Assembly: GCA_904063045.1 (NCBI GenBank)
Contig: CAJFCJ010000008.1
Span: forward strand, 62,001-126,000
Source of the DNA: Dimorphilus gyrociliatus
Lineage: Eukaryota; Animalia; Annelida
Length of the DNA: 64,000 bases
Direction: 5' to 3'
Positions 1 to 64,000 of this stretch are shown piece after piece. The first letter of the stretch is position 1. Every line of letters begins with the position of its first letter. The notes under the pieces are model-generated. The model was not told where the DNA came from. It saw nothing but the letters and a program-made list of their open reading frames with translations, and searched no databases. The translations under genes were made by a program, and so were the position numbers.

Positions 1-1019
1 TGGTCGTGACCAAATTGTCCTCCACGAATCCTCAAGAAAGGACAACACTTGGAGCCAAAAAAACGAAAGAGAGCTTTAAACGCTCTCCTATACGACCTGT
101 TGAAAAAATAATAGAGAAATGGTGATACGGCTGAATTAGCGTAACCGAACCATAAAGCCGTTTGCCAAAAACCACTGCCAATTGTATAATCCAAGAAAGG
201 ATCAAGAACATTCAAAATGAAGAATGGACACCAACAAGCGCAGAAAACACTCATTATAATACTTAATGTTCTAGCTGCCCTCGTCTCTCTTCGAAGTTTT
301 TGTTGCCTAGTATCTGAACCTACACATGTTGACCTGATAGCTTTCGCTTGTTTTTGTGCAACGACGAAAATTCTAGCATTGAGCAATCCCATGAATACAG
401 CAGGAGCGTAAAAGGCTAGGGTTGAGCATATTACTGCGTAAACCTTATTGACGAGAAACACGCAAGCCTCTCCGTGGTCTGGAGTCTTTTCCCTAACCTT
501 TTTCTCAATACCAACGACATGCCAGTTTTGGGTTAATGGTAGGAAGCTCATTAACGTAGGCATAGTCCAACAGGCAAAGAGAAGGCAAACGACGCTCTTT
601 TTAGTAATAATAGAAGGATATTTAAAGGGCGTGCAGATGGCAGTGTACCTGTCACAGGCAACGCAGCACAGATGCAAGATGGAAGACGTGCATAGCCAAA
701 CGTCAAAACAAGTAGCCAGAACACAAGCAGTTTGACCCAGTTGCCACCTAAGGCCCGCCATCAATTGATAAGCTCCTACTGGCATAACTAAAACCGCAAC
801 TAAGAGATCGGTAACGGAAAGGCTGGCGACGAAGGCATTCGTCAAAGTTCTTAATGAACGAAATCTGCAGATTGCGAGTAGAACCGTGAGATTACCGGCG
901 ACTGAGATGAGCATAACGATCAAAACGAGGAAGAGAATGATTATGGAAACGGCTAATCCATAGCGGACAGGAAGTTCGCCGGGAGGAGACGTTGTCCAAC
1001 TTCCGTTTTCCGTTTGCAT
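1..1019 (-). CDS. HTR4: Class A biogenic-amine GPCR, 5-HT4-like; intronless CDS, C-terminus runs off the window edge
   Basis: Read by hand from ATG at 1019 (in-frame TGA upstream), open to position 3: GNLTVLLAI (TM1), SLSVTDLLVAVLVMP (TM2), CFDVWLCTSSILHLCCVACDRY (TM3 with amine-binding Asp and DRY), CVFLVNKVYAVICSTLAFYAP (TM5), RETRAARTLSIIMSVFCACWCPFFILNVLDPFLDY (TM6), WFGYANSAVSPFLYYFFNRSYRRAF (TM7/H8). These segments closely resemble vertebrate 5-HT4; beta-octopamine or TAAR-like is a less likely alternative. Absent from the ORF track because there is no stop in the window. Confidence 0.9.
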   Translation of the reverse strand, partial: MQTENGSWTTSPPGELPVRYGLAVSIIILFLVLIVMLISVAGNLTVLLAICRFRSLRTLTNAFVASLSVTDLLVAVLVMPVGAYQLMAGLRWQLGQTACVLATCFDVWLCTSSILHLCCVACDRYTAICTPFKYPSIITKKSVVCLLFACWTMPTLMSFLPLTQNWHVVGIEKKVREKTPDHGEACVFLVNKVYAVICSTLAFYAPAVFMGLLNARIFVVAQKQAKAIRSTCVGSDTRQQKLRRETRAARTLSIIMSVFCACWCPFFILNVLDPFLDYTIGSGFWQTALWFGYANSAVSPFLYYFFNRSYRRAFKALFRFFGSKCCPFLRIRGGQFGHD

Positions 1020-3709
1020 TATAAGTCAAGTGGAAGGAAATTTCTGTTTCATGAAACATCTTTTTAGAATCTGTATCATACACATTCCTATATTCTACAC
1101 AAAATTCTAACGGTATTCCTAAAAACACTCCTTACAAAATTACATATAATATTGATTTTATCGTTGTAAAAGTAGGGAAGGAGGGGAGGAGGAGGAGGAG
1201 GAGGAGGTGATGGTGAGGAGTCGAGATAAAAATATTGTACGATAATCGCCTCCGGCTTAAAAGGTATATAGAGACGTAAACAAAATTATATTTATATTAA
1301 ATAATTTATCGTTATACGGCATAAGGTCTATGCTTTAAATGGATAAGAATACATCCTCTTTACATATTTATAAATATTAAAGGGTATTTTAATCTATAGA
1401 CCGAATATAAAAATAGATTTTTGTTTCTTTCGGCATCTTTTAGGGAAATAATATTTTAATTATAGTTATCTGTCTTGAAACTTTAATAATTAATAGCTTA
1501 GAATTTACTTATTATTGATTATAGCATTAAAAAATGATTAAAATGTACATATACAAATATACAGTATATATACAGAGACTATGTTTACTATTTGCACAGT
1601 AAGTCCTGTATTATATACATTCGAATAAGCAACATATAGTTTATATATAGTATATAGATATATTATATTTATGTATTTGTATATATAATTGGAAAAACCT
1701 ATTGAATTCAAAGGTTATTCCATCCTTCGGCAAATAGAATCTTACAAATAACGTAACTATATCGTGTTACAAAAGTCTGCTATATTTTCGCTTTTAACTG
1801 TTGAAAATATCGTTTGAAGTGGTTAGATAGAGACTAGTCTACGCCCTTTTCCTTACAAATCTTATTAAAACAATAAGAAACAATACTTTCCTTTATACCT
1901 CTAAAGGAATATTTTGCTCTAATCAAAAGCGTTATATAATATTTCTATATATTTGTATACAAATGAATATACTTTACTGTATATATACAGTATATACATT
2001 TTAAGTAGATTCTATTTATACTCCACAGATATATCTATACACGAACACACGCATAATAAATAAAATGTATAAGTCGTTTACATACTTTTTAATTATTAAT
2101 TGAGGAGAAAAGATAAAAATGAACTGGTTTATTGTTTAATCAATCAAATATATGAATCTACATAATAAAAATACTTTCTAACGTTTGTAAAGTTGTATAT
2201 AGAGTATGAAAGAATATTCATTGTATAATATTTAATAAAATAACAAAGATACATTAAACTCATTCATATAAATATTTAATATTTAAATATAATTTTACTA
2301 TGATGAATCATTTTTAAGCCTTAAAATGAAATTAATGATCTTTTTGGGTGTATTAGTTTAGGGGAAGAGAATGAAAGCTCCACAGTTATTTACAGTCTTC
2401 TGTTATTTGAATTGATAATTAGTATATAATTTACTTTTTCAATTAATATTGAAACCATTTCAAAAGTGACTTAATCTGATATAATATTATATTATATATA
2501 AATTTATATATATATATATATATATATATGTCATGGCCTATTTATAGAATAAATACGTGTTGATATAGGATAATTTTTTGTCAGTCGCTATGAACTTATA
2601 TATATATATATATATAATATAAAATTAATCAATTAAAGAGCCTGCTGTCATTTTCCGCCGGGCTTAAACTATTTGACCTTAATTAAAGTGTTACAACCGA
2701 CGTAATAGAAGTTCTTTTTTTATCTCTATCATACTATTTTTACTACCGTCATAATAATATACGTATTTACAAACTATTTCTACACTATTATATATTTAAT
2801 AAGATATTAATTTTACAACTTTTTCCCAGTTTTCTTACCTCTTCGCGCCGCATTTCTCCTCTCAGCGCTTCGCTTGTAAACAAATAGAAAAACACACATT
2901 AAATGTAGAAGAAGTTGAAAACGACGTCTAGCGTCGAAAAAGTTGATTCGTCGAAAGGAGAATGATTATCATATTAATATGCACGCCGCATGTGTAAAAC
3001 CTCTAATCTCCTTTTTACGTCAATGAAGGTGATCGATTTAATCTCCTCTTCGAACTGGACAAACCATGTAAAATCAATGATTTTTGCTCATCTATTTTTC
3101 TCAAATAATCATTTAATAGCTACTAGATGAAAGTGATAGGCTTTAGGCGTTACTTGCATAAATAGATGATGCGTGTTTGTAGTTAGCGAAATAATGGACC
3201 GATTAAAAAAAGAAAAGAAACTGTTAACACTTTCAAAATTGATGACTTTAAGCCTAGAGTCGGTAAAGAGAAAAGGGTGGGGATCAATATAAAAAATATT
3301 CATAACTCTATCTGAGCATCGATTTGCAGTTGATCTGCAATCACTGCAAGCTCTATTTACAATGAATTTTAAACTTGTTTATTCACTGTTTACTTTCTAT
3401 TTCTCGAAATGAAAAGTGAAAAATAAAAACCAATATAAAAATCATCTTACTATTCAGCCATATCATTCTCTTTCGGGTTTCCTACTCTTCTTCTATTATC
3501 TTGTTTAGCGATTGTCCACCTTTTCAAAATCTATTTAGGTCCTATTCCACAAAGGTCGAAATTTATTGAGTTTCTCTTTAAAACTCGCCGCACTAACTGA
3601 GCAGATTTTGTTCCTGTTGACTATAAATAAATAATTTTATAGTATAATAAGAGAGCGAGCATATATGATCTAAAATGGATCTATATAAATACATACAGTA
3701 TATATGCTG

Positions 3710-3744
<35 letters not shown>

Positions 3745-6700
3745 AAGACAATTCCATCCAACCTTTTCTAGGATAAGAGCGACAAGAAGAATATTTTATA
3801 TTTAATATAATTACAGGATTATAATTGTTTCAAAGGGAGGATTTAACATTAAATGATAAAAATCCTCTTTACGCATTTTTTTACACATAAATTAAGAAGC
3901 TTATTTCGATCACGAAAGTTGTCAATTAATTATCGAAAAATATAATCATTTTTCTAAGAACTTAATGAATAGAAGATATCTGAAGTAATAGAAGATATTG
4001 GATAATAAGAGATAAGTAAGGTAACGAATAAATGTGTAACATTGCCAATGTTGATATCTTCTATGGAAAAAGAAAAAACGAAAACTACATATAAAGGTAC
4101 AAAAAAAGAGAAAAATTGATAGAATAGAGGGCTTTGTCCTCTTTATTTTCTATTCTTATTGCATATTTAAAAAAAAAGTTAGAAATTTTCCCAGTTTCTA
4201 AGCCTTTTCTTTATACTTCTAGATACATTCCTGTTTTTCTCTCTTCTCTTCGTTTCTCCTTTTCATTCTTTACCTATTTCCTTTTATATTAACTTTGTTC
4301 TACCTTTTCCTATTATTTCAATTCTTTTACCTACCACTCTCTCTCCCCACTCTCCATCACTAACACACCCCTCTACACCTGTATTTAAAAAATAAAGAAA
4401 AGAGACAAAAGTTGTTTTGAAAATTCTCTTTTAAATAGAAAAAACAAACTTGTAAAAACTTGCTACCAAATTATCATTGATCTCTATTGTTAAAATATTG
4501 TATTGCCATAATTTAGACAGACCTCGTACAATTTGTTTTATTTTACTTAAAATGGTAAAAAAAAGAAACATTTGATTAATGTTTAACTTGCTGTTAACTT
4601 GTCATTTAGTTTAGAGTATATAATGAAAAAATAAAAATAAAGAAAACACTACCTACTTTGTTAAAAAGTAATGTTCTCTTCTGTGGTATTTTTTCTGACA
4701 GAAAAGGGAAGTTATTATAGGAGATGGAAGTGTGTGATGAGGGAAGAGATTCCTCTCTATACCTAAAATTAGACAGTATTAAGTATAGTTCTTAAAGAAA
4801 AAGTTTCGAGCAGAAGTTTACATATAAAACTTTTACGTCTGGCAGGGAAATCGTCCATTGATTGGGTGTGATCCTCAACCACTCTGAATATAGGTCTATA
4901 AGGAGGCTTTTTAATACTATTTTCGTTGAAGAGATTGGTTTTTTTCCCTCCCATTGCCTTTTTTCTCCCTCTTAATACTATCTAGTATAGCCCCTCGCCC
5001 TCCTTTCCCCCTTTTTTCCAGAACGTTTTGGAAAGGTGAGAAGGAATAACCTTGATGACATGTAGGCTAGGGGGATTACGCGTATTATAAAGAAGTGTTA
5101 CTAATAAGAACTGTCTCGTTATTTCTCACTCACTAACAATCCATGTGACGTTCGACCGCCGTATGCTTGTCAATTACATAATATCGTGCCTAATGCTTAT
5201 CTAGTTCACTCTAAAAAGTACCGTTACTGAAATTCAGGTTTATATGTCAATAATTTCTTTAGAATTTTTCCAGTCACGAATAGGATAATGTATATAAAAA
5301 AAAAACAAATTCGTTTTTCACGCTTTCAATCACTCGGAACCTTCAACTTATTTCTTTCGCTCAGTAAACTAAAGGTGAAGTATAAAAATCTTAGACGCTC
5401 CTGATTATACCTCGTCACGAACTTCTCTCTTCTTTATACTGTATGATAAAAAAATTACAGCGAATCCAATTAAACGTCACCTCGTTTTAACTGTATATAT
5501 ATAAAAGGCTATTTTACTTTCATTTCTTTCCAGGCGTTATATAAAAATAAACACATACATCTATATTAATAGAAGTATTTTTACTTTTATTTGTTATTAT
5601 ACTATATATAACTTTTACTTTATATGTTTCTTTCTAGACTATTTCCTTCTGCCAAGTTTGCTGTTTTTATCTGACATTCTTTTTAGTATATCTTTCACAA
5701 ATTGAACAAGGATACTATTTTAAGGGAAAAAGGGCAGTTGAAGGAAAAAAGATAGGAAATTAGTATCTTTTAACTTTTTCAATTAATTGTATAATTTATA
5801 ATAAAGAAAAAAAGATATTAAAAAACTAACAAAGCAATAAAAGACTTAAGAATGTAAAGTAGATGGTCGCTTCCTTCTTTTCTTTTAAAATTCTTTCACA
5901 AAACTCCTACTTCTCCTTCTTCCTCTTTTTTATTACTTTATTAGCATTATTTAAAGAATAGACGCTTGTTCTATAAATAGAACACTTTCATAAAAAAGTT
6001 ATAAAAAATTATAAATAATAACTAATAAACAATAGATAATTAGATAAAATTCCATGAAATTTATTAGGCTAGAAAATGGAACAAGAGAAGGATAAAGAAA
6101 CAATAAAAAAGAAAACCGAAGAGATATCTACAAAAGGATGTTTAACAGTAGTTGATGGAGATTGGCGTGTGAGGGAACGACTTGCATGCATCAGTTGTGT
6201 CAGCTACTAAATATAGAAAGAAAATTTTTCGCTTTTGAAATGAACGAAAAAAGGGATGATTATCTGGCTATAGACGTCAGTATAGGGTTTTATCTTTAGC
6301 TGTAATCGTGACTACTGAAAAGGCTATCCGTCGTTTGAAATGTTTCATTTAATTAAGTATCAAGAGTTCTACCGCTATTTGTATATACACTTGACTTTGG
6401 CCACAAAGTAATTGTGACGTCATTGAATTTAAACGGATTTTAAATGCTTACGATCGGAGGATAATTGAAACAAGAAGCGAAAGTAGGAGAAAAAATGGAT
6501 AGACTACGAGCGATATTGAAAGGAAAATGCAAAGAAATAGATCTAACAAGGTAAATTTCCTCGAGATTGATAAAGAAATAGACCGAAATTTTAGACAATC
6601 CTTTCAAATATTTTCTTAATAGCGCCGAACTGTTGAAGCTTTTAAAATGAAGAAAAAAATGTATAAGAGTAGAGTATATTCTTGCTTTCCAGGGTATTAC

Positions 6701-9700
6701 CCCATGCATCTAAGTAATGGAAATACTGGATTAAAAAAAAACATAAAGAAAAACACAGCAGGGAACGTGAAAATGACACAATACCGTATAAACGTTAAAC
6801 ACAGCCGTCTATTTCTTAACGTTAGTTTACCCTTACTTTTTTTAATCATATTAATCTAACTCGTTCCTAACTCAAGGCCCCTTTAACCTTTATATAATGG
6901 CTCATGGGTTATTTCGTTTTTAGTCTCTTCTGGGTAAAAAGAAAAGCTAAGGAATCCAATGATGTCGAATGTTAAAGGAGAAGCGGACTACTATATAGTT
7001 TTTAAATCTCGTTCTATTTGTAAGACTTCTAAGAAGGTCGCAGGAAAACGCTTTATGCACCAAACAACAAAGTGTAGAATAAGCTTTTTACAAAAACCGA
7101 CAGTAAATTTGCTGGCGGCAAAACAAAGTTACACGGTCGATAGAAATATCTAATATTTCAACAGCCCCTCCCCTCCTTCCTCCGAAAACACAAAAAATTA
7201 AGTAAAGATAAAAACAAAGTTATAAATAAAGATCTATCCTACTATTTCAAAAGTACTTTTGTTTCAGAGATGCCTTAAAAACGAAGAGGGAGGGGGAAAA
7301 GAGACGCTTTTATTTTGCAGGTGGTAAGACAGACTTGATATATTTTTCCTCGCAATGTTTCCGAGAAATAAGTTTATATGTAAATAGAAAAGAGCTTATA
7401 TTTGTTGAAAAATTGGGCTTAATGTTTACTCAACAACCAGAAAAGCGTTCAAATTAAAATTAATTATGTAAGTACGTGTATTTATTCGCCTAACCATGCA
7501 AGTTTTATTCAATTATTTATTATTACAAGTAAAAGGAAGCAGAGAATATAAATAATAAAGAAAAAAAGGAGAAATAAGCTAGAACAAAAACTAGGTCATC
7601 AAAAAATAGTCATAATTAAATTGCATTTATATTTATACTATGTTATACTGTTTAAAGGTTATTTTAAAATATTTTAATCAATATTATCTAATAAGCCTTT
7701 TAGGAAAGGAATGATGTAAAATTATCTAAAAATAAGGTCTTTACCAACTAAACTTAGCAGTCATTTTAATTAAGGAAATCGAATTACTCATTTACATCGT
7801 TAAAAAGTAGTTGTAATTGCCTTTCTAATACAAAATATATATAAATTATTCTTATTTTTTCTCTCCTCGTTATCCTTACGTAATCATTCGATTAACAACA
7901 CTTTTCTTTATTATTATTTCTTTTTTATATATTATGTATATTAATGCAGTAAATTAGCAAAACTTACCCTTTTTTCTTTCCATCATTTTACACCAGTTTC
8001 TCTCGTTTCTTTCTATCTTATTAGACGCACACACACACACACACACAAACACTTTCTCAAAATCGTAAAAGATTAACCTTTTTTGATAAATAGCTAAAGA
8101 ATATTTTTCTATTCCTTTTTTATAATTTTGTTATTATTTCACTAAACCCGATTTAAGAATCAACTCTATTAATATAGGATACATTTTCATCAAATATATT
8201 AGTTTATCGACATATATTACTCGTTATTTTTCAGTTAGAATGGAAAATGAGTTGAGGGGAAAGAGAAAAATGATTAAGAAATAGTACTCTAGAGTGAAAT
8301 ATATCTAGTATTTAACTGAATACGTAGTATATTCATAAATAACTAATAGAAGAAGTAAAAAGCAAATAAACTCCGGAGAGATTGGGAAAGGCGACTAGAT
8401 AAATTTTTTTCCTTGTCGTTCGATTGTAATTACTAAGCATTAACAGTTTCCGGTCAAAGTCTCAAACGAACAAATTTTCTAGACTAATCGAAATACGAGG
8501 GGTAAATTTAACCGGAAGTTGAATACTACTTATCGATTGGATTATTATTTCTTATTTTATCCTTTTCTTTTAATGGAATAAGTTGCATAGGATTAAGGAA
8601 CGAAATTGGAGATTTTTCTAATACTTTATTAGTTTTTTTTCGTTTCCTTATGAAAACTTCATCAAGAAATTTCCTCTCTTTACTTAAGTAAAATGAAATA
8701 TTAAGAGGTATATGAATAAGGTAGGAGAATGAATATGACAAAGTAATTATTATGCAATACTCGGTTTATTGCTTGCAGGCAACGTCTTTAATCTGTATTG
8801 CTAATGCTATTAGGCGTTAGAGTGATGTAACGCTTCACTGACTTTTCCAGGTGATGTAAATTCGAAAAACGGCCTTGAAAAACGACTAAGCATTCCTTTT
8901 GTCAAGAAGAGACAATTAGTTTCTGCATCTTTTTGGAGCTTTCAGCGTTAATTGCATTTTGACGGGAGTAGAAAAAACGGGGATGGCGGGGGGCGGGGGG
9001 CGAAAGGGGAGGTAGCATATCTCATAAAATATCATTGACAATACGATTTATATTTAAAGCGACATCTGGCGTCTAAAAAAATACTTGTATAATAGATAAA
9101 AACTATAGAGTGTCTCGTCCCTTTCCTATTCCCTAAGTAAAAAATTATCCTTTGAATCTGCTTCCATTTTTTGCATTGTCTGCAAAAAAAATTCTTTTTT
9201 ACGTGTAGTGGAAATTTCCTTGGGCCTAGGAGGGTTAAGTTTGTCATTTAGCCAAGACACAGTCTTCCAGCGTCTTACTAATGCAAAGTACATAAAAAAT
9301 ACGGCTCTGCCTCTTTGTAAAAGAAAAAAAAGAAAGAAAGAAATGAGTAAAGCGATTATCTAGACCTATTACCGTATATTCCAATAGTAAAAAAAAAGAT
9401 TCATGCAACCCAATTATAATATTTGTAGAAGAGAAAGTATATCCGATTGCAGGGCTTAATAAAGTGAGTTGAATAAGATTTCCCTTTCTGTCATCTTTTT
9501 TTTTTCTTAAAAACCTTATTGGAAGTTTATTCTTTAAGAAAATAAAAAAACTAGGATTTTAGGTTAAGGGGAATGAGGTCATTGTACTGTGAATCTTACA
9601 ATAAAAATCTCAAGCTGTTGCAAATAAGAAAGTCTTATAGAAAGTTTCAATTTTTCTCACTTAAACTGCTTTATTCATATATTTTCATTTTGTCACCCAC

Positions 9701-11322
9701 TTAATCAGTTCTTTAGAAAAGTTAAAGCAAGATTTATATTTCCTTTAGATTTACATTTGTCATCCTGTCAATTAAGTACAGCTATATAAAGGGAAAAAAT
9801 GAAGGAGAAATCGATACAATTATAACCTTAGATCAGTCAAGGCTAGCGCAGGTCGTTACGTTTCTTCGTCTCTGGGGGTTTTTAGAACGACCTAAAAAAA
9901 TGCTTCAAGCTTAACCATTTATCAATTTCCCATTATAAAAACTTTACTCCTTCTTTAATCTTATCCTTAGTCGTCCCCTTCCGTCTCCTTCGGCTGCTAT
10001 TATTACTGCTTCTTCTTCTCCTTCTCCTCCTCCCCCTCCTACTCCTTCTATGACATCCACTTACATCTTGGAAGTATCCTTTTACTACTTATAAATCCCC
10101 CGTCAACGTAAACTGCATGCTTCACTTTTTTCTATAAATTTCAATTCAACCCTGTCTCTTGTAAATTAAGCTTTAAAAACAGATAAAAGTTGAACAGAAG
10201 GACAAAGAGGACACATAGGTTAATAAATATTTAGAGATGATTCTTTCAAGGTTATTTTATTCAATTGAAGGTGAAAACATTATTCATTGCAAAGTACTGT
10301 TGTAAGTATAGTTGTTTGAAATAGCAAACAGTATTTTTAAAACAAATTTGTAGCTATAAGTTTCCCTTTAATAGTAAGGTCAACTAAGAGAGATTCTATT
10401 CTGTCTTCCTTGCTCTTTTAGACACCGTGTATACTGTATATACAGTATAAACGATTCTTTTCTCTTTAACTTTTCCTTCAGTTCTATCTTTAGCTTTTTT
10501 TATAATTCAGTTAATTAGTTTTGATTTACGGCTATAAAGAAGGCTCGCTAGGCATGGAATAATCTTCTTAGAAAATGCCTACCGGATGTAAATTCAATTT
10601 TCATACTTCGTCTTCGCTTTATTGTAGTTTGAAAGGAAAATCCTTAACAACGGTTTTGACTTTGATCTAGAAAACTCTATAATTTTGTTGTTAAACTTAA
10701 ACGAGTAGTGTCTTAAATAAAGATATGATATAGATTTTTTCCTGCTTACTAATTATTAAAAGTCTATTGCAATGTCTTTTTTTATCCTTTATATGTTTCT
10801 TCTTTTCCTTCCTCTTCTTCATAATTGTATTATTCTCTTAACAAGGCTTTAGTGGGTTTCAATTTCGAGTCTAGACAAATAAAACTGGGTTCAAAGTATT
10901 TCCAAGAAATATAGGCCTAAAATAAATTACGTGTCAATTTTTTGGGCAATGTGATACGGGTAGAGGATGGCGTATGGATTATTAATCTAATACTGCGTAA
11001 TAAAGTAGAAAATAAAGCTGAATTTGTAATGCATATATGTAATTTTAAAGAATATGATAAGATTTCATACAAGATGTCACTACTAAAAAAGTAAAATAGG
11101 AAGGATGTAATATAGATTTAAAAAAAAAGATAAAGTGTGTCATTAAACTTTCAATGAATACATCCGGGAAAAATATGATGCAAGAAGAGAGGCTTGTTTG
11201 AAAAGTATAAACAGTTTAAATGAGAAAATCTGTCTTTGTCAGTTTGTTTTTTTTTTTTACCAAAACCAAAAAGCAATCGGAATATAGCCAAAAATACTCA
11301 AAAAATCCGATTATAAAATGAG

Positions 11323-11664
11323 CTATGTACTAGTCGGAGCCAAAATGTTCACATCCCTATAACTTCCCATTTTAGATGACTGAGTCTTCGATTTTTGAGA
11401 TACTTTTTGCAAATAGCCTACCAGGGAATTGCTAACAATCGATTCTAAATTTTCAGCACTCTTAGAGTTCGTTTCCCATAGTATACCACCTTCTTCTTTT
11501 AAAGCCTTCTGTTGATCTTCTTTAGCGGTTTGTGATAAAAAAAAGTTTCTGTAGTATTGAGAGAAACCAGAAGAGCAACTCTTCGGAGAAGACGCCAACG
11601 ACGGTGGTGCCGATTTTGGTGCGCTGTCGAACTGTACTTCTAAAGTTCGCTTAGGTTTTGACAT
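11323..11664 (-). CDS. Orphan small protein, about 113 aa (MSKPKRTLEVQFDSAPKS...ILAPTST)
   Basis: Stop-free, relatively GC-richer frame in AT-rich DNA; strong acceptor (ttttttattcaaacag, exon starts 11696) precedes ATG at 11664 in ggaATGT context. No family recognised. Confidence 0.55.
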   Translation of the reverse strand: MSKPKRTLEVQFDSAPKSAPPSLASSPKSCSSGFSQYYRNFFLSQTAKEDQQKALKEEGGILWETNSKSAENLESIVSNSLVGYLQKVSQKSKTQSSKMGSYRDVNILAPTST

Positions 11665-11985
11665 TCCTTGAATAAATTTATCTTGTAAAGTGTACTCTGT
11701 TTGAATAAAAAAACAAAAACAAAAATAATAATAATCAAATATAATCATATAAATTCTTAAATTAACTTTTTAATCGATAAAACAAGAATAAAGAAAAGTA
11801 AGTACCGTACTCGTAGTGTAAATTAGTCATAATAATAAATTATTATTAATAATCCTCAAAAAAAACGATAGTAAAAAATATCGATATAGATCTTCTCTTT
11901 AATTCTCTAACTAATTTCAATTTCAATTTCTTATGAAGTTTGTACAATTATCAAATTTATAAAAGAGAAAAGTATAAACAATACT

Positions 11986-12001
11986 CAGCGCCACCTACAG
12001 G
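11986..12001 (-). promoter_or_regulatory. CTCF-consensus motif CCTGTAGGTGGCGCTG
   Basis: Close match to CCASYAGRKGGCRS in otherwise very AT-rich DNA, just upstream of the minus-strand orphan gene. Confidence 0.5.
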
Positions 12002-13544
12002 TTAAGGTTATTTGGTCCAAAACGCACAAAGCAAGGTTAAAAAATATCTTATCTAGAATGTGCTCGTATATTCTATAATTATTAAAAAAAATCAAAAAAA
12101 TCATATTAAACACTAAAAATGGTATAGTTGAATAAGAGCATTAGCAAATAAACCTTTTAAGTTTGGCTATCTACCAAAACCATATACGTTTATAAAGAAA
12201 ACATAGCTGGTAGACCAAGTAAAAGTCGGTATTAAACTATGCCTAAATGACTGTTGTATTTACTGTGTATATCGGTTAAAATTGTAAATATCGTTTTGAC
12301 TGTTACAACATAGGGGACAAAGTTAATAGTAGTAACTAATCGAAAGAACGATTATATCTATTGATTAAAATATTTAAAATAGAAAGAATAAAGGTTAATT
12401 ATAAAAAAATAACTCCAAATTGCCTACTTATGTAATTGTTATATAAACAATTTTTCTATATCAAAAATCGATTAGGTAAGTTGTAAATATGCATTGTTTA
12501 CCTATTGTGGAATAATGTCGTTTATCTTTGATCTTTTGTTGAAACCGGGTCAGGTTATAGAGCGTCAATACGTTTTGTTTAATTGATAAGAAATAGGTCT
12601 TTAATCAAGACTTGTATGATATAACTCAAGGTATATATAAAACTATAATAATTGCCCCTTTTTTCAAACTGTTAATGAACGGCGTTGCATTTTTGAAAGG
12701 ACTCATTTATTATATTGTTATCATGAGTTACGGTTCGTTTATTAGGTTGTAATCGACTCCTCCCATTTTCTCTATTTATACTATACAGTCATTACGAATT
12801 TGAAAAGAAGGGCGGTAAGGGAAAAACAAATTTTCATCTATTACTTACAAAGCGTTGACATACCTTATCATAGTTACGCAACGTTTAATGGCATCTTTTT
12901 TTTATGAAGGAACGATGCATATCAACAGCGTTCTGCTTAATTGAGTGTATCGTTTTTACATTGAAAGGGGGAAGTAATTGCGTCTATTTTTGACAATAAC
13001 GCCAGTCGCTATAAAGAATAAAGCGCTAATTGCTTTATTCGTCTCATTAACAAAACAACACGGTAAATGGAAAGATAAAGAGATAAGAAAAAATAGAAAT
13101 ATTACCATTCGATCAAAATAAAATATATAAAATAAAAAAGTACAATAGAAAAATAATACGTAAATAAACATTCGAAAGAACATTTATTCTGCTACTACTT
13201 CCTTATTTACCTGAATATATCCAAATGATGGAATTTTCTATTTTTACTATTCTTTTCTGTATTTTTCTCTTGAAAATATTTTAATAAATGTCGAAATTTT
13301 CTTATCAAAATGTCCCTATTTTCGTCTGCAGTTTTTCCTTACCCCTTCAATTTTATTTAGCACATGGCGGAGGTAATCGATAGACAGTAAAATCTATTCG
13401 ATCGCCATCTCTTGGCTAATGGTTTATTTACTGTTTATAACGACATCTGCATGCTTTTATATCATTAATAATATATATACTATACATATATATATATATA
13501 TATATATATATTGCTATTATTGAAGTATTTAAATATTTAAAATC

Positions 13545-14631
13545 ATGTTTATGTTCATTAGTTGGTTGAGTTTGTTAATTATCTTCTTAATTGACCATAA
13601 AGTTTATTTGCAATCAATTAATTCGACTTCTCACGATAAAAGCCAATTTCTGGGACAAACTGCAAAGGGAATTTTTACTCTGGGTGGTTCTATACTAGGA
13701 ATAATTTTACTGTTTGTAATCCTGTGCTTCCTTTGTCAGAAAATAACTAATACTCCGTTGAATATAGAAGATAGGACTGTCTTATTATTAGACCCTCATC
13801 CAAAAAGGTTATCTAAGAAAATGCCCTTAAATCCTCCGCAATATCCGCGTTCCGTTCCGGATGTCCATTGCCACCCGACCTTAGCTGATCCACTAAATTT
13901 AGAGGAATTAGTTGGAATGTATCCAGGTCAAATAGGATTAACAGTTCGATTAAAATTGAATTCTTTAGGTCGGTTTTTATTTCATAATATTGATATTTGA
14001 TTGATTAGCAAAGATAAAAAAGACAATACTTAGTAATCAAAGTTCGTTGAATGTAAATAAGAGATGAGATCCGACCTAAGAGTTGCATTTGTATGACCCA
14101 AAGGAAGATAACCCAAACTACAATGAGAGACCTCTTATTTGGCTTAGAACCAAAAGTATTCACTTAGGTTTGATAACAGACGATGCGCAATACAGAAATA
14201 AGACCCTTATCCAGAGACTATTAGTCGATCCAAATTTTGGAAAGATATCAAGACGAGCCAGTATTTATCCGTCTGCCATATCGATTTCGGAGAGTAGGTT
14301 GGCCAGTAGCGATTTCGACTCGAGAGGACAGAATAGTTTAACCTCTTTAACAGAAATAGACAATAGTAAAATTCTCCATACGGGGAATTCAATTAAAGGA
14401 ATATTACGTACAAAATCGTTACCTTCATTAAGTGAAGTGATTGAACACCAGCCGACGAAATTAGAGAGTTTTAGAGGGAAATTAAACATTCCCCAGCCTG
14501 GTTTACCTGTAAGAAAACCATTAACGGACACCCTACAAACACTAGGTTACATAAGAAACAATATGGGTCTTAAATCGGCCCTTACAGCGATTGGAAAAAG
14601 TGAAATAGGTCTCTTCCAAAAGAAAATATAA
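13545..14631 (+). CDS. Orphan single-pass membrane protein, about 300-330 aa, 2-3 exons
   Basis: ORF 13545-14000 has a signal-peptide-like N-terminus, an NST sequon and a TM (GGSILGIILLFVILCFLC). ORF 14083-14631 has no early ATG and must be spliced on. Phase-consistent models: intron 13969-14080, or exons 13545-13926/14009-14052/14104-14631. Junction unresolved. Confidence 0.55.
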
Positions 14632-15399
14632 ACTAAAACTTTTTCGAACGAGCCAATTGTTCGTAACGTGTTAATAGAAAAGAAAATATTCTCTTTTCTA
14701 ATTAATTAGGCTTAATTATTTGTCAAACTAAATGAAATGTTTCTTTTTAATATGTATATAATTTGAAGTATATAAACAAGCAGGGGGTGGTGAGTAGTCT
14801 TAAGCGTGTGACTAATACATCTAAATTGCTTTTGTAAGGAATACGAGTCAAGGGGAAAAAAGAATAAAAGTTGCTTTTTTTTTTTAAAAAGAAAGTGAGA
14901 ATTTTTCGTTTGAGCCCTTAGGGTTATTCTTTATGTCAAGTATAACGATACAATTTTATTATAGTCATATATACAGTGGCCAGGAATAAAAAAAACATTT
15001 AAACGTATACATACTGTTTATAAAGTTTATATCTATGCTCGTCTCTCCTAACATAAAGAGAGAAGGAGCCGATCGATCAACAAAAAAAAAACCCCATGAC
15101 AAAAGACGAATTTGATAAAGAGGTTGAATTTTTAAACGACTTAACTGCATCTTATTCAATCGCTATATTGATGTATTGAAATCGTTGTACGATATCAATC
15201 GCTTAACGACCGGTTCGCCTATACAAATGACTATTTTCGCCCATTGAAAATTGGGCAGGTCGGTTCGGTGGGAGAGCGAAAAGAATAGCGACCGAGAGAC
15301 GACTTTAAATGCTTGCAACCGCTAATTTCGTCACAATACATTTGTTTAGACGAACGCTCGGGGGTGCCGATTCAATAACTTCTCGCTAGTGTCAATTTT

Positions 15400-15438
15400 G
15401 GCGCCGCACGGGGGCGCATTCGCAGACGCAATGGCGCC
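15400..15438 (-). promoter_or_regulatory. BMP-responsive Smad element GGCGCC-N5-GTCTG plus a second GGCGCC (candidate Msx enhancer)
   Basis: Plus strand CAGAC(15423-27) GCAAT GGCGCC(15433-38) reads GGCGCCATTGCGTCTG on minus; second GGCGCC at 15400-15405; lies in a GC-rich island (15180-15480) in intergenic DNA. Confidence 0.6.
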
Positions 15439-18400
15439 GGACGAGGAGGCAATTTCAATACGTTCCACAAAATTTTTTCGCCCTAACTATAATTTACTGA
15501 AATTGGTGGCCTATTGAAATGACACCCCATTAAACTTATCTATCCAAACACTTATACGAAAATTAATCAGCTCATGAATATTATCATTTTTCCAACAATT
15601 TTCAAAGTTTTTTCTATTCATTTCCCATTCAAATCGTATTCTATGCTTGTTTGATGTTATTTTACAATAAACTATAAACCTATTATATTCTCGAATAGTT
15701 ATTCTGAATAGAATTGAATTAAAGTTTATACAAATTACTGTTAAAAAAAGAAAGAAGAAGCATCAATCATCTTTAAGCCTAGATCTTGATTAGCGAAAAA
15801 AGAATAATCTCTTTATTATTTTTCCTATTATGAAACAGCTCGCATAATGGAATTACGAAATAATTCATTCTCTAAGTTAAAAAATATTTATTCAATTCTC
15901 TTAATCCTTTTATATTAAGTTAATTCAGTTAATCCAGTTTAAAAAGTCAATTAAAGTAAGTAATTTTTGAATGCTTCCATACAAAATCGCTAGAGCAATT
16001 AGTTTACGTTTTATTAAACTTTAATGAAATGGTTAATTTTCAATATATAGGCATAGATTTTTTTTTTGTTAGAATGGGCTTTTTGACGAATAAAAAACAT
16101 ATGAATGAATTTGTTTATTAGTATGTATATACTGCGTAGAAATATTTACTTAATTTTCCTTCATCCCTGTCATTAAAATAGCCTAAAATACAGTTTATTA
16201 AGTAAACAAGACTATAAATGTTAAATTTGTTGTTTTTGGCCCATTCACTTTCTATATTCAACCATTCTCCATCCTGTCAATATCCCCCTTCCCTCCCGCC
16301 TCTCTCTCTCTCTCTCTCTCTCTCATTTTCTATCGGGGTATTTATCTTTCCCCCATTCATTCAAATTAATTCCCTTTCTTTATCGTTAATTTGATTATCT
16401 TGTAACCTTATTCGTATAAGAATTGTGAGAAAAATACGATAATTGTCAAAGAAAAAAAAACCTATAAACCTTTCTATTTTTCTTCTCTTTCACTGATTTT
16501 AAATGGCATTTTAAAAGAAGAAATTAAACAGATTGGTCGACTTTTTAGAAATAAAAAATATATATACAAATATATATATATAGATATAGATATATTTGAG
16601 AGCTTTATTTCCTTTAGAATTCTATTATTACGAGTAGCTTTTGCTATTAGCCATAGAATGTTTAGTCATTTTTAGGTTAATTATAATAATTTGGCGTTTC
16701 AAGTTCAATATACAATTATACCTGAAAAGCTATATAGTCATTTTAAAAAATGAGGGGTTTTTTTATGCATTTTATTTCCTGCTTAAGCATTTTATATAAC
16801 GTTCGTAAATTCTGTTCAATTTATTGTATTCAACCCTTATTTCATTTCGGCAATTTTAAAAAGGGGCTGAATAATAAAATGAGGGCGATATATAAAATGT
16901 AATAGCATGATATATATAATAAAGCAATTACTTTTAAAATAAACTGTATTTTTACATTTTTATACGAGGATAGGTATAAATCCCTGCAGTTTATAAATTC
17001 CTAACATTAACATACTTAAATCTGGTATAAATAAATGTTAGGATATAACACTAGTATAATTTTCTCGACCCTAATTATTTAAAAATTCGGCAAAACTGGC
17101 GATCTGTCGGCTAATCTATAGCTTAATAGATATGCGATAAGCGCAAGGCAATTTCCTCCTCCATCCGCCCCGTTTATAGTCTGCCGATGATTACTGTGAG
17201 TTCTTAAGCGAGCGGAATTTATAAAAAACACGTGCTCGGACTAATGACCTTCGCGAAATATCCTCTTTTTTCAACCAGAAAGCTTCCGGATTGGATGCTG
17301 CGCAATTCGGATAAGCGCCCCGAGGAGCTTTATCGCCTGCCATCTCGATAAGGCGTCGTTGGGTTACACTTATAAACCTTAAAAATGAGAAGGGAAGAGA
17401 GTAAAATCTTTTCTAAACCATTTTTCCTTCTACCAGACAGACAGGCTCATTTCCGCTCTGCTTCCCCTTATCTCGCCCACTTTTTGTTAGTCTGTCCGTT
17501 TGATACCTATAGGCCTATTTGTTATTTAAAAATTTTGATATATTATTATAAAGTTCATGCAAGGTATGATAAATATTATACGGGTACATATTAGACAATG
17601 TGCTTAGGCTTAATACGTATCTATTACCCTCTCTATTGTAAATGTATTTTGAGAGGACAAGGGGGGGAGGGGAATGAGCTTGATTCTGTGAAAAGTCTTT
17701 TGGCGATAATTGTTGCTGAATAAACGATTCATTTATTAACGAAGGTAATGTATTGTCGATAGTGCTATAAATAACCAGACAATTTTAATTAGGTATAATA
17801 CAATTAAATAAATCTTTTTAATTCAGTGTTAAAAATTAGTCTTGGTCAATAAAATGGCGGCGTTCCTTTGTAGTTTTACTGTTTAAAGAGGCTTGTAAAA
17901 GAAAAATATATGTACGCATCGGGTTAATGCATCGGAATGTATGCGCGGCGTCTTTTTGAAATATTGGCTCTCAACGCCTAAACAATACTTTATAAGTGAG
18001 GGTTAAGTAGTGATGAAGAGTCAGAGTCATCAAAATCCCCTTTATCAAAGCCACTGATAACTGATCTCCATTGGGCTTCATCGTTATTTTTGGGAGGCGA
18101 CGACGCGCTATTATGCACGCTAAAAAACGCGTGAAAAGGAATAAGGGACGTCCCTCAACCAGAACACAATTAACAAAAGACTAATTAACCTTTCACTTCG
18201 ATTAACTGTATCAATAAGGTTTGACAAAAGGCCTCTGTGGGGTTTGGCCGTGGAGGAAACTCTTCTCGTTTCACAGTGGGTTACCTTTATCGAACGAGGA
18301 ACTTTGAGCGTTTCGTCGAATAAGCAAAATGGCGATAGAATTTTCCAAAGGAAACCATTTTTATTATGAGCTTCAACAGAGATTCTCTATGGCGTCTGCT

Positions 18401-21185
18401 CATTGCTGATAGCCCCCGACGATTACCAAGGGACGCATTTAGACGCTCAAACTGACGCCTCGCTCTATTGGACGCATCTAATAAATGCTCTCTTTACTTG
18501 CCCCGTTACCGAATTTATTAGGCGGAATGTGGAATTGTTTTTAGCAAAGGTTGAAAAGTTAAACTAAGAAATTTATTATCTCTGACTAGGATGTTCTTAA
18601 CCTCTTGAAGTCATCTTCTATACTGTTTTTTCTTTTTTTTTGGCATGATTTCATCGTATATCTTTTCTTTTAATTTCAATACAATTTATATACAAATCAA
18701 ACAAATATTAATTCAACAATTTGCATCAAAATAGATGGTGTAATTATTTAGTTTTTAGTTTGAGACTATGACACAGTAATTGTCTATAGTTGGTGAAAAA
18801 TATATAATTAAAACAATATTTTATCTATTTATACGTAATTTAAACTGTGTAATTATCTTAAAGATATATCAGTTCTAAGAGTCTTTCTGTCTTTTTTGCA
18901 CAAGTAAAAGAATTGTCGTTGATGACGGTGACACTTTTATCTCTTTCGAGCCTTTATCCAGTTTTGTTACAAGAATAATTGATTATTTTTATTAGAAACT
19001 TCTATATATATATAACTAAAATATGTTTATATAACTTGAAGGAAAGTAAAGGCAATCAATTTCACCTTTTCAATACAATAATCATCCGCAAATTCCCTTG
19101 ACTGATCTCTACCGATTCGAGCGAAAGATAGAGGCGTTTGATGGAGCCGCAAGCGTTTCCTGCTGAAAAATTAATCAAGGAAAACAGGAAATCAATGTTG
19201 GAATGACAGATGACGTAAAAATTAGAAAATAATAGATGAAAATCACTAGCAATGAACGAATAAAAACATCTTAGCGCCGGCTCAGCAAGTCACCTTCATA
19301 TTGGCTCGCTTTGCGCCAAATTGGATTTTTATGAGTTTATTTGCAACGACGGCTAGTGCTGAAAATGGCTGTTAAAGATGCTATCAGCGTCTATTCACAT
19401 TGAGCATAGAAAATACACATATTTTATAGAATTTAGAGAAGAAAGAATAAAAACATGGGAGGAACGGCAACGTTTAACAGCAATAAAAAGTCGACCGTAA
19501 GTGGTATACTTTATCTGAATCTTGTAAAGATCTAAAAAAAAAAAACACTGAATAAAAACTAAATAATAAAATAAAAAAGAAAAAAGTTTGGCATTTAGAA
19601 TAACAGTAATTAAGCGAGTAAATAATTCAAAGCGACTCTATTATCCCATTAAGTGCGCAACTATAATAAAAGCGCGCCAAAACAGTGATTAAAGCATTGA
19701 CATAGAAGCTTGTCATTTAAAGTAATTAGCTTAACAAAAGGCAAATCTCACGCGGTGTTTGTTGTATATTTAAAAGTTAATTAAACTCCGTGTGTTGCAT
19801 AGTCGTGCATCGATTATGCATTTTAGTTAGATCGATTTCTGAATTGTATATAATTACTGTACTAAGGCCTTAATGTTTTGAATAATATGATTAATTTAAC
19901 TGGTTTATTTCGGTAAAAAAAAAAAAGAATTTCTGGTCCAATTAAAATAGATCTCTGGAAGAGACGCACCCCACGGCGATCATATCTTACAGTCAAGATA
20001 TAATCGCGCAATTTATAATCGCATTATCACGTGCCACAAACTTATAATTGATAAGCAAACAGAATTTGAGATCGGGCGTCAATTAAACAAAAACGTACCT
20101 ATTCTACAGCAAATTGAAAAGATCTCAGGTAACAGTACTTCAAAAGGATCCTCCTAGTTTACGAATATTCACAAATCTAGCGAGCCGTGAAATGTGTTGA
20201 ATGCTTGAATGAATACGTTTGTAGTGTTTTTGCTACGCTTTTGAAGGCGATGTTTTGTTATTCATAAAAGTTGCTGCTGAATTTTTTATCTGTAGGCGCG
20301 TGCTAGGAAGAGAAACAACCTTTTTGCAGGGTTATGTATTTTTCACATGGAAATATGTTGTGTAATAAAAACACTCAACCTTTTAATAATCGGAAAAGTT
20401 TTTTTGACCTCTTTTTTATTCTATCCTTTTCTTATTTATTGTGCTTAAAATTCTTCATTTCACTAGAACGTTTTGTATCCATTAACGAGAGATTCGCGTG
20501 AATTGTTAAATAAAAATACACTGAGTATTAAAACTCGACCTCGTCACTGAATAACATATAATTTAAATGCTTTCGAATTAATCGTAATTTTATACCTACG
20601 GCCCGCATTTATTAGAGTCTTTTGAAAGTAAATAGAAAAATGGTATATACAAAGTCGGGTATACGCAACAATAATAACAACAACAAGACATTTTTTTCTT
20701 ATATATATAACATTCAAAAATCGTAAAAAAAGTCATTCAAAAGTGTTGTAAAGTTGATAAATGTTTGGGTAATTAAAGATCTCATTTCAGATATGACTAT
20801 TCAAGATATTCATCTGAGCCTCGTCTGTAAAAAAAATAAAAGAGAAGAAAATAAAAAAGCATACTGTTCAACTGTAAAATGCAATTAGCTTTCTCAATAG
20901 CCAAAATATTTAAGCGGTCTTTTAATTGAGAGCATTTCGAAAATTAAACGAACCGCTCGTTATCGTCTAACAGAAGCATTGATCATTTATTACGTCATCA
21001 ATGGATCGTTTAAATGCTCTCCTGCAGCCCTAAGTGGTATTATAATAGGCCAAATAGAAATACTATGCCAGCAAAAAAGTTACTCTTCCTATAATATAAA
21101 AATACGCAATCACAAGCTCTTATAAGGCTCAATTTCACACTGTATTACGAACACGGCATAGACCGAATGCTTTCCAGCGAACAAT

Positions 21186-21250
21186 CAGCCAATCACCGGC
21201 CAGCAATTAGCAATAGCCAATCAGCATTCAGTTTGCGTTAGCTCCGCCCA
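21186..21250 (+). promoter_or_regulatory. Msx proximal promoter: two AGCCAATCA (NF-Y) boxes and a GC box
   Basis: CCAAT at 21189-93 and 21217-21 (28 nt apart, both in AGCCAATCA), CCGCCC at 21244-49, TA-rich element near 21325; 150-200 nt upstream of the ATG. Confidence 0.7.
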
Positions 21251-21393
21251 CACCTCTCAAGTTTGGGCTCGAGTGTTTATGTTGACATTTTGACTTTGGA
21301 ACGCAAGCTTTGAAGAGTTCGACTATATTATAGCACTTCAGCTACTCAAGATATTCGCAGTCATTTTGAAGATACTTTGCGGACAACATCAAA

Positions 21394-22344
21394 ATGACTT
21401 CAACCAAGAAACCCAAGTTATCATTCAGCGTGGATTTCCTTATATCCGACAGCAAATCGAACGAGAGACATACGGACGACAAGGAGAAAAGTATCAGAGA
21501 TAACTCTAGCGAATGTAGCGATATTTCTCCCGCCCCAAGTCCGGTTAGGCAGAAGAACTTTTCCGTTGATGGATTGCTACAATCAAAAATGATGGGTCTC
21601 AATCCTTGCTGGCAAGCTGGTTTTCCTGTGAACCACTCTGGACCTTTACCCTGGTTTCCAACCCCCGCCTCTTTGGGATCTCCACCTCGTAAGTGTTTTT
21701 AAACGTCTTTTTTTTCTTTCTAACTTTCTACGAAATATGTTAATTACGTATTGAAATCTAACCATTGTTTTTAAAAACAGATCAAGGAACGCCGGTCTCA
21801 TCGGCGGCACCAAGATTACCTGCAGCACCGAATAAATGCGCTTTGAGAAAGCATAAGCCTAATCGCAAGCCAAGAACACCTTTTACGACGCAACAATTAT
21901 TGTCTTTAGAAAGGAAGTTCCGGCATAAACAATACCTTTCCATAGCCGAAAGAGCTGAATTCGCGTCTAGTTTGAAATTAAGCGAAACACAGGTAAATTC
22001 ATTAATTCAATTAGGTCTTGTTTTTTAATGAGCAAAACATGCGGGCTTATTAACTAGATAAATAATGTCTTCACAAGTCTGTAACTTATCAATTTAATTT
22101 ATCAAATCTTATCTAATTCATTCCTGTCTTCTTTATTCAGGTTAAAATATGGTTCCAAAATAGAAGAGCAAAGGCGAAACGATTACAAGAAGCCGAATTA
22201 GAAAAATTACGAATGGCGTCCAAACCAATTCTACCACATAATTTACCTTCATTGCCATTTAGCGGTCATCCCGGTTGGTTGCCAACGTCGACTAGTTTAA
22301 ATCATTTTCCATCGGCGTCGCTCTACCCATCTGTTCCGCATTGA
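21394..22344 (+). CDS. Msx: Msx/msh NK-like homeobox transcription factor, 236 aa; exons 21394-21688, 21781-21992, 22141-22344
   Basis: Two eh1 motifs (FSVDFLI, FSVDGLL), a PW motif (PLPWF), and [73 protein letters not shown], the diagnostic Msx homeodomain with flanks. GT-AG introns are phase-consistent. Confidence 0.98.
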
Positions 22345-22544
22345 CATGCAAAAAAACGGTTCTCTTTATGAAAATCATGGTGCTGTTATTTATTTGTTTC
22401 GCTTGACTGGCTTTTGTTGTGAGTAAAATGCAAAAAAATTTTACTATTTTTTACCCAAAAAAATTGTTGTTTGATTATCAATTTGCCATGCACATCTTGT
22501 ATAAAGTTACTATTGTATAGTTGAAGGAATTTGCACTATACTGA

Positions 22545-22680
22545 TGTATATATGTAAATATATGTATATGTATATATATGTATATATAGATATATACATA
22601 TGTATATAAATATGTATTAAAAAGGAATAATTTTGAATAATTGGATATATATGTATATATATATATACATATATATCTTG
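22545..22680. repeat. Low-complexity (TA)n/TATG microsatellite mosaic downstream of Msx
   Basis: Directly visible AT dinucleotide and TATGTA-like units; it explains spurious ORFs 22478-22705 and 22510-22773. Confidence 0.9.
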
Positions 22681-25600
22681 AAACGGACACGCGTATGCAT
22701 GACAATAAATTCCAGCTAAATTTAGCGTAAAAATTCGAAATTCCCGACTGACCCGTTGATCTGCAAAACTCATTGGCGCGAATTAATTTCTATCATATTC
22801 TACTCATCGGCGATAAACTTTGATCTCTTTCCTGTAAAAAGAGAAAATAAAAAAATATATAAATATACAGTATATACGAAAATGAATACTGAAAATAAGA
22901 ATGATGGGAAGATATAATCAGTTTTGAATTTTTGTTCTCTATTTTAGTCTTTTTTTTATTTGAACCATAAACAAAAACTTAAGAAGAATTATTTAAAGTT
23001 TCAATGACGATAAACTTCTAAGCCAAGTTAGATATAATATTCCGCGTAGCTAACTTCATACGTCTGGTGATAATCGAAGTTTTTCTATACTTTGGTAAAG
23101 TTAGAAGAGTTAAATCAACTCCTTAAACTTGTGTTTTATTTTTCTCGTTTATTTTTTAATTGGTTCAATTCTCCGTTAACATATTATATATCAGAACCTC
23201 TTATAAAGTTTAGTTTAATCTTTTCTATTATATGACTAAGAATTAAGGATAAAAGTTGAACTATGATCTTTCATATACAATATTACGGAATTTGTACTCA
23301 GCGCAACACCAACTACTTTATAAATAGGTCCGGTAGCCAAAATGGAAAACAAAGGGGTATGCTTAATTAAAAGCAAATGTTATATATAGCGTAATTTCTT
23401 AACAAATGCCAGCATTAGCCCGAAGGTCTCGCGATTTCGAACGCTTAGCTATTTTTCACGCTGCGTACAATTTGGAAGAGATTAGGAAATGAAAGACAGA
23501 TTTCTTCACCGGCCGCCGGCCTGATAGAAAGTATGAATTATAAAAAAAGAGAAAACGGCTGTGTTACATAATATTTTAGAAAGAATTAAATTGAGTATAA
23601 ACAAAAGGCTTGGCAAGTAAAAAAGAGAGAGATCGAGTCTATGGGTAGTAATTAACTAATTAACTAATTTTTGAATAGTAGTTGTAAAATATAAAGGATT
23701 GGAGAATAAAAGAAAAGACTGGGTTTACTTTTCCAATAGTGTAGTTGACGCGCCCTCCGGGCTCTCTTAGTTAAATTAAACGTATCGAGTTAATTGTTCT
23801 ATTGTTAGAATACCCTAGCCTTTATTCTTAGAAAAGGGTAATCGGGGAAGAAAGAGCGAAATTTCACACACGAGGATCCTCAAAAGTATCTTTCAAATCC
23901 CCGAAGCGTATCTGGTAAGAAAAATGCGGCGTTCACTTCAAAGTCGGCTACTTTAACAGCACACTCTCTCTTATCTGGTGTTTGTTCGATAAAGATAACG
24001 GACGTGGATGGTGATTAAGCGAGACGGTTTCGGAAATTTTAAGCGCGTGTGCTCCTTAATTTTGTTTTTATGTAGTCCTTTAAAATAGAGTGAAACGTTG
24101 CGATATTTACGTAACGCCTAACCGAATACAATTGGCATGTAATTCAAAACGTAATTAATGAAGCCTAACGCGCTAATCACTATTAACTCTCTTTACTTCC
24201 AAACTCTACCCAACTAAGTCTAATAGGCCGACAAAGAAAGTCACTTTATACAAGCCTAGTTTATCAAGGACGGGAAGAAAGAGCAAGAGAGAGAGGGAAA
24301 GGGGGGGGAGGGGGGGATATTCCACTAGTCATTTGTCACGATTTCATTTATCACCTAGCGTTTTGAATAAAACTTTTCTAAGCCTATTTAAATACAATTT
24401 CAATATACCTAAATAACATTTTTAATTCAATTACATCCTTTACCGTTGGTTGTATCCCTTTGTTCCGAATAATATGATATTTGTCATCTTTCTGCTCTTT
24501 TAAACGTAAACACATATTTAAAATGTGTTTATATTAGCAGCGAGAAAAAAGGAGATTTGTTCACGTCTGTTGCAAAACGAGATAGGGGTTAAGGGAGAGA
24601 GAGAGAGGCGAGATAGACAGAAAGAGCGAAGGGCCAGCAAGCAAGCGAACGAGCGAACGAGAGAGAAAAAACGCGCGCGCTCGCGCAAGACAGAGAAAGA
24701 CGGAGAAGTGGGGGGAAAGGAAAGGGAGGGGGGGTGTGGTGCGATAGGGTTAGAAAAATTTTGGGGTGGGGTTGCAGGGGGAGGGATAACAGTCTTTTTT
24801 TTAAAAATTGCCTTTCTTAAAGCTAACACTCGAAGGCACTCATGAGTGTAGCAGTGTTAAAAATTTCGTTGATTTATGTTATAGAATGAGTGTTTTCTAC
24901 TATTGAAAAACGAAAGTTAAATAGACTATATAACCCCCATTAGAAAAAAGTTAAAGAATAAAAAAAAGTCTTTACATATCACTTGTTAAAATCTACTTTC
25001 TATAATGTTATTCGAAAATTTATTATATAACAGCTAAGTACAATTTTATTGTGGTAATTAACCTCATCTGTAGCAAATTTTTACATCTTGCTTTCTTCTC
25101 AGTTTGCTATTGATATATTTATAAAAGAAAAAAAAATAAAGATAATCCTAGTTTAATAAGCCTATATAGTATTTGTAATACTCGGATATGTTTGTCTTTC
25201 AATTAGGCCTTAAAAATTCGAATGATAAATAAGGGTCAGTGCAATATTATTTAAATAAAGTATAACTATTGCAAAATTACTATGGCAACAGCTAGTCTTC
25301 TGACTGAGGGAGGTATGATGAACGGTTTTGAGAAGAAATGGATTGATGTGATAGCGTGAAGGGTCGTCGCCAGCGGTGTAAGCGTACGCAATAAGATTAA
25401 CCTAAATGTATAAATAATATAGACCCGCTACATCTTATAATAAGAAATCTGGCCGCAACTTGCGCCCATACGCTACTATCAATTACGTAAACAGTTTGCT
25501 TTTCAAACGGAAAGACTAATGGTTTAATAGAGATGTGCAGACTCTGCCTTCGATCTAGCCGCATAATTTTGGATGTTTTGACTTGTGCCAGTTGTCTGCT

Positions 25601-28032
25601 TCTTCACCTGGTTTAGCGTTGCTTCTTTTTCTATAAATATATATACATAAGCTCATATATATCCAATCATTAAACAGACTTACATAGTATGTGTTTACAT
25701 AAACAATAAAATTACAGAAGAATAATTTTTCCTCTCTTTTTCTTTGAATAATAACAACATGGCTAATTCTCAGAAAATCTATAATGCTATAAAGGGATGG
25801 AGAACTATATACACTTTTATTTTTCTATATAATTTATATACTCGCTTACACGGCAATATATAAGTTAGACAGTTAAAGTATATGGCGCATTCATAATATA
25901 TGTACAAGTGTATAAATATATAAATATACAAATACGTATACATAGATGTATGTACCGTTCCTTATTATGTATATTTGTTTTATTTATAATGAAAAGGATT
26001 ACTATTATTATAAAAAGTACAGTATTTTTTTTTAACCTACATTTTAATAGACAAAGAAAATGGTGAAAGCGTATAAAATGGGATAGAGAGAGAGAGACAA
26101 AATTATATTTTTGTCGATTTTTTATTCTTTCCTCAATCTTTCAACTAAATCAATAACCCATAAAAAAAAGTTGAGGTAATTTCCACTAATTTCCAAACGA
26201 TTATGTCATCGTTTTACCGCAATTACGCGAGTATTTTTGTTGGAAATTTATTACTTTTTCGCGTTGATTAGTGTTATTTGAAACGTTCCGCTCGAAACGG
26301 TCGAGTAATCGGTCGACATTCCATAGTCAAGGGTAACGCTGGACTTTTGGGGGCGTAGAAATAGTTTATATGCTTTTAAAAAGTGGGAGGAGCAAATCTT
26401 TTCGAATATGGACGCCCATTGCTCGCGTGCTTCTCGAGGGGAGGAGGTGGAAGGGGTGTTATTCTTTTTCACAAAGTAAGCTCCTGGCGTGAGAGCATTG
26501 GGTAACTGAAGCAAGAGAAAACAAATATGGCGGCGGACTCTGCTAATTGTCAAAAGATTTGGAAATTAGTCCGACGTTTGAGACAACGTTCCCGAGATTA
26601 TAGGGAAGCTATTAATTATTCAACATAAAGCCGACCTTTTCAAAGGCACTGTTTGATGCAAGCCAATATAAAAAGATTAGCAAAAAAAGACCTATTAAGT
26701 TGTTTGATTGTTGCTATTCCCTATATATGTGTATATATACAATATATTTATATATACAGTGTATATATCTTTCACTTTTTCTTTGATTCTATCCCCTTTT
26801 CCTCTCCCTTTCGTTCCTCTCTATACAAACAATAAACTCTATTCATTGTTGGACAATACCGATCTTATTAATTTATTACCGATATTACGTAATAATGTTA
26901 ATAATGAGGGAGAGTGTAATGGATAGAATTCTATTTTCTCTTTCAAATGGAAGAAATTGATTAGTTTGTTCTAAACTTATTTTTAAGACAAAGTAGGTCT
27001 AATAAATCAAGACAGTCTATAATTTCATATTAAACTAAAGCCTATAAAAACTGGGAGATCTGCTACTTAAAGTTTTGTTTATGAAGATAAAATAGGAACT
27101 TTTCTATCTCTTTCCCGCTCTCGCTCTCTCTCACTCTTTCTCTACCAGCTATAGTACGTGGCCGACTTAGCGGGAGAATAAACGACTAATTAAAAACGTC
27201 GATTCCGTCACGCTGCATCTACCTTAAACGGCGTTCTACACGTGCAAATTACCAGCGTACCGGAACGCTTTTAGTAACGTGTCAGAAAAACGCTCTCGCT
27301 TTCGCTGTTCCAGAGAGGAAGTTGTATAGACGAAATTTGAATGTGGCGTCTCTGTATTGAAACATAAACGGCGTCTCTGTAGCAGCAGACAAAGACGATT
27401 AGATATGAAATTACATGTTATTGTTCTCTTTCTTTCTTTATATACATTTTACGATGAGAATGCGGGACATTCTATTATAATTGAGAGATATATATTTTTT
27501 ATTATTAAAAAAAGAGTGCACACACATGCTCAGAGTAAATAAATAAATAAGAATGTCAGCGTCTCATGGAGAGAAGATTGTAGACGCTTCGGAAATAAAC
27601 GGTTAGACGATACTCCCTGCTTCTTTATTAAAAGTTAATCCCTTTGTGACTGCCTAACGTTTTGTACGCTTTTTTTATTATTACGAGAGTCAACAATATG
27701 GCGATTAATTCGTAGGCGGTACATTTAAATTATAGGGTTCTTTTAATAAGGAATTTTTAAGGAATGAAATTAGAGTTAAAGGGGCGGGAGGAAAAGAAAA
27801 TTGCTTAATGACTTTAAATAGTATATGAGACAGGACTGTATGTCCACTTCTTTCAAAAAAAAGATACTAAGGGATTAGATAGCAATTGCAACGGTACATT
27901 TATTAAGTTTACTTTGAAAAGTTGTCTTGCCATTGCCCCAAGGCGAAGCGGGCTAAGAGATAGGCAATGGATAAAGAAGAGTTTGAATAAAAAAACAGGG
28001 AAGGGAGAGCGAAAGAGACAGACAAGCACGCT

Positions 28033-28058
28033 GAGAGAGAGAGAGAGAGAGAGAGAGA
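28033..28058. repeat. (GA)n microsatellite
   Basis: Visible run; other (GA/CT)n runs lie at about 16300-16324, 31480-31497 and 38927-38958. Confidence 0.95.
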
Positions 28059-31000
28059 GGAAGAAAGAAAGAATTTTATTTAAAAGTAAACTGGTACTGT
28101 TATCTGTCTAAATATTATACTCACTCGTGTATTACCTACTCGACCTTCTCCTATTCGTCTTCTTTTTTTAACTATACTTTTATAAATCAACCTATCCACC
28201 CCCCGCTTCACTTACTAAATTTTATAATATCATTTGATTTATTTAAAAAATATATAAGTTAACGATAGTTAAAAATTGAAATTTTAACAAAGGATAAAAA
28301 AAGAGTTAGAGTGACTAGTTTATAGAAAAGGGATAGTTTATCTTTTATATGATATTTATATTCTATTATTCTTTGTTATTCTTATTATTTATTATTTTAT
28401 TTACGACTGTTATTCTTACCCGATACTCAACACCATCGTATTTAAATATAAAAAGTGTTAAAGTTATTTCCCAATCGTAACTATATTGGGTCAATAAAGG
28501 TACTATGTTAATTTTATAGGCTTTTAATTTGTTAAATACTTTTTTTAAGGCTAATTGACTATTGCGTAAAATATTATGATTGTTTTTTATTGTTTAATAT
28601 ATATGTAAATAAGGTTTATATGGTAATAAAAGTATGGGTTTAACGCTTAATTACCTACATCAATTTATTTGCTAAAAGAGACACGGCGAAGGTATGCCTT
28701 TTAGCTGTTTAGTTTGATAATTAAATAAAACTTTAAATTCCATTGGGGGTACTGTAGTCAATCCGCCTCTTTTTTTCTTTCTAAAGGGAAATCGATTAAG
28801 TTTTAATAGAGTAAATAGGGAAGAGAATCTCTCTAATATAGGCTTAGAAAAAGAGGGTGGAGGGTAGACCGTTTAAAATCTGTATATTGTAGTAATGTCA
28901 AATAACCAACGTCTCCTTACATTCCGTTTGTATAAACTATAGGGGCGTGATAGACTACTCACCCCTCCCTCTTTTACTCCTCCTTTCTATCTCATTATAC
29001 AATAGTCAGCTATTTTCTCCCTTCATCAACTGTAACAAACGCCATCTACATTCTTCGTAACGCTCAATTTACTTATAATAAGGGACGTGAAACAACTCAT
29101 ACCAAACAATTTAACTATACTATTATACGAAGTAATAATTGCTTGAGTAAGCAAGCTTTTTTTTCTTTTAACACTAAAGTCGATTTATGCTTACTTCCTG
29201 AAAAAATGCCACTTAGCTTTCATATTTTCTCTTCTTTTTTATCATCATTTTTAAGTATTTTCAATAATTTATTGGGTTTTTTTTATTATTCTTTGTAGCT
29301 CTAAGGAAAATAGAATTATATATTAAAAGAATCTATCATAAAGACAAACTTTCTTACTGTTTAATTAATTGTAGATTAATTACAAAGATAAAAAAATGTG
29401 ATAGATAAGTTTAAATAAAGCGTGGGAATACAAACTTTCGAAATGGTAGGGTTAAACAATGTTTAAAAACTTAATTATTAATGAAATGGATATAAGATAC
29501 CCAATTAGAAGATATCAGAAAGTAGAACATCATTTTCCCTAGATATACAGAAGACTTTCGAGTTTTAGATGTATTTAAAAAATTCGGTTAATCTATCAAA
29601 AGATATTAGCGAATGCTTAACGTACTGTAGATTGTATAATGTTATTTAACCTCTTTACTGGATACGAGACTATTCTCTGACAAACAATTTAGCCATTTAC
29701 TAGTATAAATCAGTGTAAATGCGTATTGGTGTGAGACTTTACCGGTCGTCATGCCAGACTTTTAGAGATATATATTGCTATATGAACCTACTGCTGAGAA
29801 GTAGTTATTCATCCGGCTATTTGTACACATGTGCATATATCTTGCTAATAGCCTCCTCGTTTTTTGAATCATCTTTACATTTTTCTCCTCCATTTGTTTC
29901 AGTTAAATAAAGATGGAATGAAATTCCAATCATTCTCACATATTCCCTTACTTTACCTCTTTCAATCATTCAAACTCGTACATTTGGGTTTGTGTTCGTG
30001 TTGGCTTTTAAGGGAAATTTGAAACTACAGACAGAGTGGAACGTAGCTAAACTTTTATATAATTGATGCTCTCTCCAATAGCCAGCGATTACTGTGCTAT
30101 AAGTTTCTCATAAATCAAAGAAAAACTCAGGGATTTATTACAAACGATCCGAAAACTTTTTTTTTAGATATTTTATTTAAAAAGTGGAAAACTGTAAAAA
30201 GAGACAGAAATAAAGAGATATAGAAAAGTGAGAGTCGATCTTGTTGCACTAGACAAAAGTCTGTTTAGTTATAAATATATCGATTATGTTTTTAAAGGCC
30301 TCTTAAGAAAGATTACCATCAGTTTGTATTCCTTTATTGCTTTTTTTTGTTGGTAGGTAGGTCGAGTAGAGAGTATAAAAAAGAGAATTGTCCAGCCGTT
30401 TAGAAAGTCGAATAATAGATCTATTCTAGTTCTAGATGTTAATTTAAGAGAAAAAAACATTTTTTATTGCAGATTCCTTCTTAAATTTCTGCGGCTGGCA
30501 AATAAGAAGAAATTCTCTATTCGTTTTTTTATTATTTTATTCTCCTTTTATGTTTCAACACCCGTCGGTATTCATTATTTCGAAAGACATCCAGCTGATA
30601 GTTTTGTGCTACCCATAGTAAGACACATGCAATTAAAAGATATTCAATTACGTAACCTCTCCTTATAACAATACAAAGATGAAAGGGAAACGACATAGTT
30701 TTCTACTTATTAGAAGGATGAGAAAAGGAAAAAATAATAGATAATCCCCTAGACAGATAATTATGGTTAGTTAAATTTCTCAATCACTCTACCCTTGAAT
30801 CCATAGTCTGATTGTTTAAAAAGAGAGAATTATATGAATAATTTCTCTATAAAATGCCATAAATTTTAAAAAGACAATTGAACAAACTGATCTATAGCAC
30901 AATCAGTAAGTTAATCCCTATATTACTTCAGATCGAATTAAGTCTTTCATTGGTTTGAATTAAGGAGAAAATATATTGGTGTTGTCAAGCGATTATTAAA

Positions 31001-33275
31001 ATAGAGCTAAAGTAATATTACTTCACTAATAAGGAATATATTGATTTTGTATATTTATTTAATAAAAGGGAGTTTACAAACCGATTCCATGAAACGTCGT
31101 TGATTAGGGAAATGATTTCTTTTACAAGTAATTAAAGAAATATGAAAAGTATAATAGACATTTCGGAAAATATTGTCTTTTTAGCAACCAGGGAAGTTTA
31201 ATTAGTAAACTTTTCATAATAATATAAATAAGTATAAATATATTAATATCTATAAACGTAAGAATAAGTATGAAACTAAAATACCGTTTCTAGAGTTTCT
31301 TACTGGATTTTACAATAACATGACAAATTGCTTGTATAAAAATAGTTTAAAGAAAAACAATGCAGTTATCGATATACATGGAAACAAACACGTATTTTAT
31401 TATAACACGAAGCGGTAGGAGACAGAGGTATCTTTTCTCTATTTATCTATTTCTTTTAGTCCATCTAAGTTTCTTTTCTCTCTCTCTCTCTCTCTCTTTC
31501 TTTTGTAAAGTTTCTGCTAACTTATAGGTCTACGACCTTTCACAATTGAGTGGAACAATAAACAAACAATTTTTAGACCATAAAAATATGTCAATGAATA
31601 ATTATACAGTCTACGCTTTGCAACACAGTGATAAAAGCCTCTCACATTCCTCTTCCTTTCATTCTTAACACTCTTTTTTATATTATTCGTAAGGTGTAAA
31701 GTGACGTACTATTTAATAAACCGTATCCACTTCAAATTAGACAAATACCCGAAACAAAACAATATAAGCGAGATCCTAAATAATACATAAAGTTTCAACA
31801 GCTCCCCCTATTAAAATAATGAAAACTAAGAGATTAACTGCAAAATAGAAAAGAAATTTTAATACATTTATCAGCTACAGAGTATATTATTGTATTGAAT
31901 ACAATATAAATAATATTAAATTAAGGGATTATACGATATAGAAATCTTTAAGAAATAGATATAATATCTATAAAAATAGGATATATTTGTTTATATAATA
32001 ACAGTATATATAGTCTATAATTATAAATATATTTATTACTCAATTATTCTTAATTATAATTAGAATATTACTATTTTTTATTAATAAATTCGTGAAAATA
32101 TTAAAATATATAATGGCTAGAATAAAAAGATTATACTTATTTTATAAGATAAATCAATTAATTACTAAGATAACAAATTTTTTTGTCTTTCGTAACGTTT
32201 TTAATAACAAAAATGATTAGTTTCAGTCCATTAACCGAGTTTTATTCATTTTGAGTTATACTTATAAAAAATAGACTAAAAATATACTATTTTATAGCTT
32301 TTGTAATATTATTCTACAGACCATACATTAAACGATCAAAGACTAAAGTTTATTTGCTTTTATAATGTATCCACAACATGTTCATTAGGCCTCCTTTTTC
32401 TCTTTTCATAAAGAATACAATATAAAAGTTTTATTCTCTTAAAAGATTCTTATTTGCTAACTTCCGGTAGATGAAAATAAAAAAGAAATGGAATAAATCT
32501 TGTTCAACTTTACTATTGTTCTCTTTCATTCAAATATACTAGTTTTCTATATTTGTTCATCTAATGTGATGAAACTCGAATTAATTCCACTTCTGACGTT
32601 TCAGAATGATTGATAGACGATAAAGTTAACGATGAATGGGTAAAAATTACTTTTCCATCTTTAGTGGCTTAGTTAATTCTATTGGCATGCTGTTAATTCT
32701 AAAAATAAAAAGCTATTATAGAATGGTAAAAATCCAAAAGTTTTCCCAGTACTTTAGTTATAGAATAACAGTTGTTTGGCAGACTATAAAACAAAGAGAG
32801 ATAGATAAATAGAGAGAGAGAGAGAAACCTCTCCGTTTTGATTAAAAACTAAATTGTAAAAGATAGTAGAAACACCTGTTAAAAAAAAGAGATATACAAG
32901 ATAAAAGATGGAGAGAAATAAGGAGAAGACGATTAGTTATTATAACAATAGTAGGATCAGTTTATCCGCTGTTTTTTTTTATCTAATTTCTATTACATTT
33001 ATCAAATTTAATGGGCAATAAACATTTGGTTTATATTAATTAGATAATTCTTTATATTGTCATTTAATTATAAAAGATGTCTAAATACGGATGAAATAGA
33101 AAATAAAGCAACATGAATTTTCTCCCAGATGCTACTTTAATTGTATTTTATATTTTCCTTCATTTTTATTGTTGCTATTTTTAGTTAATTTACTATAACG
33201 GGCGAAAGCTTAACGAGTATTGAACAAGATCGACAATTTAGATAGGATATACCATTTTGAAAGGGGAGTAGTTAA

Positions 33276-33425
33276 CTACATTTTTGATAGAAGGCTATAA
33301 TGGGTGATAGTTTATGAAAAAAAGTGGGGGTAGATTCCCCGAGGCAAAACTAGGGAAGAAAGGAGCCGCTCTTTAAGAAATTATTAAACTTGCCCAATAA
33401 ATTCCCTTTTTAATAGAAGTATAAA
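33276..33425 (+). repeat. Degenerate ~150 bp dispersed repeat, copy 1
   Basis: Aligns by eye with 36845-36995, e.g. ccgctctttaagaaattattaaacttgcccaataaattccc vs ccgctcttttaacgaattattgaacttgccaataaattctc, and gtagattccccgaggc vs gtagaaccccctaggc. Confidence 0.7.
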
Positions 33426-35419
33426 TTCGTTTCGTATATCAATAAGAACATAAATAAAACTACAAAAAAAAGAATTTATTTATAGTTAAGTTTTATAGCT
33501 ATTAATCTTTTTATATAATAACTATTCACTGATTAACTCCTGTATCTAAACCCATGATAATAAGAAGCTTAGACTATTTATTCATTGGTATTTCACATTA
33601 GCAATTTTATCGTATTTCTATTACATCCTATCTCTTTTCAATTTGTGTATAATAATTAAAAGTATTATCTTTAACAGTTCATTAAGCTATAGACACAAAT
33701 TATATAGGACATAGATATTTTTAATAATTAAACTGTTGTGTTTTCCTCTTCCTTCTATTATAATATTTATCTGTGAGTCTACTCTATCCTTCTCAATTTA
33801 TTAATTCCATATTGGACCTTAATTAGAGATATAAGAGCCTTAGATTGATAACAAACTTGGAATAATTTTAATAAATTGATAAATGGCTGTTTCCCTTAGG
33901 TCTATAAATTTAATATATACAAATTTATTGATTTTATGTAAATGTAGAATAATAACCCAGAATATATATATATATATATATAAGTACACATATATCTTTA
34001 TACAAATCAAAAACTATTAATTTCAATTATTTATCAGTTAATTTCAAACTGTATGAAACTTAAGGAGAGTATAGTTTAAAGTGGAAGCTTTTTGATTGTA
34101 TACAGTAGTATAAAAATCAGGAACTATATTGTTCATTATCTTAGTGCAATTCATACAAGAATCACAACTACATGGAATTAACTTTCCTTTGTCATTTTCG
34201 ATTGAATGTACAGTATTTCCGTTCAATTAAAGTTTTCATACAAATTTTATGAATATTTTAAAAGCAATAAGCATTTATCCTAAAACTAGAGGAACTATTT
34301 AAACATTAGGTTAAAAGAATTCATTTTTAATATCATCCTAATTGTTCCTACAAATAACATGTCGCTGTTTACTTGTGCTTAGTCGATTGTTTGTTATCCA
34401 AGGTCATTATGCTAGGGATATCTGATTACTATGCATTATAGGATACTACTAGCGTCCTTGTAACAAACACATAGTTTTCCATTTGCATAAGAAATAGGAT
34501 AGCAATTAACAGATTATTCATTAATATCCTTTTAAAGAAGAGATATTTTAAAAAAAAAAGGTTAAAGTTGATTGTAAAGTTAAGATCTTTTAAGTAAAGA
34601 ATCAATATTCTGACCTTTTAACAAAACTCCTTTTTCTTAATGATCTTAATGAAAAGTTTGTTTTTTATTTATATTTTCGGGAAAAGCTCTTATTCTGGTT
34701 AAAATTTGGTAGAGAAATTAAATAAATCATTGAGCACGAAAAATTGGCATTTAAAGTTGAAATAATAATGAAAAAAAACATTCTTTGAATATCTCTAAAT
34801 GAATGAAATATCTCATAAATATTAATGAGTTGAACTAATTTAGTAAAATATTCTTTTAAAATCTAATTAGTTGATTAAATTTTTGTCCTTTTTAAGAATA
34901 AATTAATAATAAAAATCGCACAAAAAAAAGGGAAGAAGGATATATTGTCGCTAGATGGCATAACAAAATTAATGATAAATTTATCTTTCTATGTATTTTA
35001 ACTAATGATTATTGGATTATTATTGGCAGATGAGAGTATTTTCTTTAGGCGTTAAAAAACAATTTTAATGTTCGTAGGCTGGTAGGAGAATAAGGCTTAC
35101 TTTCTAGTCATAAAAGACTATATAAATAAAAAAGGAGTAAGAATGAATTTTATGCCTTTTTCCCTTCTTATTATTATTATTACAGAGGTTAACCTGTGAA
35201 ACTTAGCAAGCAATATGAGAAAACATTTTTCTTAAGTATTATGAATAGTTGTTTATCTAAGGAAAGAAGAGATCTTTCAGTTTATTTTCTAATACTGTAA
35301 ACCAGGAATGGAGTATATACTGTATGAACTTATATAAAATGTTTAAATTATGATAATAGTTAATAGCTAAATAGCAAAAATATACACTTAAAAAAAAGAC
35401 AAAGCAAATTGAATTCTTT

Positions 35420-37553
35420 CTAAAGAATAGTGCAACCGCAACAATGCTGTTGTGGATAATCAGGGCAGTGAACTTCGCCTTGTGTTCCATAAACCCAGAA
35501 TCTTTTACTCTCTCCTTTAAATCTATAATCAATCTCTGATACTGGCACTGCTTTGATTGTTTGTTTCTGTGAAATATAAAAGAAATATGTATTGAATCAA
35601 TCAGTTGAAAGACAAGACGATAATAAATGAAAATGAGCTCTCTTTATCAATTAATTGAATAGTTGTATACATTTCTAGGATTTTTTTTAATTATCAATTA
35701 TAGATTTGCAAAAATCTGGTTCAATGCTTTTAGCATTAATTGAACGAGTAAGATTCAACCTTGTAGCACTTATAAAAATTCTATATTAAATATTTGATTC
35801 TGATCAATTATGAGAGATGCCTTTTGCTTAAGTAAATTAGACTTTTACTAAATTTACTCTTTGATAATTAATCCTAGCCACCAATATATTTATTGTATGT
35901 GCAAATTAGTAACATATGAGAAAGGTGGGAAGGTTTTTTAATTAATCAATATGTTTACCTCGAATAATATTTTCTGACTTTTATAAGTTTGTCGATGTTT
36001 GTCGATTAATTGTGATGAAAGAACGTTAATTTCTTTTATGGTTGAATGACTTATAGGCCATGCCATATTGGAAGAGTACTTGAAAATCTCTTTTCCATTG
36101 GCTCCTTTAACCAACTCAATCGGAATACTGTTGATTCTATGAACGTAGTCTGATGCATTGTTTAAGCTATTAAAAGACAAAAACTCTTATACTTTTCTAT
36201 ATTCCAATATGCAGCTTTTTTCAATAACTTACAAAGAAACTGTTAACAAAATAAACCATTTTAGCTGCTTCCTACCTCGGCAAACTAGACAGATCAATTC
36301 TCCGGAACCGGAACATTTACCGCACCTGAAGTGAAAACAATAATATGAATTATTGAGCAATCGATTCCAAAAAGAAAGAGTTAGTCTTACCGACTTTTAC
36401 CAGAACCAGAGCAGCCACCGCAAGACGTTTTGTCGTGTCTCTTTTGCTTAGCGTCAAACTTTTTAACCCAACCCGATCCACTACATTTCGAACATCTAAC
36501 CCTTTTGACACCTTTACATCTTGAACATACTACAAAACCTCGAGCTTTGCAGTTATGACACTGAAAGACCTGTTCTGTATGAGGAACTGGAATTTCCTTT
36601 GTCTCATTCATAAATAAAGCGCTCGGTGTGCAAGATATACTCCAGGGTAGAGGCGGCTCCCCATTATTAGGCCCGTCTATATAGCCGCCGATGAATGGTT
36701 CAAAAGTCCATTTTACACTTCTCCATTCAGTGCAAGTTTCAAGTATATACTACGAAAGTAAAAAAAGAAAAAAATAACAGATTTAAAGTAATAAAATATG
36801 ATAAATCTAAGGAGACGATAGGAATTTAAAAACCCTAACAGAATCTACAATTTATGACATTGGGTTATAATAGGGTATATAGTATATAAAAAAAACGTAG
36901 GTAGAACCCCCTAGGCGATAACAATAAAGAAAAAAAATACCGCTCTTTTAACGAATTATTGAACTTGCCAATAAATTCTCTCAAATAATAAGAAATATGT
37001 ATACATCAACTCAATAGTCTATATATCAGCCAGAGTGTAAATAAAAAAAACACAAAGAATTGGAAACAAGTAATAAAATAAACTTACATGATATGCAAAT
37101 TCATTTGATATGTTGTTAATTATCATATTTGTTGAAACTCCTTTTCCATAACAACAATTACTACTTGCGAATTCGTTTAGAGCATCTTTACATGATTTTG
37201 TTGTATTCTTGTTAATTGGTTTATCAAATTTAACCGCAAGCATTTTTTCTCTATCATCTATATTCGGTTCATTAGGTCTTGGTGGAAGTATTTGCTGTTC
37301 TTCATCAGTTGCATTTTCATAGCCATTGTAAGTATTTAGGCTTATAAATATATTATTGCATCTTACTCCTCTTCTCCTATCATTATTATCTAAAAAAAAA
37401 CAAAAAGGAATTTCTATAATGAACTACTTTTTTATCATTAAACTGTATTATCATCAATTTTTTTATTCTTTTTAATAAAAATAATGATATAATTTTGCAG
37501 TAATCTGCAAAAAAACAGTTTTTATTATATTCATCAGATTCCATACCCTGCAT
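35420..37553 (-). CDS. SSUH2: SSUH2 homologue (DnaJ-type CxxCxGxG zinc-finger repeats); exons 37547-37553 (tentative), 37088-37389, 36391-36749, 36233-36325, 35959-36166, 35420-35566
   Basis: DALNEFASSNCCYG, YILETCTEWRSVKWTFEPF, VPHTEQVFQCHNCKARG...CSRCKG...CSKCSGSG...CGGCSGSG...CGKCSGSG, KQTIKAVPVSEIDY...VYGTQGEVHCPDYPQQHCCGCTIL* all match SSUH2 architecture. Splice phases are consistent; the 5' end is uncertain. Confidence 0.9.
36845..36995 (+). repeat. Degenerate ~150 bp dispersed repeat, copy 2 (in an SSUH2-like intron)
   Basis: Same-orientation match to 33276-33425. Confidence 0.7.
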
Positions 37554-38527
37554 TTTGTTTTTCTAAACTCTTCCAAATAGTTTTACCAAACTCATAAAAA
37601 GCGTTGACCGCTTCTGCAATGAGTTGATAATTACTTGTGACATTGACTTAACATACCGTTCTTCTTATAACATTTTGCAACAGTCGATAAATCTATATGC
37701 AAATTTTAACCTTACGCAAAAGTAAATGCATTATGAATGAGATGTAAACATAAAACATTTTATGAAAGGAATCATTATTGAACCTTATTGGTACTCAATA
37801 GTTTTAAAGCCTAAGCAAGGTCTTACATAGTTGTCTGAACCGGATATGTTAAGCAAATGAAAATATTATATACCATAATATATAAGCTCTTTGGCACGTA
37901 CAAATCGAATATAGTATTTTTTTCCTTTTTAGTCTGTTGTTTCAGACAAATTTGCTATGAATATTTTAAAAATAGACAAGAAAATCACAATCTCTTGAAT
38001 CATACCAATAAAATGTCTGTTATTGTAAATAATTACAAGTATAATTTTTGTATATAAATTATTGATTAATTTGCGTATTCTCTACGAAATAAACAATAAA
38101 ACAGCTTAGAAAAAACCCTTTATTATACTTTCTGACATAAATGAAAGAATATACTTTCCAAAACAGATAAACCTTATCCAATCAACACTCTTTCATTATA
38201 AATATACTAATATTTTATTCATTTGATTCATACATAGCTCTTTCTCGGGATATAAAGAGACAAAAAAAATGAACTAATCCAAAGAATGCACAATTAACCT
38301 TGAATTTTTTTTTCTTGAACATTTACCCAAGATATTTCACCGACCATAAACAAAAACATGAGGAAGAGAACATAACTATTAATTTTCTATTGAATATGCT
38401 ATCATGATTCAGAAAATTGTATATATTTTCTATGAAATGATTGAACAAATCATAGACCTAGTTTTACGCCTATATAATAATAATAATCTATCTACGAACA
38501 ATACGATAAATAGTTATTATATGAACG

Positions 38528-38911
38528 ATGCAACACGGAAAAGCATGCGAGTTTTGTAATGAAACGAAAGACAATTTAAAGGCTTTAAAATCGAAATTAA
38601 TATGCACAGATTGTATTAGAGAAATTACTGGAAATTTTAAATCTTCCATTGATAATCCGGAGAAGATTGAAAATAGACGGGAAAATGAACAATCGAAAAG
38701 AAACTCTAGCGAAGGGGATGTAAAGTTCAATGAAAACATTTCGAATTTGGCGATAAAGGCGAATAGGGTGTCTGTTGATTTAAATACTTTAGGAGAGTTA
38801 AACGTCGATCCAGAAGTTATGGAAGAATTATTGGAGAAGGTAGACGAATCGGTAGGAAAAATGGAAGAATTACAAAAGGCAATTAATAAGTTCAAAGAGA
38901 GTGAAAAATAG
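38528..38911 (+). CDS. Orphan 127 aa protein: CxxC-x15-CxxC putative zinc ribbon plus C-terminal coiled coil
   Basis: 384 nt stop-free frame in very AT-rich DNA, A at -3; CEFC...ICTDC then an E/K-rich heptad-like region (MEELLEKVDESVGKMEELQKAINKFKE). Confidence 0.55.
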   Translation: MQHGKACEFCNETKDNLKALKSKLICTDCIREITGNFKSSIDNPEKIENRRENEQSKRNSSEGDVKFNENISNLAIKANRVSVDLNTLGELNVDPEVMEELLEKVDESVGKMEELQKAINKFKESEK

Positions 38912-38923
38912 TTGAATAGATAT

Positions 38924-38961
<38 letters not shown>

Positions 38962-40577
38962 ATAGCACCTGCATCCTGTCTTTGATTGAAAATTTTCAAA
39001 CGCTTTCAATACATTGTAACATGCGAAAATTACTGATAAGATTCTTGAACATACCTGCATATAATTTTCTCGTTTTATTAAATAATATACAGTATTATTA
39101 AAATTCTTTAGGATCTTATAGTCAATAAATAAGAATAACAATACCTATTCCTTTTTAATGATTAGTTTTAAAATGATAGATAATAGGTAGAAAATAAATA
39201 TTTTTTAGCTATTTCTCTTTTATAATATGAATATAATAGAGGTTTTGTTTGTTCTAACTAATTAAACCAATTAATTAGTAAAGGAGATAATTGAATAATT
39301 TTTGGTATATAAACTGGTAAAAACTTTTAGATTATTCGTTAATAAAAAATTTATATTGTATAAACTGTATTTACAGATTACAGAGTATTTACCTATGAGT
39401 TGACGGATCCTTCGACAGAATAGTTTGCATTATATTGTAATTATCAATTTATTGGCTATGTAGGATAATGTGTTGTGAATATAATATTTACTTTCTTCAC
39501 GGTCTAATCTATAGGTAAAGAAGAAAATATAAGGTACTTTCTCTGAAAAAAGAGATTTTCCCTATTATTTGACAGTCCTATAAGTTTTTAATTAAAAGTT
39601 ATAGTAACATTCCAAGTGAGAAAAAAACCCCTAATCTTTAAATGTTTTCCTTCCATCTCTCTGATTTCTTTGTTTAATTCTTCTTTTCTTCTTTAAAATA
39701 TGTGCTCTTTATTCTTTATAATCTCGTACACCTGTTAGCAGGAGGTCCATACTTTAATACCAATAGGTGCCTTTCCAAACAGAGGGGGAAATAAAACACA
39801 ACTCCTCCCACCTAATTTCAACTCCCCTACAATTAGTGCATCTGGCCGATTCAAAAGTACTACTCTCAAGATTGATTTCTTTTGACATTCTGTGAACCTC
39901 TGTAGACTACTTATTCACCATAGTCGGTACAATACCGTTAAAACGTTTCCAAATTATTGTATTATATATTTTATAGAGTAGATAATACTGTTTTTAATAT
40001 AAAACTATGAAAATTCCACAGTTTGTTACTTGGTATTTTTGTTACATGATGGTTAAATTCTCACTTCCCTAATGGAGGTTCATTTACACTCTCACTTCTT
40101 TATTGTTATTTAACAATTGATTACGTAATGGTTTTAATGACGGTCACTACATTCAAATCACTACTCAAATTTAAAATAAATTAGTATTATTCCACAATAA
40201 ACCAAGAATCCTAGGAATTTCAAAAAAGATTGACAAATGGCGTCAAATATAATTTTATGCGCTTTAAATGGGCGACGATCCCCTGTTGCGAGGTTAGTCG
40301 TCACTGATGGCGTGTTCAATTGGAATTTGATCTAGTAATTGACACGATGCGGGGGTTGGCGTCGACTTTGTTGTAGAATAGAAAAGATGGCAAATAGAGA
40401 ATGCCTGTGTTTATCCTCAAATTATAGACTAGCTAGCCAACTCAATTATTTAGAAACGTCTTCAAATTGAACAGTTTAGTTTCAAGTTTTATATTTAAAA
40501 GAAGCTTGTATTGCTTTCACAGACAAAAGACACAAAAACAATTTCTTATTTACTGATTACAAAAAAAAGATGAGAGT

Positions 40578-43500
40578 TTAATTATTGGTCGAAGGTGACT
40601 CTATATTAAACTGATCGTAGCAGTCCATCTTAAGAGGACAAGCTTGCTTTTTAACGTCATTCATTATATGCCTAACCATATTTGAAAAGAAGGCAGCTTC
40701 TTCCGGCTTTTCCGAATATCTTTCGTACTGATCAAGACAATCGTGTAACTTTAAAGTTAAAGATTCATAATTGTTTCTAACAACTTCTAAAACTTGTTCT
40801 TCAGTTAGAGATGAAATTTTATTTTGATGTTGCCACTTTTCCAGCTAAAAGTTCAATTAATTTATTAATTTAATTTATATTAAAATGAATATAAAGAAAG
40901 AGGAATGGGTATAATACTGACTTTTGGCGTAAAATGATTAACAATCGATCTGATATTAACAAGGGAACCATTCATCTTTTTTGCTGCATTCACGAACTCA
41001 TTATTTGAATTTGAATACCGTAAGCCCATCGTATAAAGGTTGTTAAATACTTGATGAGTTCTAACAATTTCATAATAAAGTTCGTCATAAGTCTGAGTAC
41101 TTGGTAAGAATGTATCTCCATAGGTGATAAACATGTTAAAAATATTGATAACCTAATGTCAATAAAATGAAATGAATTGAGAAAAGTAAAAAAGTAATTT
41201 AAATATATTATGCAAATTAATTCAAGACATCAAACGATTGTGACAAAAAAAAATTTACCCGGTAACAAAGGGAAAAGATATCGTGTTTCTGTTTCATCAA
41301 ATAATTTTCGTAGGTAACGATGAACTTCAATAGAGCAATCAAGGCGGACCAGAGATCGTTCCAATTGTACTTCAAGCGTTGTCGGCACCGTTTTTGATAA
41401 CACAGCACCCTTTGAATTACGCCTATACCTCTCCTGAAAATAGAGAAAAGAAATTTCAATTATGACGAATCGGAGCATTATATTTGTATACATAAGAAAA
41501 ACAACACACACATGCACGGACATGCACTAATTTTCACTCTTATACTATAAAATTGTCATTTTTTGGGATATGTTAGAATTATATCTGTAATCAATCACTC
41601 CCTATCCCTTCATACCTTATCTCTTTATCATTGCTGTTTTTTAGTTACTGTTACTATATTCCTTACAAACGTAAGTGGACACTAATAGATTTTAAATAGA
41701 CTCTGTGATTCTCTCTAGAGAATAGTAACCTGCCAGTTCTTTACTTACATGTATAATTCCATTGGGAAATTTTTCATCATGTGACTGTGTACGAATTCAA
41801 CTAATAAATCTAAATTACAAGAGGGAAAAGAAGCAAGACTGTCATAAACATTTTTCAGTAATTGGAAATTGGCATTATACCTAAAAGAGCTGATGCAAGC
41901 GTTCTCGAAGGAGATGGTCTGTTCAAGAAGACTTTTCTATGTCTCATTGGCTGTTTAATAAGTTTAATTATACTAAATTATTTACAAGGTTTACGAGCTA
42001 TTCTTACCATTTTATGTAAGGGAACTCGAAAATTTATGTTAACGTCATGCATAAGGGAATTTGCAAATTGATCCTCGGAAATGCAAGTCAATATCAACAA
42101 ACACAGTTTACAGCTGTGAAAACGACTTTCCTCTGTTTGAAACCAACAAAAAATAATATTAGAATAATTAATCGTTATATACTTTTACCAATTATCCATT
42201 TTTTATTATTAACGTTTATAAAATTATACTAGATGGCGTCACTTGACGATATACCTTTTATTCCTTGCATAACTATTGATGAATATTCTAAAAACGTAGC
42301 TAGTAGATTTGTTGGTAAAACTTCATTTGAACAATTTATTTTAGAATCCGGCTCTTTCTCATTGACAGGCATCGATTGGCTTCTGGCAATTGTTGTTGCA
42401 GGCGATTCCGGAGGAGTTTGTACAGGACTCGTATGACATTGCGTTAAAGTGATGACAAAATTTCGATTCAAGTGTACCGCTTCATATAAAGCAAGAAGCA
42501 TGGCGTCATTTGTTCTAAATTTAAATATACAGTATATATAATTAACAATAAAATAAGAATATAAAAATGACTACTTACGACCCAATGGAAACTTTTTTCT
42601 CATCTCCAACAAACATATTACCGACCTAAATAATAATAAACAGACAAACGAATAGTAAAAAACATGCAATTGATAGATTTGTTATTTTTCTCATCTTACT
42701 CTTACCATACTGCTTAATGTAGCAAGAAATCCACTCGATTCATTTTCTAAACATTTTTTCTTGAAAGCCCTATTTATGTAATTTTAAACATTTCGTATTT
42801 ATCACTAAACAATAATTATGATAACATACTTATTAAATTCTGTCAAAGTCATTGAAATTGTCTGAGCAAATCCATTTAAAGCTAGTTCATTATCAAGTAT
42901 AGACAATTTAACTACATATGGATTAGCTGATTCGTGTTTTCTGTATTGTACTAATAGAGTAAATAGAAGTAAAGCATCGTGCCCATGAACATTTCTCCAT
43001 TCTGATCTTCCAAAGAGCTAAAAAAAGAAAAAGAAAACAAGAATATTATCAAATTTAATAAATGGTAAGAATGAAATATGTAAACGTAACTAGAGAATAT
43101 CTTAGATAATATAATACATAAATAACATATACTTGTATAAATGAGAAAAGGTTACGTTGAAGAATTTGTAACATTTTGACATTTTCAGAATGCTAAAGTT
43201 TGCTTTGAGTAGTGTTTGTATTTATATGAAAGAGACTTAAAAAAAAACAAGAAAAAAAGCAACAAAGTTTTTATAAACAAACAATTAACTTACTTGTACG
43301 ATTGTTTCGAACAGGGAGTTTTTCATTAAGTATTCTAGTAAAATATTCTGACTTAGATGCGATTCAACCACCTGTAAAAAGTGCTCTATTAATAAAAAAA
43401 GCAACAATAAAAATATAATACGTTAGTACAAACCGTAACAATAGTTAATAATAACTTTAAAGAAAGAGTATGTAAAATATCTAATTTAGATTCCTCTAAT

Positions 43501-43670
43501 ATCTTAATTAATCCAGTAATTAAGTCTTTCATTACATCGTCAGCTTCCTCTTGACCTATCAGCAATTTCAATACATTGGAAGAGTCATCGTTCTTTGATA
43601 CCACGCCTCTAATAAGACAATTGATTGTCTATAAAATCGAAAGCATATTGAGAAAGACAGCCTTCAGTAT

Positions 43671-43723
<53 letters not shown>

Positions 43724-44389
43724 ATATAATAATTAACCTGTAATGAGTTGGCCAAAGGTATCGGGTTTGTATAGTCCAATCTTTTAATGCATTCATAAAA
43801 CAGTTTACTAATAATTTCCTGTTAAAAAAATTTAAGAATGGTAAAGAAAAGAAGAAGAAATAAAAGATAATTATTATTGCTGATTCAAGCGTTCTTAATA
43901 TTGATAATAATGATAAATTTAATAGTTAATTGTGTCTAAAAAACTGCATAAGTATTAAACTTCCAATTTTTTTTTAATATTTTACCAATAAACATGAATG
44001 TAATATACTTATATCTTTATATGTGTTTTATACCTTAATCAAACATAATTGATCGATACTTTGTTTTTCGAATTCTGTGGCAAACGTTTGGGGATTAACC
44101 TGTAAAATATTTCACAGAGATAACATATATATTTATTTCTTTATTTCTTATCTATAAGGACCTTTAGAAGGAATAATTCGTCCCAAAAATTCTCATTTAT
44201 CAATGATAAATCTTGTCCCTGTAATGTAGATGTATAGATAACATTCCTATATTTTATACAACAAATTTCTCTCTTTTAAATATATTATTCTACCTTAAAG
44301 AGCGATTCATAGATTTGACTGATTTTCTCCTTAAATTGAGCTTTATTCGAAGACTTCTTTAAAATTTGAGAATGACCTTTTACAGACAT
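40578..44389 (-). CDS. ARMH3: Armadillo-like helical domain protein 3 (C10orf76/UPF0668), about 686 aa, 16 exons
   Basis: Exons 44294-44389, 44162-44218, 44034-44099, 43738-43818, 43434-43628, 43294-43371, 42830-43017, 42706-42769, 42579-42625, 42255-42514, 42008-42132, 41881-41950, 41749-41809, 41259-41433, 40922-41152, 40578-40844 join in frame. Motifs [55 protein letters not shown]...[17 protein letters not shown] are recognisable. Confidence 0.96.
43672..43725. repeat. (TA)n(TG)n microsatellite in an ARMH3 intron
   Basis: Visible run; other (TA)n runs lie at about 2505-2530, 3711-3745, 13480-13510, 57315-57387 and 59364-59412, and a (CA)n run at 8028-8047. Confidence 0.95.
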
Positions 44390-44801
44390 TATCGGTGTTC
44401 AACGACCATAATCTGAAAATTAAAAAATTATTAAAAATGCAAAGTTATGCGGCATTTTTTATGAATATGAATTATTTTGCAATTTTAATAGACAAATTAG
44501 GCAAATATGATTTATTAAACCTGCTAAATCTGGGATATATATATGTGAAAATACCGTATTTCTGCTATTACTCATTAACCGGATGTTGTTTGCAATCATA
44601 TTCCAATAGATGTCACTAATATCAACCTCTTTCCAAACCGCAAAGTCAAGGACATCCCTATAGCGGCAATGTAAACAAAAGTGATGGATTTTGAAAAAAA
44701 CTGCGAAATTAGCTTATTCGATCATTAGAATTGTTCATCTCTTTGGAATTCTAAAAAGATTCGTGCATCTTGATCATATTCAAAACCGAAAAATAAAGAA
44801 A

Positions 44802-47380
<2,579 letters not shown>

Positions 47381-48091
47381 ATAGTTACAAATGAAGAGAA
47401 CAATTTCAAATGTTATAAAATCTTGCAGAACTTTTTAAATATAAAATTTATGATTATTAAACTTTATCTAAAAATATATCAACAGTCCATCTTTAATTTA
47501 TACTCTAAAAGGAACTTTCAATACAAATACAAATAACTAACTGTTCAATTGATAAAAAGAAACAATCATAGCTGTTATCTAAATATATAGAGTTCCTCTA
47601 ATTTCTTTTACTTTCAATTATCCTTTCTTGATTATTTCACATATTTACGATTGTTTAATAGAGAGAATCCAGTAGTATATTTATTATTTTTCTTTTGATA
47701 TCGTTCTTTCTTGAATGGAAAAAAAAAGAAAACTATACATTTTTTTCATTCATTCAAATGTTATGCTTTATACATTCACATACAGACACGAATATATATT
47801 ATTAACATATTATATATTTATGTTTATACACAACAATAAGCTTAACAAACTATAAGATTTTCAAAATTTAGCACCATCTTTAAAGTTTACTTTTTTTCCA
47901 TAAAATTTCCTTCTCTTTTCTTTTTTTACAACACTGACTAAAAAAATTGTTTAAAAAAAAAAGAAACATTATTAAAAGTGTAAAATATCACCCGTTTTGG
48001 AAAAGATAAAGTAGAAATTATTCTATTTGGGTGAATTTATAAGTCATGTAGTAGGATGTTAGTAGTACAGAAAAAAAAGCTATACTGTTTA

Positions 48092-51000
48092 TCAAACAAC
48101 AGTTTCGTCCTTCTCTTCTTGTCTTAATAGTCGTTTGCTATCTTCATCGCTATTTTCTAATTGTTTTAACTCACTTTCGTCTTCTTCTCTAGTTTCGTAT
48201 GGAATGTTTCTAATCTGTTCCTTCTTTCGGTCCCAAAATTTTCTGGCAATACCATTTTGTCTGGGGTTGTAAAAGGAACTTTGATGAAAGCCATTCTTTC
48301 CCAAATTTACAGGAGGAGGTGGGAGAGCAACTGAAGAAGACGCGTGTGTATTGTCACTTATAACACTCTCCGTTCGATTGTTATGATCTTTACCAATCGG
48401 TTCTACACGATTTTCAGATACTTCTTCCACTTCTGGTTCGGGTCTTTGAACAATTCCCAGAGCGAAAATGGAAGATATGCTTAGAAGAACACAAAACTGA
48501 CAGAAGGCGCATTCGTAGAAAGTTTGGCTCTTCACTGGCAAGAAAGGTATCCTGTAATCCAATATGAGAAAAACCGATGACACAAAACAGAGAAGATACA
48601 TTATAAAGCACACAAGTACAGCACGGCAATCGCTGATTGTCATGACATTTTCAGAATCCTCGTCTTCCAAATGAAAGCAATGTAGGCATTCGATTCGAAA
48701 GCTCATGAAGAAGAATATTACAGCAAAGAAAGCTGATGGAGCGTAAAGACTTATAAAATCTGGTTGTGTGCATTGAAAATCACCAATTTCCTTTGGCCTG
48801 AAAACAGTTTACAGAGAGGAAATGATTAAACAAACTAAAGAATGAGAGGCAATGAATTACTGAAATTAATATACCTCAGTGTTATTGCTGCTGTCAAACC
48901 AATAACCAGAAGTGGTAAACCGTAGCCAATTAGGTAATACTTAAAACAAGATGATCTGGAATCGACTTCAGCTGTTTCCAATTCGTCGTCTTCAATTGAG
49001 AGAACTTTCTTAAATATTGCTTGTTTAGCAACGTAATTTGCCGATATACTCCAACAGAATCCAGAGAATATAAACAGATTTAATAATAACGGTCTGATTG
49101 AACAAATAAGTGGTGGTTCAATAAAGTCTACGCAAAATAAAGCAGCGCAAAGGCTAAAGCTAACGCATAAATTTGCTATAGAATGTCTCCACTCCGACGG
49201 TGCAGACTTTTGCCATCGACAACATAATATGGCCGATATAATCGATGATAAAAATACAACAGCACAACCAGTAAATGCTATAGATCCCAACAAACGAACT
49301 CGAAAATCAAAATGAAAGAAACTTCGTTTACTCTCCTGACTGACTAAGGCATAGGCTGCTTCAAAATTACTTCTACATTTAAAACTAAGTAAAGCACTGT
49401 CTTCAATATCGATACAAGTAGCGTTAAACCAAACTCCAACTCCAGGTATGAATCTCTTTAGAGAAACTCCCGTATCGTCTTTTCTAATTGTAAAGTCAAC
49501 CTCTCCCGTCACCTCGCCGTTAGGAGAGAATGATGAGTAAATAATTGGATAATTTAAATTTTCTCCAAAATCACTGCCAAATACGGCTTCATTGTCAAAA
49601 ACAACTAGGATAATTCTCGTTGAATCATTTGATGGTGGTAGATGATAACTAGTATATAAATCATAATTATCCCAATTATAATCAGATTCGTTGACATATT
49701 TGGTACATTTAAGACTTTTACCAAATGACGCTGAACATGATATTCCACTATGAGTACTAACCATTTTGGAATAAAAGGTTAAACCATTAAACGTTAATTG
49801 TACAATATCGTCACTACCCAATTTGATGCCATAAGCCAATTTCTTGATTATTTTAAATATCTTTTCCGTTAGGGAATAATTAATGACACTTTGCTTTAAA
49901 ACTGTCGGGTTTGAGTAAATAATTTTAGATATAATCGATAAGACCATATGTGTTGTATCCCGATTTACTGATGTTTTATGAATATGACGATCAATTATAT
50001 TGAGAATAAGTATTAAATTTTTCTTTTCCGACGTGAAAGAAACTGAGTTTTCCATTAAATATTGTCCAAGAATGTTTAAAGAGTTACTTGAATCGTTTTT
50101 ATATAATTTATCCAATAATCTTGTAGAATTAGCTAGAAATTCACAATTTTCTTCGTTTACGTTTGTCCATTTTCCATTTGTATTACAATATCTTTCGATA
50201 TTTGCCTTTCTTGGAGATTTACACTTTTGAATTACCGTTGTATTGCTAACAGTCATTTTCCAGGTATAGTTGCCTTTTAATGAAGAACTATGGTCCAAAC
50301 CGCAAAAGGTATCATTCGAATCATAGACAATTATTTTTATAATATATTTATCAGTGCCATCAGAGCAAGCTAAAATTCCCTGAAGGGAGAGATCAACAAC
50401 TGGAACTGTTAATTTTATATCATGCTTATTTATATCTATATGAAAAGATTCTGATGAATTTGTCCTATTTTTCAAATCAATACCATTTAGTCTCCATTTT
50501 AAATTGCTTGTATCATATTTGGCAGTTGGATCACGCGATTTCATTGTACAATAGGCTTCGAATGAGTCACCTATAAATAATATTTGACTATTTTCAGGTT
50601 GCATAAACGGTAGCGGCGGACAAAGGTCTTCAACAGCCAACTCTGATAATTTCTCTCTTTTAAACCTTTTCTTCCCTCTTGTTATCAATTTACAACTACC
50701 TTCAACCATTATATTCTTTTCCAAGAGCCATACCGTTTCGCATGTGCATTTCAAACGCTTATTTTTCCGTACGTTACTATAAAAAAAAAGAATATAAAAC
50801 TAAAGAAACCTATAATAAAATTCAACAAATACGACTGTCTGTCAATAGAATTAAAGATAACAGTACTTACAGTGACTTTAGGGATTTTAAGTAGAAAAAG
50901 GTTTTGGAAATATAGCTTAATTGATTCTTTTGTAAATTCAATCTTTCAAGTTTTTGTAAACCGCTGTGTATCTCAAATCTTATTAATCTATTACTTTGCA

Positions 51001-51478
51001 AATTAATTTCTTCGAGATTCTTCGTTAGTGCGAATGACAGTGGATGAATAAATTTGATTTTATTGTTTTGAAGTGTTCTAAAACAAATATAACGTTTATG
51101 TAAACACATTTGGAAACAATTTATATTAACAAACTTACAATACTTTTAATGAGGTAAACTTTGAAAATGTATTTTTATTAATACGATTAATATTTGAATG
51201 AGTTATTTTCCTGAAAATATTCAATCGTTAGCAATGAATATATGAAAAATGCGTTTTAATATTCAATTTGATATATTTACGTACAATTCTGTTATAGTTG
51301 ATGGTAGAAGGGAAATTAGATTATTTATGCTCCCAAGATCTCGGCAAGAAAACTTATCTTCAACCCCATTTTCACATCGGCAATTTCCATATTTTGTACA
51401 GTATTCGGGTAAACAATCATGTTCCTTAATACAAAGCAACAAGATAACCAAAAACCAAACACATACCTTCCAATCCAT
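48092..51478 (-). CDS. ADGRA3: Adhesion GPCR of the ADGRA (GPR123/124/125) family, about 1002 aa: signal peptide, LRRs, LRRCT, Ig, HormR, GAIN, 7TM, PDZ ligand; exons 51285-51478, 50871-51077, 48875-50776, 48092-48797
   Basis: LRR consensus (LEEINLQSNRL, LERLNLQKNQL), CTCETVW LRRCT, Ig (CTMKS...WRLNG...LTVP...GILAC), HormR (YTWKMT...QKC...RYCNTNGKW), GPS-like WFNATC...FKC, seven hydrophobic segments, and C-terminal ETVV (ETTV in vertebrate ADGRA2/3). Paralogue assignment is nominal. Confidence 0.88.
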
Positions 51479-52023
51479 TATAGAAAAATCCAAACGTTTT
51501 TATGACTAGATCATAGTTGCGTCAATTCATTTTTTATTTTAAAAACAACTAGAAAGGCTGCTTAGAGATGTTGATTTCACAAAGAGTAGAACGAAATTAA
51601 AGATCGCGACTATTTCCATTTTTGGTTATAACGCCATATTGTTTTTCAGCTCCGCACTTTATATATTATTAAAATAAAGCGATAATACAACACATAAATA
51701 TATATATAAACATATATATTTATATAATGTATATGCTGTTTATATAAAATATTTGAACAATACAAATTATTTTGATAAAATAGTAAGATTAAACAATCAC
51801 GAGTATTTTCAATAATAGTTTTTCACTGCTGCCATCTATCGCTTTTTCCAAGATAAACTATCATCTTTAAGCTACAAAAAATCTTAAACAATAGGGATTA
51901 CTTCAAAATAATTACTTCATCCATACTGTGACATTTATGTTTGGAAATCTTATACGAAAATAGAAAAAAAACCAGTACTAACGTAGAATAAATGTTTTGA
52001 AACAGAACTGCATTTCGATACTG

Positions 52024-54337
52024 TTAAGCTTTTTCTTGTTGGTTAGGTGAAGTTGTTGAATTACCAACAAATTCTACACTGGCTTCATGACAATCTTTGA
52101 AACTACCAACACTTAATGTGTCGTTCTTTCTCTCATCCTCTGTAATATAACTATCATCAGGTTCAGTCACATCCCAAAATTCAACATTTTCCATTTCCTT
52201 TGCTCCCGGCGTTACAGTATGGGTAGTTAATGAATCATAACTTTGATTTGCACTGGCAAACCGTGAAGACGTCGGAGTTTGAAAATTCCCTGAACTTGTA
52301 TTTAATTGGTCTTCTCTGGCTGACTGATAAAATGATGAGGAATCATTCAAGTCATTTGCGGAATAAAAGGATCCATAATTTATCCTAGCTTCTGATTCCT
52401 CAACTGAATTAATAGATGCATAATTTGGTCTACTACCATTTGATGCAGATGCAGTTGTATTTCGAGAATTTTCTAGATCGTCAGATGAATCTGAGCTTCT
52501 GTGTCTACGTGAGAATAACGTCCTTATCCGACTACCTAAGCCTATAAGAACACGTAGGATATAATAAGAGTTACATTGTAGCTAGCGGAAATACCTGTAG
52601 AGGTTTCTGGTGAAGTTGTCTCCCCTCCTTCCGCGCCCAGAAGTGGAGTTCTTTCGGAATGGGAACTACCAGATGAAGCAATTGGATAATTAGGATCATC
52701 CTCTCTCAAAACAGCCTGCTTGCATACTGGACATATTCTCTTATTTTGCGTCAACCAAGGATCAACACATGCTTTATGATAGGCTGTGGAAGTAATAAAG
52801 AATAAATTACATAGTTATTGAATTGAATCCACTTAAAAGAAAGAAAAAGTTTAAAGCCTGATATATTGATATAGATATATATATATATACTGTATATATA
52901 TGTGTTTGTAACATGACCTAAAAAAATTTATTCGTCACACCTTCATATATGTTTTTCTATTTGTGAGAAATTGTTACTACTATTGAAAAGTCTTGTAATT
53001 TGAACTCTTAATTTGATATTAATAGTAATATGATATTCTCTAATTATGCACATATTCAGGCTCTTTGCTATGACAATAATAAATACTTTGTTATTGTTAG
53101 AAAATATAATCTGTTCAATATTCTATAATTTCTTTCAATTTACCGTGTCGGCATGGTAAAATTCTTAAAACTTCAGTCTCTTCATAGGCCTCCAAACATA
53201 TGGCACAAACTTCATACGGATCACCTGTTTTTGTTAAAATCATTACTATTTAATAAAGAAGATAACTATTAATTGTTTAATAAACCTTTCACGAAAGACT
53301 TTGTTTCAAGCTGTTGCAATCTGCGAATAGGTAGTCTTGCTTTTCTCTTTTTGTAGAAGTTATAACATAAATGAATCGACTATAAAAGAAGGTTAATAAG
53401 AAAAGGTTTAAGGATTGATATTTATAATTTTAATTACCCAAGCTGTAATAACCCCAAGTATGGCAAGGCTTCCCAAAGTTCCAGCAGCTATTATGAAGGC
53501 TTTAAAGTTAAAATAGTCCCTCGGTTGGGCTAATATTATTGCTTGACACCTATCATTAAAAAGTATCATTAATACATTAAGCTAATAGCAAAATATGAGA
53601 TGTTACTTTGAGGTATATAAATACTTCTCCAGAAGTTCCTTGGCTGATCTTTGGGGAACGAAAGTTACGTAAATATGAACGTGCCGGTTCTCTATAACGA
53701 ATTAAATTAATTAGCGAATTTCAAGAATTAAAGGTGAGTCATACTCACTATCTTTGGCTTTTAACCTAACAAATGTATCTTCATCTTTTTCGTCATAGAA
53801 TATAGCTCCAGCAAAGCTAGCGTTTTGTAAATTCAAAGCCTATAGTGAAAACATAGAGAATAATATATTCTCACTAAAACAAATGTATATAATTCCTCCA
53901 TTTACCTGAAGATCATCGGGACAACTTCTTCTTTTATAGACTGCGTAAAATGGACCTTCTTCTGGGGGTTTAATATCCAACTTGTCACAAGCATTATATT
54001 GGACATTATAGAGAAAACCTTTCTGTTAACAAAATGGTTAAAGTTTAAACTCAAATTGCCAATAGGTGTTGATTACTGTTTTAACCTCAGAAGAAGACAT
54101 AGGTACTTTTCTTCCAAATAGAGCATTTTCTGACTCGAAAACATCAATCTCTGTGTGATTTGGTGATATCTGTGTACAATGTAACAATTTTAAGTGACTT
54201 ATAGTTTTTTAAAGACAATAAAAATAGGCGTAGGTTAAAACAATATATACAATAAGTATTTCTCCAGTAGGTTGTAGGTTTAAACAATCAGGTAAAAATA
54301 ATGTAATCAAGAAGACTATAGACATGAAAATTTTCAT
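52024..54337 (-). CDS. RNF13: PA-TM-RING E3 ubiquitin ligase (RNF13/RNF167/godzilla type), about 485 aa, 10 exons
   Basis: Exons 54251-54337, 54086-54169, 53906-54022, 53749-53839, 53607-53691, 53438-53549, 53286-53379, 53144-53224, 52595-52783, 52024-52541. Signal peptide, PA domain (KGFLY...NAC), TM, RING-H2 [50 protein letters not shown], and dileucine motif SERTPLL. Confidence 0.93.
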
Positions 54338-54602
54338 TCTTATGAGATTCAACAATACTGCGCCAATAAACTTAGTTTCTTTAATAGCTTCTTATCTGAA
54401 AAGAAAAAAAATAGCGATATTATTAAATAAGAATATGAGCGATAATACAATATAATCTACTTATAGGAGAAGAGGTTAAGATTTTGATAATCCAGCAATA
54501 CTCACATCATATGAAACTTCAAAATAATGAATATTTTATATCTAATATGGCAAATCAAACAGATATTAATATTTATCCTGACTTAAGTGTCATTTACTTG
54601 AA

Positions 54603-54610
54603 ATGACGTC
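54603..54610. promoter_or_regulatory. Perfect CRE (TGACGTCA) in the RNF13-like/DNAJC11 bidirectional promoter
   Basis: TGACGTCA lies 35 nt upstream of the first DNAJC11 ATG, between head-to-head genes. Confidence 0.55.
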
Positions 54611-54644
54611 ATATCAAACGCAGTTCTGAAAACTCGTTAATACA

Positions 54645-57229
54645 AATGGTGTCCATAGTTTCGGAACCGATATGGATGAGGACGATTTAGAATTATTCGA
54701 TAATGATGACTTTTATGCCTGGTTGGGCCTGGGGAGAAATGTAAGACGACATATTTTGTGAATTTTCATCAACTTTCAGCATTATGATTTCTTAGATATA
54801 TCGATTTTCAAATATTTTCTGAACGATAATACAATAAAACGTGCTCTCAATACAGGCTACAGCTGAAGAGATAAACAATGCCTATAGGAGAATGAGTAAA
54901 ATATATCACCCAGATAAACATGCATTAGATCAATTGAAGAAAGAAAAAGCCGAAAGACTGTTTAATAAAATTAAGAGAGCTCATGAAGTTTTGTCTGATC
55001 CTCATAAGAAGGTCATATATGATACAACTGGTGAAAAGGGTTTGCAAGCTGAAGGATGGGAATTATTACCGAAACAAAAAACTCCCCAAGAAATATTACT
55101 TGAATATGAGCGATTGAAACAGGAGCGAGAAGAAAGGTTGTTAGAACAAAAAACAAATCCAAAGGGATCTATAGTTGTTGGGATTGATGCTACTGATATA
55201 TTTGATAGATATGATCAAGAAGATGGAATATCATTTGGGCAAGTTTTAAATATTTTAAAATTACATTCAATTGCTGTTTTCATATTTGATGCAATGGTGA
55301 TGCAATAATAACTCTAATAGATCCGAATTACCACACCTAGAAGTTAATCAAATGAGTATTGCTCAATCTATTGAATTTCCTTTGACGGTTAAAGACAGAA
55401 TAGTTCTTCAGGTATATAAATAAAATGATACCTCAGCCACATTTGCTCAAACATGAAACTTCATTTAAGGGTCAGTTGGCAAGTCAAAATGGAAATGGTT
55501 CAGGAGCCGTTGCCACATCCTATCGTCGCGTTCTATCAGATAATAGTTGGGTCGAGGTTCGCACTATGATGGATTATTGACAATTTATTAATAATTAAAT
55601 CAAATTTTATACTTAAACAGACAGAACTTTCTGTGGGAAATGGTTTAGGAGTATCAGTAAGAGGATTTAGACAGCTGTGGGCTAGAAGGTAAAGGCTATT
55701 CATAAAAAATATTAACAATTATTTACACTTTTGTTTATTGAAAAGCTATTGTACAATGACGGCATCTCTGCAAGATACTAGGAAAGGTTTAAGACCATCT
55801 CTAAATATTCGTATGTGTTACAATAAAAATTTGTCATTTAACTTATTAAATGTAATAAATTGTTTTAAACAGTAACTGCATCCCAAATTGATAAAAATAT
55901 ACAAGGAAGACTATCCTGGAATGCGCTACGACCTAGTAGTATACAGTATTCTCTAGTTTATGATAACGAATGTAATCATGGTTCTGTTACTTTAAACGTT
56001 AGTAAAATTTATTTTTAATTTAAGAACTTAAAAAAAACCGAATTAAAACATTTTATAGGTCGGAATTTTAAACTCATACTTATCTGCAACGTATGTTAGG
56101 AAGTTTCCCGACTATGAAATGAAACTAAAAGGATCTGTAAAGTATGATTAATTATTTGAAGTTACAATTAAAGAAGCTAAATAATTTTACCTTTTAGATA
56201 TGGTACTTTTGGGATTTGGTCGGAAGGTTCTTGTGAAAAGAAACTTACTAAGTTTAGTACGGTATCTGGAGCTATATCTGTTGGATCCCATACAGGTGTC
56301 TTATTAAAGATAAGGTTAGTTGAAGAAGTAATTAATGTTGTACAATCGTAATTTTCAACTATATTTTGTCTTATCTTAGAGTTTCAAGAGGAAATATGCA
56401 ATTTTTCTTCCCCATACACTTATCAGACTATGTTGACCCGGCAGCTATATTTTACGGAACATGTATTACCGTTGGCGGCTATTTTGCTCTTAAAAATCTT
56501 TTAATTCTTCCGTTTGTTAAATCGAGAGAAAAAGAAAATCTTCAACGAAAAAAAGGAGAATTCGAAGAATGGTCGAAGGAGCAGAAAAAAAATGCATTAG
56601 CAGAACTTGATTTGATGAAGGAAACCGTTGAAAGAAGCTATAACAACGAAAAAGCTAAAGGAGGTTTAGTTATCAAAAAAGCTCTTTTCGGAAAATTATC
56701 AGGCGAAAATTTACAGTTAGTTGATTTATATATGATTCAATATTTAAGCTTATTTGATAGTATCTATATAATTTGTTTCCTTCAATAGAAAATCTGATTG
56801 CATTGACGTAACCCTACCGATGCAGGCTTTGGTTAACGACTCTAAAATAGTTTTACCTGCTAACACCAATATAGTAAGTATTTTTTACTTTTGAATTAAT
56901 ATTTTTTGTATATTGTTAAAATATTTATTTTGAGAAGAGTCTAAGTGTGTTCATTAATAAATCATTAGAATGACATTTCACCTATTTAATTTCATACTAG
57001 AGTGAACTACCTGGATTCTACGATCCGTGTTTTGGAGAACCTAAAGAGCTATCTATAAAGTACGATTTTAGAAGACGGCCTCATTCTTGCATACTCAATG
57101 AAAAGAAAAAAATTGTCATACCTTGCAAAGGTATTCATCAAAAACTTTGGAATTTTTCGAAAAAATCTAAGAAATTTCCTTTTTTTTTCAGATCATACTT
57201 GCGAAGAATCTGGCGAACCTGTGACCTGA
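54645..57229 (+). CDS. DNAJC11: DnaJ homolog subfamily C member 11, 13 exons (alternative in-frame start at 54672)
   Basis: Exons 54645-54740, 54856-55238, 55321-55411, 55470-55556, 55621-55688, 55746-55810, 55873-55997, 56059-56141, 56198-56314, 56380-56715, 56789-56873, 57001-57130, 57192-57229. J domain with YHPDKH, LEQKTNPKGSI, SQNGNGSG, FFFPIHLSD, IDVTLPMQALV, ELPGFYDPCFGEPKEL. Confidence 0.97.
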
Positions 57230-57350
57230 CAAATTGAAGCTATTTTCAACAGTCTAAAGCTAAATACATAATGTCAAAGTTAAAGAAAAATTTTGGTTTA
57301 AAAGAAATATATGCTATATATATATATATATATATATATAAATTTATATA

Positions 57351-57390
<40 letters not shown>

Positions 57391-59369
57391 GTATGTGTAC
57401 GTAAATACAGATGAGAGTTCCGTATTAGATCCTTAATTGATATCTTGTTAAAATAAAAAAAAAACAACCCGAAAAGAAAAGGAAAGAAGGAAACAATTTT
57501 TTATGAAATTAATAGCTGAGAATTTTTAGATTTAGGATAAAGTCTGCTCTTTGCCACCATCGATTAACTCTAACAAGTGCAAAGAGGCTTTAATTGGGAA
57601 GTAATACAGATAAGTAATCTAATTATGACTCTTTAAGGCCTTAACAATTTCAAATAAATGTATATAGTGGATATTGGCTTGAAAAAAAAACGACAAAGTT
57701 GATGCTAAAGTTTTTACAGTTAACAAAATGTTAAAATAGTTAATTGGATGATCGTTGTAAACATATTGGCCTATTTACCCTAATATAGACTTTCTATTTT
57801 TAGAAATTAAGAATACTGTAACACCATCAGAATCCAGGCAATTGGCCACAGTCGCGACATTATCGGTCTTAGTATTTGCTCTCTTACAAATGCGACGTCC
57901 TCGTTCTCAGCTACTGACTATTTACGTTCCTAACAAGTGGTTTTTGAAAATAAAAAGTAAGTTATGCACTTACGGCCTTAATTCAAACCAAATAAAGGAA
58001 ATGAAATCAGATTATACGTGGGTAGTTTTATCGTTTGAATTTTATTTTTTTACTATAGACATCTCAAACCTACCTATACATTTTTCTGTATTATAAAAAA
58101 GGACTATCATAGCTTGTAATATGTTATTTTACAGCTTAATTCATAGTTTAACGTATAAAATGTGACTAAAGAATTTTTCATAAAGGAAAAGTTGAAAAGC
58201 CTGCACGGTTTGATTAACCTTCATTTATTTTCGTCCAAAGTTCGTTTCGTTTTAGGTCGACGCACCGGCATTTAGAGTTTTATATAGTAAACAAATCTTT
58301 GAATCATTTTAACCTTTAACTTTAATTTATATCTATCTCCTTATAATAGTACATACATAAATGTATACGATATAAATTAATATAAATGCTCCTATAGAAT
58401 TACAATTATAATAGAAAATAAGATAAATTTTTGTGTATAGATTCTTGCGCAATTATAAGATTTTTTCTTATCATGAAAGAAAACAATGGTATTTATAAAC
58501 GGCAGAAATATATATAGGATATATGTAACTATATGGATCATTAGCTAATACTATTCATACTCTTTCAAGAGTTAAAAGTAGGGTAAATAAAAATAACGTT
58601 TTCGTTATAATAACTATTTCATTACATTAAATAAAATTATAGAAATGGTAAATCTTTTTTTTATTTTCTTTTATTGTTAAATGTAAGAAATACCGTCCAA
58701 TTTTCTCCAACAAAAGAACCAATTTTAGTGAAAGTTTTCGGCCAATAGGACTTTGTAATTTTGTTACGTAATAACAAATCGATTTGTATTGAATACCTAA
58801 TATATTTAGCGTCTTACCCAACAAATGATCCACCTTGCCCGCGTAATATCGTAAATTTTAGAATAAATTACCCGTCGTAAATATTTGAAGTGGACAAAAG
58901 GGAGATGAATTGTGATGTAACTTAAGTAGTAAAACGAAAATTTAACCGAAATGTGGTGAAAGTTCGACTTGTATTCTTATTCAAAAATAATAAATAATCA
59001 TTATAGAGCATATCGTCTATACGCAGATACAATTTACATGAATATATATATGTATATATATATTATATAAATATACTGTACATACATAAATTTATCTTTT
59101 AAGTATACAGAGTATAAAGATATTTATATAATTTTGTGAATATACTCATATATAGTTAAAAAGATAACAACTAATACAATATAAAATAAGCTCACATTTA
59201 TTAAGCATATGTATTTTATACTGTACGTATTATGTACATAATATAGCACGGCAGGGGAAGAGAAAAATTAAATAAAAACTTAGAAAATCATCTTTTTCCA
59301 TAAAGAATCGTTTGTAGTATTTACATGTACATATTGTAGAACATATATAACACTATATCTATACATATA

Positions 59370-59417
<48 letters not shown>

Positions 59418-61798
59418 GTGAAATATATTTATCAGGACAATATCTCTTTTTCCTATGATGAACTAATTCAGTTCTATCTCTTTCTCTCTCTCACTCACTC
59501 TCTTAATCTTATTTCTCTAAGATCTTTCGTTCATCTATATACACAAAATATTCATAAAAGGAAAATTTGTTGCAGTGCAATTCGTTTAATTGGAATTTTG
59601 TGTATAAAATTGTTTTTTGATAAGAAATGCTCCATTTAAACCCTTCAGTTATATTTTTATATAAATATATATCAAGTATAATTTGAAAGATTTCTATTTT
59701 TCGATTAATTGATTAATTCCACTCAACTTTTATAGATAAGAGTTTTTCAGATTAGTATTACAAGTTCACATATATTTTTATAGATAAGAATTGAATAGAA
59801 TTGAAATGAAAACGTTCTGAGTGACATTTTAATTGAAGTTTGAAAAAAATAACTGTTCTATAAAAAGCATTGAATAAGATAAGTTATAAAATTGCTTAAA
59901 AAAGTCAGAAGGACACATGAATACAACTTAAATAAACTCTTTAAGAAAACCACAAATGACATATTACTATGACCCTTGACTCTTTTAAAAAAATATAGAT
60001 TAGGAACCTGACAGTAAAAAAAAGAAGACTAGTAGAAAATTGTTTAATTTTCATCAATTGGAGGAATAAAAGGATGGAAAGCACATGTTTTTTTTTTTTA
60101 TTACTTTTTTGTATCTTTATATAGAAGTAAAATCACAGGATAGCTGTATTCCATAGCTAACAGAATACATAGAATATGAGGTCAATTTGTTCACTTTTTA
60201 ATAGAATACACTTAAAAAACAAGATTTGTAAACAAAGTAGAAAAAACAAACACTCACTCGAAAGTAAAGGACATAGTGCCACTATTAGAATCAACCTTAA
60301 GGTCTTTTACCTTTTTTTAATTGATTAATAGGGCAAAATACCCAAAAATCGGTAACAAACAACTCGATACCTGAATGAAACATATTCTTAATGATTCATA
60401 ATCTGTAACACAAACAAATCGCTTTTACAATGAATAAATAGTTAAATCTGTTGCTATATATATAACATAACTTGTTAGTTTGTTAATCAATACCTCCTGT
60501 ATTTTATAAGTATATACGTAATATATTACATAACTAGCCTGAACTACGACTTAATAATTTGTATAAAAACAACAATTATTAAAGTTGTTAGTATTATTAA
60601 AGTAGTTATGTTAAGTATAGGAAAGTACTTCAGTGGTAAAGATTATAGGAATCATTCTCTCTCTCTCTTTCACTTTCATTCAATGCCTTTTCTTTAAAGA
60701 AAAAAGAAAGTCATCATATAAAAAGTTAAGTTGCAATTGGTTTTCATATTTACCTGTTTCTTTTTCTCTATCTCACTCGCTCTAATTCTTTTTCCATTTT
60801 TTTTCTCTTACTTAAGCCTATAATCCCTTTAGATAAGCTAATAAGGAACCATACCTTTTTTTTATTTAATTTTTTTACAACTTTTTTTTTGTCTGAAAAT
60901 TGTCTTATAATTTAATTCTGTCTTTTACAAAATATCTAGGTAACAAGGATTTTACTCTCAAAATGCCTAGTTGCCTTAAAAAATCACAATAACAGCACCT
61001 GTTCTCGAATTAAACACGCAATTTTTGCTCACTCGACAAAATCTAACCTTTTTTCAAAAAGAAAAATACCCCAAGAAAAAAGTTCAAAGGTTCAAAAAAA
61101 ATTCCTAAGGGTCTAAAAAAATTATAATAGGCAAAAAGCAAATATTTGAGTAGAATCAGTTTTGAGAAATGATTTTTAAATATATGCATATATAACAATA
61201 ATATACGTATACTCTCTTTACATTAACTTTCTTAAAGAACAATATAGACTTATAAATAAATAAATAAATAATATATAGTGTTTTATCTCTCTAAAATAGA
61301 TTGCATCCTAAAAACTATACTTTTTCAACTGTTTTATAAATATACTTTCTTATTTTGAACGACTCTTCAACTATTTCTAATTGAATTGTTTGTTATTAAG
61401 TATTTTTTTATCCAATTAAACGGAAATGCACTGTCTTTTTTTTTTTTCATTTTCTTTTTACCTCTTATTTAACAAAACAAATAAAAGTAAACAACAAGAA
61501 CATATTAATATCTAAACGGAGGAGTTTTTGTGCATTTTGTTTTTATGGATTGGTCGGGCTTATTTATTTTTGTTTTTTTGTTGTTTTTTGCAGACTTTGC
61601 AGCGTCGTTGAGAGAAAATAGAGGAATTAGTACATAATTCTAAATGATAGAATATAAAAAAAGGCTGCAAGGGGTGTAACCGCATACCAAAAATGCGTTG
61701 TGTTTATTCAGCGTAGGAGTTTTTTCAATTCAAACTCCACTCTTCGAACTGTTTATAAGTCTGAATAACTTGCATTCAATTTTTTTTCGCAGGCCAGT

Positions 61799-62594
61799 TT
61801 AGTTGTTCAAGTTTTTGGGCCATTTTGTTGAACTACCTAATTCGTCAATACGCAATAATATTCTATTCGATAGAGCCGATTTTCTTATCCTGGCTCTTCG
61901 TTGTTTGCTATCAAACGACAAATATTGCCTCGTTTTCTTCAATTTACACCTCCTTGATGCATGGAAGCGTGCTCTGGCAAAAGCTACATGGTTTTGATAG
62001 CCCGATTCTATCTTTTGCCATAGGCAGTACTTATCTAGCGTCCGATAGTTACAGGCCGATTTACGGCAGGCGGATAATGTCCGAATTTGGACGCCTTTCG
62101 TCCGGATCCTTTTCGAGCATACGAAATGTTTAGTTTCGGTGTTCTGCAGTAAGTAGGGGTAAAAATTCAATTTGCATGGGGACGGTTCCGAGTAAAATAA
62201 TTCGTATAGATGAAATTGGGTAAAATTATTCCATCTCGGCATATTGGCAAATATTCTATTTTTCCGTTTTGTTTGTTTTGATTGAACCATATAGCCGTCG
62301 GCCGTCGTTAGTCGGACTAGTTTAACAGAGTAGAAGCTATCGTCTCCTAAACCGAGCGTTTCGTTCTGTTTAATTAACAAATATAATCGATTAATAAAAG
62401 AAAAGGTAAAAAGACTTAAATTGAGCACAAATAGTGAACAATGTAAAGAAAGGAAAAGAGGATGTCACGAAACCTCTATTAATCATTTCTGTTATTTCTT
62501 ATTTTCTTTTTTACGCCTAACTGGATTAATGACGTAAAATTCATATTACTGTACTTTCTAATAAAATTCATTGATAACACATCTTGTTTTTTTG
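61799..62594 (-). CDS. Divergent fibroblast growth factor, FGF8/17/18-like; exons 62515-62594 (probable) and 61799-62365; signal-peptide exon not located
   Basis: By-eye alignment to FGF8: NFTSLIQ~NFTQHVR, VRLTTADGYMVQ~YQLYSRTSGKHVQ, NRIFAN~KRINAM, LLQNTETKHFVCSK~RVRGAETGLYICMN, KYCLWQK~KDCVFTE, QYLSFDSK~WYMAFTRK, followed by a basic heparin-binding-like stretch. Acceptor aattaaacag precedes 62365. Confidence 0.65.
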
Positions 62595-64000
62595 CTGATA
62601 AAATAAAAAAAAACGATATCGTTGTTCAAAATAAAAAAAATAAAGAAATAAAGAAATTCGTGTTCATCTTTTTCTATTTGTAAAGGGGGCGTCAGAGGAG
62701 TTGTAGTTTAATCGCTTTCTTTTCTCTCGTTAAGATCTCCTTTATATTCAACAATTAATTGGATATTTTTCGCTATGAAGTAGAATGTGGAGAGATAGAG
62801 AGAGGACGAAAGAATGAATGAAGGCATAGAGAAAATTTTTTTCATGAAAGAAAGAAACTCCTTGGCCCATTTACTTTTTTTCATTTTTTTCATTCATTCA
62901 TTCAATCTATCTATCTTTTTCTTTCTCTCAATCTCTACTTTTTTCTCAAAACATTTTCAAATGTCTCAGAATGAACTGGCTATCAATCATAGGCCGATGA
63001 GGTCATTAGAATTAAGTAAGCACTTGGAATTCTTTTCTATTTCTAATCGTTCTTTGCTGCTCGCTGTATAGCAAATAGAACTTGATACAGTTAATCAATC
63101 AATTAGCAGGCAAAGAAAAGCGACGGGGATCACTTCTAGCTTTCTTTTGTTATAGCATGTTTGTTGTCCTTTCTCAAGTTCCTACTCAATAAGCGTTTAA
63201 TAGACGTTAAAAGAATAACATTCAATAGTCTATTCATACTTTTCTAAGGTAAAAGATTTCTAACTTTTTGAATTATGTTCCCAATTAGATTAAAGGGAAA
63301 AAAATGGGCGGGAAGGGTATGTAAGGACGAAGGGGGAGGGGGAGAGGATATATAATAGAATTCTTCCTTTTATTAATTTCACTATTTCTTTATGATTCAT
63401 AATAATTAGATTGTCAAGATAAAAAGTTATCTTTTATATTCTAATGATGACTTGATTATTCATTTTAGAACTTTGAAAAGGCCCCTTTCGTCCTCTTATA
63501 GATTTCAAATTTACTGGAATTTAATTAAAATAGACGGTATGAAATATGCATATTAACATAATTTATTTATATTATTATTAAAAAACTGACGTCTCCCTCG
63601 TAATTAATGGATTTTTAAGAATTATTTGTCGCTTTCTTTTTGTCCACTTCTTCTTGAGTATAAACAAATTCTATCCTTGAATTTAACAAATGGATTGACT
63701 TTGAAAGACCTATGTCAACTTTTTACTGCCATCAGTCGATTATGTAATTCCCAATTGTAAATTATTCCCTACCTTACTATAAATGATGTAATAGAGGGGA
63801 ATTTCGCCTACTAATTAGTCGTTTTACGAGGCAAAAACGAGAATGAATGATATACGAATAGCACGTGCAATTTTGAAAGTTCGCGTGACATTTTTCCGAT
63901 TCTTTTTCAGTTTCGAACGTGACCAAAATATCACGCGGGAAAAATCATTCACGCACGAAAGTTATAATAAAGTTCTATATATTAATTAAATAAATACAGA

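What the first reader, a model, noticed from the sequence alone, without database searches (positions are those of the whole stretch)
61799..62594. Hidden, highly divergent FGF8/17/18-like ligand with a single-exon core and extra cysteines
Seen: a 189-codon terminal exon with the ordered FGF landmarks (beta1 xLxT..G.xVQ, RIxA, xTETxxFxC, CxW/F, YLSF), preceded by a probable exon containing NFT. It has six Cys in the core, insertions (SEPSPCKLNF, SACRKSAC) and a very basic surface. Known: FGF cores normally span three exons and the FGF8 subfamily carries an N-terminal NFTxHV segment. Inference: a fast-evolving, intron-depleted FGF8-type ligand that automatic annotation would likely call hypothetical. 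The extra Cys could form lineage-specific disulfides that alter receptor or heparan specificity.
Basis: partly seen in the sequence, partly recalled or inferred. Interest (0 to 1): 0.75.

Follow-up and report, generated by a model that had tools for sequence, protein, structure and literature searches.

The report
Orphan basic gene, possibly hidden FGF
This is a real, conserved but unrecognisable small gene of a tiny marine worm; weak structure predictions suggest the three-lobed fold shared by FGF and IL-1 signalling proteins, so it may be an FGF missed in a genome published as having none, but this is not shown.

Summary
The open frame exists: 188 codons plus stop, minus strand, 61799-62365. 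It is a real coding exon. It is GC-richer than its flanks and single copy. A related species keeps it with only in-frame indels and dN/dS 0.25.

The best start is a conserved six-codon mini-exon (62469-62486) joined by a 103-nt intron. That gives a leaderless, very basic protein of about 194 aa.

No sequence test supports FGF membership. Pfam, PDB, a 1.84-billion-protein HMMER search, hhalign and an unfiltered HMM built from genuine FGFs all gave nothing significant. The PROSITE FGF signature is absent.

Two weak leads point to a beta-trefoil fold:
- Protein-language-model neighbours are all trefoil families.
- A low-confidence AlphaFold model of the core (pLDDT 45) has only beta-trefoils among its top 50 structural neighbours. 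IL-1 and FGF18/8b/21/4/19 are among them, with Z no higher than 4.8.

Verdict: a genuine orphan gene, probably a cytokine-type beta-trefoil. It is plausibly (about 45%) a very divergent FGF. The FGF8/17/18 assignment and the extra-disulphide idea are unsupported. This scan has already noted another hidden FGF candidate on other DNA of this genome.

The parts
61799..62365 (-). Main coding exon: 188 codons plus TAA stop. It encodes the whole putative beta-trefoil core (about residues 9-152) and a very conserved basic C-terminal tail (about residues 153-188).
   Evidence: The frame is open and GC is 41% against 28% in the flanks. Against the related species (L004) only in-frame indels occur (6 and 3 nt). 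Differences by codon position are 21/21/46. dN/dS is 0.25 with dS 0.46, and 0.215 for the 41 codons before the first conserved internal Met. The gene is single copy in the genome.
62366..62468 (-). Candidate intron, 103 nt, running GTGACA...TTAATTAAACAG.
   Evidence: The GT donor and the ACAG acceptor are conserved in the relative. Its length there is 108 nt, so the difference is not a multiple of 3. Identity is 73% with 1- and 4-nt indels. In the relative a TGA lies four codons upstream of the acceptor in the exon's frame. The published median intron in this species is 66 bp. There is no transcript evidence.
62469..62486 (-). Candidate start mini-exon, six codons (MINRGF; MINGGF in the relative), phase 0.
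   Evidence: An aligned ATG and an aligned GT donor are found in both species. An in-frame stop lies just upstream in both. The phase fits the acceptor at 62365. The mini-exon sits in an 89%-identical block. This is inferred, not shown.
61335..61798 (-). Conserved 3' flank, probably the 3' UTR, with AATAAA at 61703-61708.
   Evidence: The first 162 nt after the stop are 95.7% identical to the relative, more than the CDS at 84.8%. The next 300 nt are 88% identical, and conservation collapses beyond 61334 to 59%. There is no significant RNA structure (z -0.49) and no Rfam family.
62940..63130 (.). Conserved upstream non-coding block, a candidate promoter or enhancer.
   Evidence: It is 92% identical to the relative over 191 nt and holds no conserved open frame. 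It contains TAAT/ATTGAT-type motifs. Its function is inferred.

Best explanation
The locus is a genuine single-copy gene restricted to this lineage. It probably has two coding exons: a six-codon start exon at 62486-62469, a 103-nt intron, and a 188-codon exon at 62365-61802. The product would be about 194 aa, with no signal peptide, pI about 10, and one conserved N-x-T sequon.

Its roughly 140-residue core most likely folds as a cytokine-type beta-trefoil. I read it as a very divergent FGF-family protein that has lost the introns inside the core. On that reading the basic cluster in the last third (the segment from AFARAR to KKTRQ) lies where FGFs bind heparan sulphate. The protein would then act either as a leaderless, unconventionally exported FGFR ligand like FGF1/2, or inside the cell like the FGF-homologous factors.

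Shown here: the gene is coding and under purifying selection, its core is intron-free, and its composition is basic. Inferred: the start exon, the fold, FGF ancestry, and any receptor or heparan binding. The FGF8/17/18 subfamily assignment is not part of this explanation.
For: Coding and constraint.

Start and intron model. The intron size fits the species.

Fold:
- In two protein-language-model searches every named neighbour is a trefoil-clan family (Fascin, FRG1, CDtoxinA, RicinB, AbfB, inhibitor I66), with scores of about 0.9.
- The AlphaFold model of the core alone is all-beta, with pLDDT 45 and pTM 0.44.

Sequence hints:
- The only hhalign segment and the best HMM segment against true FGFs fall on the expected beta5-beta6 and beta9-beta11 regions, and they are co-linear.
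- A genuine viral FGF also hits Pfam Fascin weakly (E 0.0056), so Fascin-type neighbours are compatible with an FGF.

Context: the published genome paper reports no bona fide FGF ligand in D. gyrociliatus (PMC7854359). Lophotrochozoan FGFs are described as 'quite divergent' (PMC3420111).
Against: No sequence method gives a significant FGF match:
- Pfam at E<=10.
- A six-frame PF00167 scan and an FGF-profile scan of the whole genome.
- PDB phmmer and hmmsearch.
- phmmer against 1.84 billion proteins.
- hhalign, Prob 0.4%.
- An unfiltered HMM: 2.2 bits, p about 0.05, and -0.1 bits for the relative.
- The PROSITE FGF signature is absent, although only 6 of 14 true FGF controls match it.

The structural evidence is fragile:
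- Only one of five AlphaFold models reached pLDDT 45.
- The full-length run (pLDDT 33) drew residues 124-179 as one helix.
- IL-1-family chains score highest.

Other points against: no signal peptide, no FGF-type intron positions, no FGF8-type synteny, and no transcript evidence.
Confidence: 0.45

Rival explanations
1. It is a beta-trefoil protein but not an FGF. It could be an IL-1-like leaderless cytokine-type trefoil, or a new animal trefoil family such as a lectin-like or fascin/FRG1-like nuclear protein.
Confidence: 0.3
2. It is a real orphan protein of some other fold, or partly disordered. An example would be a basic nucleic-acid-binding or nuclear protein. The trefoil signals would then be artefacts of composition and of weak models.
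For: The language-model recognition score is low at 1506, and the tool states that a third of shuffled proteins also get ten hits from a single clan. AlphaFold confidence is low and the two runs disagree. The C-terminal 35 residues are the best-conserved part and are predicted helical and basic. There is no signal peptide.
Against: Two different networks converge on the same rare fold. Trefoils fill all 50 top rows of 48,161 chains, which is hard to get from an unstructured model. The predicted strands fall in trefoil-like order.
Confidence: 0.2
3. It is not a gene. The open frame would be a chance feature inside conserved non-coding DNA.
For: The flanks are as conserved as the frame or more so (3' flank 95.7%, upstream block 92%). 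No transcript evidence was available. An exact look-up of two versions of the product found neither in the protein collection.
Against: dN/dS is 0.25. Third-position changes are about twice those at positions 1 and 2. Only in-frame indels occur inside the frame, against many out-of-frame indels outside it. The frame is open in both species. The GC rise is confined to the frame.
Confidence: 0.04

Closest known systems
Fibroblast growth factor family (Pfam PF00167), leaderless FGF1/2 type or intracellular FHF (FGF11-14) type
   Same: A stand-alone, strongly basic domain of about 140 residues. The predicted all-beta, trefoil-like topology has FGF18, 8b, 21, 4, 19, 12, 20 and 9 among its structural neighbours. 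Basic residues are concentrated in the last third, where FGFs bind heparan sulphate. There is no signal peptide, as in FGF1/2 and the FHFs (from established knowledge). There are short co-linear resemblances at beta5-beta6 and beta9-beta11.
   Different: There is no significant sequence or profile match and no PROSITE signature. The core is in one exon rather than three. Loops are longer. A conserved 35-residue basic helical tail is present. The Trp of beta10 and the glycine box are lacking.
FGF8/17/18/24 subfamily
   Same: The strings resembling 'G..VQ', 'RI.A', 'ET..[FY].C' and 'KTRQ', and a basic C-terminal tail. These resemblances are judged from memory of vertebrate FGF8/18 and are a lead, not a test.
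   Different: No signal peptide or N-terminal exon was found. The 'NFT' exon is not conserved. The conserved N-x-T lies inside the core. OGA, a vertebrate FGF8 neighbour, is on contig 15 and not contig 8, and nucleoplasmin was not found. No FGF8-family sequence could be obtained by reference, so no direct comparison was made.
Interleukin-1 family (beta-trefoil cytokines)
   Different: To my knowledge the IL-1 family is not known outside vertebrates. IL-1s are not strongly basic. No sequence similarity was detected.
Baculovirus/iridovirus FGFs and insect Branchless-like FGFs (used here as reference FGFs)
   Same: Single-exon FGF cores of similar length, found by a motif scan and confirmed by Pfam at E 1e-24 to 3e-28.
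   Different: They match PF00167 strongly, and the worm protein does not match them.

Membership tests
FGF (PF00167) | Significant match to the family HMM | tested here: not met
   hmmscan against Pfam at E<=10 found no family for either the exon or the longer ORF. A six-frame PF00167 scan of the whole genome found 0 matches. HMMER's speed filters hide matches above about E 0.1-1.
FGF (PF00167) | Profile-profile or unfiltered-HMM similarity to bona fide FGFs | tested here: not met
   hhalign of A1 against four Pfam-verified FGFs gave Prob 0.4% and E 0.16 over 16 columns. hmmsearch --max with a 14-sequence FGF HMM gave 2.2 bits, and 101 of 2000 shuffles scored as high; the relative scored -0.1 bits. 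The reference set is viral and Branchless-like only, so its power is limited.
FGF (PF00167) | PROSITE HBGF/FGF signature (PS00247; pattern recalled from established knowledge) | tested here: not met
   A regex search found it in neither species. Only 6 of 14 true FGF controls matched, so the test has low sensitivity.
FGF (PF00167) | Beta-trefoil fold of 12 strands | tested here: inconclusive
FGF (PF00167) | Core split by the two conserved FGF introns (three coding exons) | tested here: not met
   The whole core lies in one uninterrupted exon, 62365-61802. This could reflect intron loss, which is frequent in this genome.
FGF (PF00167) | Binding and activation of FGFR; heparan-sulphate binding | not testable with these tools
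   This needs binding or cell assays. Only the basic composition (pI 10.3) is shown.
FGF8/17/18/24 subfamily | Cleavable signal peptide and N-terminal exon(s) ahead of the core | tested here: not met
The best start is a six-codon exon without hydrophobic residues. The maximum Kyte-Doolittle value over 15 residues in the exon is 0.54. No coding-looking exon was found in the 6 kb upstream. There are no transcript data, so an undetected exon cannot be excluded.
FGF8/17/18/24 subfamily | Linkage to vertebrate FGF8/17/18 neighbours (NPM, OGA) | tested here: not met
   OGA (PF07555) lies on contig 15. Nucleoplasmin was not found anywhere, and its control search also returned nothing. The neighbours here are DNAJC11 and GPCRs. 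This is a weak test, and spiralian FGF loci could not be inspected.
Interleukin-1 family | Sequence match to IL-1 family proteins or models | tested here: not met
   Neither Pfam nor the PDB sequence searches gave an IL-1 match.

The most novel reading that the evidence does not exclude
This gene, together with the MICU-adjacent candidate noted earlier by this scan, would be a missing FGF ligand of Dimorphilus gyrociliatus. It would be an intron-less-core, leaderless FGF so divergent that HMMs cannot see it. The published 'loss of FGF ligands' in Dinophilidae, and its proposed link to the loss of chaetae, would then be a detection failure and not a gene loss. An even more novel alternative that the evidence does not exclude is an invertebrate IL-1-like leaderless trefoil cytokine.
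Probability: 0.4. Interest if true: 0.8.

Novelty: new variant of a known kind. Interest (0 to 1): 0.55.

Why it matters
[quoted passage not shown] It ties the loss of the FGF ligand to the loss of chaetae (PMC7854359). A conserved, expressed FGF-like ligand would overturn that inference. It would also show how far an FGF sequence can drift while the fold is kept.

Even if it is not an FGF, it is a strongly constrained orphan gene. It sits in a gene-poor interval with conserved non-coding blocks on both sides, which makes it a good candidate for a lineage-specific regulator. As it stands the evidence reaches only 'probably beta-trefoil, possibly FGF'.

Tried and rejected
1. In the relative the ATG is lost, the indels are out of frame, and identity is 65%.
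2. ORF 62708-62893 (minus strand) with a signal-peptide-like hydrophobic stretch: rejected. The relative carries a 64-nt insertion and a frameshift, and the stretch overlaps an inverted repeat.
3. T-rich 'MNT...' frame at 62667: poly-T translated as Phe, with a stop in the window. Rejected.
4. The 'MYYW' start of P0002: an artefact of a gene caller that read TGA as Trp.
5. Weak own-genome hit on contig 62 (E 0.46): it lies in a SEC63-type DnaJ gene and is a chance match.
6. Internal three-fold repeat: none above shuffles.
7. Rfam and RNA structure for the ultra-conserved 3' flank: nothing.
8. FGF8-type synteny (NPM, OGA): none found.
9. The iridovirus FGF as a seed to reach cellular FGFs: the word search returned almost only viral FGFs. 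No FGF8/17/18 sequence could be obtained by reference, so none was compared.
10. Full-length AlphaFold run: uninformative, pLDDT 33.
11. Foldseek on the core model: no significant hit, best E 0.22.
12. I considered an AlphaFold run with FGF rows added to the alignment and rejected it as circular.

Full report
**What is there.** On the minus strand the frame is open from 62464 to the TAA at 61799-61801. An acceptor-like T-rich tract ending in ACAG precedes 62365, which gives a 188-codon terminal exon. The exon is 41% G+C against 28% in its flanks. A frame this long would be open by chance with a probability of about 1e-6 to 3e-8. The product is very basic: pI 10.3, with 38 K+R against 12 D+E. 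It has six Cys. The genome has 77.9 Mb in 349 contigs. Earlier notes of this scan name it Dimorphilus gyrociliatus. I did not verify the species independently.

**Is it a gene?** Both the word search and a full HMMER pass over 1.84 billion representatives found a single cluster, P0001/P0002, from Logan assemblies of four sequencing runs. The contigs (L004-L006) are colinear with the window from about 63340 to 61000. They break at low-complexity runs, so they are genomic DNA of a related species and carry no expression evidence.

- Inside the exon the two species differ by only two in-frame indels, of 6 and 3 nt.
- Differences by codon position are 21, 21 and 46.
- dN/dS is 0.25 with dS 0.46. 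It is 0.215 for the 41 codons upstream of the first conserved internal Met.
- Outside the exon, indels are frequent and out of frame.
- The gene is single copy.

It is therefore a real coding exon under purifying selection, and it needs a start codon from upstream.

**Gene model.** In the relative its ATG reads ATA, and the stretch has 30-, 11-, 3- and 19-nt indels at 65% identity. A hydrophobic ORF at 62708-62893 is also not conserved.

I scanned the alignment for ATGs and GT donors shared by both species, with an open frame between them. This left one good candidate:

- The start ATG is at 62486 and is followed by five codons (MINRGF; MINGGF in the relative).
- The donor is GTGACA in both species.
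- The intron is 103 nt here and 108 nt in the relative.
- The phase is 0, which matches the acceptor.
- An in-frame stop lies just upstream in both species.

The published median intron in this species is 66 bp. The predicted protein of about 194 aa has no hydrophobic leader. The highest 15-residue Kyte-Doolittle mean in the large exon is 0.54. No coding-looking exon lies in the 6 kb upstream.

The joined product was neither built nor searched. The mini-exon is too short to search.

**FGF tested by sequence.** Every test was negative.

- Pfam at E<=10 gave nothing.
- A six-frame PF00167 scan of the genome gave nothing.
- PDB searches with the single sequence and with a profile gave no FGF.

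To get true FGFs by reference, I scanned IMG/VR with a degenerate C.F.E....N.YN.Y motif. This recovered baculovirus and iridovirus FGFs, which Pfam confirmed at E 1e-24 to 3e-28. A profile search added further viral FGFs and one insect Branchless-like FGF. These natural sequences served only as comparison material. I made and kept no altered or consensus viral sequence. The alignment tool prints a majority line of its own accord.

- hhalign of the worm pair against these FGFs gave Prob 0.4% over 16 columns.
- An unfiltered HMM of 14 FGFs scored the exon at 2.2 bits, which 101 of 2000 shuffles equalled. The relative scored -0.1 bits.
- The same profile found nothing in the genome.
- The PROSITE FGF signature is absent, although only 6 of the 14 controls carry it.

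The two best local segments do fall on the expected beta5-beta6 and beta9-beta11 regions, and they are co-linear. That is suggestive, not significant.

The Cys pair in it is not conserved in any case.

No FGF8/17/18 sequence could be obtained by reference. The subfamily claim therefore rests only on remembered resemblance.

**Fold.** Two leads agree.

1. Two protein-language-model searches gave only trefoil-clan families as named neighbours: Fascin, FRG1, CDtoxinA, ricin-B, AbfB and inhibitor I66. Scores were about 0.9. Recognition was low and few features were shared, which the tool itself rates as weak. A genuine viral FGF also touches Pfam Fascin at E 0.0056, so such neighbours are compatible with an FGF.

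2. AlphaFold on the whole exon failed (pLDDT 33). On the core alone (residues 9-156) one of the five models reached pLDDT 45 and pTM 0.44 and was all-beta.
   - Foldseek found nothing significant, though trefoils were frequent among its top rows.

**Synteny and context.** The neighbours are DNAJC11 (tail to tail), an adhesion-type GPCR and a rhodopsin-type GPCR. OGA is on another contig and nucleoplasmin was not found. No FGF-type synteny was seen, but spiralian FGF loci could not be inspected.

The gene sits in a coding-poor interval. The 3' flank is 95.7% identical to the relative, which is more conserved than the CDS, and an upstream block is 92% identical.

[quoted passage not shown] Oulion et al. 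note that lophotrochozoan FGFs are quite divergent (PMC3420111). None of the papers returned by my search for 'Dimorphilus gyrociliatus' and 'FGF' had a title or abstract about an FGF in this worm; I did not read them beyond that. This scan has already noted a different hidden FGF candidate beside MICU2/3 elsewhere in this genome. I could not locate it to compare the two.

- Most likely (about 45%): a very divergent, leaderless, FGF-like beta-trefoil with an intron-free core.
- About 30%: another kind of trefoil, IL-1-like or new.
- About 20%: an orphan of another fold.
- A few per cent: not a gene.

The FGF8/17/18 assignment, the NFT exon and the conserved extra disulphides are not supported. 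No contig looked human.

Noticed in passing
window 61335-61801 (minus strand, just after the stop): The 3' flank is more conserved between the two species than the coding sequence. It is 95.7% identical over the first 162 nt, against 84.8% in the CDS. AATAAA lies at 61703-61708. There is no significant fold and no Rfam match. It is possibly a regulatory 3' UTR.
   Followed up: partly
window 62940-63130: A 191-nt upstream block is 92% identical to the relative and has no conserved ORF. It is rich in TAAT/ATTGAT-type motifs such as TAATTGATTGATTAA. It is a candidate promoter or enhancer in a genome reported to rely on proximal regulation.
   Followed up: partly
window 62790-62925: An imperfect inverted repeat has 33-nt arms, 73% complementary and 70 nt apart. 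It draws sub-threshold Rfam hits to plant miRNA precursors on both strands. The relative carries a 64-nt insertion here. It is probably a low-complexity hairpin, not a miRNA.
   Followed up: partly
L004:1067-1651 (protein P0002): The Logan gene call starts 'MYYW', which reads a TGA as Trp (genetic code 4) in an AT-rich animal contig. Such calls put false N-termini into the protein collection.
   Followed up: yes
window 56800-61300 and 62500-68000 (L001): About 4.5 kb on one side of the gene and 5.5 kb on the other hold no convincing coding exon. That is unusual for this compact genome and is typical of loci with much regulatory DNA.
   Followed up: partly
window 48095-50799 (minus strand): A large exon of an adhesion/secretin-type GPCR has only weak HRM and 7tm_2 matches (E about 5e-4). 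It is a divergent receptor beside DNAJC11 (54838-56785, plus strand).
   Followed up: no
L008:196-651 (IMG/VR contig, grouper iridovirus-like): A viral FGF22-like protein matches Pfam FGF at 3e-28 and also Fascin at 0.0056. This shows that trefoil families cross-hit weakly.
   Followed up: no
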